Shown in pieces: positions 1 through 64,000 of a DNA stretch of 64,000 nt. How positions within the stretch are numbered: position 1 is the first letter of the stretch; each line of letters starts with the position of its first letter. The position numbers and the translations under genes were made by a program. Under the pieces are notes generated by a model. The model was not told the DNA's origin and did not search any database. It saw only the letters and a list, made by a program, of their open reading frames with translations. Origin of the DNA: a virus; the IMG/VR virus record IMGVR_UViG_3300031555_006030; one strand, 5' to 3'.

Positions 1-129
1 AATTCGGTCAGACTGATTTGTACCATATATCACTAAAATCTCTTGACAGAGAAAAGGAGAAATCTTAATAAGAGTGGTTACATTATAGATATAGCAATCT
101 TTAATTTTAATAAACATATTTATACCCCC

Positions 130-477
130 TTAATAAGTATCGTATCCGAGGATTTCGGCAGTCTCTTCGTCAATCAATTCATCAAAGACCGCATAATCGA
201 AGTTGTCGTCCGCTACCTCTTGACACTTTGCGATAAAGTCTTCCATTTCCTCTCCGTCCTCTTTTTTGAGTTCGACAAGGAAAACCTCCCCGCTCTCTTT
301 ATCATAGAATTTAGCGTCAAGATAATCTCCGACTTTTGTTGTTTCCCATATCTGTTCGTTGCTCATTTGTTTTACCTCTCTTTTATGTATTTGTATCAAG
401 AGCAAGTTGTCTGTCTGCTCTAAACTACTCAATGGTTTCGGGTATCTCAACCGTGCGTTCTCCGAGTTTTCGTTCAT
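130..477 (-). CDS. hypothetical acidic early protein
   Basis: 115-aa minus-strand ORF from the ORF track. The overlapping plus-strand ORF 43-423 is low-complexity and is read as an antisense artefact. Confidence 0.5.
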   Translation of the reverse strand: MNENSENARLRYPKPLSSLEQTDNLLLIQIHKREVKQMSNEQIWETTKVGDYLDAKFYDKESGEVFLVELKKEDGEEMEDFIAKCQEVADDNFDYAVFDELIDEETAEILGYDTY

Positions 478-559
478 CGTTTCCGAGCCTTGCTCTTGAT
501 TACATACATATTATATCATAAATAAATCTATTTGTCAAGTGTTTTTGCAAAAGTTTTTT

Positions 560-700
560 GAAATATCGAATAAGTTTACAAAATGTTCATAATTTAACAG
601 TAGGTGCTAAACTATTGGCTTTACGGGTAACAAATTTGAAATGAAAGGTTCATAATTTTGCGTAAAAAAGTTTACAAACTGTTCACAATTTCTTAAACCG
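560..700 (-). promoter_or_regulatory. early intergenic region with repeated TTTACAAA-TGTTCA(C/T)AATTT motifs (putative operator or promoter elements)
   Basis: Copies are seen directly at 573-597 and 668-692, with a partial copy at 641-653. The core TTGTTCACAA is palindromic. Confidence 0.4.
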
Positions 701-757
701 GCCCGCGCGCGAATGTGTGCGGGCCGGGCAAACAAAAGAAGAGGGCTTGCGCCCTCT
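700..757 (-). terminator. two GC-rich hairpins downstream of gene 757-1041 (minus strand)
   Basis: The hairpins are ccggcccgc...gcgggccgg and aagagggcttgcgccctctt; on the minus strand the latter is followed by CTTTTGTTTG. Confidence 0.45.
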
Positions 758-1041
758 TACTGCATATCCACGGTGCGTTCTTCAACAATCATAACGGTGT
801 CGGTTAAGAACACGGGATTGCGCCACTCCTCATAGAAGCCCATTCCGTCATCTACGAGTTCGGCTCTGTTGCCAATCGTTCTCTTGACATAGTCAATAGC
901 CTTGTCACGGGTAGAGAAAAGCGCAGGCGCGTGGTCTTCGACTTCCCAAGGATTAGGTCCTAAAATCTTGCGCATGGTGGCGGTCCAGATGGTCATAGCA
1001 GATACCTCTTGTAATATGTAGTCAGTAAGAGAGCCTTGCAA
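757..1041 (-). CDS. hypothetical early protein
   Basis: 94-aa ORF with a TTG or ATG start, sitting downstream of a consensus promoter. Confidence 0.5.
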   Translation of the reverse strand: MQGSLTDYILQEVSAMTIWTATMRKILGPNPWEVEDHAPALFSTRDKAIDYVKRTIGNRAELVDDGMGFYEEWRNPVFLTDTVMIVEERTVDMQ

Positions 1042-1105
1042 GGAAGGAGTGCATGTTGCGAGGGTGCTTTTTCAACCCTTATCTCCTCTCCCCTACTGCT
1101 CTTAT

Positions 1106-1134
1106 ATTATACCACATATCGGGATAGAAGTCAA
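1106..1134 (-). promoter_or_regulatory. sigma-70-type promoter (TTGACT, 17-nt spacer, TGgTATAAT)
   Basis: The reverse complement of 1106-1134 reads TTGACTtctatcccgatatgtggTATAAT. It is followed by a leader ATATAAGAGCAGTAGGGGAGAGG that is also found downstream of the promoter at 1902-1930. Confidence 0.6.
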
Positions 1135-1251
1135 TAGGCAAAATGCACAAACTTTCAGCGCCAAATTTGTGCAACCTGCACAGATCGCGTAAATCGTGCC
1201 GCGGCGGGCGGTCGCGGCACGGCGAAAAGAAGAGGGCGCATTTGCGCCCTC

Positions 1252-1449
1252 TTAATATGGGTATACTGACATTCTGCGGATCATTGTGGCGTCACCTTGT
1301 TGCTTCAAGGTGCGCTCGGCTTCTTTCGCTTTTCGCTCCAAGAGATATTCACCACAGCAATACCACCCTTCGCCCACAAGGACATAGAGTTTCCACACGG
1401 TGTGCTTCATCATTCCTCGTTTTCCTCCTCTATAATCTCTAAATCCCAC
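1252..1449 (-). CDS. hypothetical small Cys-containing protein
   Basis: ORF-track entry. The true start is probably the internal ATG overlapping the upstream stop. Confidence 0.3.
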   Translation of the reverse strand: MGFRDYRGGKRGMMKHTVWKLYVLVGEGWYCCGEYLLERKAKEAERTLKQQGDATMIRRMSVYPY

Positions 1450-1589
1450 TCATATCCAAGGGGGTTAACAGGGTCAAGCCAAGTCCATTCATAGTCCTCG
1501 CAGAATTGGACGGCTTCATCGAAAGTGGGGAAGGAACGGAGTTTTTTCTCCGTCCCCCCAAGAGAGAAAGCATATACATTGAATACCAT
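1410..1589 (-). CDS. hypothetical small acidic protein
   Basis: The internal Met of ORF 1410-1715 abuts the stop of the upstream gene at 1591. Confidence 0.3.
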   Translation of the reverse strand: MVFNVYAFSLGGTEKKLRSFPTFDEAVQFCEDYEWTWLDPVNPLGYEWDLEIIEEENEE

Positions 1590-1590
1590 A

Positions 1591-1845
1591 TTAGCACTCC
1601 CCCGTATAGCAACCCATATAAGGGTCAAATCCGCTTTCGTCGGAGTCGTCGTCGTAGTCAAACTCGTCGGTAAGGGGGCAGAAATCCAATCCTCGGTTAT
1701 AGGTGGCTTCAACAAGAGCCTCGGCCTCGTCCTCGGGGATTAAGCCCTGTTCGCAAAGAGCGACAACGCGCCATATGGCTTTGGTATGGACATCTTCGTG
1801 TCCAAGGTCATGGGTTGCAAGGTCTGCGGTTTGTCTGATAGTCAT
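1591..1845 (-). CDS. hypothetical early protein
   Basis: 84-aa ORF. Confidence 0.45.
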   Translation of the reverse strand: MTIRQTADLATHDLGHEDVHTKAIWRVVALCEQGLIPEDEAEALVEATYNRGLDFCPLTDEFDYDDDSDESGFDPYMGCYTGEC

Positions 1846-1901
1846 GGTATTTACCTCTTGATTATGTAGTCAGCAGGGCGGTTCTCCCTTACTGCTCTTA
1901 T

Positions 1902-1930
1902 ATTATATCACATATTGACACAAAAGTCAA
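1902..1930 (-). promoter_or_regulatory. sigma-70-type promoter (TTGACT, 17-nt spacer, TGaTATAAT), paralogous to the one at 1106-1134
   Basis: The reverse complement reads TTGACTtttgtgtcaatatgtgaTATAAT, with the same downstream leader ATATAAGAGCAGTAAGGGAGA. Confidence 0.6.
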
Positions 1931-1949
1931 TGAATATTTTGTAACATAA

Positions 1950-2045
1950 TTGCAAACAGTTTATGAACATTTCGGGACGGGATTTGTTCATACTTTATTC
2001 AAACATTTGAAACAAAAAATTTACAATTTGTTCACAATTCCATTT
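1950..2045 (-). promoter_or_regulatory. cluster of TGTTCA(C/T)A operator-like motifs upstream of the promoter at 1902-1930
   Basis: Copies occur at 1953-1968 (inverted), 1980-1991 and 2015-2040; a GC-rich hairpin lies at 2041-2066. Confidence 0.4.
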
Positions 2046-2110
2046 AGCGGCTCGCGGCGATGGGTCGCGAGCCGAGCAATAAAAAAAGGGCGCCTAAAGC
2101 GCCCCTCCAA

Positions 2111-2281
2111 TTATCCTATGGCTTGGATTACCACTTCATCGGTAGTAGACTCGTATACTGAAAACTCGGCATTGTCACTATGTGAGTACCCTTCTCCCGT
2201 ATAAGGGTCAATAATATCAAGCGCAATGTTTGCATCTTGAGGAAGTTCTTGCAGTTTTGCTATAAGTGTTTTTACAGTCAT
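2111..2281 (-). CDS. hypothetical 56-aa protein (below the ORF-track length cutoff)
   Basis: Found by manual translation of the minus strand; it has an SD-like GGAGAT 6 nt upstream of the ATG. Confidence 0.35.
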   Translation of the reverse strand: MTVKTLIAKLQELPQDANIALDIIDPYTGEGYSHSDNAEFSVYESTTDEVVIQAIG

Positions 2282-2360
2282 AATTATCTCCTTATATTAT
2301 TTTTATTTGGTGGCGCCAAGAGTTACCCCAAGGCGCCATATGGCTTTGGTATAGGTTTTC

Positions 2361-2582
2361 TTATAGCGCGTCGGGCGCACGAAAAAATACTCTGATTTTG
2401 TTATAGCCATATCTTTGCAAGTCTTTAAGTGTCCAGCCTCTTGAGTGACACAGTTTGGTTATGGCATGCTCTTGATAATATTGTTTCCGTTCGTAGTATG
2501 CTTCGGGAGAGGGTACCTCTATGCGGTACCCTGCTTCCTTATATCCCTTGTCACTTGATAACTTTACATATGCGTATATCAT
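2361..2582 (-). CDS. hypothetical early protein
   Basis: 73-aa ORF. Confidence 0.45.
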   Translation of the reverse strand: MIYAYVKLSSDKGYKEAGYRIEVPSPEAYYERKQYYQEHAITKLCHSRGWTLKDLQRYGYNKIRVFFRAPDAL

Positions 2583-2594
2583 GCTTCCCTCCCA

Positions 2595-2774
2595 TTAAGC
2601 ATAGGCATACATCATAATATCCGCTATGCACTCTTGTAAGTCATCACCGTCAGCCGTCCATCCTGTAAAATCAAAGCCTTCTTCTACAAGGTCTTCATAC
2701 CATTCAAGCATTTGCCATCCTTCGATAGCTTCAAAAACAACCTGCCCATTATTGTCGCAAATCTCAAAATACAT
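2595..2774 (-). CDS. hypothetical 59-aa acidic protein
   Basis: Manual translation of the minus strand between the track ORFs. Confidence 0.35.
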   Translation of the reverse strand: MYFEICDNNGQVVFEAIEGWQMLEWYEDLVEEGFDFTGWTADGDDLQECIADIMMYAYA

Positions 2775-2804
2775 TATATATACCTTCCTTTCATATGGGG
2801 CGGT

Positions 2805-3050
2805 TTATACCGCCCCTATTCTTTCGAGCATATGCTCTTCGTACTGTGCGCTTATATCCTCTTCCATGTCATACTTCTGCGCTAATTCCTCATAGTATGC
2901 CATGAGTCCCTCGTGGGCTTCCCTGACCTCTCGGTCAAGGGCGTCCACGGCTTCCTCAAATTCCGCTTGCTTGCGGTTGTCTATGTATCTATCAATAAGC
3001 ATATTCCCAATCTCCTCTCTCGGTATGGATAGTGATAATATAATCGTCAT
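2805..3050 (-). CDS. hypothetical early protein
   Basis: 81-aa ORF. Confidence 0.45.
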   Translation of the reverse strand: MTIILSLSIPREEIGNMLIDRYIDNRKQAEFEEAVDALDREVREAHEGLMAYYEELAQKYDMEEDISAQYEEHMLERIGAV

Positions 3051-3231
3051 GGTCTATGGTCATGCCGTGAATATCACAGCACTCATTGTCTGCCCAATCA
3101 AAGGCAAGTCGCGCATAAATGCGGTGGTGATTATCAAATACCTCTTTGAGTATGGCTCTTGTCGTATCCATATCTTTACCCCCTTTAATCAATGTATACT
3201 TTGCAAATATTGCCATAAACTCGACCGCCAA
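2992..3231 (-). CDS. hypothetical early protein (true start probably internal)
   Basis: 79-aa ORF that overlaps its neighbour. Confidence 0.35.
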   Translation of the reverse strand: MAVEFMAIFAKYTLIKGGKDMDTTRAILKEVFDNHHRIYARLAFDWADNECCDIHGMTIDHDDYIITIHTERGDWEYAY

Positions 3232-3355
3232 AATTATTAGCGTCGCATGCGTTTATAATTTCTTCTTCCGTCATGCCGTCATAGTTTTTAATTCCGTAGG
3301 TTTCCGCGCCGTACTCTTTCATAAGTAAAGTTTTTTCAAAGTTTGCATTTTTCAT
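3185..3355 (-). CDS. hypothetical small protein
   Basis: The internal ATG sits just downstream of the promoter at 3414-3442 and has an SD. Confidence 0.4.
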   Translation of the reverse strand: MKNANFEKTLLMKEYGAETYGIKNYDGMTEEEIINACDANNFGGRVYGNICKVYID

Positions 3356-3413
3356 TTTGTTTACCTCTCTTTTTTTGTTTTTTGTTGAGTGACTCTCTTG
3401 CCCCTCTGTGCAT

Positions 3414-3442
3414 ATTGTACCACAGTTTGGATTGATTGTCAA
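3414..3442 (-). promoter_or_regulatory. sigma-70-type promoter (TTGACA, 17-nt spacer, TGgTACAAT)
   Basis: The reverse complement reads TTGACAatcaatccaaactgtggTACAAT. A direct repeat TTGTGAACAAATTGTGAACAAA lies just upstream at 3466-3492. Confidence 0.55.
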
Positions 3443-3705
3443 TAGGAAAATGAAAATTTCTTTTTGAATTTTTTGTATTTTCTTTTTGAACAAATTGTGA
3501 ACAAATTTTGGGTGTCTTTTGGTAAAAATTGGAAAACTACGCCACATTGTAAAGCTTTACGGGATTTTAACTTTTTAGCACGCTAAAGTGGTTTTGCTCG
3601 CGACAATTCTCTCCTAGAAAATTCAAATAATTTCAAAAAACGATAACCATTTAATAACGCATAATAAAAGAGGGATTTTAAATAAAATCCCTCTTTATCA
3701 CCTAT

Positions 3706-4401
3706 TCAATTTGATTTTTTACGCATGCGTCTCTGTTTAGCTTTTTCGGCCGCTCTCGCGCGTTTCTTTTGTTTACTCCACTCTTTCTCTCTTTTTAACT
3801 CTGCCGCAATATTCTCAATTTTCTCTCCAAGACCAACCCTTACCCATGTCCTATAATGCGCCTCAATGGGCCCACACGCGCTCTCTGCGCCAATCTTCAC
3901 AATTTCTCCTACATGTCTAAAAAAGAAACATACAGGCGGCATATGTGTTACGATATCATTTTTGTTTCTATATACTTTAAAGGTGCGCCAGCGCTCTTTT
4001 AATTTTTGCGGCAGGCGCCAACCCGCATAAATACGCGGGGCTTCGAATCCATATCCTAGTATATGATCTCCTTGGCGCAAATCTCCTCTATGGAACCAAA
4101 CACATTCATGACAAAGTGCGGCGAGCGCGCCTCCATGACTATATCCTACTACTACAATTCTGCGCCATCTATAGCTTCCATTTTCCATAGGATCCTCTTC
4201 AAGAATCTTATTAATAATAATATCCTCTACTGTTTTCCAGCACTTTAGAAAACCGCCGTGCACACGATAAGAGATTTCCATATCTTTATAGGGGCGGCGC
4301 CAATAGGAGAAATTATTGCGCCAATCATCTAAGCCATCGCTTGGTTCAAAGAAAATATATAAAATCCCCTCGCCTGAATCCTCTATGAATCCATAGTCCA
4401 C
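3706..4401 (-). CDS. alpha/beta-hydrolase, lipase class 3-like protein
   Basis: GYSHGGALAAL matches the GxSxG nucleophile elbow of the Lipase_3 family; the C-terminus is K/R-rich. Confidence 0.55.
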   Translation of the reverse strand: MDYGFIEDSGEGILYIFFEPSDGLDDWRNNFSYWRRPYKDMEISYRVHGGFLKCWKTVEDIIINKILEEDPMENGSYRWRRIVVVGYSHGGALAALCHECVWFHRGDLRQGDHILGYGFEAPRIYAGWRLPQKLKERWRTFKVYRNKNDIVTHMPPVCFFFRHVGEIVKIGAESACGPIEAHYRTWVRVGLGEKIENIAAELKREKEWSKQKKRARAAEKAKQRRMRKKSN

Positions 4402-4459
4402 TCCATCTCCTACCTAAGTATAGATTTTATCTTTGTTACACATTTTAAAAAGTTCTAAC

Positions 4460-4648
4460 TCAGTCATCATTTTCAAGTACCTCTAAAGGTTTGTTTAACA
4501 CTGCGGTCAACATCTCTTGTTCGCGGCGGCTATCAACATATCCTGCATCATATGCACCATCAATAGCAGCTTCAAACTCGGCAAGAGTAAGAGTAATAAA
4601 TTCACATCCATTTTTATCTTTGCTTACTTTAACGATAATTGGTTTCAT
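4460..4648 (-). CDS. hypothetical early protein
   Basis: 62-aa ORF. Confidence 0.4.
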   Translation of the reverse strand: MKPIIVKVSKDKNGCEFITLTLAEFEAAIDGAYDAGYVDSRREQEMLTAVLNKPLEVLENDD

Positions 4649-4989
4649 GCGCCCACCTCGCTATTCGGCGCTGAAGGGTGCAGCTCAATCTTCTTTGTAT
4701 CTGGATCGCCGCCAAGATCAATAATATGATATATATATTCGCCTCTTTTAATCGTTCCAACAAAGCACGCATATCTATCTCTTGAATTAAAGATGTGATC
4801 CATCTCCCAACCAGTCCCTACACATGCCATTAGATGATCTTCATATTCAGCAGTTGTGTCTACTTTTGCCCAAAAACATAAATTATTATGAGCATCGGCG
4901 CCAACACTTAACACTATTGCGCCCTTAGGCATTCTATATACCTGATTAATAAAATCTGGTTCAATTTTATATTTCCAAATAGTTTGCAT
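4645..4989 (-). CDS. hypothetical early protein
   Basis: 114-aa ORF. Confidence 0.45.
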   Translation of the reverse strand: MQTIWKYKIEPDFINQVYRMPKGAIVLSVGADAHNNLCFWAKVDTTAEYEDHLMACVGTGWEMDHIFNSRDRYACFVGTIKRGEYIYHIIDLGGDPDTKKIELHPSAPNSEVGA

Positions 4990-5067
4990 TATTTTTCTCC
5001 TTTAATAATCTTTAATTATATTATATCTTGAAAATTTTAAAATGTCAAGCCAAAACTCCTCGATCTA

Positions 5068-5096
5068 TTGACATTTTTCAAAATTTTTGGTATAAT
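5068..5096 (+). promoter_or_regulatory. consensus sigma-70 promoter at the start of the plus-strand late module
   Basis: TTGACAtttttcaaaatttttggTATAAT has an exact 17-nt spacer and an extended -10 TG; it lies about 30 nt upstream of the gene at 5128. Confidence 0.65.
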
Positions 5097-5127
5097 TTGA
5101 TTAAAGATAGATGAAAGGAGCCATAAT

Positions 5128-6297
5128 ATGGAAAAAATAACCTTATCAGACATTCTGCCAGAAGAAGACCCAGATACCGAAGACTCGGCTCCTGAACAAG
5201 AGGCAGAAGTTATTGAGGAGAAATTACTCGAAGAAAATATTGAATCTACTATTAAGCTAGACTATAAATTAAAAACCTGCGAAGAGCGCGCCGACCTTGT
5301 TAATAAGATCGTGGCGCAAACCCCTAAGGAGAAATTAAGCAATCGCTATTTAGAGATTTTAGGTGATTACATAATGGGCGGCATTAGTAAAGAAGAAAAA
5401 AAGGCGCGCCTATACTTGACTGATAATCGCTTGATAACGATTAATAAGCGCGAAACTTCTTTTGAAGGATTGGCAGAAAAGTTTGAAAATGGCGAAGATG
5501 GAATTTATAATTTGATGGTAAATGATAAAAATGTTTTACTTACACCTAAAATTGGAATTACAGATGAAGATATTAACACAATTCCTGGATTAAAAGAGCT
5601 TAAAATTCAAATGCAAGCCACTGAAGAGGCGATAAAAGCGGCAACTGGTAAAAAAAAGTATTTACTTAAAAAGTAGTTGATTGAAATGCGCCGTGATTAG
5701 TATGCGCTTAAGAATTCTGCTAAGCCTCCTATGTATTTGGCGCCCACGCCGCATGGATTAAACAAAGTTGACCTCTCTGAGCATCGGTGGGTTGATTCAA
5801 ATGGAAATCCTCAAAGCGATGGGCTAATATCCTTCTTTAATCCAGTTCACATTTTGGCAATTTTAAGTAATTACAATGCGTTAAAGTTAGAGACCAATGG
5901 GCGCTATCAAAATGACTTTTATTATCTTATGGAAGATTTTGACTTACTCTTGAATAAAAGCCTTGAAAAATATCCCCATTTTTTAGATTTCTTAAAAATG
6001 AAATTTGATGGAAAGACTAGCGCAGAAATTCAAACCATGTTAAAAGAAAAATATAATATCTCTTATTCAATTTAGTATATATCTTCTTTATGGAGAACTA
6101 AAATTCCAAAAATAATTGCAGAGAAGGCGCAAAATGATTATTTAATATGGCATTATACCAATGTAGAAAAGGGCGTTTGGAAAAAGTGCTCTTGTTGTAA
6201 ACAGCTAAAACCTTCTAGCACACGTTTTTTTTCAAAAAATAACACCAGTAAAGATGGATTGTATAGCATTTGTAAAGAGTGCAGAAATAAAAAATAA
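5128..6297 (+). CDS. hypothetical protein with a C-terminal Cys4 zinc ribbon
   Basis: Three in-frame track ORFs (5128, 5731 and the tail) are joined by reading TAG as sense. Every codon across the gaps was checked, and the gene ends in TAA at 6295-6297. Three TAG codons. Confidence 0.5.
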
Positions 6298-6370
6298 ATA
6301 TCAATTTTAATGAAATGATATTGTTCTATTTTTACTTTCAATAGAATTAACTACGAAAGGAGAATAATAA

Positions 6371-7582
6371 ATGGCAAAATATCATTGTGATAAATGCAAT
6401 AAAGAATTAGAAGAAGTTAATTTTTATAAATATCGAGACGGTAGTTATGTAGAATTGTGTAAAAAATGTTTAACAATGCATGTGGATGTTTTTGATCCAA
6501 GTACTTTTACATGGCTATTAGAAAAACTCGATGTTCCTTATATTCCACAAGAATGGAATACGGTTATTGAAAAGAAAATGGCGAAAAAGCCTGATGCGCC
6601 AATTTCACATTCCGCTGTTTTTGGATCTTACTTATCGAAAACAAAACTAAAATAGTGGAAAGACTTTTATTGGGCAGATAATGAAAAAATATAGGAAATG
6701 TATTTTTAGCAAAGCGCCTAGGCGTCTGCGGAAAAAGCTGAACTTGATGCAATGTATCAAGAGCAATTTGAATCTGGCTAGATTTCTGAAGCATAGTATA
6801 AAACTCTTACATCCCCCAAAGCGCGTAACGATTAGATGATGAGTATGCTAGCGGCGCATGGCCCTTATCTAGGAGAAAATAATCCATATGATGAAACTCA
6901 ATTTCTTGATGATGCGGAGATTCCTGATCCTGCAGCACACATGACTCAAGAAGAAAAGATTACTTTTGCAATGAAGTGGGGTAAGTTTTATAAGCCAAGT
7001 GAATGGGTTGAACTTGAAACAGATTATCAAAAGATGAAGAAGTCTTTTGATATTTAGGACGCAGACTCTGAGAATACTTTAATCCTTTTGTGTAAAACGA
7101 ATTTAAAAGCAAATCAAGCTATTGATTGCGGAGATATTGAAGGATTCCAAAAATTGTCTAAAGTGTCTGAGTCATTACGTAAATCAGCAAAATTCACTGC
7201 GGCGCAAAATAAAGAGCAAAAAGGCGACTTTGTTGATTCTGTTGGAGAACTTATAGCTATATGTGAACGAGATGGCTTTATTCCACGTTTTGCAACAGAT
7301 ATTCCTCAGGATAAAGTTGATATGACTTTAAAAGATATGAATGAATATGTGCGAAAGTTAGTTACTCAAGATTTAGGATTTGGACAACAAATTGAGGACT
7401 CGTTGAAAAAGATTATGATTCAAAATGAAATGAATAAAGAAGCCGAACGCCGCCAAGAGGAAGAAGGAGAAGATTATGATCCTTATGCGCCTACGGAACT
7501 TGATGATGAAGATATTATTGAACACTATGATAATCTTCTAGAAATGAGAAAGAAAGACCGAGATCTCTTGGAGAAAGAGTGA
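6371..7582 (+). CDS. hypothetical protein with an N-terminal zinc ribbon (possibly a terminase small subunit or DNA-binding protein)
   Basis: ORFs at 6371, 6836 and 7088 are in one frame and are separated only by TAG codons (about seven). The gene ends in TGA and overlaps the terL ATG. Confidence 0.45.
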
Positions 7583-7586
7583 TATT

Positions 7587-8206
7587 ATGGCAGTTCAAGA
7601 TTTAATTAATCTCGCTCTTGAAGGGGGCTAGAAAAAGATTGGTATTTCTGAAGAGCGAATAAGAGTTTAGATTCCAATAATTCGTTAGTATGTAGCTTAT
7701 TGGCGTGAGTACCCAGATATGTTTGTAGAGTTTCTTTGTGGTTCTAATCCAGAGAACTTTTCACTATTCTTTTATTAGCGTCTTTTTTTGCGCGCAGTTA
7801 TGCGTCATAGATATGCTTATGCCACTTTCCCTCGTGCATATTCAAAGAGCTTCTTATCAGTACTTGTTTTAATGCTTAGATGCATACTTTATCCCGGTAG
7901 TCATTTATTCGTTACTACAGGCGGCAAAGAGTAGGCGGCGGGTATTGCTAAAGAAAAGTCAGATGAGCTTTGTAAGTTAATACCTGGTTTAAAAAATGAA
8001 CTAGATATGACAAGAGGTAAAACTAAAACTAGTAAAGATAATATTGAATTAATATTCAAAAATGGTTCAAAATTAGACATTATGGCTGCGCGCCAGTCCT
8101 CTCGTGGTAAACGTGCTACTGGTGGTTTAATGGAGGAATGTATTCTTATAGACTAGACCTTGTTGAATGAAGTAATAATCCCTAGATACTGGGGCGCAGC
8201 AGCGTG
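7587..8206 (+). CDS. terL: terminase large subunit, ATPase domain (exon 1; includes TAG codons)
   Basis: It has a deviant Walker A PRAYSKS and the pattern RGKRATGGLMEECILID (Arg finger and Walker B). The reading frame ends at TGA 8204-8206 and is followed by GC-rich non-coding RNA. Confidence 0.6.
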
Positions 8207-9293
8207 AGCTACTGTGGAAAACGGTGTGAACCTGTGATACAAGGGTGTGGATCTTCGGATCTGCTAACGGGGAACAGTCAAAAACCCCGTGCCAAGCTTC
8301 ACCGTATGGTGTTGAAGGTGTAGAGACTATCCGGGATGAGTGTACCGGTTAGGGTGGAATTGATCACCACTCGAAGCGCACCGCAACTAAAAATTTTGGT
8401 CAAATTTTGATAATATTGCTACTTTAAATTTTATATATTCATGAAAGGGAATAATCCCGGGATAGAATGTAAATCAAAAGGAGTAATATTATGTGGAAAA
8501 AATTTTATTTTGAAGGTGTTGAAACAGATTATAGTGTTTCAACAGAAGGGGTAGTAAGAAAAGACACAACAGACTATATTTTATCACAATCTTCTTAGCA
8601 GGATTATAAATTTGTAACTTTGCTTATAGCAGGAAAACAAAAAAGAATGAGAGTGCATAGAATGGTGGCTGAAACTTTTCTTGACAATCCAGAAAAGAAA
8701 CCTTATGTAAATCATATTAATGGTAATCGTGGAGATAATAATGTTGAGAATTTAGAATGGGTTACTCCCTCAGAAAATACTCAGCATGCTATAGAAACTG
8801 GTTTATTCATGTCCGGTAGGGCAAGACCAGTAATTCAATATAATCTTGACGGTGTGCAGATGGCAACCTTTGAAAGTGTCTCTGAGGCAGCTCGTCAAAC
8901 AGGCGGTTCACAAAGCAAAATCACAATGTGTTGCAGACGTCAAAGATAGACAGCTAATGATTACCAATGGAGATATTATGATGATATTCAAGATGTGACC
9001 AAAATTGAGAAAAAATTTATAACGGGCAAAAAGGTTGCTCAATGTGATGAAAATGGAAATATTTTGGCAATTTTTCCAAGTTTCAAAGAAGCGGCGAGAG
9101 CCGTAGATGGGACCTCTTCAGCCATTAGCAGAGTATGCAGTGGTATGAATATTCGTCACAAAGGTTATAAATGGAAATTAGTTGATGATATAGTCCAAGA
9201 AGACATCTAATAGATGTTTTCTTGACCATGAACGTAGACCGAAGACTTTCAGACGGCTCTCGTATAGAAGATGAGACTGTTAACAAATCGTAG
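8207..9293 (+). mobile_element. putative group I intron interrupting terL (boundaries approximate)
   Basis: It begins with a ~250-nt stretch of ~50% GC with stops in all frames and a GATCTTCGGATC tetraloop hairpin. An R-like GTAGAGACTATCC at 8320-8332 and an S-like GATATAGTCC at 9187-9196 can form P7 (GACUAU paired with AUAGUC). The HNH ORF lies between them. Confidence 0.5.
8490..9210 (+). CDS. HNH homing endonuclease (NUMOD4 N-terminus, HNH_3 core, two IENR/NUMOD-like C-terminal repeats)
   Basis: The sequence reads YSVSTEGVV...HRMVAETFL...VNHINGNRGDNNVENLEWVTPSENTQHA. The repeats FESVSEAARQTG and FPSFKEAARAVDG follow. Two in-frame TAG codons; the gene ends in TAA. Confidence 0.7.
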
Positions 9294-10373
9294 ATTTATG
9301 TGACTACCGCAGGATGGAAAAACAGCTTCGCATACGAGAAACTTATAGAACTTCTTATTCGTCAGATTATCTACCCTGATGAAGCAGTTGTTATGGGTGG
9401 AACTTGGCGCATTCCTGTTATGGAAAAATTATTGAAGAAAAGTTTTATTGAGGAATTAAAGCTTGATGGAACTTATAATGATGCATCTTTTAGCCGTGAA
9501 TATGAGTCAGAGTGGTCTGGAGATGCCGAAAATGCGTTTTTCTCTGCAGAAAAGTTTGATAAACATCGTCAATTATTACAGCCAGAATATGAATTCTCTG
9601 GCCGCACCTCTAAAAATGGTTATTATGTATTAGGAATTGACGTTGGCCGTTTTAAATGCACTACAGAGGTATGTGTATTTAAAGTTACTCCATAGATATA
9701 GGGCGCTGCACATAAATCTTTAGTTAATCTCTATTCTTATGAAGCAGAGGACTTTGAAGCGCAAGCTATTAAAATTAAGAAGTTATTTTATAAATACAAG
9801 GCGCGTATTGCGGCAATAGACGCGAATGGTCTTGGCGCAGGTCTAATTGACTTTATGACAAAAGGTCAAGAAGATCCAGAAACAGGAGAATATTTACCTC
9901 CTTTTGGAGTTGAAGGCGGAACCTCAGACGAGTTTAATGAATAGTATAAGAAAATTAAGGGTCCCGGTGTTGAGGAAAATGCTATGTATTTAATTAAAGC
10001 TAATGCGCCTATTAATACAGAAGCACATACTTATGTTCAAACTCAATTAGTTGGTGGTAAAATTAATTTATTAATAGATGAAACTTAGGCTAAAACTAAA
10101 TTGATGACAACTAAGATGGGATAGGAAATGGATGCGGCCAAGCGCGCAGAGTATCTAAAACCTTTTACTTTAACCACCATCTTGCGCGAGCAATTATTAA
10201 ATTTAGTAGAAGACAACGAAGGTGTTAATATTATTCTTAAGTAGTCTTCAAGAAGTATTCCCAAAGATAAATTTTCTGCTTTTGAATATGGTTTATATTA
10301 TATTAAACAAGAGGAAGATCGTAGTAGAAAAAGAAAGAAAAGAAACATATCTGAAATGATGTTCTTCTCGTAA
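9294..10373 (+). CDS. terL: terminase large subunit, nuclease domain (exon 2)
   Basis: IYVTTAGWKNSFAY matches the motif III consensus (iiSTPnG.NhFY). YVLGIDVGR marks the start of the RNase-H-like nuclease domain. It is in frame with ORF 9300, spans several TAG codons and ends in TAA at 10371. Confidence 0.6.
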
Positions 10374-10445
10374 CAAAATTTCGGACAATTTTAAATAAAC
10401 TATATTACACATTTTTTATATAACAATAGTAAAGGAGTGATACAA

Positions 10446-10802
10446 GTGAAAGCAAGTCGCGGAGAGATTAAAATTTGTGATATTTTAACTGAAGCGGGTG
10501 TCTCTTTTACTGAAGAATATTCATTTCCAGATCTTGTTGGACATACTAAAACCCCTTTGCGTTTTGATTTTGCGGTTTTAGATGATGATGGAGAAGTTGA
10601 TTTTTTAATTGAATATCAAGGTATCCAACATTATGAGCCCAAGTCTAAATTTGGCGGTGTAGCAGGTTTACGCCAATAGCAATACTATGATATGTTAAAA
10701 AGGGAATATTGTAAAAAACACAATATTCCCTTGGTTTTAATTCCTTACTATGACGAAGGAAGAATAAACTATGACTATATTTTTAAGGCTGCTGGTTATT
10801 GA
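10446..10802 (+). CDS. small PD-(D/E)xK/DUF559-like nuclease-fold protein
   Basis: The pattern DFAVLDDDGEVDFLIEYQGIQHY is present. One TAG codon; ends in TGA. Confidence 0.4.
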
Positions 10803-10827
10803 CAAGATTTAAAATTTTGAATATAAT
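10799..10827 (+). promoter_or_regulatory. consensus sigma-70 promoter immediately upstream of the portal gene
   Basis: TTGACAagatttaaaattttgaaTATAAT has a 17-nt spacer. Confidence 0.6.
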
Positions 10828-10844
10828 ATTTAGAGAAAGAAGAG

Positions 10845-12455
10845 GTGCTTAACTTGAATAACAGAATACAAGAGATTCATTCTAAAGGTTTTGATATAAG
10901 CACCCCAAGAAGTGCTCCAGTAGATGGAAATGTTATTCCAGAGTTGGACTATTCAAAGATAAAAGTAGGAATTAGACATCTTGACGACGCAGTCGTTAAT
11001 TTGGGTAATTATAAGAAACTTGATCCTCGTATGACAAAAGAGCGTATTTAGCAGGCTATTGCTAGAGGCGATATAGAGTTTATGAGAGAGGCTTCTGAGT
11101 TCTACTTTAAAGTAAGTGGTATTTATTCTAGACTTTGTAAACACCTTGCTAATTTTTATAGATACGACTGGTTCATTATTCCTTATGCTACTTCAAATAA
11201 AGTTACTCCAGATAAGATTATTGAAGGTTTTGATAAAAATAGTGCTTATCTCGATGCTTTTGGCGTAAAAGAGTATTTTGGCGAAGTGGCATTAAAAATA
11301 ATGCGCCAAGGGTGTTATTACGGATATATTATTGAGGATACAGATACTGCGCAAGTGCAAGAGCTTTTGCCAAGATACTGTAGATCAAGATATAGCGTAA
11401 AGGGACGTCCGGCAGTAGAGTTTAACATGAAGTTTTTTGATGACTTCTATAAAGATAAAGATCAGCGCCTTCGTATCTTAAAAATGTTTCCACGAGATTT
11501 TCAAAAAGGATATACTGCTTATATTAATGGATAGTTAATTCCAGACTTTCCTGGAGATACTGCGGGATGGTATTTGCTCGACCCAGAGCATACTATGAAA
11601 TTTAATATTAATGGCGAAGATTATCCTCCTTTTATTTCGGTTATTCCACATATTATTGATTTGGATGCCGCTCAAGAGTTGGATAGAAAGAAAATGGCTC
11701 AAAAGCTTCTCAAAATCATTATTTAGAAAATGCCATTAGATAAAAATGGCGATTTGATATTTGATGTTGATGAAGCACAACAGCTTCATAATAATGCTGT
11801 TAGAATGTTAGGTAAGGCTATTGGTATTGATGTATTAACAACTTTTGCAGAGGTAGAAGTTGCTGATATGGCAGATAAAAATACTGCTACTACTATTGAT
11901 GAATTAGAAAAGGTTGAGAGAACCGTTTATAATGAATCTGGTACTGCACAAAATTTATTTAATACCGATGGTAATATCGCATTAGAAAAGAGCATTCTTG
12001 ATGATGAAGCGAATATGTATAACCTTCTTCTTCAATTTTAGTCATTTTTAAATTATATTATCAAACCTTTGAATAAAAATCCAAAAAAGTTATATTATAA
12101 AGTTGAAATACTTCCTACAACAATTTATAATTATAAAGATATGTCAAAAATTTATAGAGAACAAAGCGCGCAAGGCGGCTCTAAGCTGCTTGCTAGCATT
12201 GCTTTAGGACAATCTCAATCGGCAGTTTTAGCAACTGCAAAGTTTGAAAACGAGGTTCTTGACATTTCTAGTCTCTTCCAATCTAAGCAACAAAAAGAAG
12301 AGGCAAAAGCAAAAATTCAAAATAGCAACAAACCTGCTGAAAATAATGAAAACAAGTAGGAAGAAGTTGTTGAAAAAAAGAAAGTCGGCAGACAAGAAAA
12401 GCCTGATGATCAAAAAAGCGAAAAAACAATTCGCAATAAAGAAGCTATGAGCTAA
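10845..12455 (+). CDS. portal protein (SPP1 gp6-like)
   Basis: Four in-frame track segments (10845, 11082, 11730, 12069) are separated only by TAG. YSRLCKHLANFYRYDWFIIP is a portal-like segment. TTG start; ends in TAA. Confidence 0.75.
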
Positions 12456-12472
12456 GGAGAGGAGAAACGCAA

Positions 12473-13894
12473 ATGCATAAATCAGTTGCTACGATAAGCT
12501 CTCCTGAGTTTATCAATTTACAACCCCTTGATATCAATCCACTTATGAGCGCCTGTGAGATTAAGGTCTTATATGTCGGTGAAAATCGAAACAGATCCTA
12601 TATTACCAAAGATGTCGCAACGGAAATGGCGAAGACATTACGCGGCGCGCCCATTGTTGGTTATTATAAGGAAGAAAAAGAAGACTTTAGAGACCATGGC
12701 CGTGAAGTTATTATTGATGACGAGGGCATTAAATTTAACTGCAAAACCGTTCCTTATGGTTTTGTAGCTCCAGACGCAAAGGTATGGTTTAAAGAATTTG
12801 AAGATACCAATGATTTTGGAGAAACTATTTTGAGAGAGTATCTAATGACTACTGGATATTTGTGGACCGGTCAATTTGAAGAGTGTAAGTCCGCCGTTGA
12901 GAGTGATGGCAAGCCGCAATCAATGGAATTGGATGAAGATACCTTACAAGGGCACTGGGAAACCAATACTCGTGGCATGGATTTCTTTATTATAAATGAC
13001 GCAATTTTTTCAAAACTTTGCATTTTGGGCGATGACATTGAGCCTTGTTTCGAAGGCGCTAGTGTTACTGCGCCAAATGTTAGTGCGTCTTTTACAAAGG
13101 TAGACGATACCTTTAGACAAACATTATTTACTATGATGCAGGAACTTCAAACTGCATTACAAGGAGGTCAGCAAATGAACAACGATGTTGTTGAAAATGT
13201 TGTTGTCGAGGAGCCTGTAGTTGAGTTTAGCGCTGAGCCTGAGTTTGAGCCGGTTGTTGAACCTAGCTTTGAGCCAGAGCCTGAGACACCAGCAGAACCT
13301 TCTTTTGCTGCATCACAAGAGCCAGTTGTTGAAGATGCGCCAGTCGTTGCTGAAGAGCCTGTGACTGAGCCTGTTGTGGATGAACCTGTAGTTGAGCCAG
13401 TTGCAGATCCAGAACCTGCGGCTGAACCTACTCCTATGGATCCTGAACCGGCGTCCGCGCCTTCTATAGAGGAGCAGTTTACTGCGCTTCAAGCAGAGTA
13501 TGCAGATCTTCAGAGTAGATTCTCTACTCTTGAGTCTGTCCACAATGATCTTCAATCTAGATTCTCAACTCTTGAAACTGCGCATGCAGAACTTGTTGAA
13601 TTTAAAAGACTAAGTGACGATGCAAAGAAAGATGAAATGATTGGAAAATTCTACATGCTTAGCGATGATGATAAGGCAGATATTATTTCAAACAAAGCTA
13701 ATTACACTGTAGAAGAAATTGAAGAAAAACTTTCTGTAATTTGTTTCAGAAAAAAGGTCAATTTTGAATTAGAGGATAACTCTAAAATTAATAATAAAAT
13801 AGAGCAACCAGCTGTGACATTTAATGTGTCCGACCTTGGCGTTGCTTCTAAGCCCGACTGGTTAAAAGCAGTCGATAATGCGAAAAATCAATAA
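12473..13894 (+). CDS. scaffolding protein (acidic; EPVV and LQSRFSTLE repeats)
   Basis: A 473-aa uninterrupted ORF between portal and capsid, with a coiled-coil/acidic repeat region and no TAG codons. Confidence 0.55.
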   Translation: MHKSVATISSPEFINLQPLDINPLMSACEIKVLYVGENRNRSYITKDVATEMAKTLRGAPIVGYYKEEKEDFRDHGREVIIDDEGIKFNCKTVPYGFVAPDAKVWFKEFEDTNDFGETILREYLMTTGYLWTGQFEECKSAVESDGKPQSMELDEDTLQGHWETNTRGMDFFIINDAIFSKLCILGDDIEPCFEGASVTAPNVSASFTKVDDTFRQTLFTMMQELQTALQGGQQMNNDVVENVVVEEPVVEFSAEPEFEPVVEPSFEPEPETPAEPSFAASQEPVVEDAPVVAEEPVTEPVVDEPVVEPVADPEPAAEPTPMDPEPASAPSIEEQFTALQAEYADLQSRFSTLESVHNDLQSRFSTLETAHAELVEFKRLSDDAKKDEMIGKFYMLSDDDKADIISNKANYTVEEIEEKLSVICFRKKVNFELEDNSKINNKIEQPAVTFNVSDLGVASKPDWLKAVDNAKNQ

Positions 13895-13914
13895 TTTTAA
13901 GGAGGACATATAGC

Positions 13915-14436
13915 ATGGCTACTACTATTAAGCGTATTGGATTTGGTCAGGTTGAGCCTAATCATTTATCCGCTCAAAGAAATGGTCAAGTTTACGCACA
14001 ACTTCCTTGTAATAAGGATATCGCTATTCTTGAGAATGGTCAGTTCGTAAAGTATGACTATAAAACTGGCGAAGTTAACTTCACAGGCGCCGGCGAGTGG
14101 ATGCTCGTTATGAATGAAGTTAAAATTTATGATGCAAGAGAGTCTTATAAAGATTTTGCTCTTGTAAAGACAAATTATGATGATGGAATTATGGTTCCTA
14201 GAGTTCTTGCAACTCATGTTGGAGATATTTACACTACAAACTGCCTTGAGAAGGGAAATACTTCTGGTAAGGCTGAACTTGTTGGTACTGAGGAAATTGA
14301 TGTTGGAACCGAGCTTAAGATTAACGCTCAAGGTTTCCTTTCTACCGAAGGTACTAGCGATATTGTATTCCAAGTTGTAAAAGTTTATACAATGCCTGAT
14401 GGCCAACAAGGCATCAAGGTTATGCGTATTCAATAA
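13915..14436 (+). CDS. hypothetical head protein (possibly decoration)
   Basis: 173-aa ORF with no TAG, located between the scaffold and capsid genes. Confidence 0.4.
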   Translation: MATTIKRIGFGQVEPNHLSAQRNGQVYAQLPCNKDIAILENGQFVKYDYKTGEVNFTGAGEWMLVMNEVKIYDARESYKDFALVKTNYDDGIMVPRVLATHVGDIYTTNCLEKGNTSGKAELVGTEEIDVGTELKINAQGFLSTEGTSDIVFQVVKVYTMPDGQQGIKVMRIQ

Positions 14437-14456
14437 TAAAAGGGAGGGAAATAGTA

Positions 14457-15494
14457 ATGGCATTAAATAGAGAAGATTTACGTACATTAGCAATGCAGAC
14501 AGCAGGCGCTAATCCTTCTGCTCCCGTTGCATACTCGTTTAGCGGCACTAATTATAGTTATGCAGATTTAAACCAAGCTCTTCGTAATGAGTTAAAAGAG
14601 CTTGTTGGTTCATATGCTCTTTGGAGAGAAAATCATAATGTTGTGTTTGCACTTATGGAAGAAATTATCACAGATAAACTTCCTGCCAAGGTTATGCAAC
14701 AATATGGCGCCTTCGCTGAAATTAAAACTTATAAACAGGGTGAAAAGCCTATCTTTACTCAAAAGATTACTGAGGCTTCTCGTAGACGTGCAAAGCAATT
14801 CGTAACCAAGGTTGGTTCTGCTGGTCGTTATGAAGTTTTCAAGCTTGATGGTCGTAGCTACGAAGTAACTACATCGGCTATCGGTGCAGCTTGTCAAATC
14901 GCTATTGAGGAATTCCTTGATGGACGCGTTGATATGGCTACCCTTATCGACATTATTATGGAGGGTATGGATGACAAGATTTATCTTGAAATCGCTAATG
15001 CTCTTATCGCAACTGTTGAGACAATTCAGACTGCGAATAAGTTTAAGACTGATAAGTTTGATGAAGGTGAAATGGATGCGCTTCTTGCAGTTGCCGATTC
15101 TTATGGTAATGGCAGATCTACGATCTATTGCACATTTGAGTTTGCATCTACAATGATTCCTGCAGAGGGTTGGGTATCTGACACAATGAAGGATCAAATG
15201 TGGGCAAATGGTTACCTTGGTAATTACAAGGGACATCAAGTAATTGTTCTTCGTCAGTCTTTCACTGATGAAACAAATACAAAGAAAGTCATTGATCCTG
15301 CTTATGCTTGGATTATTCCTGGCGGAGCTGAAAAGCCTGTTAAGATTGCCTTTGAAGGTGATACTTGCATTAAGGAAGAGGATAATGATGACTGGTCTAA
15401 GGGCATTCACTTCTATAAGAAGGTTGGAGTTGCCGCTATCGTTAATAATGATATTTGTGTTTATCAAAACACATCTCTCACACTTGATAGATAA
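14457..15494 (+). CDS. major capsid protein
   Basis: 345-aa ORF in the expected position, followed by a strong terminator. No TAG. Confidence 0.65.
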   Translation: MALNREDLRTLAMQTAGANPSAPVAYSFSGTNYSYADLNQALRNELKELVGSYALWRENHNVVFALMEEIITDKLPAKVMQQYGAFAEIKTYKQGEKPIFTQKITEASRRRAKQFVTKVGSAGRYEVFKLDGRSYEVTTSAIGAACQIAIEEFLDGRVDMATLIDIIMEGMDDKIYLEIANALIATVETIQTANKFKTDKFDEGEMDALLAVADSYGNGRSTIYCTFEFASTMIPAEGWVSDTMKDQMWANGYLGNYKGHQVIVLRQSFTDETNTKKVIDPAYAWIIPGGAEKPVKIAFEGDTCIKEEDNDDWSKGIHFYKKVGVAAIVNNDICVYQNTSLTLDR

Positions 15495-15504
15495 TTAAGA
15501 TAAA

Positions 15505-15550
15505 GCAAGAGGGAAGAGAAGATATACTTCCCTTCCCTCTTAAATTTTTT
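15505..15550 (+). terminator. rho-independent terminator after the capsid gene
   Basis: An agagggaag...cttccctct stem is followed by TAAATTTTTTA. Confidence 0.5.
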
Positions 15551-15573
15551 AGGAGATAAAAGGAGTTAAAAAT

Positions 15574-16152
15574 ATGTTAAATAACACTGATAAAATTAGA
15601 ATTGAAAATAGATCTAATTCTATTGTTTCGTATCATGTGCCAGAATCCAATACTATTAGACGTTTTGTTGGAAATGAAGTAAAAGAAGTTTCTATGGGAG
15701 AATTGCGTCAAGCGATTCAAATTCCCGGCACTAGAAGATTAATTGAAAGTGATTTAATTATTCATAGCAAAGAAGCAGTCGATGAATTGCTACCTAATGC
15801 TGAGCCCGAATATTTTTATAATACTAAGGATGTAGAGTTTCTTTTAGAGCGTGGTACACTTGATCAGCTTTATGATGCTCTTGACTTTGCGCCAGAGGGT
15901 GTCGTTCAACTAATTAAAGATGAAGCTGTTAAGACCAATCTTAATGATATGCGCAAGAGAGAGGCTATATTAGAGAAAACAAACTTTGATGTTACTAAGG
16001 CTATTGAAATTAGACGCTTAAGTGAAACTGCAGTTAAAACCGAAGTAAAAACAAGACGCGCAACCCCTTTAACTGAAGATGCTGTTGAAAATAAGTCTGA
16101 AACACCTACAAGACGCATGAGCGCGCCTAAGTATACTATCGTCAAAGAATAA
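15574..16152 (+). CDS. hypothetical structural protein
   Basis: 192-aa ORF with no TAG. Confidence 0.45.
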   Translation: MLNNTDKIRIENRSNSIVSYHVPESNTIRRFVGNEVKEVSMGELRQAIQIPGTRRLIESDLIIHSKEAVDELLPNAEPEYFYNTKDVEFLLERGTLDQLYDALDFAPEGVVQLIKDEAVKTNLNDMRKREAILEKTNFDVTKAIEIRRLSETAVKTEVKTRRATPLTEDAVENKSETPTRRMSAPKYTIVKE

Positions 16153-16178
16153 TATATAAAGAAAAGGGGTGATTAATA

Positions 16179-17142
16179 ATGAATATTATTATACCATCAC
16201 TTGATTCCGTTAAAATAACAGAGACAAATTCTGCGTCTTTAACTACAACTAAAATATTTATTATAAGTAATTATATACCACAAACTCTTATATTAACAAA
16301 TACTGCTAAGCAAGAGTTTAATTGTATTTTAATTAGAGATGAAAAGCAAGATAAGTTTTCTTTGGGTTTAAATTGCTATTTAATAAGCTCTAAAGAAAAT
16401 ATTCCTGCTGGAGGATATACGGGAAAATTAACCGTAATAGAAGATGTTGAAAATGCTACTTAGAAAATAATTGATCTTGGATCTTTTGAATTTTCTTCAG
16501 GATTAGTAGATGAACATGCTCCAATTTATATTAAAGAAAGAAGAATTGGGGAGATTACTACACCAATTTTAGCATAGGATTTAAATTCTCAATAGATTAT
16601 TTTCTATATTTAGAAATCTTATGATGGAATATCTTTTTTGGATGAAACAAAAACTGTATGGGTAGATTATATACCAGCAGATTTTGAGCCTATTTATGAT
16701 CCAAACACTGGAAAAACATTAGAATTTTTATCGTCAAACGACGTAGAAGTTGATGATGCTAATCCTGAACCCGAAAGTGGAATTGATTGGATTAGATTAA
16801 TATGGGATGTTCCTAAAGCTGCAATGAGAGCTCCTGGAGAGGTTAAGTTTGCCATTTCTGTTTTAAACAGCTTTGCAAAAGAAACCTAGTCTGTAAGTTA
16901 TGTTTGGCAGACTTTTCCATCATCTTTTATAGTATATAAAAATCTTGGTTCTCGTCCTGAACTTCCAGTAGAAAGTCAAGATGACAGTGATTTTGCAACT
17001 GAACTTGATAATCGTGTTAAAGATTTAGAAAAAGCAGTAGACGCCTTATAGACTTTAGATAATACATCTGATAAAACAGATTATAAATTTGAATTAGGCG
17101 GAGGCGGAGCAGACTCTGTATTAAATGAGGAGGCAACGACAT
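16179..17142 (+). CDS. hypothetical structural protein (six TAG codons)
   Basis: ORFs 16179 and 16638 share a frame and are joined through TAGs; the gene ends in TGA at 17140. Confidence 0.45.
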
Positions 17143-17755
17143 GACTGATTTAAATGTTATTTATAACAGCTTTCTTGATTAGATTACAGATGATATGTAT
17201 ATGGAATTAACAAAAGAAGAAACAGAAAGTATGCTGTTTAATCTTTTTGAAAGCGCCTTACCGTGGTTTGAGTTTCCTCGTTTTGATTTATTTAGTTATG
17301 ATAAAGAGTTTGGCATGTATAAAGCAAATTTAACTTATGAAGAGATTAAAATTATCTCAATCTATATGATCGTTGAGTGGATTGGACAATAGTTAGCAAA
17401 TATTGAACTAGTTCGCATGAAATATAGTGGTAGTGATTTTAAGTTTACTTCTTAGGCTAATCATATGCATAAGCTCAAAGATATGCAAAAGGAATATGAG
17501 AGAAAAGGATTCCATTTGCAAAGACTATATAAGCGAAGAAAAGCAGATATAAATGGAGTTATGAGATCTACTTTTGGAAGTATAATGGATCCTCCTCAAA
17601 CACCTGTTTTCATAGACAGTGTTGCCGCTAAAAACGCAATTGAAAAATTAAATGAAGAAGTAAAAGGATTGCAACAATTTGTTGGAAATCAAGCAAACAC
17701 TAATCCTACTGATGATGAAGAGGTAATTATCTCTGGCGGAAAAGCTTTATAGTAA
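17141..17755 (+). CDS. head-tail connector/adaptor-like protein
   Basis: ORFs 17195 and 17465 are in frame with the ATG at 17141. TAG codons are present; ends in TAA. Confidence 0.45.
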
Positions 17756-17767
17756 GGAGATATTGCC

Positions 17768-18085
17768 ATGCTGTTAAAGTACGATTTTAATATTGATAAC
17801 AATGCAATTCAAGCAAATCTTAAGAGATTAACAAATCAAGTTTATAAATTGCTCCCAATAAGAGAAGAGGGCGCCGATTGGTAGAAACCTTTAACCACTA
17901 TCTTAGAGGAGTTGTCTGGAATGGACAGTTTGTTTTTCGGTCAACATACTGTTTTATTTACTTTAATCTGTAAGCTTGAAGGACTTTTTAATTTAACTGA
18001 AAAAAATGATTTCTTATTATATCGAGGAATTATTTTTGAATGTTTAAATCTATTAAGTGAGTTAAATAAAATATGTCAGGTTTAA
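17768..18085 (+). CDS. hypothetical head-tail joining protein
   Basis: ATG at 17768; one TAG; ends in TAA at 18083 and overlaps the next gene's start. Confidence 0.4.
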
Positions 18086-19098
18086 CGGATTTACAAAAAA
18101 GATTAAACTATCGCGGCGGCGCGCGATAGATAGACCGAATGATTGCGGATAAAGAACGAAGCTTAAATAAGGCATTACTTTATTCGTATTAGTCTGCAAC
18201 TATTGAATTAGTTAAAAACGGCAATTAGTTTAGATGTTTAATTAATCCAAACAAACTTACAATGGAAGCAGACGATAAAGTTATTTCAATACCTTTTGAA
18301 GATATCTGTCTCAATACAGAAAAACCCGAAGGTGAAATTACTTCAACTGGTAAGTAGAAGATTGATTTAGCCGTTGGTGATGTTGTAAAGTGGAAAGGAA
18401 AAACAGAAGATAGAGATACTTATTGGATTGTTTATTCTTAGTATTTACAAGAGACTGCCTATTTTAGAGGTCAAATGCGCCAATGTGAATCTGAGCCTAT
18501 TTCTATTAATGGAGTAGATTATTACTTCTATCTTAAGGGTCCTGATGAGAAAGGAATCGATTGGCAAAAATCTAAGCGTTTTATTTTTAACGATTTGAAT
18601 TATTCGTTAGAAATTTATATTACTAAGACAATAGAATCAAATGAGTTCTTTCAAAGATTTAAAAAATGTAAAGTCTTAGGGAAAAATTGGGAAGTACAAG
18701 CAGTTGACAGATATTCAACTGATGGTATTTTGATTGTTTATTTAAAAGAAGATTATGAGAATAAATGGGAAGATGCGCCGGACCAGGTTGAAGAAGATAT
18801 TATCTAGTCTGAACCAGAAACGCCAGCTACATTTGGTCTTAAACAGGCACCAGCGCCTGTTTCTCCAAGCATTGAAGGGCCAAATGAGGTATATCCTTAT
18901 GACATCGCTTCCTATAGCATTCTTAATGCAACTGGTGGTCAGTGGTTTTTAAGCAACAAGCGCGCCCGCATTAAGAGTTCTAATGATTCTTCTGTTGTAG
19001 TTGAGATTACTACTGGCAGAAGTGGTAGTGTTAGCTTAATATATAGAGTTGAAGGTATGAATGATATTACTTATAATATTAATATACTTTCATTATGA
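18073..19098 (+). CDS. hypothetical tail/neck protein with a C-terminal Ig-like region
   Basis: In frame with ORF 18475; six TAG codons; ends in TGA. Confidence 0.45.
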
Positions 19099-19115
19099 GA
19101 TAAAAGGAGTTTGTT

Positions 19116-19685
19116 ATGCAGAGAAATTTAATTGATACAAAACCATTAACTTCATCATTTCTTTCTTGTGAAAAAGATACGGAGCTTATTTTACGAAAGC
19201 TTTTTGTTGAGTCTTGTCAACATGGAGAGACTCTTAAAAAATTATTAGTAGTTTAGGCGCCAGATGTTCTTGACAAGAATTATGATGTAAGTGAGTATAC
19301 ATTAAAAAAGCTAATTGATGAAGAGTATATTAATATGGATCCTCTTATTAAGTTGCCAGAACATGCTCAAATCAAGGCTTTTATGGGACTTCATTTTGAT
19401 AACTTTACACCCAATGCAACGAATCCAGAGTTTAGAGATTCTATGATTCATATTGATGTTGTTTGCCACCATGACCATTGGCATCTTGGAAACTATCGTC
19501 AAAGACCTTTTAAAATTTTAGGTTAGATTGATGGTATTTTAAATAAGAGTAAATTGACCGGTATTGGTCAAATTAATTTTGTAGGATGTAGTAAAGCGGT
19601 TCTTAATGAGGATTGGAGTGCTTTTGCGCTAACCTATATGGCAATTCATGGAAGCGAGGACAAGATTCCTTTTGTTGAAGAATGA
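19116..19685 (+). CDS. hypothetical tail-completion-like protein
   Basis: In frame with ORF 19335; two TAG codons; ends in TGA. Confidence 0.45.
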
Positions 19686-19686
19686 G

Positions 19687-20424
19687 TTGGTTTTACTCTC
19701 TGGAGCAGATATTCCTTTTGTTGAAGGAACTGTAACCATTCACTAGCCAAAATTATATGAAATCTCTATGCTTGGAGAAGAGGCTTTATTTATTGGCTGT
19801 GAATTGTTGCGTTTTAGCAAAGATATATTAAATATTGAGGACAAAAATAGATTAATCAATTAGAAAGATTTTAATATATTAATGTCGATAATGAATGATA
19901 ATAGTGAATCAATGATATTTAATGTATCTTGTGCAAAACAAGTGTTAGAATTAATTTTCCCATTGTATGAAGTTATTTATACTCCAATGGCAATTTTACT
20001 TGTTGATCGGAATGATAGCACTACTTTGTGTGGAGAAATTAATTCAGAGAATTTTGATGCTTTTAAAGATATCTTAAATTAGATGTTTTGTTTAAAAAAA
20101 GCATCCTCTGCGCCTACTTATAACGCGTAGAGCGAATTAGCGAAACAGATTGCGGAAAAGTTTAAGCGTAGACAACAAAAGCTTGCCGAATTATAGTCGT
20201 CTACTAGTAAAAAGAAAATTGCAGTCTTTAGTAGATATATTTCGATATTAACAGTTGGATAGCATAAGGATATGAATTCTTTTATGTAGTACACTGTTTA
20301 TCAATTATTTGATGAATTTCAGCGGTGGGAGCTTAAAGTAGCTTTTGATAGTTATGTATAGGCGCGCATGGCTGGGGCAAAAGATTTAGAAGAACCTTAG
20401 GATTGGATGAAAGACCTCCATGAA
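19687..20424 (+). CDS. hypothetical protein (tail terminator position)
   Basis: TTG start; in frame with ORF 19882. Codons were checked one by one; six TAG codons; ends in TAA. Confidence 0.4.
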
Positions 20425-20465
20425 TAAAAGTTCTTAATATTAAAATTATAAGGAGGATAAGTCCT

Positions 20466-21347
20466 ATGAAATTTGGCGTACGCGAAATATGCAATGTCGT
20501 TTTCAAGGCTAAGTCACAGGTTAAGATTGGTAATACTACTTTCCAAGCCGGTCAACCCGTCCTTTATATCGATAGTGCAAAAACTTCTACTCTTGAAGGT
20601 GCTGCTACAACAGTTTATGCAACCGGTGGACGTGGAAATTCAAGATTACTTGCTTGGGAAGGAGAGAAGACTTTAACATTTACTGTTGAAGATGCTCTTC
20701 TTTCTCCTATTGGATTTGCTATTCTTTCTGGAGCAGGTCTTTTCAAGGGTAAGGAAGGTGACTCTGAAAAGGTTCATGTTCATGCAACGGCAACCGTCTC
20801 TTTTGATGATGAAGGTAAAGTTGATTTAGCTAACGCTTTATCTGCGTATGATGGCACAGAAGAACTTGATACAGTATCTCCTATTTATGTTTTAGAGATG
20901 GATGGAGACGATATTGTAGGTGAACCTAAAACAGCAACAGCAACAGCTGAAAAAACTACCATTACGGTAACTGGTTTAGAAGGAAAAACAGCATTTGTAG
21001 ATTTCTACATTTTAAAAGATGCTGGTAAAGTAAGTGAGCTTCAAATTGACGCTGAAACTTTTGCTGGCTACTTTTATGTTGAAGCCAACTGCCTATTCAA
21101 GAGAAAGAAGGATGGAGTTGATATGCCTGCAGAATTAACACTTCCTAAGGTTAAGATTCAATCTAACTTTACTTTCAGCATGGCGGCAACTGGCGATCCT
21201 TCAACATTTACTTTCACAATGGATGCAATGCCTGATTACACATTCTTTGATAAGACTCGTAAAGTTCTTTGCGCAGTTCAAATTATTGAGGATGCTGTTG
21301 GCGGAAATATCGTTGTTGATTCAGTATTTGACGAAGATTACGTCTGA
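20466..21347 (+). CDS. major tail protein
   Basis: 293-aa TAG-free ORF upstream of the chaperone and tape-measure genes, followed by a terminator. Confidence 0.6.
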   Translation: MKFGVREICNVVFKAKSQVKIGNTTFQAGQPVLYIDSAKTSTLEGAATTVYATGGRGNSRLLAWEGEKTLTFTVEDALLSPIGFAILSGAGLFKGKEGDSEKVHVHATATVSFDDEGKVDLANALSAYDGTEELDTVSPIYVLEMDGDDIVGEPKTATATAEKTTITVTGLEGKTAFVDFYILKDAGKVSELQIDAETFAGYFYVEANCLFKRKKDGVDMPAELTLPKVKIQSNFTFSMAATGDPSTFTFTMDAMPDYTFFDKTRKVLCAVQIIEDAVGGNIVVDSVFDEDYV

Positions 21348-21354
21348 TTTAAAT

Positions 21355-21405
21355 AAGCACTTTATGGAGGAAGGAGGCGCGCCCGGCGCCACCTTCCTTT
21401 TATTT
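21355..21405 (+). terminator. rho-independent terminator after the major tail gene
   Basis: A ggaaggaggcgc...gcgccaccttcc stem is followed by a T-run. Confidence 0.5.
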
Positions 21406-21424
21406 TATAGATAAGGAGAGAGAG

Positions 21425-23138
21425 ATGAAAAAAAGAGAAAAATACAGATCTGCGCATGGTTGGTTTTATACTTATTATTACGCCAGTGATTATATTAAAA
21501 ATTATGGTGGTTCAGATGCAATTGAAAGAGCTTTAATGGAAACACATATAGAAAGTATTAAAAATCAAATTGCTAATAATCCTCTTTTTATCTCTTCTGA
21601 AGATGCAAAAAGAATTTAGATAATTTTAAATAGAAGAATAAAAAATCAAAATAAATAGATGCAAACTCTTTTACAAGCGGCAAAAAATGATCCGAATTCT
21701 GAGGCACATAAAGCTTTAATTGCATATATTTAGTAGTTGGGTAAAAAAGTGGATATTCAAACCGCAGAAGAAATTTTGCAAAAGTTAGAATGGGACGAGG
21801 TTTCTGGAGTATATAAATATACTGGAACCAATAATTTTTTTGACTCTAAAAAAACTGCATTTTATACCTGGTCACCTGGGGATGCCTCAATTTATCGTGT
21901 AAAAAGTAAAGCTTTAGAAAAAATAAATAGTTTTTTAAAAATTCTTTTAGAGACATTTTCAGAAGAGCAAATAAAATCTGTATAGAAGTCGATAGATGCA
22001 TTAAAAGATATTAAAAAAGATATAGAAAACGAAGATTGGTTAAATAATCCAACTATAAAAACCTTAGAAAGAAAAGACTCAATTCCTATTGAATATACTC
22101 GAACAGTAGAAGGACAAGAGTTAGATATTGCCAACGCAATATTTTCTTATATTTCAAATATAAAAAATGCTTTATCAGGAATAAGTGAAATTAATAAAAA
22201 CTTATCTTGGATTTATGCAGAATTAGTTGGTAACATAGCAGGATCATACGCAAAACCAATTGCAGAAGAAAAGCTAGCAAAAGAAATTTAGAACTGGGCA
22301 AAAAAAGGAAACACTAATTCTGGAAAAACTCATACTAGAGTTAAAAATCAAAAAACTTTTATAGATGCACAGGTCAGACTTTTAGATTAGGATTTTTTAT
22401 CAGCTACTCAAAAGGCAATAGATGAAGAAAAAGAGAAAGCAAAAAGACATATTGAATCTTATATTTAGAAAGTAAATAAAAATAGTAATAATGTACAATA
22501 TTCTTTAAAACCACAAGTCAGCGCTTAGGGAAAAGCTGATGCAGAATTGACAGTTACTATTGATAATAAAAAGAAAAAACTTGGAATGTCTTTTAAAAAC
22601 TATAATTTGGAAACAGGAAATGGAATTACTTTACAAGACTCTGGTTTCTTATTAAATTATCTTGCAGATGCTCCTTCTGACTATTTTATGGAACATATTC
22701 TAAATATTTATGCAGAACATCCAAGTGAGGGACAAGAATCTTCTTATGCTCAGCAAGTTAATGGTTTAAGAGAGAAGGCAAAGAATGCTTTAAAAATAAA
22801 TTTATTATTTAGTGCATTAACTGGTTATAATTAGGGAAGAAGAGGTCGAGAAGCATAGCTATTAGTTGTATATAATAAAAACAGTGGCGCAAAAAAAGGA
22901 GAACTTCCTCCAGTTAAAGTATATAGTATGGGATCAATAGTCTTAGATATTTTAGATAATCAAGATTTTTCTGCTATAAGAACTACACCTAATTTTTCAA
23001 ACACGCTATTTGAAAATACATGGGAAAACTCTATTGATAATAGTCCAAATAAAAAAGAAGCTGCATTAAGAAACACAAAATTATTATATGAGGCAAGATA
23101 GAAAAATATCTCTGTTTCTTTGGCAAAACGCATATTGT
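21425..23138 (+). CDS. hypothetical 570-aa protein (about 13 TAG codons)
   Basis: ORFs 21425, 21737 and 22547 share one frame and are linked only by TAG; ends in TAA. Confidence 0.45.
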
Positions 23139-23141
23139 AAC

Positions 23142-23170
23142 TTGACAAGTTAAAAAATTTTTTCTATAAT
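23142..23170 (+). promoter_or_regulatory. consensus sigma-70 promoter inside the late module
   Basis: TTGACAagttaaaaaattttttcTATAAT has a 17-nt spacer. Confidence 0.55.
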
Positions 23171-23211
23171 ATATATAGAAAACAAATCGAGATAAAAGGA
23201 GATTAATTAAT

Positions 23212-23730
23212 ATGAATTTTAAAGATTTAGATATTAAATTAATAAATGAATATAATACTTTTAACTTTAACGGTAATGAAATTAAAGTATTAAAATATCT
23301 TCCAATTGAAGATAAATTTGATTTAATTATGATTGCTCTTCAAAAATCTGTTACTAATGGTATTTATAATCCAATTAGACTTCAAACATTTTTTGAATTA
23401 AATATTATGTATCTTTATACTGATATTTTATTTGAGGTTGAGGAAAGAGTTGATGAAGGAGTACTTTATGATAAAATTAAAACATCGGGCCTCTTAGGAA
23501 AAGTGATGGAAAATATTGAAGAAAGCGAGATGCTTGAATTAAGTCACTTTTTGAGTGAGTGTTTAGAACTTGAAAAGAATTATCGCAATAGTGCGGCTGC
23601 AATTGTATCCAAAATTGTTGATGATTTGCCAAAGAACGCAGAAGCTGCAAAAGACATTGTTGATAATTTTGATAAAGAGAAGTATAGTGAAGCTTTAAAT
23701 TTTGCCAGATCCATTGGAATGAAGATTTAA
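23212..23730 (+). CDS. putative tail assembly chaperone
   Basis: 172-aa acidic TAG-free ORF directly upstream of the tape-measure gene. Confidence 0.4.
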   Translation: MNFKDLDIKLINEYNTFNFNGNEIKVLKYLPIEDKFDLIMIALQKSVTNGIYNPIRLQTFFELNIMYLYTDILFEVEERVDEGVLYDKIKTSGLLGKVMENIEESEMLELSHFLSECLELEKNYRNSAAAIVSKIVDDLPKNAEAAKDIVDNFDKEKYSEALNFARSIGMKI

Positions 23731-23734
23731 GGTC

Positions 23735-23795
23735 AATTTAAATTAATATAATTACCCTATTTATTATAATTAATAAGTAGGGTATTTTTATATCC
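23735..23795 (+). terminator. hairpin plus T-run after the chaperone gene
   Basis: taccctatttat...ataagtagggta is followed by TTTTTA. Confidence 0.4.
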
Positions 23796-23819
23796 AATAA
23801 AGAGTTAAAGGAGGATATT

Positions 23820-26800
23820 ATGGGTAAAAATTAGGCAAGATTAGGTATTGGTATTGATTTTAATGTTAATACTGCTAGTTTAAATAATGTAAAGTAGTCT
23901 CTTGAGAAACTAAGAAAAATGAGCAAGGATGAAATTGAAAAATCTGGAGGCAATATTCTTGGCTTATCTAATATGAAAACAAAAAGCTGGAAAAACGATC
24001 TTGGCGATATGCGAAAAGAATTAGCATCATTGGAAAAGGCCTTTGAAGCAGCGTATAATCCAAAACTGGGTACATATGAATTAAATAAATTTAATGAAAG
24101 CTTGAAAGTGTCTGGAACTACTGCAGGATAGGCCTTTGCCACCATTGCAAATTATGGCACCGAGGGAAAAACAGCATTGCTTGATATGACTACAAGTATG
24201 TTAGCTATTGACCGAGTTGGGAAACAAACAAATGAAACCTTTAAAAAACTTGGCGATACAATGATGAATACCATTAGATGGACTATTACATCTACAATTA
24301 TTAACAGTATTTCAAGCGCTATTCAATAGGCATTTAATTATGCGGTAGATTTAGATGGTGCACTGAATGATATTATGATTGTTACCGATAAATCTTCGCG
24401 TGAAATGGAAAATTTTGCAAAATCTGCGAACAAGGCGGCAAAAGAGCTTGGCGCCTCTACTCGAGATTATACAGAAGCATCTTTAATATATTATCAATAG
24501 GGTTTAAGTGATGCAGAAGTTAAGGCGCGTACAGAAACAACTGTAAAAGTAGCTGCTATCACAGGATAGAATGCAGATGTTGTTTCTAAACAACTTACTG
24601 CTGTATGGAATGGTTATAAGGTTAGTGCCGAAGAGTCAGAAATGTATATTGATAAACTTTCTGCCGTTGCAGCAAGTACCGCAGCCGATCTTGAAGAATT
24701 ATCAACTGGTATGTCTAAAGTGGCTTCGGCTGCTAATGTTATGGGTGTTGGAGCTGATTCATTAAACGCTTAGCTTGCAACAATTGTTTCAGTTACTCGC
24801 GAAGCACCAGAATCTATTGGTACAGCTTTAAAAACAGTATATGCGCGTATGAGTGATATTGAAGCTGGACTAGATACTGAAACCACATTAGGTGAGTACA
24901 CTTCTCAAATGGCTCAAATGGGCATTAACGTACTAGATGCTAATGGTAAATTGCGTGATATGGAAGATATTATTAATGAAATCGGTAACGGATGGTCAAC
25001 CATGACTCGCGAATAGCAAGTATCCTTGGCGCAATCTATTGCTGGTACTAGATAGTATTCCCGTATGATGGCATTATTTGATAATTGGGGCATGTATCAA
25101 GAACAGTTTAATGTCTCTATGGAAGCTACTGGTACTTTAAATCAATAGCATATTGAGTACCTATAGTCGATTGAAGCACATCAAAACAAATTAAAAGCTT
25201 CGGCCGAAGGATTATATGATGCAATTTTTGATTCAGACTCTATTAAAGGAGTTTATGATGTTTTAAGTGGCTTTACTGAAATGGTAACTGGTTTAGTTAA
25301 AGGTTTAGGTGGAATGCCAGGTATCCTTTCTGTTATGTTAATGTTAATTACCACTCTTGGAAAAAGAAACATGCAAGATCTTATAATAAAAAGAGAGTCT
25401 AATAAGTTACAGGCATAGCTGTATAGAACATAGATGGAAAATAGTTAGGCTACTATTAAAAGTCTTGAAGAAGAAGTAAAAGGTCGTACGGAGTTAAAAG
25501 AATAGCTTCAAGACATCTTAGATCTTGAAAAAAGAATTATTGAATAGTCAGATAATTTAACTGATGATTAGTTTAATAATTTATAGGCTGGTATTAAACA
25601 ATATGCTGAAAATTTAAAGGCTGTTATTGCTATTGAAAAAGAATATAATAATATTAAAGCTGAACGAGATCAATTAAAGTAGTCTTTATCAGGTGAAACT
25701 ACTCAAACTTTTAAAAATGAAGCTGGCGAAAGAGTTGTAAGTTATGATTTAAAAAATAAAGAAAATGTAAAAGGAAGAATAGGAACAATAGAAGCGCGAA
25801 AGCGGTTATCCGACTTGGAAAAGGCAGAACATAAGGCCACTTTTAATCAAAATGCAAAATAGCTAACAAAACAAGAGTAGGATGAATTAAAATTTTTAAG
25901 AGAGTATTTACCATTAGCTGAGCGTAAATTAAAACTAGACGAAGAGTTAAAAAAAGCAGAAGAAAAATTAGCTAATGCAACTGAAAACACTGCTAACGCT
26001 AATAAAAACTTAAAAAGTAGTATGAATGACAGTCTTGATGCAGTAGGGCGCGCGGCAGTTGTGACTGAGGTTGCATAGGGGATTGCCTCGGTTGGCATGA
26101 CTGCAGCGATGGCTTCGGGGGCAGTACAATCTTTTGCAAGCGCTATGAGCGCTTCTGGAGGAGGCTTTTCAGATTTTCTTGGAGGTATTACCGGAGTAGC
26201 GGGTGCAGCTGGCTCAATGATAGGTAATATTACAGCTGCAAACAGAGCATTAAAAAAAGCAGGGCCTACTGCGCAAAGAGTAGGAGCAAAAATTTAGCTT
26301 GCTTTTGGCTGGGTAAGTCTTGTAATCGGTGCTCTTTCTGCGTTAATTTAGATAGTAAAGGAATTTAATTAGGCGCAAATAGATAGCGCAAATGCTACAA
26401 TTGAAGCAGAGCGAGAGAGATAGAAAGAACTTTAGAAAACCTTAGATTTAGAATAGTCTTTTTTAAAATTATATGAAACATATCAAAAAACTGGTGAAGA
26501 AACTGAATAGTTAATTTCTGCTACGGAGTAGATGTGTGAAGCTCTTGAAAGCTCTTAGTTAAAAGCTCTTGCCGCAGCTGGAGCATATGATTAGTTAGCA
26601 GCGTCTATTAGAGACAAAACTTCTGCAACATATGATGATTTGGCACAATCTGCTAATGCAGAAAAAAGCGCGGCAGAGACGAAATTAAACAAAGTAAAGG
26701 CTTCTAACACTGGAGGTATTGCAAATGCATCAGAAACTCTGGATTATATTAACGCAGGAGATTCTGTAACAGATGGAGATGCAGAAAACTTAGAAATTTT

Positions 26801-29423
26801 AAAAAATATTTTTGAAAACAGTAATAATGATAAAGTACGAGCTTTAATTTCACATAGCGATGACTATAATATTTGGTTTAAACGCATGGCCAATATGACA
26901 GCTGAAGAAAAATCATTATTTTACCATGCCCTTAAAGAGGCCACCGCGCAAGATGGATGGAATACAAGTTCAAAAAGTGAGCTAAATAAGAAAGTTCGAA
27001 AAATTTTAGATGATGAAGATTTTGCAGGAGCTGTTGCTGATTATGATACCGCAAATAAAACTGGTTCCACTGCGAAGGTTGCAAAATCAGTTAGTCAAAA
27101 CTCATATTCAAAATCGACCTCTATAAGCTAGTTTAAAACAGATCGTGAAGCTCTTATTTAGGATATAAAAAACTCACAAAATATTGACTATGACACCGCT
27201 GCTTCACGAGTAGATGCCCAATATGCTAAGGTAGGAGATTCAAATGCTTAGGCATTATTGGCTAGAACATAGTGGTTACAAGGTAGTGTTCAAGCAAAAA
27301 CTATGACACAAGAATTTGCGGATGAGTTAGCAGGAAAAATATCGTTAGATCAGCTAGGCACATCAGGTTTTAATGCATTAAAAACAATTGATTTATCAAC
27401 TTTTACCGGCTCTGCAAAAGATCTTGTGGATGCAGCAAAGACAAAGGCAGTTGAGCTACAAGATGAAGCATGGACTGAGTTTGGAGAATCTCGTCTTAAA
27501 GTTCTTGAAAAAAATTATAACGATTTAGAAAAAACTATTGATGAATCAGTTGGCTCGGATAAAGCAAAAAAGATTTTAGAGTTAAATAAAAATCTAGAGG
27601 CTTAGCAAGTAATTTTGTAGTCCCTTAGTGAAGAAGAACAAAAAGCTTTTGATAAAAAAGTAAAAGAATTTAAAACAAAAACAGGCATTGATTATACAAA
27701 TCCAGAAGATGCTAAGGACTTAATTGCAAAAAAATATGCTAATGATGAAGATAAAAGAGCAGAATATTTATAGTTGCTACAAGATGTAACTACTGCTGAA
27801 ATAGCCTATAACGATGCCACTAAAGCGGTTACTGAAAATCAAGAGCAAATATATCAAAAGAAACTTGAATCATTTGATACAGAGCTTGAATATTTAGACA
27901 CTTTAAAAAGTCGTTATGAGAGTCTTCAAGGTACTCTTTAGGAAGTTGCAGACTTATACAAGAAAATTTATGGTGAAAATGAATTTTCTAAAATGGTTGA
28001 GTTGTACGATTCTATGGCATTGTTATCTTCTACGTCTTATGGAAAAGCTGGAGAGAAATATCAAACATTACTAAATGCGACGAATCAGGGTGGTTTTACG
28101 GGCGCCGATGGGGTTTGGTATAGTTTTGAAGATGACGCCTCTCGACAAAAATATTTAGATGAGCTTGTTGCGGCAGGAGGAGATTATGTAAGTGCATTAA
28201 CAAGTCATGTTGAGCTTCTTAGAGAGAAGATGGCTAATAGTATTAATGCAGCTTTTCAAGAGAGTGCAAAAAGAGCTACTGGCAAAGGTCTTGATTATCT
28301 TGATCGAGAATGGAGATATATTCAAGAAGATGCAGATAAATATTTAGATACAGTAGAAAAAACTTATCGCATTGAAAACCTTGAACTTGATGTTAAAGAG
28401 AAAATTAATAAGTTGACTAATAAGAGCGCCTAGGCGCGCCTTTCTAGTGAACTTGATAGACAGCTTAGCGTTTTGCGCGAAATGGATAAGCTTTCTGAAG
28501 AAGATATTACTCGCGCCGAACAAAAACTTTCACTTCTTGAAGCTGAGATTGCTCTTGAGAATGCGCGTAATAATAAAAATAAGATGCGTTTAGTTCGTGG
28601 AGCAGACGGCACTTATAGTTATCAATATGTGGCAGATCAATAGGCTATTGCTGCCGCCGAGAGGTAGAAGAGAGAGGCTCAATAGGCAGTTTATGACTCT
28701 TCTAAATCAAGTTACATGGGCACTGTTGATGAATTTAATTCATTGCGCTAGTCTTTTGCTGAAGAATATGCGTCTGCCGCAACCGATAAAGACAAATAGC
28801 AAGTAGTGGCTAAATATAGAGAGTGGTTTGGCACAGCCATAGAGCGTAATCAAGTCGCTTTAGGTGATTTTAGAAAAGCTGGAGGAACAGCTAGTTCTGG
28901 AATGCAAACTTGGTTAGATGCTTTCTCTACTGGTGGTAGCAATGCTTTAATGGAGGAATTAATTAAAGCGGCAGAGGCTACTAATTACACCGATGAAATT
29001 AAATCTATCACTGGAGATGTTGGTAACATTGCTAGTGATATTAGAGGTATGGCTGAAAAATTTGGAATATAGCCATCTTCCAATGACACAGGAGGATATA
29101 CAGGTTCTTGGGGATTAGATGGTAGACTTGCAATTCTTCATGAAAAAGAGTTGGTTCTTAATAAACAAGATACTAGCAATATTTTGCAATCTGTAGAAAT
29201 TGCGCGAGCTCTTTAGTCTAAGATGCTTGATACTGTCTCTTCAATGCGCGTAACCCCAATGACGCGCGCATTTACAGATTCTAATAATTCTTCTACTATT
29301 GAACAAAGAGTAGAAATTCATGCAGAGTTTCCAAATGCTACTAATCATAGTGAAATTGAGCAAGCTTTTGATAATCTTGTTGGATTAGCTACATAGCATG
29401 CCTATAAAAATACTCGTGGATAA
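23820..29423 (+). CDS. tail tape measure protein (about 1867 aa; about 50 in-frame TAG codons)
   Basis: Track ORFs 23919, 26097, 26640, 27303, 27993 and 28806 are all congruent mod 3 with the ATG at 23820. The protein is long, coiled-coil-rich, alpha-helical and Ala/Gln-rich; it ends in TAA at 29421. Confidence 0.75.
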
Positions 29424-29435
29424 TTAAAATAATTT

Positions 29436-29480
29436 GACCAAAAGATGTTAATAGCAAACATTGATATCTTTTGGTCATTT
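29436..29480 (+). terminator. rho-independent terminator after the tape-measure gene
   Basis: A perfect 11-bp stem gaccaaaagat/atcttttggtc is followed by TTTTT. Confidence 0.55.
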
Positions 29481-29540
29481 TTAATTAAAGAAAATATTCA
29501 ATTTTTTATAATATAAAGTAGAGAAAAAGGAGTGAGTTCA

Positions 29541-29806
29541 TGAATAGTACAGATTATTCTAATGCAATTTTTAATTCTATTGATATAATAGTAGATAAAA
29601 AATTGCGAGAACTAGGTTTTGATAAAACCATAAAATGCAAAGTGAAAGCCGATACCTCAGAGAATGCTTTAGTTAGTGTTGAATATTAGGGCATTACTTT
29701 TTTTGCAGACAGGCTAGATAAAATATATAAAAAAGATGATATTGTATATGTTCTCATACCACAAAATGATATGAGTAATAAAAAATTTATTATTGGAAAA
29801 AAATAA
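29541..29806 (+). CDS. small ORF region with a frame break (34-aa ORF 29541-29645, then a -1 frame 29642-29806)
   Basis: Codon-by-codon reading hits TGA at 29643 in the ATG frame, while a GTG-initiated frame continues to TAA at 29804. Confidence 0.25.
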
Positions 29807-29844
29807 TAAATTTACCTTGAGAAAAAGGAGGTTTTTTATATTAT

Positions 29845-32013
29845 ATGAGTAATAAGACTATAGTAGAAGTTAATCTTGGATATGCTATAATTAAAGATGG
29901 TAAATTATATGTTGAATAGACCATTACTTATTCAGATGGCACTATAGAAACAGAAGAATAGTAGTTATCTTTTCCAGTGATTGACGCGGATGAAACTAAA
30001 GTTCCTAGTAATGTTGTTAATAGTAGCGATTAGAGAATTGCTAGAGCTTATGTTAGAGTTGAAGAAGGTGAGGAGAGTTAGGTTTATGGACCAATGTATT
30101 TTACCTCAAATATGGAAAATATTTTATTTACTCCTACTACTGAGGACGCTATTATCAAACATAAAAGGTCTTTAAAAGATGTGTTATTTGGCAAATTTGA
30201 TGATAACAACAAGTTAATAAACCATTATGACTTTAACCCAGATGTTACTTCTTTTTATCATGAAATTTTAAGTACCAAAAGCGAATGGGAAAAAGATCTT
30301 TTTGGTATTTATATGATAAAATCATACTCTGATTTAAAAGAAATTTACAAAAGTGATGGAAAAACTCCTCTTAGTAGCGAAGAAAAACAACGCTTTGAAG
30401 GGAAAAATCAAGGAGATTATTTAGGATCCTTCTTGGCGGAGGGAGATATTACTAGTTTACTCTTAATTCCTTTTATTGATGAAAAAGGAGCTTTGTAGTA
30501 TCGCTTAGTTGGAGAAGATGATTTAATATATTTTAATTTTGATATAACTAAGGGAGAAAACAAAACTTCTGTTTGGCAAGCTTTACTTGAGAATAGCCAT
30601 TTGTTAGATTTAGTAAGTGGTGAAAAATATATAGATCCAACTTATTTAATTGCGTCTCAAGAAGAAGTTCTAAATATAATTCCAGAATGGACAGATTCTA
30701 TTGAAGCAGAAAAAGAAACAAAATCTGCGGACAATAATAAATTAGTTACATTATAGGGATTAAAAGACTATGATAAAAAGCTAAGAACTTGGATTCCATT
30801 GGAACCAGGAGAGGGTAGTGATTCATTACAAACTCCACAGTTATCAGAAACCGATTCTCCAAATTCAGTAAAGGGAGAAAGATCATTTGCTATTGGGTCT
30901 GGCAACACTATAGATCAGGCTCATTTTATATCTGGCGCCATTGGTAAGGGATTAAAGTCCAACAATAGCTCAGAGTTGGTTATTGGAGAATATAACGATG
31001 ATACTCTTGATGGGTATGCTCCTTATTTTGAAGTGGGTACGGGTACATCTTCTTTAAATAGAAAAACCAAGTTTTATGTAACTGATAAGTTTGTATAGGT
31101 TAGTGGTAATAAGCTTAATTATATTAATAATAATTTTGCTAATGAAGATGGAAAAATTCTTAGACTGGAAAATACTTGTGGAATTGGAGGCACTTCATCT
31201 GGTTATCCTTATTTAAAGCTTTGGGAAATATATGATACTAATACAGGTAATAGAAGATTAGATATTGTTCCTTCGATTAATGCATCTGCGACTAATCGAC
31301 TAAATTTAGGATAGAGTTAGTATCGTTTTGGCAATATTTATACAGATGCGGTTATAACTAACAGTCTTACTGTTGAAGGAGACGGTTTTTCTGTTGGTAA
31401 AATATATGAGCTAGAAGAACTTTATTGGAAAAGTAGTAATAGTTCAATTGGTAGGTTTTTAAGATTTGAAGGTGATTTAATTGCTCCAGGTTTAGATTAT
31501 ACCATTAATCTTGGAAAAGATGAGTCAAGATTTAATAATATTTACACTTATAATATAGATATTTTAGGAAAAATCTAGAGTCATAAAATAGATTTAACAA
31601 GAACTAATCATAGTAGTTATGTATAGCAAGAATTGATTGTTTTTGAAAACGAATGTGGTTTTGGAAATAATTATAATAGCTATAAAGACGAGGGAGCTAA
31701 ACTTTAGCATTTTTAGATTTAGACTTGGAATGAGAGTGGAAGTAATCATGTTGCTCTTCAACCCTTTAGCGATAGTTTAATGGATTTAGGATATAATAAT
31801 CATACTTATAGAACCGTTTGGACGAATAGTATCAGAACCACAGATGGATACCTTCATTTTTATCCACAATTGGGTTTACATGGGGTTACAATAAGTTTAA
31901 CAGGTTTAAATATTGATACAGACATAAGTTCTTAGGATGATATTTCTAATGTTATAACAATCCTCTTTGCAGATGGTAAAAAAGGATATGTACCGATTCA
32001 ATTGAAATCTTAA
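29845..32013 (+). CDS. distal tail/baseplate protein (722 aa; about 20 TAG codons)
   Basis: ORFs 30094 and 30799 are in frame with the ATG at 29845 and joined through TAGs. The position after the tape-measure gene suggests a distal tail or baseplate role. Confidence 0.5.
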
Positions 32014-32017
32014 TTAT

Positions 32018-32050
32018 AAAGGGCGGCGGTCCGCCGCCCTATTAATATTA
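32018..32050 (+). terminator. GC-rich hairpin terminator
   Basis: agggcggcggtccgccgccct is followed by an A/T run. Confidence 0.45.
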
Positions 32051-32144
32051 AAAATACATTTAATTAAATACTATTAATTAGCCACATTAATCTGAAAAGA
32101 TGATTAATGAATTATAATAATTCTTTGAAAGGAGATTAAGAATA

Positions 32145-34352
32145 ATGGCAAGCAACAAAGAAATGAAAGCGCGTATTGTTAATAAACACGATATTGAAGC
32201 TAATTGGCTTAAGGCAGTTAATTTTATTCCTTTGTAGGGAGAAATTATTATTTATGATGCCGAAACTTCTTCTGATAGTCTAGAAGGAACGGGTAGAATA
32301 GAAAGAATAACACTGCCTAGGTTTAAAGTTGGAGATGGAGTTAGCACTGTTAACAATTTGCCTTTTACTAAAACAGAATTGGCTTATTACAAAGAAGATG
32401 TTGACAATAAAACAAGTGAAGTTTTTATAAAAAACACTGATGATTATTACAAAGACGGATCTATTTCTGGTTTTAAAGTTCAAGATAATCAAACTACTAT
32501 TGTTGCTGAGGATAAGCACGGAGGTCATGATTATGGACAAGACTTGCACCATACAGATTCATAGATTGAAGTATCTACGCAGTTTCTTAAGTTAAGTAAT
32601 GAAAGAAAAGATGAAATCTGGATACGCGATGAAAACGATTATTTCACAGGTGAAACTGAATATTATACAAATAATAGTTCGATAGAAATGAAGAACGGTA
32701 ATGTTTCTATTGAGACTTCAGGAAAGCTTTTATATAATAATAATGAAGTAGGAACAGCAGGTAAAAAAACTTCTAATGAAGGAGAGGTTTTTAACGACTA
32801 TAAGTATAATAAAGCTTCTGGATTTAGATCTCACGCAGAGGGTTCTCAAACTCAAGCAACTAAAGACAATACTCATGCAGAGGGTTTTAGAACGCATGCA
32901 GCTAACAATAACGCGCATGCTGAAGGTAGCGGAACAACCGCAAGTGGAATATCCTCTCATGCAGAAGGTAATGAATCGATAGCTATGGGTAATTATTCTC
33001 ATGCAGAAGGTATAAAAACTCAAGCAAACCAAACAAGCGCGCATGCAGAAGGAGATAATACCCTTGCTAATGGAGAAGGTTCTCATGCAGAAGGTATATT
33101 GTCTGAGGCTGTTGGACCAGCCTCTCATGCCGAAGGATCTTCAACCAAAGCTATGGGAGTAGCGTCCCACACAGAAGGCAGAGATACGGTTGCAAAGGGC
33201 GAAGCAGCTCATGCAGAAGGACATTCTACTATTGCAGAAGGAAAAGAATCTCATGCGGGAGGATTGAACGCGAGAGCGGTTGGAGATTATTCTTTTGCTC
33301 ATGGTATTCGAGCAGAGGCGCTTGGTAAAAATTCTTATGCTTTGGGTGCAGACACAGAAGCCACAGCGGATCATGCAATAGCAATGGGTAATAAAACCTT
33401 GGCTAGTGGAACAGAATCTATGTCTATTGGTTATGGAACGAGTGCACTAGGAAATCACTCTTTTGCGCAAGGTGCGTTAACTCTAGCAAGAGGAGAAAAT
33501 TCTATTGCTACTGGTTAGGGAACGGTTGCGGCTAAAGATAATTCTTATGCTGGTGGTTATGGAGAATATGGTGATACTTATACTTTTTATAAAGTATCTG
33601 ACAATATTGGAGTATGCCAAAATGTTGAAAATGATTTTATAAATGGATTAGAGTATCCAGTTGTTCTTCATTATCCCAATGCTGTTACGATGTGTATAAT
33701 GACACCTCATCATGTATATGATGAGACTGCTGGTTTCCATTATATGGAGACACAATGTAGCTTTAGCAGATCCTTAAAGGAAGAGGTAAGCTCTTTTACA
33801 GTTATAAAAGCAACCATAGCCAATCATAATAATTCTTTTGCTCATGGAGTTAGAGTTGAAACAGGTAGAGATAATCAAGCAGTATTCGGACAATATAACA
33901 AAGTAGATTCTTCCGCTTTGTTTATTATTGGTAATGGAGATAATAACACCCCTAAAAACGCTTTTGTGATTACTGATGATAATAAAGCTTATATAGATGA
34001 CAAACAAATCCTTGTAAAAGGAGATGTTCCTACTAAAATTAGTGAATTTACAGACGCTAAAGACTATGTAGAAAAAGTAAAGAATTCTGCAGATGCTCGA
34101 GAGTCTGTTACAATAGAAAGAGGTTTTATGTCATCTGAAATGAGTAAATCTTTAGTATTTATAGATCCAGATAAAGTTGAATTACGCAGTAGTGTTTCAT
34201 TAGTAGATCCTGGTAGCTCAAAAACTCCTTATTCAACAATTCTTTCTGTCGGTGAAAAAGTAATGATAAATGACAAAGAAGTTACAACTGTTGATATGGT
34301 TCCAACAATTTCATTAGCTCTTGCTAGTGATATTGAAAGTTTATTTAATTAA
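32145..34352 (+). CDS. tail fiber/receptor-binding protein paralog 1 with S-H-A-E-G beta-roll repeats
   Basis: ORFs 32358, 32688 and 33690 are in frame with the ATG at 32145. It has more than 10 consecutive 14-residue repeats of the form HAEGxxTxAxGxxS. It ends with the QAVFGQYN...ALFIIGNGxxNTPKNAF module. Confidence 0.6.
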
Positions 34353-34408
34353 TGCCACGCATAACTGAAAAGATGTTATGATGTTTAAATTTGAAAGGAG
34401 ATAAATTT

Positions 34409-37400
34409 ATGGCAAATTATGATAAAATTATTGATTTTGAACTTCTTCAATTGTATGACGAGAAAATTAAAAACTACATTGTAGAACAAGCTCCTATAGT
34501 TGAAGGCGTTTATAAATTTAAAGGCAGTGTTAATGAATATAGCCAACTTCCTGCGCTGGCCGAAGTTGGAGATGTTTATAATGTTGTTAACTTAAATGGA
34601 ATGAATTTTTCTTGGACAGGTAGTCAATGGGATGCGCTTGGCGCCGAACTTGTGGGTAAGCGAGGTTCCGTAAATAGCGCGGAAATATTTAATGATTATT
34701 CAAGAAATACAGCTACTGCTATTTATGCACACGCCGAAGGCGCAAATACTCATGCAACTGGCGCAAACTCTCATACCGAGGGTTGGGGAACACACGCAAC
34801 AAACAACAATGCGCACGCTGAGGGCGGTGGCACGCATGCTGAGGGCGCAGATTCGCATACTGAGGGTAATAGTACTTATGCAACTGCTAATACGGCTCAT
34901 GCAGAGGGGTATGCAACTAGAGCGGAGGCAGCATAGTCTCATGCAGGCGGTGATCACTCTAATGCAAAACATGCAGTTTCTTTTGTGCATGGTTCTTATG
35001 TAAACTCTTCTCGTACTAATCAAGCTGTCTTTGGACAATATAATGCAGATGATACAGAAGCATTATTTATTGTGGGTAATGGATCTTCTAATAATAGAAA
35101 AAATGCTTTTAAAGTAAATATAGATGGAACCGCTTATGCAGGAGATAAAAAGATTCTTGTTGAAGGAGATGTCTCAGACAATGGCTCTTCTGTTGGATAG
35201 CAAGGAGCTGGTATTACAGATGAAATCTTCAATGGTTATTCTGGAAATGGGTTAAACACAGCGTCGGGCGGCTATACGCATGCTGAGGGGTATGCAACAA
35301 AAGCAACTAATAACAATGCCCATGCAGAAGGCAATAGCACAGAAGCCAGTGGAGAACACTCTCATGCAGAAGGGTATTTTACTATAGCTTCGGCAAATCA
35401 AACGCATGCTGAAGGCGCCAATACAAAGGCAACGGCTAGCGCCGCACATGCTGAGGGATATCAAACTGCGGCTGAGGGGAATTTTTCTCATGCGGAAGGC
35501 GCATATAATAAAGCAACAGGCGGATCTTCTCATGTTGAAGGCGGTCATGCAAGAACGGCAGATCAATTAACTCGTCGCGGTGGTAGAAACATTGCGGCAG
35601 GCGGTTCTGCGCATGCCGAGGGTATAAGCACATGCGCAGGAAGTGAGTTTAATCATCTTGGAGCACATGCTGAAGGCGCTTATACTAAAGCTTTGGCGCC
35701 CTATGCGCATGCTGAAGGTTGTGGTTATATTGGAGATATCTCTTATCAAGGTTCAATGAGTCCTGCGGAAGGAGAAACTCAAAAAACTAATATTTGTATT
35801 ATCCCTTCTCTTGCTAGTGAATTCCGTAGTGTTGGAGATATTTTAATTCTTCAAAGTATAGAAGAACCAGATAAAGAATATGATGTAACTATTCAAGAAA
35901 TTAAAGATGATGGTTCTTTGGTATTGGATCTTTCTTTTGGTATAAATTTTACATTTAACGCTAAACGAGTTTATCCTACTACAGCTAATGGTAAGGCATC
36001 ACACACTGAAGGATATGGTACGTATGCCACCAATGATTTTACACATGCAGAAGGAAATAGAGCACGAGCAACCGGGGATTGGGCCCATGCTGAAGGTGGT
36101 TATAGCATTGCGCAAGGTAGTGCTGCGCACGCAGAGGGTGGACATGTTAAAGACAGGAATAACGATATCTATATTGGTGGAGGAACCAACGCTATTGGAG
36201 GAGCTTCTCACTCAGAGGGTATGACAACTCAAGCCGGTTCAGAGTTTACTCATTATGGCGCACATGCTGAAGGAGTATTCACGAAGGCTCTTGGCGAAGG
36301 CGCTCATGCTGAAGGAGCAGGATTTATTATTTCTCTTCCATTTACCGCAGAAGGTGGAGACGAACATCCGAATGCAAAAGTTGGAGAAGCTACAAATGCA
36401 TTTACAATATCATTTCATTCCGATGAAGAGGCCGATTCTTTTTCTTCTTATCTTAGTCTCGGTGATGTTGTTAGATTTACAGAATTAAGCTTGCCAACTA
36501 AAAGTTTTGATGCATAGATTGAAAACATTTCTGTAGGAGGTTATGCTTCTTGTCGGATAAAAAATAGTTTATTAAAATATGGAACTAGTTATAGCATTTC
36601 AAAAGTAATATTTAACGAAGCACAAGGCAAAGCTTCTCATGTAAGTGGTATTGGAACAAAAGCAACGGCAGATGCTCAAACTGTTATTGGTAAATTTAAC
36701 GAAACTAATGATGATGCTTTATTCATTGTAGGAAATGGAACATCAGATACTCGAAGCAATGCTTTTACTGTAGACACAGATGGAAATGCTTATGCTGGCA
36801 ATGGCGGTAAACTTATAACAGCAAGCGAAAAAGGACTTTTCTCTAATGCTTTAAAAGGTAATATAAGCGGAGAGGTTATTAGCATTATTGATGTTTCACC
36901 TATTGTACATGAAATGGGCGTTAAGGTAGAGAGTAAAAATCTTATATCCTATCCGTATTATAACACCTCAAAAACAGAAAACGGAGTAACTATTACTGAC
37001 AATGGAGATGGTAGTCTAACACTTAACGGAACTGCAAGTGGTAGTATTATATTTTACTTGCAGAACAAGCCTACGCTTAGCGAGGGTACATATACAATAA
37101 GCGGTGGTACTACTGATATAGTTGTTTACGCAAGAAAAAATGCTACTACATGGATTGAAACAGGATCGGGAGCGCCTTCCACGGGTGTTGTAAATAAAGG
37201 TGATGTAATTAACATGATTGGGGTGCTAATCAATAGCGGTAAAACCTTCGACAATGTAACCATCTATCCACAGATTGAAAAAGGTACAGTAGCAACGGCA
37301 TACACGCCATATATTGAGGATATAAGCGTAGTAAGGATGTACGCACAAGGCAAAAACTTATTTAATAATGATACATCATTAATTAAAAAGTTAAACTATA

Positions 37401-37942
37401 CGGGTAGAGATGGCAGTAAATATACAAGATGCGGTTATGAAATACATTTGCCTGCTGGTGAATATGTATTAAGTGTAAAAACCAATGTAACAAATAGATA
37501 TATTTATACTTGTGTTAATGATACAGAAGGAAATTTTATAACAGATGCTATGTATACATTAGAAGGCACAATTAAAACAGATGGTTATGTCGTAGCCGCC
37601 GCGAATATACATCCTGTTGTTTATAAGCTAAAAGAAAATTATGTTATTTATATATACGACGGGGTAGATGAAAACGAAGAGAATGCAAAAGTGGTATTTA
37701 GCCTTATGCAAATTCAACTTGAAAACGGCAAGGTTATTACAGAATATGAACCTTTTATCGAGCCTATTGAGTACACAGTAGCAGCAGACGGCACGGTAAA
37801 GGGAGTAAATTCTATTTATCCTAACATAACACTTACAACAGATACACATGGCGCTTTAATTAGTGCAGAATATAACAGAGATTTAAATAAAGCTTTTGCC
37901 GAGCTTTATAACGCAATTATTTCTATGGGAGGTAATGTATAA
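34409..37942 (+). CDS. tail fiber/receptor-binding protein paralog 2 (1177 aa; two HAEG-repeat blocks and two NAF modules)
   Basis: Track ORFs 34391, 34985, 35693 and 36914 are all in one frame. The gaps contain only TAG (at 34934, 35198 and 36515); ends in TAA at 37940. Confidence 0.6.
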
Positions 37943-38136
37943 TGTTTAGCATGTAGCAGTTTATAAAAAGGGGACTTTTGGATGCAGTTGGAAAGATGTC
38001 TGATTATCAAGTTATTCTTAATGCTGCGGGATGGCATGAGAAGGGTGTCTTGACGGAAGACGATCTGAAGGAGATCGACGAAAAGATCAATGCTCAATAT
38101 CCTGAAGTTGAAACAGAAAACGAAGAGTTAGTTTAA
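37942..38136 (+). CDS. XkdX-like small protein
   Basis: A 64-aa protein ending in GVLTEDDLKEIDEKI. It follows the fiber gene with a TAATG overlap; one TAG codon. Confidence 0.4.
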
Positions 38137-38149
38137 TTAAAAATAAAAA

Positions 38150-38185
38150 TCTCTTATAGCCTACTAAAAAGTAGGCTATAAGAGG
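38150..38185 (+). terminator. perfect 14-bp hairpin ctcttatagcctac/gtaggctataagag
   Basis: Seen directly; the downstream T-run is weak. Confidence 0.4.
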
Positions 38186-38263
38186 CTTAAAATGAAATTA
38201 TAAAAGCCGCTATTTGTCTGGAAAGATGATGAATAGAAAATTCTTTGAAAGGAGATTAAGAAT

Positions 38264-40270
38264 ATGGCGACAGTAAATAATAGTAGTGTTCGTATTATTA
38301 ATAAACATGATATTGAAGCTAAATGGTTGACAGTTTCTAACTTTATTCCAAAAGCAGGAGAAATCATTGTTTATGATATTGAGATAGATAAAGATGAATA
38401 GGTTTTAGATTTGACTGGGACAGGTAGAACGAAGCCTTATACTTACCCTCGATTTAAAATTGGTGATGGAAAGACGATCTTAAAGGACTTGCCCTTTTAG
38501 GGAGTTGGAAAATCGTATTCAGAAGGTGAAGTATTTAATGACATTAAAAATAATGAAGCCACTGGTAAATTTTCACATGCAGAGGGTTCTTAGACAAAAG
38601 CTTTAAGAGCTTATTCACATGCTGGAGGATACGATTCAAAAGTTAGCGGGAAAAAAATTGCAGTTGTTGATTATGAAGACTGGGTTGATACCGAAGATAT
38701 TCAAATTTTTAATGAAACAGAATAGGAAGATGGTAGTATATCTATAACTTTTCCAAACGATGAATATTTTTATTTTAGTACCCAATGTGCATTACAAGGA
38801 ATAAATATTAAAATTGGAGATAAAATTCGATATAATTGGACATATGGGGGACAAACTGGTGAAGGTAGTGGAGAAATAACAGATATTTGGAATAATTTTC
38901 TTTAGGTAAATGGTAGTTATATTTTTGCTATAGAAGAAGCGTAGGATTACACTTATTCTAATTGGCAAATAAGCAAAGCAATATATGGGCAAACAGAGGC
39001 GGGTATTGCAGCTTTTGTTCATGGAACCGGACTTTCTGCAACAGCAGATAATCAAGCTGTCTTTGGACAGTATAATGAAAATGACGCAGATGCGTTGTTT
39101 ATTGTGGGCAATGGAACGCAGTATGCATAGAAAAACGCCTTTGTTGTTGATAACGAAAAGGCTGTTCTTCATGGAGAATAGATTGCAACACTTAGTGATA
39201 TTCCAAAAGTTCCTACAAAGATTAGTGCATTTACAAATGATATTGGTTACACTAGTGTTGGTAAGCCCTATGGGGAAGCTGGTGGAGAGGTGTTTAACCA
39301 TACCACTTACAACAAAGCTTCAGGTACCTTTGCTCATGCAGAAGGATCTCAAACTCAAGCAACAAATGATAATACACATGCAGAAGGTTTTAAAACTATA
39401 GCGAGCGGTTTAAATGCACATGCTGAGGGTGGTGCAACAACTGCAAGTGGAGATAATTCTCATGCAGAAGGAAATCAAACTATTGCAAGTGGAAAATACG
39501 CTCATGCTGGTGGCGCAAACTCAGAAGCTAGTGGTAACTACTCATTTACACATGGTATTCGCTCTAAAGCAACTGGTAAAAATTCTTACGCCTTTGGCGC
39601 AGATGTTCAAGCTACAGCAGACCATGCGATGGCAATTGGTAATGAAACTTTGGCATCTGGAACGGAATCAATAGCTATCGGATATGCAACTGCTGCTTTT
39701 GGGAGACATTCTATTGCAAGTGGCGCATTAACAGTGGCAGAAGGAGAAAATTCAGTCGCAGGAGGTTTAGGAACCGGTATTGGTCCTGGTTATACCATTA
39801 AGGGAACGGGCTTAGGCCATTTTGTTATTTCTGAAACAGTAGCATGGGTAGCTGGAGATTTAGTAATAATTAGTCTTGTAAATGATTCTCGATTATTAGT
39901 GGCAAAAATTGAGAGCATTGTTCGTAGCGAAGATAATGTTTACACAGAAATAACAATGAATCCTCAATTCGAAAACATAGATATTGTTGGTGCTACTATT
40001 AAATTAGCATAGCCTTCTTTAGCTCAAAAAAATGCTTCTTTCGCACATGGTATTTCAGTACAGTCTACTGTAGATGCGCAAGCAGTATTTGGAAAATATA
40101 ATGAAGTTAATAATGATGCTTTATTTATTATTGGCAACGGAAGTAGCAACACTCCTTAGAACGCCTTTATTGTAACAACTTCAAACGAAGCTTATTTAAA
40201 TGGTTCACCCGTTCTGACCGTGGAGAATATTAGCACTTTCATTCCATCAGCAGAAGGAGGTAGTTTCTAA
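38264..40270 (+). CDS. tail fiber/receptor-binding protein paralog 3 (HAEG repeats; two NAF modules; about 11 TAG codons)
   Basis: In frame with ORF 39290. Its N-terminal 40 aa are paralogous to the gene at 32145 (NKHDIEA.WL...NFIP..GEII.YD); ends in TAA. Confidence 0.6.
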
Positions 40271-40668
40271 TGACAAAATATCTTATTGATGAAAGCACTT
40301 TAACAGCTCTTGGAGATGCCGTTCGAGAAAAAACAGGAAGTAGCGCTACTTTGTCCTTAAATGAAATGATTGATTCTATTAAAAACATCTCAGGAGAAAA
40401 TGGAGGAAATAATGGAGTAGGATCAGTAGATTCTGTAGGATATGTTGTTTAGAATGCGGATTCAGGCGGCGGTTTTGAATTTTCTCCTGATCCACAATGG
40501 TACAATAATGCAGGAATGTTAGTTTTTGTTAAAAGTCCAACTAATAAAACTGGATTTGCAACAATTAATAATTTGGGTGGAAATGACTATGAATTAACTC
40601 CAAGTTATATTGACATTTGGGGAGTAGATGAATTTGAGGGGTCTTCTATTTATAAATATATATTATAA
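40270..40668 (+). CDS. hypothetical small tail-associated protein
   Basis: Its ATG overlaps the previous stop; one TAG codon; ends in TAA. Confidence 0.4.
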
Positions 40669-40671
40669 GTA

Positions 40672-40712
40672 ACATTAGGCGCGGATTAAATTCCGCGCTT
40701 AATTTTTTTAGG
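40672..40712 (+). terminator. rho-independent terminator
   Basis: A gcgcggaat/attccgcgc stem is followed by TTAATTTTTTT. Confidence 0.5.
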
Positions 40713-40798
40713 TCATTTTAGTTGATTTTGATTTAATGATTTTTTATATTATTTTGTATAGAGATTAATAATTCTGGAAAGGAGGAAAATAAAACTAC

Positions 40799-41303
40799 AT
40801 GTCAGAATTTTTACAATTGCTAGCTACATATGATATTGTAACAATTTTAACTATTGCTATTCTTGTAATAGTTGGTATTTACAAATTAATTGTATGGAGT
40901 AAGAAAACTTGGGCGCAGAGAGAAGTCTTTAAGAAAGAAAATATTGAAAAAGGTGTAGAAATTCAGCGCCAAAAAGATAAGGAACTTGAGGCTGAGCAAG
41001 AAGAAGAAACTCGTTTACAAAGACTTGAGTCAGCTATTGAAGCTCTTGCTCTTGTAAACGAAGAACAACAAAAACATATTGCTCTTTTAATTGAGTCTGA
41101 TTAGCTTAACATCAAAGCTTGGATTAAAGATCAGCATGAGAAATGGATGGCGCTTGGCGCAATAGATAGTCAAAGTTTAGACCTATTGGAATAGCGCTTC
41201 GGAATATACGAAGAAGAGGGCGGCAATAGCTGGGCGCGCCGCCTTATGGATGATATTAGAGGATTACCTTTAATTACCGTGGTTCCAGTTCATCCAGAAT
41301 AGT
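40799..41303 (+). CDS. membrane protein with an N-terminal transmembrane helix and coiled coil (holin-like or XhlA-like candidate)
   Basis: Hydrophobic segment TYDIVTILTIAILVIVGIYKLIV; in-frame TAG codons; ends in TGA. Confidence 0.35.
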
Positions 41304-41335
41304 GATAAATTAAGAGATAAAAGGAGTTGATAAAT

Positions 41336-43790
41336 ATGGCTGAAGATACGAGACTATATCCGCCAATTATTGATAATACCATTGGCGCCTTCGAGTTAAA
41401 GAAGGCGCAAGATGGTAAAACATATATGCCTATAAAACTTTATTTTTAGACAAACAAAGCAGATTATTCTTATAACTGTGTTCTTGTAAAAGTTGAATAT
41501 GATGGAAAAGCCGTTTTAAGAGATACGGTTATTTGTTTGCCTATTAACATAGTACGAGAACCTACTTTATTATTAAAAAATTTAGCTAATCAAGAATATT
41601 ATTCTGGAGAGCTTGATATAACCTATTTTAATAAGGATGACTTAAAAATTAATAAAGGATTTAATATTTATATAGCAGCGGTTTCTGAAAGCGTAGTTCC
41701 AGGTACAGATTATTCAAAAGTAGACATTGATAAAGTTATTAGTAATATTTCTACAACTGATTTTGTATTAAAGTCGGAATATTCTAATTATCACTCTGAG
41801 TGGAGTGCTGTGGCTGTTAAATATGCCATTCCTGAAATTAGCTTTCCTATGTTTGGAGGACTAACCAAAGAAGAGTTTTCTCAGGCGCCTAATGTAAAGT
41901 TTGACAATAAGCTTTTAGTGAACAATAATCCTTTTTTATATTTATATGATGCTTACCGTATTAAAGGAATGCTTGAGTTTAAAGATTTACCAACAGACAT
42001 TGCTTACGGTGACACAGAATTTTATGATTTTAGCGATCCAATAGGAGAAAATGATACTCTTCTGTGGTATTAGGTATAGCTTTTAGATGTTTCTAAAACA
42101 GGAAGTTCCTAGAAAATAGATTCAACTGCATCTAGAGAATACTTAGATTATTTTTACGATGCAACTGGTAGGGCTTTTGTATATGAGTTTAAAAAAGATT
42201 TAGAAACTATATACATGGAGAAGCTAAAAAAGGGCGGCGGCAATTTTGAAATAGTTGGAATATACTAGACTCGAAAAGGATATCTAGGTAGTTTTAACTA
42301 TACCTTAAAGACTTCGACTGTTGAAGTTCTATTGGGAGAAGATTCTTTTATTTAGCCAGATAAAAACCTTTGGCTAACCGAGTTTAAAGCAGAAAGCTTT
42401 CCTTCTCATGGGGGAATTTTCTTAAGTTGTAAGGCAACTAAAGTTTCTGAGTATGTTTCTCCAGTAGGTATATTTAGAATAGAACGAGCAATTGATAAGG
42501 ATGGCGCAGATGGAATGGCGCTATCTTATGAAACCATTTATGAAGAAACTGGTATGATTACTGGACAATATTTTGTATATTTGGATTAGAGCGCTGAAAG
42601 TGGAATCCCCTATAAGTATCGTATTTGTTTCTCTTATACGGCAGACAAACTTAATGGAACTGATGAAAATGGAAATCCTTTATATCAAACAGTTTCTTAT
42701 TTTGCGGTAGACAAAAATAAAAGAGGTACTATTACTATAGAAGAGTGGGAGCCAACAATATCAGACTTCTATTGCACTGATGATAAAGATCATATCATCT
42801 TAATAGAAGATATGTTTTTAACTTCTCAAGATATGACGCTGAAGATTCGTTTTGATCCTGCCTTAACTCAATATAAGAGAAACTATTAGGATATCATTAC
42901 TCCAACTTTAGGTGGCGCATATCCTTTTGTTAGAAGAAATGGCGCACAGTTGTATAAAACCTTTACTATTGGTGGATTAATTTCTTATCATGGAGACCTT
43001 AATGAACTTTCTTTAAGCAGTTCAGAAGAACGAATCAATGAAGAAAACTGGTTAAAAGAACCTTATTTATTTTATAATAAAAATACAGCTTCTAATTATG
43101 CAATTTCTTATAAAATGTTTTCGTAGTTAAGTCGTTATGAGCAAGAAAGAGTAAGAGAAAAACTGTTTAGAGAACAGGTTTTAGAATTTTTATATAAAGA
43201 TCAGCTTTTGCTATTTAAGTCATTCCAAGAAGGAAATTCTTTTATTCGATTGAGCAATATATCATTAACCTCTAAAAAAGAGCTTGATAGAAATATTTAT
43301 TCTTTTACTGCAACTGCAACTGAAGTTCAAGAAGCTAATGACGCCAATTACAGAAAGTTCTTTTCAAATCTAAAAGAAGATTTGACTTATGTTTTAACAC
43401 GCCTTTTTGTGAAAGCTTCAGCGTTTAATGGAGAAGCTGTTACTATTAGTAATGATGATTTAGTTGATTTAGATGAAAGTTACGGAGATGACTTTTCTCT
43501 TGTTACCGTATAGAGTGAGTTGCAATATGCAATTAATCCTGCGGCTAGCTTAACTAATAATGAGCACTGGACTTCTGAAATTAACCCAGATTTAACTTAT
43601 TATACAGAAGCTGGATAGAGGGTAAAACCAGAATCTTATAAATTAGAGGGAGAGTCTATTGAACGATATCGTTTTAGTTTGAGAAAAATGCCTCGTACTA
43701 GAACAGTAAATATAAAAACAACAACTTCTGAGTGTCATGGAACGGCTATTAATTTATATTATTAGCCATATACCTTTGATCTTAATTAAT
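41336..43790 (+). CDS. hypothetical large tail/baseplate protein (818 aa)
   Basis: ORFs 41537 and 43208 are in frame with the ATG at 41336; many TAG codons; ends in TAA. Confidence 0.45.
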
Positions 43791-43804
43791 AGGGGGGTGA
43801 AATA

Positions 43805-46474
43805 ATGGCACATAGTAGATATGAATATTTGTCTAATCCAGTTATGCTAGATTATATCTCTAAACTTTAGCACCGAACTTAGTGGACTAGATTAATTATT
43901 TTAAATCGACAAGATTTGCCCCTTAAGGCAATCGAAGGGCGCGCCACTGGAGGTTCTATTACAATAAATAGTGCCTCCGCCGTAAGGCGCACAGGTTCTA
44001 TTACTCTTGTTACCGACTATGATAAAAGTACTAGAGCTGATACTGATGATCTTGATATTATGAATGAGGTCACAAATATAAAAACGCTTATCTCAATGAA
44101 TAAACGAGTTTAGGTTGAAATTGGTATAAAAAACACTGGAGGTCAGTATCCTGACTTTGATATTTTCTGGATACCCTTGGGTACTTTTGTCATTTCAAAT
44201 GCCTCGGTTTCTTATAATAATCAAGGTATCACAATAAGCTTGAAACTAAATGATAAAATGGCTCTTTTGAATGGAGAAGAAGGAGGCACTTTTTCTATTG
44301 AAATGACTCATTCTCCATTAGAAGATGGTCCAGTAAAATATAAAGACTTAATAAAGTCTCTAGTTTGTATCATGGGTGAGTTACCAGAATGGCAGGTAGT
44401 TATTGAAGATATTCCAGATACTACTGAATAGATTTTGACTTGGAATCCAACTATAGAGGTAAAAGGATTTGGACATAATGATGAATATGGAATAATTAAT
44501 GTTGATAAAAGTGGAGAGCCCCCTAATGTAGATATTATAGAAGGTTCGACAGAAATTGTAATAGACTCAGATAGAACAGACTTGCCTTATGGTTTAGAAA
44601 ATTATCTAAAAACAAAACTTCCTACTGATATATGGGTAATTTTTTTTAATAGCGGAACTGAATAGTGGGAGAACTTTAAAGCTTCTAACTATGAATATAA
44701 ACCTGTTACTTTTAATGATGGAATAATAAAACAATGTTATACTTTTCTAATAGACAAAGGCTGGCAACCAGAGAGGCGTTTTGTAAATAAAGTATGGTTT
44801 AGAGGGCTTGTTGACGAACCTATTACTGGGTTACCTTCATTGTATTTAAATACTAAAAACTCTGAAAATATTGAAGGAAATATACAAGTTGGGTTTTTAT
44901 CAACTGATAATGAGATAAGATAGAGTTACGATACTGTTTTTTGGCCCGGAGCTGTTGTAGGATATACGACTACTGATTTTACATATCCAACAGGTAGCGA
45001 ATTAACTTCATAGGTAGGAGAATCAATCTAGTCTGTTTTAGAGAAAATTAAAAATTCTCTAGGTAACTATGAATATTTCTTTGATGTGGATGGAGTATTT
45101 CATTTTCAAGAAATCAAAAACTACTTAAACGAAGGAAATACTTCAGATAATTGGGAAACAGCTTTAGTAGATAAGTATTTTCTAAAAACGAGAAAAAACA
45201 AAGCTGTATACTCATTTAAAAATAGTGAATTGATAACTTCATATTCTAATGATCCTTAGTATACCAATATTAAAAATGACTATGCTGTTTGGGGAGAGAC
45301 TAATGATTAGTAGTCTTCAATATATTATCATTTAAGACTTATGAAGGATTTAGACTAGGGCAAAAAAGAGTGGGGCGTATTTTATAAAGATAATTATTAT
45401 AGTCTTAGAGGATAGTTAGAAGAGATTGCACTTGTATCTAACGACCCAGACTTACAAGAGGGAACAACAGGGAGTGGCTCTACCAACAATGTGATATTTG
45501 GAACATGGCTATTAAATGATCAAATATCTTTTAAAGATACTTCTTTTTCCTCTAAAAATAATATATCAGCTATTGGAAAAACGGGATTAACATTATAGGT
45601 TAATAATGAAGAAAGTAAATTGTCTTTTTAGTCCGAAGATAATTCTACTGAAACTATTTATGAAAATGGCTCATGGAGTTTAAACTCAGGAAGAATATTG
45701 ACTTTTGTAGGAACAGTGGAACAGGATAGTGACTTTTACAACTGGCTTAGACAAAATGCAGTTCCTTGTTAGAAATATACTTTTTCTGACTGGCGCATTA
45801 ATTCTTTTTTAGAAGCTAAATTAAAACAGTAGAATAAGCAAACTTTAAAACCTCTTGAGTATGAACTTTTGAATTTTTTACCTTCTTCCTTTAGAATTGC
45901 AAATATAACAGGAAAAAAATGGGAGTTCGTAACAAAACCTTTTATAACCTACTTTATAGATGCTATTGATGTTAATAGTCCTAATCTTCCACCTGAGATT
46001 GATATAAAAAACTTTTCAATAGAAGATATTGGATAGCGTACAAAAACAATCTAGGATAAAGATATTGATTGTATTTTTGTAGATAATTATCCGCAATATC
46101 TATATTATCAAGAAGTAGCTCCTTTAACAAAAAAAACCCCAGTAGACTATTCAAATTTTGAAGTAGCTAATACAGTAAATGCTAACGAATAGCTATTGGG
46201 TGCAGACTTTTTTGAAAAATCTGTTACTACATCATTAGCTCAAAATCCTGCATATGACGCTTTGCGCATAAGTATCCATGAACATTTAAGTTATAATAAT
46301 AATATTAATATATAGACAATGCCTGTTTATCATCTTGATGTAAACTAGCGCATCGAAGTTGAAAATGATGAGGCTGATATTCATGGTGACTATATTATTA
46401 AGAGCATTACCATTCCACTTGGTTTGGATGGCATGATGAATATTTAGGCGCAAAAGGCAGTAGAGCGAATTTAA
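43805..46474 (+). CDS. hypothetical large tail/baseplate protein (889 aa; about 25 TAG codons)
   Basis: ORFs 43916, 44177 and 44435 are in frame. I walked every codon from 44666 to 46474 and found only TAG internal stops; ends in TAA. Confidence 0.5.
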
Positions 46475-46480
46475 TATAAA

Positions 46481-46592
46481 AATAAAGGAACTCAATTTGA
46501 GTTCCTTTTTTATTGAAAGAATTAGTTTAATTGAATTTTAATTGAATAGGGTTAAAATGATTTCCTCATCACATTGATGAGGATTTTTTTAT
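46481..46592 (+). terminator. two tandem rho-independent terminators
   Basis: ggaactcaatttgagttcc plus a T-run, and cctcatcacattgatgagg plus a T-run. Confidence 0.5.
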
Positions 46593-46688
46593 TCACCTGC
46601 TAAATTTTAAAATTTATATCAAAATTAAATAAAAGCATTAGTTAAATTTTAATATAAATTTGAACAAGAGTGAAAGGAGTTCAAAAGT

Positions 46689-47159
46689 ATGTATAATAAT
46701 CTATCTCAGGCACCTGCATATTATTATGTGCCACAACAATTTTAGAGAGGCGCGGCGGCCGCTCAAGGATCTTTAGACCAGACCCCTACTCAAACGGCAA
46801 TGACCGGCGCCCCATATCCAATGCCTTCTCTATTGCCAGCGCAACAAAATTTTATTAAAGGTCGTCCAGTAGTTTCGATCGACGAAGCAAGAGCTAGTCA
46901 GATTGATTTAGATGGTTCACTTTATGTTTTCCCTGATCTAGGAAATAAGAAAATTTACACCAAATAGATCAATATGGATGGAACTGCAACCTTTAATGTG
47001 TTTGAGTTAACTGCGCCTGCGAAAGAGGCGCCAGCCCCGGTTTATGTTACCAAAGACGAGCTTGACGAAATTTTAACTAACTTTAAAGCATCCTTAGTCT
47101 AGGCAAAACCGAAAGAAGCTGCACCGGCGCCCAAACCAACACAAAATTTTAATCTATAA
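46689..47159 (+). CDS. hypothetical protein
   Basis: Stitched through three TAG codons; ends in TAA. Confidence 0.35.
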
Positions 47160-47170
47160 GGAGGTATAAC

Positions 47171-47419
47171 ATGTCTTACAATGTAGACCCCGCATATTTA
47201 ATTATGCAAATGCGTCAAGGTAAAAACCCTGAGCAACTTATGATTGACATTCTCGAAGGAGAAGCGTCCTAGAACCCAATTATGGGAAACCTATTGACAA
47301 TGGCAAAAGATAATCGTACTGCAGATATTGAAAGATTTGCGCGTAATCTTGCTAAGGAATAGGGTATTGATTTTGATAAGGAATTCAGTAGATTCAAAAA
47401 GCAGTATTTTGGACTCTGA
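47171..47419 (+). CDS. hypothetical small protein
   Basis: Two TAG codons; ends in TGA, which I checked. Confidence 0.35.
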
Positions 47420-47455
47420 TTTCTAAATATATTTTATTAAAGGAGGACATTAATT

Positions 47456-48319
47456 ATGTTCAATTCAACAACTGGATACTCTTTATCCGACATCGCTGCT
47501 GTAACAGGTAGCAATAGAGGAAATGGTGGTTTCGGTGATGGCTTCGGCGAAAACGGATGGTGGATCATCCTTTTATTCCTCTTCACTGGATGGGGAAGAA
47601 ATGGCTGGGGTGGAAACGGTGGATCTAATGATGGAAACGGATACATGATCAACCCTTATTTCTGCGGCTCAGCTCCATGTGCAACTAAAGATGATGTTCG
47701 TGCAGCCATTGATCAGCAAACTCTCGTTTCTAAACTCGATAACCAGACCTATGGTTTGGCCGACAGTACCTATGCATTAAGCAATGCAATTACAAGTGGT
47801 TTCCATGGAGTAGACAACGCTATCTGTACTCTTGGTTACCAAAATCAGGCTGGTTTCACTGCTCTTGGTAATCAGTTAGCTAATTGTTGCTGCGATACTC
47901 GCGCCGCAATCGCTGACGTGAAAACTCAAGGTGTGATGAATACCAACGTACTCTCAAGCCAGCTCGCCGCTTGTTGCTGCGACCTTGAGAAATCTTCTAT
48001 GGAAGATCGTTTTGCCGCTCAAACCTATAACTGCAATACGCTTCAAGCTATTGACAAACTTGGCGACAGAATCATTGACTTTATGACTCAAGACAAGATC
48101 GCTTCTCTTACTGCAGAGAATCAGTCTCTTAAGTTCGCCGCTTCTCAGGCTGCTCAAAATGCGTTTATTACTGCAAACCAAGATGCGCAGACTGCAGAGC
48201 TTATTCGTAGACTTTCTACTCCTTGTCCCGTTCCAGCATATGTGGTTCCCAACCCTAACTGCTGCTACGACTATCAAGTAACTAGAAACTACGGTTGCGG
48301 AAGCTGCTCTAGCTTCTAA
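47456..48319 (+). CDS. Gly-rich membrane protein with a YjcZ-like N-terminus and a Cys-rich (CCCD) C-terminal domain
   Basis: The N-terminus reads GNGGFGDGFGENGWWIILLFLFTGWGRNGWGGNGG, followed by CCCD repeated twice and CCYDY...GCGSCSSF. No TAG. Confidence 0.5.
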   Translation: MFNSTTGYSLSDIAAVTGSNRGNGGFGDGFGENGWWIILLFLFTGWGRNGWGGNGGSNDGNGYMINPYFCGSAPCATKDDVRAAIDQQTLVSKLDNQTYGLADSTYALSNAITSGFHGVDNAICTLGYQNQAGFTALGNQLANCCCDTRAAIADVKTQGVMNTNVLSSQLAACCCDLEKSSMEDRFAAQTYNCNTLQAIDKLGDRIIDFMTQDKIASLTAENQSLKFAASQAAQNAFITANQDAQTAELIRRLSTPCPVPAYVVPNPNCCYDYQVTRNYGCGSCSSF

Positions 48320-48345
48320 TTAATTAAATGGAGGCTTAGATAAGA

Positions 48346-48765
48346 ATGGAATTAACAGCTAATGCTCTACAAACAGTAGAGGTAAATCAGAATGTTTTAT
48401 TTACTGATACTCCCGTATGTGGTAGCTGTAGCATACTCCATCGTGATGGCAGTGGTCAAGTGACTCTTCGTGGAATCACTAGCCAATGTCGCGCAAGATT
48501 TAAGGCTTTCTTCAGCGGGAATATTGCTATTCCCGCTGATGGAACTGTTGAGGCAATCTCACTTGCGCTTGCGATCAATGGAGAAGCTATTGCATCTACA
48601 ACAATGATTCAAACTCCTGCAGCAGTTGAAGAGTTTGCTAATGTGGCTAGCGCAGTGTACATTGATGTTCCTGCAAATTGTTGTGTAACAGTCAGTGTAA
48701 GAAACACAAGTGCTCAAGCTATTGATATTCAAAATGCAAATTTAATTATCGAAAGGGTGGCATAA
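48346..48765 (+). CDS. BclA C-terminal-domain-like (C1q/TNF-fold) protein
   Basis: The C-terminus ...PANCCVTVSVRNTS...NANLIIERVA resembles the ...SIIIEKVA ending of BclA. No TAG. Confidence 0.45.
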   Translation: MELTANALQTVEVNQNVLFTDTPVCGSCSILHRDGSGQVTLRGITSQCRARFKAFFSGNIAIPADGTVEAISLALAINGEAIASTTMIQTPAAVEEFANVASAVYIDVPANCCVTVSVRNTSAQAIDIQNANLIIERVA

Positions 48766-48784
48766 TATGGAAAAATTAAAGTAG

Positions 48785-49483
48785 ATGAAAGAGGCGCTTG
48801 TGGGTTGCGTTCAAGGCCAGATCTATGGTAACATGGAAAAGGTTGATGCGCAAGAATTGGGCGCCGCAGTGGATATGATTAAAGATCTTTCAGAAGCCAT
48901 TTACTATTGCACAATTACAGAAGCAATGGAAGAAGAGGGCGAAGGAAAAGAAGAAAAAGGCAAGCACGGAATGATGTATTATCCTCGCACTACTCCAATG
49001 TATCATATGCCTTACCCTATTGAAATGTATGATCCTCGTTATAGAGAGAGATATAACTCTGGCTCTATGTACGCGCAAAATTCTGGCGGAAATAGCGGCA
49101 GTGGCTCTTCTAATGGTGGTAACAATGGATCTAACTCTAATAGCGGCAATATGCGCGGATATCATGAAGGTATGATGCCGATGGAAGAACCATGGCGTCC
49201 TATGTATAATGATGGTTCTATGTATGCAATGTATGAACGCGGTGGAAATCGCAATTACATGGAAGGAATGATGCGCGATCCTAGAGAAGGAAGAAGCGGT
49301 GAACGCCGCAAGATGTATATGGAAGGTAAAGGAATGAAGGATAAAACTCATCAAATGAAAGAGCTTGAAACTTACATGACCGAGCTTTCTCAAGACTTAA
49401 CCGAAATGATTCAGGATGCTTCTCCTGAAGAAAAACAATTATTACAACAAAAGATTAGCACTCTCGCAACAAAAATTAAATAA
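48785..49483 (+). CDS. low-complexity Met/Tyr/Gly-rich protein (spore-coat-like composition)
   Basis: It contains MMYYPRTTPMYHMPYPIEMYDPRYRERY and MYAMYERGGNRNYMEGMM. No TAG. Confidence 0.45.
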   Translation: MKEALVGCVQGQIYGNMEKVDAQELGAAVDMIKDLSEAIYYCTITEAMEEEGEGKEEKGKHGMMYYPRTTPMYHMPYPIEMYDPRYRERYNSGSMYAQNSGGNSGSGSSNGGNNGSNSNSGNMRGYHEGMMPMEEPWRPMYNDGSMYAMYERGGNRNYMEGMMRDPREGRSGERRKMYMEGKGMKDKTHQMKELETYMTELSQDLTEMIQDASPEEKQLLQQKISTLATKIK

Positions 49484-49485
49484 TC

Positions 49486-49806
49486 ATGTTCACAATAAAC
49501 GGAGAACAATGGTGGATAGTCTTAGTAATGCCATACGACGTTGCACTTTTAATGCCGAACGGTGACTTTGCTATTGGGGCGTGTAATGACTCTACTAAGA
49601 CTATTTATATCAGCAATGAACTTCATGGTGAGGCATTTGAAAAAGTATTGTGTCATGAGCTAGTCCATGCCGCTATGTTTGCATATGATGTTAGGTTAGA
49701 GCACGATGAAGAGGAGTTGTTAGCGGAAATAATCGCTACTTTTGGCGAGGAAATAATAGATTTGACTGATATAATGTTCGAGAGAATAAGAAGAGGAAGA
49801 TATTAA
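49486..49806 (+). CDS. ImmA/IrrE-like (DUF955) HExxH metallopeptidase-domain protein
   Basis: TIYISNELHGEAFEKVLCHELVHAAM matches the family pattern. No TAG. Confidence 0.45.
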   Translation: MFTINGEQWWIVLVMPYDVALLMPNGDFAIGACNDSTKTIYISNELHGEAFEKVLCHELVHAAMFAYDVRLEHDEEELLAEIIATFGEEIIDLTDIMFERIRRGRY

Positions 49807-49825
49807 AATCTTCCTCTTTTATTTT
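49785..49825. terminator. bidirectional hairpin terminator closing the late module
   Basis: aagaggaagat/atcttcctctt is followed by TTTATTTTT. Confidence 0.5.
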
Positions 49826-50334
49826 TACCATTCTAAAGCAGCACTATAATCTTTTTCTTTTTTTGGATGTAAATATGCATAACCAATACAGATAGCATCT
49901 GCTATATCATCATTAACTAAGGATAATCCATATGTTTGATTTGCAAAAGCTATGTCTTTTTGCTTTTTCTATTCTCTTTTTGACCCGCGCCCGTCTTCTA
50001 TTCCACATACTGAGCGCCAAGAGCTAGGATAAACTAATTCGATCTATACTTCAGGATGCTTATCATGCATTTCAATATGAATTAGCGCCTATAGATACAT
50101 TAAGGCTTTAAAGGTATTTGTATTTTTACTATGATCTGGAATAACTTCTTCCATCACAATCTTTTCAATGCCCAACTATTCTACTATTGCAAGAATATTA
50201 TCAACCATTTTATGTATTCTTTTATATAAATCATTTGAAGATGCTGTAATACAGCTCTATCCCATTAACTCTTTATCTTTAAAAATTGCTACTCCCGTGC
50301 TTTTTGTAGAGCAGTCTAGTGCAAGTAAATACAA
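49825..50334 (-). CDS. RuvC-like Holliday junction resolvase (contains five in-frame TAG codons)
   Basis: Manual minus-strand translation gives YLLALDCSTKSTGVAIF...DIADAICIGYAYL. It has a TTG start after GGAGGTG. The ORF track misses it because of the TAGs. Confidence 0.55.
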
Positions 50335-50360
50335 AATATATGCACCTCCATTCTAATCAT

Positions 50361-50389
50361 ATTATACTTGAAATTTTTTATAAAGTCAA
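50361..50389 (-). promoter_or_regulatory. consensus sigma-70 promoter for the RuvC-like gene
   Basis: The reverse complement reads TTGACTttataaaaaatttcaagTATAAT; a terminator hairpin at 50391-50418 lies just upstream. Confidence 0.55.
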
Positions 50390-50401
50390 AAAGAAGTAGC
50401 A

Positions 50402-50632
50402 TTATTCTGCTACTTCTTCGTTTTTATTCTTTTCATTCTCAACTGCTGTGTTATATTCAGTTTCAGCTTTCTTTAATTCTTGTTCTACAAGATTTGTAAG
50501 ATCTGCGCCGAGAGTATCAAAAATTGCCTTCATTTCGTATAGCGGAACACCTTGTTGAACAAAATAATTTACAGTATTGATTAAAGCATTTTGAGCTTCA
50601 TTGTGTAATAAGATTGCAGGTTTCTATGCCAT
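50402..50632 (-). CDS. hypothetical 76-aa protein with TAG as codon 3
   Basis: The sequence reads ATG GCA TAG AAA..., with an SD GGAGAAAGAAA; ends in TAA. Confidence 0.35.
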
Positions 50633-50649
50633 TTTCTTTCTCCTTGTGT

Positions 50650-51150
50650 TTAATTAGAGCCGGTTGATCCAAAACCACCTTCTCCACGAGCGGTAGTTCC
50701 AATATTATCTACTTCATCAAATACCACAGAGATATAAGGTTGAACAACAAGTTGAGCAATACGCTCACCATGTTCAATATATTGTAGTTCATTACTTTCG
50801 TTTTTTAGAGCCACGATAATTGGACCTCGATAATCTGCATCAATAACTCCGACTTTATTCGCGGGTGCAAGTCCTCTTTTTGTTGCCATACCAGAGCGTG
50901 CATAGATTGCGCCAAACGTGCCTTGAGGAAGCGCAATAGCAATGCCTGTAGAAATCTTGCGTACTTCGCCAGGAAGAATTGTAGCTCGATCTAAACTACC
51001 AAGATCAGCATGAAGATCATAACCCGCTGCCCACTTGCTACCTTGGGTGGGCGCATGTGCAGAAGGGGAAAGTTTTACATAATCAATATGAGTATTCCAA
51101 TTACCATTTTCATCACACGATTTTACAGTTACCATATCAAAATGCTCCAA
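50650..51150 (-). CDS. dut: dUTP diphosphatase
   Basis: Motifs AAGYDL, ARSG, GVIDADYRG and RGEGGFGSTG are present. Confidence 0.8.
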   Translation of the reverse strand: MEHFDMVTVKSCDENGNWNTHIDYVKLSPSAHAPTQGSKWAAGYDLHADLGSLDRATILPGEVRKISTGIAIALPQGTFGAIYARSGMATKRGLAPANKVGVIDADYRGPIIVALKNESNELQYIEHGERIAQLVVQPYISVVFDEVDNIGTTARGEGGFGSTGSN

Positions 51151-51388
51151 TCTTATATTCTACGCTTGCTTCTCCACAAGGCTCTTTAGCATCATCAAAT
51201 ACTTTAACTAAAGTTACAATAAAATATTCATCAATGATTTCGCCTTTTGCTTTACGCTCTTTTTTTACAGAAGAGTACTTAGAAAGTACATAACGCCCAT
51301 CTGCTTTGGCTGCACTGATAAGCTCTGTTGCTTCGGCTTCAGTGTCTGCGCGATGTTCTTCTGTTGTTTTCAATAAATATTTAGCCAT
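51137..51388 (-). CDS. hypothetical protein
   Basis: 83-aa ORF. Confidence 0.4.
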   Translation of the reverse strand: MAKYLLKTTEEHRADTEAEATELISAAKADGRYVLSKYSSVKKERKAKGEIIDEYFIVTLVKVFDDAKEPCGEASVEYKIGAF

Positions 51389-51409
51389 ATCCTTTTATCT
51401 CCTTTAGTA

Positions 51410-51676
51410 TTAGACATAATTAATTCTTATGTCATTAACTCCAAAATCCAGCATTGATTTCTCTTGAAACTCATGCACAAGCCCTTCTGCATAGCTATGG
51501 GTACCTGAAAAATCAAGACGATTAATAGTATATTTGTTAACTAGGGCTGTAAGAGTATCGCTTAAGTTTTCAGGCTCAACCCCCATTTGATCTATAAGGG
51601 CGCCATCTTTAAATACATAAAGTTTTTGAAAACGCTCGGTTGGCGAGGTCCAAATTACAATTCTATCGTATGTCAT
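51410..51676 (-). CDS. hypothetical protein
   Basis: 88-aa ORF. Confidence 0.4.
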   Translation of the reverse strand: MTYDRIVIWTSPTERFQKLYVFKDGALIDQMGVEPENLSDTLTALVNKYTINRLDFSGTHSYAEGLVHEFQEKSMLDFGVNDIRINYV

Positions 51677-51687
51677 ATTATATCTCC

Positions 51688-52116
51688 TTAATATTCAAGA
51701 ACGGCATTGCCATACGGAAATAAATAGTATGCAAAGCATCCTTCTTCATTACGAATCCATATTTCCCAAGAATTAGCATCTTGTTCATCAATAATTAATA
51801 AACTACCTCTATTTGTCATACAGTCAATAATATCTTCCACTGCCTGATAAATTGTCTGTGGTTTGGCTATTGCCCAAGAGCTAGTTTTGTCAAGATTAAA
51901 CAAAGTATAATCACGCAATTCGTGACATAGAAGCATTAAATACTTTTGATTAAAAATATTTGTAATCCATGTGCGTAAATGCTCTTTCGCTAATTGAAGC
52001 TCTGTAGCAGTTATTTCTGGTTCATTTTCCATTAATTGCTTATTAACTTCGTATAAACTACCAAAAGAAACCTCTGAAGTTCTCTGTGGAATTTTATCTG
52101 TATAATTGGCCTTCAT
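51688..52116 (-). CDS. hypothetical protein
   Basis: 142-aa ORF. Confidence 0.4.
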   Translation of the reverse strand: MKANYTDKIPQRTSEVSFGSLYEVNKQLMENEPEITATELQLAKEHLRTWITNIFNQKYLMLLCHELRDYTLFNLDKTSSWAIAKPQTIYQAVEDIIDCMTNRGSLLIIDEQDANSWEIWIRNEEGCFAYYLFPYGNAVLEY

Positions 52117-52171
52117 TTATTTTCTCCTTAAATTACTTATATTATAATTATAATTTAATTTTTTATATTTG

Positions 52172-52363
52172 TCAATCTTCTTTAATATATAAACCACAAT
52201 TACAGATTGCGCCAATGGGCGCCTCACGAAACTCTTTACACATGCATTTAGTGTCTGCACAGCGATAAATTTCAAGCACACAAGGACAATGACCTTGCGC
52301 CTCTTTTATTGCTGCACGAATAACGCTAGCAAATTCTGGATCTGCATATTGTTTTATTTTCAT
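52172..52363 (-). CDS. small Cys-rich (zinc-binding?) protein
   Basis: It contains CPCV...CADTKCMCKEF...CNCG. Confidence 0.35.
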   Translation of the reverse strand: MKIKQYADPEFASVIRAAIKEAQGHCPCVLEIYRCADTKCMCKEFREAPIGAICNCGLYIKED

Positions 52364-52842
52364 TAACTAATCCTTTCTGCATATTGATTTGGACTTGCGA
52401 GTTTTACTCCTAGCACTTCATCAAAATGAGATTCACAATTAGGAATATAGCGTCCAAATTTAACTACTATATTGGGAAACTGTTTTAATTGAGTTAATTC
52501 ATTTTCAATCTCATTTTTATTATAACCCGTGTAAATAACAATATCATCATCTATAGAATAACAATTACGAAATTGAAAAACAAAGTTGCGCAGATCTTCA
52601 ATAGAATCAAAAGGCTCTAGACCTTGGAATACCACCGCGCGCGTAATCGGATTTTTTCTATAGGTTTTAATAATACTTTCTATTGAGTAATTTAATAGTG
52701 GGGCATTAGCTAGTGGCCCATTTTGGCACACTGGCTTACCACATTCTTTATCGCATTTGAAACTGCAATAAGGTGATTCTATTGTCATACATGGCACTTT
52801 ATAATTAACAAAATCTTCAAATATAATGCCTCGTGTAATCAT
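52363..52842 (-). CDS. nrdG: anaerobic ribonucleotide reductase activating protein-like protein
   Basis: A Cys cluster plus an AVVFQGLEP segment resembling the GGEP motif; the start overlaps the nrdD stop (ATGA). Confidence 0.5.
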   Translation of the reverse strand: MITRGIIFEDFVNYKVPCMTIESPYCSFKCDKECGKPVCQNGPLANAPLLNYSIESIIKTYRKNPITRAVVFQGLEPFDSIEDLRNFVFQFRNCYSIDDDIVIYTGYNKNEIENELTQLKQFPNIVVKFGRYIPNCESHFDEVLGVKLASPNQYAERIS

Positions 52843-54776
52843 TTATTAATAGGCTCCCACTTTCTCATTTTATATTCATTTGTGCGCTCTTTTGACCAAG
52901 TCTTAATTGGTGTATAAAAACCAACAATTCGAGTATACTCTGTTTCAACAGGTCTACCACACTGAGGGCAAGTGCGTCCATAAAATGCATGATTATTGTC
53001 ACATGCTTGAATCTTTGTGTTAAATGCAAAATAAGTTACCCCAGCATCGGAGATATAGTTTACCATATCCCAAGCCTTTTCAAAGCTATCAAAGGGGGCG
53101 TCTATGTTTGCATGAAGAATGGAACCTCCGTTACAATAACCGTCAAACTCTGCGGCAATACGCACACGCTCTGCAAGAGTGGTCTGAATACCAAGAGGGA
53201 TAAACTGGTTGCCATAAAGAGGTAGATCAAAGACTTCTGCATTTGGATAGAAGAATTTATCTTTGCGCATTAGTTTCGCGGCGGCCGACTCTCCGGGAAT
53301 TTGCTCGGTATTAATGTGATAATCGGCACCCATTTCTGCTATAAATTCATCTGCTACTTGGCGCATTGTTTCAAAAATTAACTTACCAAGGCGAGAAGCA
53401 TCTTCTGTGTAGAATACATTGCCAAATTCATCAGTATGAGTATATCCAAAGCGTTTCATAGTTTCATATACTCCAATAAAACCTATTGTGTTATAAAGAT
53501 GCTCGAAATCAACCAGTCCATTGGAAAAATTTGGTAAAAGTCCTTTCTCAACATTGCGACGAATGATATTTCGTACGCAGTGTAAAGCTTCAAGATTAAG
53601 TCTTGTACGATACTTAAGTTGTTCAATATATTCTTCTTCTGTTTCAACATCAAGCGCAAGGCGCGCAAGATTGATTGTAGACACCTTTACAGAGCCAACT
53701 TTAAGTGCGGTTCCTCCGATACTATTAAAATAACCTAGGTCTTTAATATCACTCTTCAAACGGCAACAGTTAGAAAGTGAAGTTACAGAGTCATCAATAA
53801 ATAAATTACTATCAGACCAGCGCATGTTGTGCTTTACGGCCCAGCGTGCAAATTCTTCATCCTGGAATTTTCCTTCTTGTTTTAAAAGAGAGATTGAAAG
53901 GACTGGGAAAGTAAACATATTCTTGTCTCTAATATCAGCAACGGTTTCCATATACCACTTCTGGAATTCAATAACCTCTTCCTCATAGTCAATCATAAAT
54001 TCTCCATTGGGGAATGTACTGCCGCCAAACAGAGCTTCATAATAAGGATGGTCGAACACGCTTGTATTAGTAAACGCAGATTGCGACCCATCGCGAACAT
54101 ACGGTTGGTTCACCGCGTAAACAAAACGCTGGAAGTTTTGGCGCGCATATTTCTCTCCATTGCCACTGCTCTTGATACCGAGATAATCTTCTTCCATATC
54201 CTTGTGCCAGAAGTAATACATATAAGGAATAAGGTTAGGAAGACCAACGGCACCTGAAGAGCGATTAGAAGCGTAACTAATATATTCTTTAACAAAGTCT
54301 ACAAAAGTGGTTAAGTGTTGTGCAGGCTCTGGATTAAATGGAGCGCCGATAAAGTATAGTCCTTTTTCAGCTAGATCTTTAAGATCATAAGCGAAACAGT
54401 AATGTTTAAAGGTCGAAGTATCGGCATCATGCATATAGAGCTGTCCAATCCACTCTGCTCGTAACCACTCGTTTGCGCGCTTAAATCCAAAATGTTTTTG
54501 CATTTCATAGTGAATCTTATTATAAGATAACAATTTTCTATGAGGCTTAGGCATCTCATTTAATAGAGTAACCATATCCTTTTTACTAACATTGCTATTG
54601 CCATCAATGCTCGCATCTGCGACGACTTTAGTATCGATAAAGGAGCTAATAAAGTCAGTATAAGATAATTGTTCATCAGCGAATCCATTCAATTTTGCCA
54701 TTTCAGTACCAAATTCATCTTGCATTTTGTTATAAGCGGTAACAAAATTTTTTTTCAATTTAACATTAATTTCCAT
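52839..54776 (-). CDS. nrdD: anaerobic ribonucleoside-triphosphate reductase (class III)
   Basis: The C-terminus has a CPQCGRP zinc ribbon and the glycyl-radical motif RIVGFYT. The likely start is MEINVKL at 54776 (the track start at 54851 is too early). Confidence 0.8.
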   Translation of the reverse strand: MEINVKLKKNFVTAYNKMQDEFGTEMAKLNGFADEQLSYTDFISSFIDTKVVADASIDGNSNVSKKDMVTLLNEMPKPHRKLLSYNKIHYEMQKHFGFKRANEWLRAEWIGQLYMHDADTSTFKHYCFAYDLKDLAEKGLYFIGAPFNPEPAQHLTTFVDFVKEYISYASNRSSGAVGLPNLIPYMYYFWHKDMEEDYLGIKSSGNGEKYARQNFQRFVYAVNQPYVRDGSQSAFTNTSVFDHPYYEALFGGSTFPNGEFMIDYEEEVIEFQKWYMETVADIRDKNMFTFPVLSISLLKQEGKFQDEEFARWAVKHNMRWSDSNLFIDDSVTSLSNCCRLKSDIKDLGYFNSIGGTALKVGSVKVSTINLARLALDVETEEEYIEQLKYRTRLNLEALHCVRNIIRRNVEKGLLPNFSNGLVDFEHLYNTIGFIGVYETMKRFGYTHTDEFGNVFYTEDASRLGKLIFETMRQVADEFIAEMGADYHINTEQIPGESAAAKLMRKDKFFYPNAEVFDLPLYGNQFIPLGIQTTLAERVRIAAEFDGYCNGGSILHANIDAPFDSFEKAWDMVNYISDAGVTYFAFNTKIQACDNNHAFYGRTCPQCGRPVETEYTRIVGFYTPIKTWSKERTNEYKMRKWEPINK

Positions 54777-55437
54777 ATCTCCAATGATATCCTCCTGTTG
54801 TTTGTAAAATTCCTTGGCAACAACGAGATATATTTTCATGATGTAAGCCAAGTTCTTTCTCTGCTTCTGCTAGAGATTTAAAAGTTTTGTTTAGTTCTAC
54901 ACAATATACACTAGTAGTCCTTTGATCTATTGAAGATGGAATATTATTGGATAGAAAATCTTCATAGTATGCCCAATGAAATTTATAAGCAGTGTGTAAT
55001 TTACCACGACAGCAAGCAATAATGTTTGCATTTGCGAATCCTTTGAGTCGCTCAATCTCTTTGGCGCTATCAAAAATCTCTTGTGTTTCTAAACATATAA
55101 TTTTTCTTTTAGTTTTGCAACTGTTGCTCATTTTTTGACGAGATTCTATCGAATATTCATTATTTAATCCGCCACTTTTTATATTATAACCGTTATTTAC
55201 AGTATCATATTTTGTAATAAGCTCTTCTTTTTGATTTGCTTCTTGTAAAGTTAGGTTTTGACATAAAATAGTTTGTTCAAAATTATCCCAGCCATATTTT
55301 TTAATAGCATTATAAAATTTAATACAGCCAGTATAATTGGATGGATGGCAACGACGAGCCATATCTTTAGACTAACCAATGTATTTTTTACCATTTGTTT
55401 TATTAGTATAGCAGTAAATACAATATTGATTATCCAT
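54766..55437 (-). CDS. free-standing GIY-YIG homing endonuclease with TAG inside the catalytic motif
   Basis: The sequence reads MDNQYCIYCYTNKTNGKKYIG-TAG-SKDMARR. Two NUMOD-like C-terminal repeats follow. It overlaps nrdH by 8 nt and nrdD by 11 nt. Confidence 0.6.
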
Positions 55438-55639
55438 TAGCATGCTCCTTTAACCATTTTATAGCTTCTGGAAATTTATAAGTTACATTATCAACTTTAA
55501 GAATTGGCGCCGAACGGAATCCTAAAGCAACCATAGTCTCTTGGTCAGAGACAATTCTGTATTCAATTCCCGCTGAATCAAGCTTTGCCTTTAAGACAGC
55601 ACATTGCGGACATCCTGTGGAATATAAAGTAATATCCAT
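55430..55639 (-). CDS. nrdH: glutaredoxin-like NrdH
   Basis: It has a CPQC redox motif in a 69-aa protein. Confidence 0.6.
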   Translation of the reverse strand: MDITLYSTGCPQCAVLKAKLDSAGIEYRIVSDQETMVALGFRSAPILKVDNVTYKFPEAIKWLKEHANG

Positions 55640-55696
55640 TTCATTTTCTCCTTATCATTTAATTTTGTATTTATTATAAAAATTATAATAAATAAT

Positions 55697-56365
55697 TTAA
55701 TTATCTTTGACCTCGTTTTCAATTGATTCTGCCTTTGTCGCCATTGAGCTTTCCCAACGCATAATAGTCTCGAATGAAGTATCAGCGCCTAACGCCTCCC
55801 ACATTTCACTTATTGCATCAAGACAACTGTTTGAAGCAGTTAAAAGGTCTAAATCTGCGCCATCCCAGTTGTCAATTTGATACCTATCAAAATCTAAAGC
55901 AGAAAAATCTTTTTCATCAGTAAAGTATCGTCTACACATTTCAGCACAGTCAGGGACTTCTTCTCTATTAAGATAGCGCATTAAACGCTGTTTGTCAGGC
56001 GCAGTTACTTCAAAGACTATAACATCTAGTCGAGAGTCTTCAAGCAATGCTTCTACTCCTGCGGGATTAAACACTCCAATGTTGATTTTGTCTTTTGAGA
56101 GAGATTCAAGAGTAGTTCCATAGAACCAATCTCTAAACTCTGTTGCTTCAAGCATATCTCCATTAAGCACTTTGCGTGTAAAATCATTAAGTGAAATAAA
56201 GTGATAATTTACTCCCTCTACCTCACCCTCTCGTGCCGGACGCGTAGTGCAGCTGACAATAGGGTGAAACATGAGTGGATGAAGTTCACAAGTTGCCTTT
56301 TGAATTGAGTCTTTACCTGCGCCCGCTTTCCCTATGAGCGCAACTACTTGATATTTATTTTCCAT
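55697..56365 (-). CDS. guanylate kinase / nucleoside monophosphate kinase
   Basis: P-loop GKAGAGKDS, plus TTRPAREGEVEGVNYHFIS. Confidence 0.65.
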   Translation of the reverse strand: MENKYQVVALIGKAGAGKDSIQKATCELHPLMFHPIVSCTTRPAREGEVEGVNYHFISLNDFTRKVLNGDMLEATEFRDWFYGTTLESLSKDKINIGVFNPAGVEALLEDSRLDVIVFEVTAPDKQRLMRYLNREEVPDCAEMCRRYFTDEKDFSALDFDRYQIDNWDGADLDLLTASNSCLDAISEMWEALGADTSFETIMRWESSMATKAESIENEVKDN

Positions 56366-56537
56366 TTTTATTTTCTCCTTTTGTCTGTCTTTTTAAAAAT
56401 AGTTTACTTTCTTCTGTTGCTTGAGAGAGATATTTTTCTAAAATATCTCTCTCAAAAGCATAGTCGTAATTAACAACCATTTGATATGAATAACTATTTT
56501 CATAGTTTTCAATAGTTTTCTTTTCAATTATTATCAT
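56355..56537 (-). CDS. hypothetical small protein
   Basis: 60-aa ORF. Confidence 0.3.
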   Translation of the reverse strand: MIIIEKKTIENYENSYSYQMVVNYDYAFERDILEKYLSQATEESKLFLKRQTKGENKNGK

Positions 56538-57935
56538 TCTTCCATGTCCTTTCTTTCATGCACCAATTCCATATCGCGCCCATCATTGAAAAGCGAAATC
56601 TTATAGATTTGATGAGTAGGTGTGTGCTTATAGGTTTTGGTTACGAACTGATCACCTCGTCTAAAACCAGTTAAGAGTAGCATCGTTCCTCTCTTGAACC
56701 AGCCCTTCTCCGTCACCTTTTTAGACCCATCATCTTGAAGCTCCGACAATTGCTTCTTGTATTGCGCGTAATATTCTTTCGTAAACTTAACCGTTACAAC
56801 ACCCGAGGGGGTCAATAGGGTAATGGATGCTTTGTTATCATTCTTTGCGATTACAGTTCCAATGATTTTATGCGTTTTCCAAATTGGAATTTGTTGACCA
56901 TTGCGCTTAAAGTAATAATCAACTTCTGGCTCTTCTGGAAGCGCAAAGAAGTTTGAAATGCCATACTTGTAGGTATCAACATTCGCTAACTCATGCTCGT
57001 GATAATAGAAACACAAGGATTCCATTTCCCAAGAGGACAAAGAACCTTGGGCATATTTATTCCAAGCATCTATAAAGAGCTGCTTATTAAGTTCGTGCAA
57101 AACCTCGCTCTGATGCTCTTTTAACCAATCTCTGGCGCCATCCATTTGTTTTTGATAAATTCCATCCCAAGTTTTTTGTTGAATACAAGTTAAACCATTA
57201 ATAATCTCTAACTTTTCAATATCAAAGTTATCTTTATAGAATTTATCACAGGGTTCATCAAACACAAAATATTTTCCAACTTTTGTATTTGCTTTAAGAT
57301 ATTTATTAAACTCAAACACTCTGCGCTCAAAGTCAAGCGACTCTGGAACCAATCTACGCTGAATAAGTCCATTGAAGTTTTGTAAGGTTAATTTACTTTT
57401 AGGTTCACAAGCTTTCGATAAATAATATGCCATTACTACAAATCTTGGGTGAATATTTAACTCTTTACCCCATTCTATCTCAAGCTTATCAAAAGCGCCC
57501 GCCTTAATAAGAGAAATCATCTGCGTTTTATTAAGCGGACAGCGCTCCATGAAGTCTGCGATATTCGCGTACGGTCTGCCGCTTATTATCTGCTCAATAA
57601 CTTCACTATTGATTCCACTTAACGCTTTCATACCAAAAAGGATTTGATTATTTTCTACATCGGGTTTAAAACTAAATTGAGATTTATTTATGTCTACCAA
57701 AGACACATCGATACCAGCGGATAAAATATCACCAAGCGCTTTTGCCAGCTTAGTATAATCTGTCTGCTTGTCTTTTGCCTCTTCGTCATCATCCTCGTTA
57801 TCATATCCTTCAAGCGAACCACTATTGACAATTAAGTTTGCAGTATTCCAATAGATAGGATTCCATCTTGTGGCGGCGTATGCCGTCTGGAAACCAATGA
57901 AGCTGTAAGCGAGCGCATGGATAATACTAAAACTA
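56534..57935 (-). CDS. dnaE: DnaE-like DNA polymerase III alpha, C-terminal exon 2
   Basis: The in-frame sequence upstream of track ORF 56534-57706 reads FSIIHALAYSFIGFQTAYAATRWNP, matching the DnaE pattern [24 protein letters not shown]. The 5' boundary is approximate. Confidence 0.6.
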
Positions 57936-59125
57936 TCACGTAAATCCAGTATTCCTACTGGCGTAGACTATCTCTTACTTATCTTTGAGAGTAAGATAAG
58001 TACACCCATTTCCCGCCTCGTACCAATAGAGGAGGTACTTCCGATCTCACTCGGAATAGTCGTTACAGGGTTTTAAAGGATAACTTAATTTTTCATCATA
58101 AAAACATTCTCCAACCTTAATGCGGCGAACAGTTTCTTCGGAAGCTTTTACCATTTCTGCAATTTCTCTATTGGAAAAAGAAGTAGTTAACAAAAGCTCT
58201 TTAATTTTATTCGCGCGCTGTTCATTTGCAGATATTTTTCGGATTGGATAAGAAGGATATAATCCTTTTCTTAATGTTCCAGCATTAATTTTTTTAACAG
58301 TGGAATATCCTAATCCTAGCATTCTTGCAATTTCTGCTAAGCTATAAGTTGAATTTAATAGAAGTTCAATTAATTCATCATAGTCTTTATCCTCTTTATA
58401 GTATTTACAAAGTGGATATTCTTCATTTTCATCAAAATAATAAATACCATGATTTAGAGAAGAAATGAAAGAGGCGCTTGCGCCATACTTAATAGTAATA
58501 TCTAAAAATGGTGTTTTATCTTTGATGAGTTGCTTCATGTCTTGGATTTCTTCTTTTGTCCAGGTTCTAGCATGCTCTCGAGAATCTCCTCCCCAAGAAA
58601 CATTATATCCTTTGCCAGTACTGCAATGAGATTCTAATTTTTTAACCCAATATTTTTCTCTTTCATTTACTTCTTGGATATCTTCTGTGTAGAGCTTCTC
58701 AAGTAAAGATATTTCAAAAGCGGCTTCTCCATATTGTCTTATCTTTTGATGAATTAAATTATTATAAGATGAAGCCTTCTCATTGAAAGCGCATGAGCGA
58801 TGTTCTCTTACTCTTCTATTAAAATTGTTTGTTTGACCAACATATTTATGTTGATTAATTTTGTTTGTGTAGCAGTAAATATAATACATACCATTTCTCT
58901 CCTTTTTAATATTATATTACTGTTATCATTATCCTTTAATTTCCCACGGGATTGTCTGATAACAGTTAGGATATTTTTTGTATCCTCACTGTTATATAAG
59001 ATTTCCCCGTTAGCATTTATCTAAATTTGACCTTAATTTTAAAAATTTTTTAGATAAATACCCCACTGGTTAGTGGAAAAGGTGTATAGGGGCAAGTTTT
59101 TGTTTACCCCATTTGCGGGCCAATA
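57936..59125 (-). mobile_element. putative group I intron in dnaE (boundaries approximate)
   Basis: An S-like AAGAGATAGTCTACGCC at 57961-57977 and an R-like ACGACTATTCC at 58054-58065 can form P7 (GACUAU paired with AUAGUC). A P8-like hairpin CTTATCTT...AAGATAAG lies between them. The GIY-YIG ORF sits inside, and there are stops in all frames. Confidence 0.5.
58047..58889 (-). CDS. GIY-YIG homing endonuclease (intron-encoded; standard code)
   Basis: The N-terminus reads YYIYCYTNKINQHKYVGQTNNFNRRVREH; the C-terminus has a helix-turn-helix. Confidence 0.7.
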   Translation of the reverse strand: MYYIYCYTNKINQHKYVGQTNNFNRRVREHRSCAFNEKASSYNNLIHQKIRQYGEAAFEISLLEKLYTEDIQEVNEREKYWVKKLESHCSTGKGYNVSWGGDSREHARTWTKEEIQDMKQLIKDKTPFLDITIKYGASASFISSLNHGIYYFDENEEYPLCKYYKEDKDYDELIELLLNSTYSLAEIARMLGLGYSTVKKINAGTLRKGLYPSYPIRKISANEQRANKIKELLLTTSFSNREIAEMVKASEETVRRIKVGECFYDEKLSYPLKPCNDYSE

Positions 59126-61620
59126 CCATGCTTCCAAACATAATGACCCATGCATGGAGAGCTAGCTTGATCAAGAACTTGCTGTTGCAAAGCAGGGATC
59201 TTAGACATTTGCTTTTTTCCGACGATTTTTCTGGCGGCGTTGGCATCTGCAAGGCTAAACCCACAAATCTTAGGATCCATCAACATCTGCATCATCTGCT
59301 CCTGAGAAGGGGGAACGCCGTGAGACTTTAAGAAATAAGGTTTCAATACTTCTTGTTCCTCTTTTGTGAGTCCATATTCATCCATTTCTTTATACCAAAG
59401 GTTGATGTTATTCTTAAAACGAACATATTTTTCCATTGGTGTTTCCTGACCTTTTTCATTGGTCATAAGTCGCATCAGTCCATTGGCGTCCGCTAACTCA
59501 AGAATACTTGATGGACGAATCTTCTTAGCGGCTTGGGCGCCCACATCCGAGTCAAATTGAAAAAGACCTAATACTGCAACATCTTGGATTGGTTTCCAAT
59601 ACTTTTCTTCTTCAATGGGAAGAACATTCGGATGAAAATATTTATCATATATCTGGCGCAAGGTCATATCTGACTCTAACTCACCAGTCTCTTGCAGCAT
59701 GTTAATAGTCTCTACAAGCTTGTCTTGCACTTCCGTTACGAGGAAGTCGTATTTCACCATTCCAAGTGCTTCACAAGTGTGAAGGTCAAATTGCGTTATA
59801 ACTTCGCCTTTTGGCGTTCTCATGAAGGCGCCAAACTCATATGGATCTTCATCAAACAAGATTACTCCAGATGCGTGAGATGAGCGCTTATTCTTAAGAC
59901 CTTCAATCGAGGTCATAATTTCCAAAAGTCCAGGATAATGATTTACTTCTCTAACGAATGATGCTACTGGTTTACGATCTTTGTCTGGATTACCATTAAC
60001 AACATCACTAATACTCCACAAGAAACCACGCTCTTGCGGCACAAGAGAAGTTAGATACTGCGCCATGTCAACATCAATACCGTCTGGATATTCTTCACTA
60101 CGATATCCGCGGCAAGCGGTCAATATCGCGCTCTTTGTAGTCTCTGTACCAAAAGTTGCGATAAGTGTGCAACCCAAATTGGCGCGAGACAATTCATCAA
60201 TATTTGCATTAAACTTGGCGCCACGCTCCTCTTTAATCTTCTTAAGGATATAGGGTCTTTTACTCGGACATAGATCTAAGTCTATATCACCTAGCTCTAC
60301 TCTTTCCTTATTGAGATATCGCCAGAAAGGCAAGTCCCACTCAATCGGATCAAGCTGAGTAACTCCAAGAAGATAATGGTTTAGACCTGAGCAGCTTGAA
60401 CCACGACCGGCGCCAACCATAGAGCCACATTCCCAGAAGAGATTAATATAATGCTGAAGTGTAACAGGATATGCAAACATATTCGTTTCCAGCTTCTCAC
60501 TAATCGCTCTCTTGATATCTGCCTCTTCTTCAAGTCTTGAAAGATACTGTGTTTCAAGATGACCTATTTCCACTAATTTATTTACACATTCATTTACCCA
60601 ATATCTCTCAACGACATTATCTGAATTATACATATCATCAAGTATTGGAAACTCTGTTTGCTGTTGTCTTTTAGGATATTCTCTTACTTCAACTTTAGGA
60701 ATTCTTTGCTTATGTCGAATACTATAATTTTCAATTTTATCATAGATAGATAAGCTATTTTCAAATAAATTGCTAATATACTCATCATCATTGAAAGATT
60801 TTCGTAAGTTTTCAAAAATCTCGTCTTCAGTTTGAAGATAAGAATACTCATAGAAGCTATCTACCTCTCTCTCACCGCCCTTTGAATTAAGATACGCTTT
60901 ATGAACATATCTATCTTCCTTTGAGAGATAGTGCGCGTCACTACCAATTACCATTGGAATTCGCATTGCTTCAGAGATTTGACGCAACTTTTTATTAACC
61001 ACTATCTGATCTCTTGAAGCGGCGGGTGCGCATTCCAAATAAAAGTCATCTCTAAAAAGATTCTTACACCAAGAGATAAAATCAACTATATGATTATACT
61101 CTTGCTGTCTTGTTTCCATGTCAAACATCGCTTCTGCGCTTAACATATTTGCAACTGCTGTTGATAACTCTCCACCGAGACAAGCAGTTGTTGCTATAAG
61201 TGAACTTGGATATTTGTTTACGATTTCTTCAAGATCTGACTTAAGAGTTACCACTCTTTCCATACCACGATCCCAATAACTATTGAGCCAAGCGCGTGAT
61301 GATAATTCTCTTAATGCGCGCCACCCAGTAGCATTTTTAGCCAAAAGTATAAAGTGATAATACTTTTGACTCATATCTCTTGTATCACAGAGATATATTT
61401 CATTTCCAAGAGCAATTTTGAAATCAGGATGCTCTTCTCTTATCTTTTCGCCATAAAAACTTGCGGCTGGTAGATTACTTAACGACTCATGGTCTGTAAT
61501 ACTTATACCTGCAAGTCCAATCTTCACAGCCTTATCAATTAAATCTTCTACGCGGTTAATACTATCAAGCAGTCTTGTATTTGAAGTATCTGTGTGCGTG
61601 TGTATTTCAAATCGAAGCAT
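59104..61620 (-). CDS. dnaE: DnaE-like DNA polymerase III alpha, exon 1 (PHP, palm and fingers)
   Basis: It has the PHP signature HTHTDTS and catalytic aspartates in ELGDIDLDLC, plus QFDLHTCEALGMVKYDFL. The last ~10 codons before the stop at 59104 are probably intronic. Confidence 0.75.
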   Translation of the reverse strand: MLRFEIHTHTDTSNTRLLDSINRVEDLIDKAVKIGLAGISITDHESLSNLPAASFYGEKIREEHPDFKIALGNEIYLCDTRDMSQKYYHFILLAKNATGWRALRELSSRAWLNSYWDRGMERVVTLKSDLEEIVNKYPSSLIATTACLGGELSTAVANMLSAEAMFDMETRQQEYNHIVDFISWCKNLFRDDFYLECAPAASRDQIVVNKKLRQISEAMRIPMVIGSDAHYLSKEDRYVHKAYLNSKGGEREVDSFYEYSYLQTEDEIFENLRKSFNDDEYISNLFENSLSIYDKIENYSIRHKQRIPKVEVREYPKRQQQTEFPILDDMYNSDNVVERYWVNECVNKLVEIGHLETQYLSRLEEEADIKRAISEKLETNMFAYPVTLQHYINLFWECGSMVGAGRGSSCSGLNHYLLGVTQLDPIEWDLPFWRYLNKERVELGDIDLDLCPSKRPYILKKIKEERGAKFNANIDELSRANLGCTLIATFGTETTKSAILTACRGYRSEEYPDGIDVDMAQYLTSLVPQERGFLWSISDVVNGNPDKDRKPVASFVREVNHYPGLLEIMTSIEGLKNKRSSHASGVILFDEDPYEFGAFMRTPKGEVITQFDLHTCEALGMVKYDFLVTEVQDKLVETINMLQETGELESDMTLRQIYDKYFHPNVLPIEEEKYWKPIQDVAVLGLFQFDSDVGAQAAKKIRPSSILELADANGLMRLMTNEKGQETPMEKYVRFKNNINLWYKEMDEYGLTKEEQEVLKPYFLKSHGVPPSQEQMMQMLMDPKICGFSLADANAARKIVGKKQMSKIPALQQQVLDQASSPCMGHYVWKHGIGPQMG

Positions 61621-61623
61621 TTA

Positions 61624-61806
61624 TTACTCCTCATCTAAAGCGTTCTCAATTTCGTTACATTTATCTTCTATTGCTTGAATAATAAGCGCCATCGCAGGAA
61701 AGCTTAAACCTGCTCTATTCATATTATCTACAAATCGACAATCTTCACTCATTAAAAATTCTCTTACCTCTTGAATTGTTTCTCTGTCAATTGATGTACT
61801 AAACAT
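61624..61806 (-). CDS. hypothetical small protein
   Basis: 60-aa ORF. Confidence 0.35.
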   Translation of the reverse strand: MFSTSIDRETIQEVREFLMSEDCRFVDNMNRAGLSFPAMALIIQAIEDKCNEIENALDEE

Positions 61807-61903
61807 ATTTATTATTCTCCTTTCGCATACTTTTATATATAATAATTATAACTTATTTTTTACAATAAATCAAGCCGTATCACCTGATACGGCTTTTATT
61901 ATT

Positions 61904-62095
61904 TTAAAGCGTGTCTAAAATTATGCGCCAATTATTATAGTTGACTTCGGTTCTAATCATACGCATACCTCCTGCATCATTAACCAGCCATAAATTAGAT
62001 CCATATGGTGCAGGTTCAATTTCTGCTATAAAGCGTGTATTGATAATGATAGAATGGCTAGAATCATAGGGTTGAATTTCTACAAATTGCTTCAT
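61904..62095 (-). CDS. hypothetical small protein (the internal start abuts the upstream stop)
   Basis: ORF 61904-62134, trimmed to Met14. Confidence 0.3.
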   Translation of the reverse strand: MKQFVEIQPYDSSHSIIINTRFIAEIEPAPYGSNLWLVNDAGGMRMIRTEVNYNNWRIILDTL

Positions 62096-62334
62096 TATTC
62101 CCTCCAAATATGAATTGGTAAATTGTATCGGCAAGGAAAGACATTGATTATCTTTCGATCTTGACTATAAGAACAATAAACATCAAAACCTCGTTTCTTC
62201 ATTTGGTACTCAATAATCTCCTCTTTAAGCAAGCCAAGATGTGTGTAGTTTTTAGCTCTTTGCTCTTCGATATAGTTATTAAGATACTCAAAAGTTTCTT
62301 TTATTGCTTGTTCATATTTTTCTGTCATAGCCAC
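62095..62334 (-). CDS. hypothetical protein
   Basis: 79-aa ORF. Confidence 0.35.
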   Translation of the reverse strand: MAMTEKYEQAIKETFEYLNNYIEEQRAKNYTHLGLLKEEIIEYQMKKRGFDVYCSYSQDRKIINVFPCRYNLPIHIWRE

Positions 62335-62335
62335 C

Positions 62336-63514
62336 TCATTTCCGCACTATTACGCACTTATCGGCCGCTCTAGTCACAGCCGTATAAAGCCAGCGCTGGT
62401 GCTCTTCTTTCCCGAACGGGAAGTTTTCTTCAAATATCAACACCTTATCGAATTGTGAACCTTGAGCCTTGTGCGTCGTGATAGCGTAACCATAAGTAAA
62501 CTCTTTGGGAACCATCCAAGAAAGATTTTCACTTTTCATAAGGCGCCATTCGACTTTCTGATCAAGACTCTTTTTACCTTCGAGTATAAGTTTCTTATCC
62601 ATCATCAAATCATGGAAATATGAACCAGTCTCCGTAATAATATCTGTACGGATAATATTAAAAGTACCTCCACCATTAATAAAAGAAGGATATCGTAGTG
62701 TTTGAGCGTAGTTGTTACATAACACACCAATGGTTCCATTTATCAATGGGTTTTCATCATTATCAAGAATATCCCAATAGTTGCGAAGACAAATTACCTT
62801 ATCGCCTTCTTGAGGTTCCCCTTCGCGCCCAAGCAGCTCGCGCATATGATTATTAATCCCGATACGAGTATCATTTTTGGCGCATAGTATCTGATCTGCC
62901 CACATATACATACCTTCTACAAGGTCTGCTTTATCAATGATTTTTACATCTTTGCCATCAAGCAGCTCTAAGGGGCGTCCGGCGCGAATATCCATAGAGA
63001 CTCTTATAATCTCTGACTCTTGCGCTTGGCGATGAATTTCATTAAGGAAAACGTGCGGCTTATCGAGAAGATGGTTATCATCCTCAGGGTTAATAGGTGG
63101 AAGCTGAAATGGGTCGCCGAGGAATATTACATGAACCTGATGCCTTAAGAGCTGTTTAATCAAGTCTTTTGATACCATCGAGCACTCGTCAACTATAATC
63201 AGCTTGTAAGGTTCGATATCAGGCAATGGAAGTCTAAAGAAGGTTCCGTCAGACTTAGGTCTGTGTTCATAAAGCAGACGGTGAAGAGTGCTTACATTTT
63301 TATTACCTTTCTGTTGAAGAACATTACAAGCTTTGCCAGTAAAGCAGGCGTATACAACCTCATTCTCGGGGATCTGAAGTGCTGCGACTAAGAACTTAAC
63401 CAGGGTTGACTTACCAGATCCAGCATATCCCGAAATGACTGTATACTTTTCCCCTGCCTTATATCGTTGAAGTGCGATCGTAAGTCCAGTTAATTGCTGA
63501 TCGGTTAAGACCAT
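62336..63514 (-). CDS. Dda/RecD-like SF1 DNA helicase
   Basis: Walker A GYAGSGKST, Walker B LIIVDECSMV, and the motifs LGDPFQLPPI, TTHKAQGSQFD and LYTAVTRA. Confidence 0.75.
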   Translation of the reverse strand: MVLTDQQLTGLTIALQRYKAGEKYTVISGYAGSGKSTLVKFLVAALQIPENEVVYACFTGKACNVLQQKGNKNVSTLHRLLYEHRPKSDGTFFRLPLPDIEPYKLIIVDECSMVSKDLIKQLLRHQVHVIFLGDPFQLPPINPEDDNHLLDKPHVFLNEIHRQAQESEIIRVSMDIRAGRPLELLDGKDVKIIDKADLVEGMYMWADQILCAKNDTRIGINNHMRELLGREGEPQEGDKVICLRNYWDILDNDENPLINGTIGVLCNNYAQTLRYPSFINGGGTFNIIRTDIITETGSYFHDLMMDKKLILEGKKSLDQKVEWRLMKSENLSWMVPKEFTYGYAITTHKAQGSQFDKVLIFEENFPFGKEEHQRWLYTAVTRAADKCVIVRK

Positions 63515-63849
63515 ATTGCCTCCTTTACTTTGTCAAGAGTTTTCTCAAGGTCTTTATAATCTTCCTCCAGATCTTCGTATTTAACCATTAGAGTATCATA
63601 TTCTTCCTTTTGTTCTTTAATAGTATCTTCAAGAGCCTCGATTTCTTCTTCAAATTCTTCGCGTTCGGTTAAATCAAGATCGCTCACTGTGCTATCAACA
63701 GTATCATAAATATCTTTTAATTCGGCTTCACAAATATTTCTATCTGCGGCTGTTTCAAAGAATTGTGATTCATACTTGTAGCATCTTTCGATCAGTTGCT
63801 TTGTAATTTCTATCATTTGTTTATTAACAGGTAGTATTTTATCTTCCAT
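63505..63849 (-). CDS. hypothetical acidic coiled-coil protein
   Basis: 114-aa ORF that overlaps the helicase start. Confidence 0.4.
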   Translation of the reverse strand: MEDKILPVNKQMIEITKQLIERCYKYESQFFETAADRNICEAELKDIYDTVDSTVSDLDLTEREEFEEEIEALEDTIKEQKEEYDTLMVKYEDLEEDYKDLEKTLDKVKEAIWS

Positions 63850-64000
63850 TATTTATCCTCCAATTTATATCCGTATTTCTTTATCATCTCATCTTCTTTA
63901 TCCCACTCAATACAAGGCTTAATAGAGAAATAAACATACTGCGCTATAGCCCAGATTTCATTCGGTGGTGCTTTAACGCATCTCAGATTCTCTTTAGTAG

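What the first reader, a model, noticed from the sequence alone, without database searches (positions are those of the whole stretch)
56534..61620. DnaE-like replicative polymerase split by a group I intron carrying a GIY-YIG homing endonuclease
The PHP, palm and fingers exon (59104-61620) ends in a short non-conserved tail plus a stop. The conserved DnaE segment [16 protein letters not shown] resumes as FSIIHALAYSFIGFQTAY about 1.2 kb downstream (near 57935), in frame with ORF 56534-57706. The intervening segment holds a GIY-YIG ORF (58047-58889) whose last codons form an R-like GACTATTCC. Next comes a P8-like hairpin, then an S-like AAGAGATAGTCTACGCC (57961-57977), which is a close match to the group I S consensus AAGAUAUAGUCC. 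An intein is excluded by the multiple stops in all frames.
Basis: partly seen in the sequence, partly recalled or inferred. Interest (0 to 1): 0.6.

Follow-up and report, generated by a model that had tools for sequence, protein, structure and literature searches.

The report
Mobile self-splicing intron in phage polymerase
The phage's DnaE-type DNA polymerase gene is interrupted by a 1,169-base group I intron that carries its own GIY-YIG homing endonuclease gene, which is a well-known kind of selfish element in phage replication genes, here in a less familiar host gene and a poorly catalogued intron subfamily.

Summary
On the minus strand, a DnaE-like polymerase gene is split into exon 1 (61620..59106) and exon 2 (57936..56534). 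The 1,169-nt insert (59105..57937) contains an intact GIY-YIG ORF (58889..58047).

Removing the insert exactly restores the motif QMGYSFSIIH. That motif is uninterrupted in 78 intron-less alleles from viral contigs and in Enterococcus phage VRE9_3 and SPbeta YorL.

The insert has the group I hallmarks:
- a U·G pair at the 5' splice site within P1 (GGGGU/GCCCC);
- a terminal G;
- P10 and P9.0;
- a P4-P6 and P7-P7.1-P7.2-P3-P8 core that resembles the T4 td intron in sequence.

It belongs to a family found in more than 120 viral contigs, with and without ORFs. In that family, 29 of 43 tested base pairs show compensatory changes.

Rfam finds nothing in the window. This is a sensitivity failure, because the T4 td intron itself scores only 40 bits against a threshold of 50. 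A model built from 32 other family members hits the window once, at 57930-58069, with 100.6 bits and E = 7e-22.

Splicing itself was not observed. This is a new member of a known kind, of modest interest.

The parts
59106..61620 (-). Exon 1 of the DnaE-like polymerase. It encodes PHP, pol III alpha and finger domains and ends ...GPQMG plus the T of the Tyr839 codon.
   Evidence: Pfam. Alignment to the VRE9_3 polymerase and YorL.
57937..59105 (-). Group I intron, 1,169 nt. It starts AAACAAAAAC and ends ...UUUACGUG, with the terminal G at 57937.
   Evidence: Splice sites are fixed by protein alignment and by the U(-1) and terminal-G rules.
56534..57936 (-). Exon 2 of the polymerase. It starts AT-AGT-TTT-AGT (completing Tyr, then SFSIIHALAYSF...), carries HHH_6 and the C-terminal region, and its stop codon is at 56534-56536.
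59106..59110 (-). P1, exon strand GGGGU. U59106 forms the U·G wobble at the 5' splice site.
   Evidence: Read from the sequence. The guide sequence covaries with the exon in other family members, e.g. VRE9_3 GAGGU/GCCUC and L043 UUAGGGU/GCCCUAA.
59089..59093 (-). Internal guide sequence GCCCC (the intron strand of P1).
59095..59099 (-). P10, intron strand AAACU. It pairs with AGUUU of exon 2 (57934..57930).
   Evidence: Read from the sequence. The same-site homologue L043 has AAAGUGC/GCGUUUU in the same register.
59081..59086 (-). P3, 5' strand UACACC. It follows the guide sequence directly; there is no P2.
   Evidence: It pairs with GGUGUA at 58006..58001. All 5 tested pairs covary across 58 sequences.
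59063..59076 (-). Hairpin between P3 and P4 (P3.1-like), CCACU-AACC-AGUGG. Its loop ACCA (59070..59067) is complementary to the L7.2 loop.
   Evidence: Covariation of the stem. Loop-loop covariation with L7.2.
59015..59059 (-). Second hairpin between P3 and P4 (P3.2-like), with an 11-bp stem AUUUAUCUAAA/UUUAGAUAAAU.
   Evidence: All 4 tested pairs covary. The minimum-free-energy fold reproduces it.
58946..59013 (-). J3/4, P4, extended P5 and P4': CUAACGGGGAA...CAAUCCCGU.
   Evidence: Exact family motif. Near-identical to T4 td CUAAACGGGGAA...CAAUCCCGUG.
58047..58889 (-). GIY-YIG homing endonuclease ORF (280 aa) in the P6 loop. A Shine-Dalgarno sequence AGGAG lies at 58903..58899. The 3' end of the ORF runs through P6', J6/7 and P7, with its stop codon in the P7.1 loop.
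   Evidence: Pfam GIY-YIG. PHROGs homing endonuclease families, best E = 1e-34. 32% identity to the I-TevI catalytic domain (PDB 1MK0, E = 4e-5), with counterparts of Y6, Y17, R27, H31, E75 and N90 aligned.
58056..58061 (-). P7, 5' strand GACUAU (the R element). It pairs with AUAGUC at 57971..57966.
   Evidence: Invariant in the family. Aligned to P7 of the model and of T4 td.
58040..58055 (-). P7.1 hairpin UCCGA-GUGAGA-UCGGA.
   Evidence: All 4 tested pairs covary.
58013..58035 (-). P7.2 hairpin with the conserved loop CUAUUGGUACG. UGGU (58025..58022) is complementary to the P3.1-like loop.
   Evidence: All 5 tested stem pairs covary. Loop-loop covariation.
58001..58006 (-). P3, 3' strand GGUGUA, preceded by the conserved GAAAUG.
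57978..58000 (-). P8 hairpin CUUAUCUU-ACUCUCA-AAGAUAAG.
57966..57977 (-). J8/7 and the 3' strand of P7: UAAGAGAUAGUC (the S element).
57937..57965 (-). P9.0 (ACG at 57964..57962 with CGU at 57940..57938), P9 hairpin CCAGUA-GGAA-UACUGG (57961..57946), and the terminal G at 57937.
   Evidence: All 6 P9 pairs covary. P9.0 changes in step in L034, UAUA...UAUG.

Best explanation
A mobile, self-splicing group I intron of the phage IA2 (T4 td-like) type sits inside the Tyr839 codon (T|AT) of the conserved finger motif QMG-Y-SFSIIH of a phage DnaE-like polymerase.

Inferred splicing mechanism:
- The polymerase pre-mRNA is transcribed through the intron.
- The intron folds into P1 (GGGGU·GCCCC), P3-P8 and P4-P6.
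- An external guanosine attacks after U59106.
- The terminal G (57937) then docks in P7. With the exons aligned by P10 and P9.0, they are ligated to give mRNA for a 1,305-aa polymerase.
- Unspliced RNA stops translation at once, because TAA is formed at the junction.

Inferred mobility:
- The ORF in the P6 loop encodes a GIY-YIG endonuclease.
- It would cut intron-less alleles of the same gene in a co-infecting phage, and repair would copy the intron in (homing).

What is shown: the anatomy, the exact restoration of the reading frame, the homology of the core to T4 td, the family-wide covariation, and the existence of intron-plus and intron-minus alleles.

What is inferred: the splicing and cleavage activities themselves.
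For: 1. Precise restoration. The spliced product has no indel at the junction against the VRE9_3 polymerase (QMGYSFSILH) and SPbeta YorL (QFGYSFSLLH). Eighty viral-contig relatives have the junction region uninterrupted, including L126-L130 at 98% amino-acid identity. In 78 of these loci the motif Q[ML]GYSFS[IV]IH is found uninterrupted.
2. Splice-site rules are met: U(-1)·G in P1, a terminal G, and P10. Intron-plus alleles carry exactly the synonymous codons (GGG, AGT) that pair with the guide sequence. None of the 78 intron-less alleles has that junction sequence.
3. Same-site introns with a homologous endonuclease gene occur in independent contigs: L064, L110, L035 and L043.
4. The family is found in more than 120 viral contigs, in DnaE, nrdD and other genes, with and without ORFs.
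5. Covariation is strong. In the fixed-register test, 94.4% of cells are paired, against 72% in shuffles and about 40% when the partner is slid. Compensatory changes occur in 29 of 43 pairs.
6. A covariance model built without the window hits only 57930-58069(-), at 100.6 bits and E = 6.8e-22. It also hits the T4 td 3' half (46 bits, E = 2e-9) and introns that Rfam validates.
7. The endonuclease looks intact, with I-TevI-like catalytic residues and a ribosome-binding site.
8. Exon 2 has no in-frame start codon between the junction and GTG 57706, so it cannot supply the conserved motif on its own.
Against: Rfam RF00028 gives no hit in the window, even at E <= 10. There are no RNA data, so splicing is unproven. 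P10 is offset by two bases from the splice site. The endonuclease ORF overlaps P6', P7 and P7.1, which could interfere with folding while it is being translated. All relatives are metagenomic contigs, so no biology is attached to them.
Confidence: 0.88

Rival explanations
1. The gene is a truly split DnaE. The two ORFs are translated separately and assemble as two polypeptides, and the endonuclease gene is simply a free-standing insertion between them.
For: Two long ORFs are separated by an endonuclease gene. Rfam gives no intron call.
Against: Exon 2 has no in-frame ATG, GTG or TTG until 57706, which is 77 codons past the junction. A separate product would therefore lack the invariant YSFSIIHALAYSF motif. 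The flanks of the insert form P1, P10 and a td-like core with family-wide covariation. The junction falls inside a codon.
Confidence: 0.03
2. It is a decayed intron, or a pseudogenised polymerase. The element was a group I intron but no longer splices efficiently, or needs a helper protein, and the gene is non-functional or poorly functional.
For: Splicing is untested. The ORF intrudes into the catalytic core. A neighbouring endonuclease gene (54766-55437) is disrupted by a nonsense codon, which shows that decay occurs in this genome.
Against: Every conserved core element and every tested helix is intact in the window's row. The intron is 100% identical in an independent contig, L064. The polymerase exons are full length and conserved. 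The polymerase is likely to be essential.
Confidence: 0.07
3. It is an intein, or a 'fractured gene' (split-intein halves flanking an endonuclease gene, as in Dassa et al. 2009, PMC2677866), removed at the protein level.
For: DnaE genes are classic hosts of inteins and split inteins (PMC2677866, listed; PMC4853749).
Against: A stop codon sits exactly at the junction. Neither exon has any extra residues beyond the homologue alignment, so there is no room for intein halves. No Hint or intein domain was found by Pfam.
Confidence: 0.01
4. It is an assembly artefact that joined two phage variants, or inserted a repeat.
For: Identity between the window and L064 switches abruptly at the 5' splice site. 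That pattern can arise from chimeric assembly at a repeated element.
Against: The same exon-intron-exon arrangement is found in four other contigs at different divergence levels: L064, L110, L035 and L043. The insert is bounded to the nucleotide by functional splice-site features.
Confidence: 0.01

Closest known systems
T4 td group I intron (subgroup IA2) encoding the GIY-YIG endonuclease I-TevI
   Same: The host is a phage DNA-metabolism gene. The sequences CUAA(A)CGGGGAA...CAAUCCCGUG (P4-P5-P4'), AACGACUAUCC (J6/7-P7), P7.1, AGUA, P7.2, GAAA, P3', P8 and GAGAUA(UA)GUC are shared. My family model hits the td 3' half at E = 2e-9. The GIY-YIG ORF lies in the P6 loop and its end reaches the J6/7-P7 region. 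The N-terminal catalytic domain is 32% identical.
   Different: There is no P2. The 5' strand of P3 follows the guide sequence directly, and two hairpins lie between P3 and J3/4. P5 is extended. The region after P7 has only P9.0 and P9, with none of td's further 3' sequence. The C-terminal DNA-binding region of the endonuclease shows helix-turn-helix matches and does not align to I-TevI beyond residue ~98. The host gene is a family C polymerase.
Group I introns in phage DNA polymerase genes (SPO1/I-HmuI, Bastille/I-BasI, Pf-WMP3/I-PfoP3I; Hausner et al. 2014 review, PMC3984707; PMC3428280, listed)
   Same: A self-splicing intron carrying a homing endonuclease gene is inserted in a highly conserved motif of the phage replicative polymerase.
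   Different: From my own knowledge, those hosts are family A polymerases and the enzymes are HNH nickases; I did not check the host family here, though the listed titles and abstracts call I-BasI and I-PfoP3I nicking endonucleases, the latter HNH. Here the host is a DnaE/PolIIIα-type polymerase and the enzyme is GIY-YIG. I found no paper describing a group I intron in a phage DnaE gene.
B. thuringiensis nrdF group IA intron encoding I-BthII (PMC2248736)
   Same: The GIY-YIG ORF starts in the P6 loop and spans P7, including the R element. P7.1 and P7.2 are present.
   Different: It is bacterial or prophage, in the nrdF gene. It has P2 and P9.1/P9.2, and its GIY-YIG spacing is unconventional.
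nrdD intron of Escherichia phage AlexBoehm (Vequintavirus), annotated as a joined CDS
   Same: The layout is the same as here: P1, then P3, then two hairpins, then CUAACGGGGAA...CAAUCCCGUG, GACUA and AGAUAGUC. It too is sub-threshold for Rfam, at 29.8 bits.
   Different: It has no ORF, sits in a different host gene, and comes from a Gram-negative phage lineage.

Membership tests
Group I intron | The 5' exon ends in U, paired as U·G with an internal guide sequence (P1). | tested here: met
   GGGGU(59106)/GCCCC(59093..59089). The guide sequence changes with the exon in other family members.
Group I intron | The intron ends in G, and P10 and P9.0 align the 3' splice site. | tested here: met
   G57937. 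P10 is AAACU/AGUUU, with compensatory AAAGUGC/GCGUUUU in L043. P9.0 is ACG/CGU.
Group I intron | A conserved core with P3/P7 pseudoknot, P4-P6 and P8, supported by covariation. | tested here: met
   By the count of structure pairs, 94.4% of cells are paired against 72% in shuffles and about 40% when slid. Compensatory changes occur in 29 of 43 pairs, and in 5 of 5 pairs of P3.
Group I intron | Homology of the catalytic core to an experimentally verified group I intron. | tested here: met
   Model R1, built from 32 family members, hits the T4 td 3' half (46.2 bits, E = 2.2e-9) and introns that Rfam validates. Motifs are shared with td.
Group I intron | Rfam RF00028 gathering score of 50 bits. 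| tested here: not met
   There is no hit in the window. The controls fail too: T4 td scores 40.3 bits, an ORF-less family member 36.1 bits, and the AlexBoehm nrdD intron 29.8 bits. The criterion is therefore uninformative for this subgroup.
Group I intron | Guanosine-dependent self-splicing. | not testable with these tools
   This needs in vitro transcription with GTP and Mg2+, or RT-PCR.
GIY-YIG homing endonuclease | An N-terminal GIY-YIG catalytic domain with counterparts of I-TevI Y6, Y17, R27, H31, E75 and N90. | tested here: met
   Pfam PF01541 scores 36.3 bits against a cutoff of 22.6. The BLASTP alignment to I-TevI (IYCY...KYVG...RRVREH...EREKYW...GYN) is. PDB 1MK0 matches at E = 4e-5.
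GIY-YIG homing endonuclease | Site-specific cleavage of the intron-less allele. | not testable with these tools
   Candidate targets exist, namely the intron-less alleles L126-L130.
DnaE / PolIIIα (family C polymerase) | PHP, pol III alpha palm, fingers and HhH domains in order. | tested here: met
   Pfam PF02811, PF07733 and PF17657 in exon 1, and PF14579 in exon 2. Identity to phage homologues is 41-42% over about 1,250 aligned residues.
Intein / fractured gene | An in-frame Hint domain, or split-intein halves at the exon ends. | tested here: not met
   A stop codon sits at the junction. There are no extra residues relative to homologues and no Hint domain.

The most novel reading that the evidence does not exclude
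This intron may represent a large subclass of td-like phage group I introns that is effectively uncatalogued.

Its features are:
- no P2;
- the 5' strand of P3 directly after the guide sequence;
- two hairpins (P3.1/P3.2-like) between P3 and J3/4;
- a loop-loop kissing contact between the first hairpin and L7.2, supported by covariation (UGAU/AUCA, UGGU/ACCA, UAGC/GCUA, UGGC/GCCA, UGAC/GUCA).

The subclass escapes the Rfam group I model. It has colonised the replication genes of uncultivated phages so heavily that their DnaE genes carry up to four introns.
Probability: 0.3. Interest if true: 0.45.

Novelty: new member of a known kind. Interest (0 to 1): 0.3.

Why it matters
For annotation, the two ORFs should be joined into one 1,305-aa replicative polymerase. 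They should not be called as a truncated DnaE plus a separate HhH protein.

More broadly, the standard Rfam screen misses this intron family, and it even scores T4 td below threshold. Introns in metagenomic phage genes are therefore under-called, and many 'split' replication genes in viral catalogues are probably intron-containing.

The family alignment also gives a testable tertiary contact (P3.1-like loop with L7.2). Natural intron-plus and intron-minus allele pairs from the same metagenome (L064 and L129) are available for homing studies.

None of this changes how group I introns are understood.

Tried and rejected
- Rfam, at the gathering threshold on the whole window and at E <= 10 on 57400-59400 and 58885-59125, gave only noise. 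I rejected this as negative evidence after the controls.
- Megablast of the whole locus against GenBank phages found no match.
- blastn with the window's intron ends found only weak hits to Enterococcus phage VRE9_3. Those hits nevertheless led to the family.
- A whole-length MAFFT alignment of ORF-trimmed introns was too gappy, at 694 columns. I replaced it with fixed-offset sampling from conserved anchors.
- The first GAAA-anchor rule mis-placed about 10 sequences. These were fixed or filtered before the formal test.
- I considered a pairing between CUUUUCC and GAAAUGG as an extension of P3. The variable position does not covary, so I left it out.
- Literature searches for a group I intron in phage DnaE found nothing specific.
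- I first thought the hairpins between P3 and P4 might be a new kind of element. 'P3.1' is already listed as an optional group I pairing (PMC3873408), so I downgraded the idea.
- The promoter and terminator scan of the locus gave nothing above shuffle expectation inside the intron.
- I did not build a model for the 5' half. All family members were retrieved through a 5'-half motif, so a hit there would not be independent evidence.
Full report
**Observation**

On the minus strand there are three long ORFs in the flagged region: 59104-61620 (838 aa), 58047-58889 (280 aa) and 56534-57706 (390 aa).
- Pfam places PHP, DNA_pol3_alpha and the finger domain in the first ORF (profile positions 11-162 of 166).
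- Pfam places HHH_6 in the upstream extension of the third ORF, and a GIY-YIG domain plus helix-turn-helix matches in the middle ORF.
- The frame of the third ORF is open upstream to 57972 and reads STPVGILDLRDSFSIIHALAYSFIGFQTAY.
- The R-like GACTATTCC (58061..58053) and the S-like AAGAGATAGTC (57976..57966) are present.

There are three small corrections. Exon 1 has no non-conserved tail. Three hairpins, not one, lie between R and S. The S coordinates are off by one base.

**Splice sites**

Joining T59106 to A57936 gives ...CAA ATG GGG T|AT AGT TTT AGT..., a 1,305-aa ORF with no internal stop. The junction reads QMGYSFSIIH.
- The uninterrupted polymerase of Enterococcus phage VRE9_3 reads QMGYSFSILH, and SPbeta YorL reads QFGYSFSLLH. 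Neither shows an indel at the junction. Overall identity is 41-42% over about 1,250 aligned residues.
- VRE9_3 also shares the local gene order: Dda-like helicase, polymerase, guanylate kinase.
- In IMG/VR, 80 relatives have the junction region contiguous. These include L126-L130 at 98% amino-acid and about 88.5% nucleotide identity.
- In 78 of these loci the motif Q[ML]GYSFS[IV]IH is found uninterrupted.

The insert is therefore 59105..57937, 1,169 nt, inside the Tyr839 codon. A one-base shift would give the same mRNA. The U(-1) and terminal-G rule selects the stated sites.

**Group I anatomy in the window**

- P1: GGGGU·GCCCC, with the U·G wobble at the splice site.
- P10: AAACU with AGUUU of exon 2.
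- P3: UACACC (59086..59081) with GGUGUA (58006..58001).
- Two hairpins follow P3 (59076..59063 and 59059..59015).
- J3/4, P4, extended P5 and P4': CUAACGGGGAA...CAAUCCCGU.
- P6: GGG/CCC, enclosing the ORF.
- P7: GACUAU/AUAGUC.
- P7.1, P7.2 and P8.
- P9.0: ACG/CGU.
- P9, with a GGAA loop.
- The terminal G at 57937.

The minimum-free-energy fold of an ORF-deleted version recovers the local helices.

Unspliced RNA terminates translation immediately, because TAA spans the 5' splice site. Exon 2 has no in-frame start codon before 57706, so it cannot supply the conserved motif independently.

**A family, not a one-off**

The P4-P5-P4' motif occurs once in the window, and none of 100 shuffles contained it. 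It occurs in more than 120 IMG/VR contigs.

These elements are either about 250-300 nt without an ORF, or about 1-1.2 kb with a GIY-YIG ORF in the P6 loop. From the flanking exon sequences they interrupt DnaE and nrdD, and probably a gyrase/topoisomerase-like gene; that last assignment is read from a short exon motif only and was not tested. Where I checked the reading frame (the DnaE-site introns, and L039 in nrdD by hand), the exon ends in U and the intron ends in G.
- Four contigs have an intron at the same DnaE site with a homologous endonuclease: L064 (100% identical), L110 (97.5%), L035 (70%) and L043 (53%).
- In L043 both P1 (UUAGGGU/GCCCUAA) and P10 (AAAGUGC/GCGUUUU) change in step with the exon.
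- Intron-plus alleles all carry GGG and AGT (or GCG in L043) at the synonymous sites that pair with the guide sequence. Intron-less alleles mostly carry GGA or GGT and TCN, and none has the exact intron-plus junction.

**Covariation**

I sampled bases at fixed offsets from conserved anchors, so the register was not fitted to the pairing. Only the first hairpin was defined by its own pairing.
- The tool counted 94.4% of cells paired, against 72.1% in shuffles (0 of 500 shuffles reached it) and 37-43% when partners were slid.
- Compensatory changes occur in 29 of 43 pairs. The covariation score is 0.59, against 0.16 in shuffles.
- P3 (5 of 5), the second hairpin (4 of 4), P7.1 (4 of 4), P7.2 (5 of 5) and P9 (6 of 6) all covary.
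- P4 and P7 are invariant. P4 is invariant partly because of how the loci were retrieved.
- My own cognate-versus-non-cognate test agrees.
- The loop of the first hairpin and the P7.2 loop are Watson-Crick complementary in 67 of 82 members, against 0.3% for non-cognate combinations. Several pair types occur; the window has ACCA/UGGU.

**The Rfam negative**

RF00028 does not hit the window at any threshold I tried. Controls show this is insensitivity.
- In the same loci, RF00028 finds neighbouring canonical introns at 52-99 bits.
- It scores members of this family at only 36.1 bits (L082) and 29.8 bits (the E. coli phage AlexBoehm nrdD intron, annotated as a joined CDS), or not at all.
- In the L082 alignment all four non-canonical marks on the 5' strand of P3 show that the model fails on P3.
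- The T4 td intron scores 40.3 bits, below the threshold of 50.

I then built a covariance model from the 3' halves of 32 other members, excluding the window, L064 and L110.
- Its only hit in the 64-kb window is 57930-58069(-), at 100.6 bits and E = 6.8e-22.
- It also hits the T4 td 3' half (46.2 bits, E = 2.2e-9), the Staphylococcus phage MR003 introns, and the introns in L082 and L039 that Rfam validates.
- Direct comparison with td shows the shared strings CUAA(A)CGGGGAA, CAAUCCCGUG, AACGACUAUCC, GAGUA, GAAA and AGAUA(UA)GUC.

**Endonuclease**

- The ORF has an AGGAG ribosome-binding site 9 nt upstream of its ATG.
- It matches PHROGs homing endonuclease families (best E = 1e-34).
- It is 32% identical to the I-TevI catalytic domain, with counterparts of the catalytic Tyr, Arg, His, Glu and Asn residues aligned.
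- Like I-TevI, whose stop codon lies in J6/7, and like I-BthII, it sits in the P6 loop and runs into the core. Here the stop codon lies in the P7.1 loop.

**How it differs from td**

There is no P2. The 5' strand of P3 follows the guide sequence, and two hairpins lie between P3 and J3/4. An optional 'P3.1' is already listed among group I pairings, so this is a variant layout rather than a new principle. It may nevertheless be a poorly catalogued subclass.

**Rivals**

- A protein-level split is contradicted by the missing start codon, the intra-codon junction and the RNA features.
- An intein or a fractured gene is excluded by the stop codon at the junction and the absence of any extra residues.
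- An assembly artefact is unlikely, given four other contigs with the same arrangement.
- A decayed, non-splicing intron cannot be excluded without RNA data. However, every tested core element is intact.

**Verdict**

This is a new member of a well-known kind, the td-like phage group I intron with a GIY-YIG endonuclease gene. Its host gene is a DnaE-type polymerase, for which I found no published example. Interest is modest.

Noticed in passing
window 54766-55437 (-): A second, free-standing GIY-YIG/NUMOD endonuclease gene lies between the NrdH-like ORF and nrdD. It is disrupted by an in-frame TAG right after the motif ...IYCYTNKTNGKKYIG. Only the part from ATG 55362 onward remains open. It is a decayed relative of the intron's endonuclease.
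   Followed up: partly
window 59101 compared with L064 (IMGVR_UViG_3300029705_002704): Identity between the window and L064 switches at the 5' splice site. Exon 1 differs every 6-12 nt (about 90% identity). The last mismatch is at intron base 5. After that, more than 2 kb (intron, endonuclease gene and exon 2) is 100% identical, up to the end of the contig. This could be a homing or recombination breakpoint, or an assembly chimera.
   Followed up: partly
L065, L078, L044, L060, L005, L090 (viral contigs): Related DnaE genes are broken at several other positions, around residues 445, 578, 715 and 838. L065 and L078 each show four interruptions, several with their own GIY-YIG ORFs.
   Followed up: partly
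window 59067-59070 and 58022-58025; family-wide: The loop of the first hairpin after P3 and the P7.2 loop covary as a 4-bp kissing pair: UGAU/AUCA in 43 members, UGGU/ACCA in 11 (including the window), plus UAGC/GCUA, UGGC/GCCA, UGAC/GUCA and UAGU/ACUA. This predicts a tertiary contact.
   Followed up: yes
window nrdD, 52839-54851 (-), motif NRSSGAVGLPN: The window's nrdD is uninterrupted at the site (SSG|AVGLP) where other members of the same intron family appear to be inserted in L004, L032 and L039. The site was read from the flanking exon sequences, and I worked out the frame by hand only for L039. It is therefore an empty target site in this genome.
   Followed up: partly
L126-L205 (intron-less alleles), junction codons: None of the 78 intron-less alleles has the exact intron-plus exon junction ATGGGGTATAGTTTTAGT. 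Most use TCN for the first Ser codon and GGA or GGT for Gly. Intron-plus alleles use the codons that pair with the guide sequence. This is consistent with co-conversion, or with selection for P1 and P10.
   Followed up: partly
L206 (T4 td), L125, L082: Rfam RF00028 scores the classical T4 td intron at only 40.3 bits, below its own gathering score of 50. It misplaces the match to the 3' half. Routine Rfam screening therefore under-calls ORF-containing phage group I introns.
   Followed up: yes
L129 and L064, both from metagenome 3300029705: An intron-less allele (on a 135-kb contig) and an intron-containing allele of the same polymerase gene come from the same metagenome. Donor and recipient for homing therefore co-occur.
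   Followed up: no
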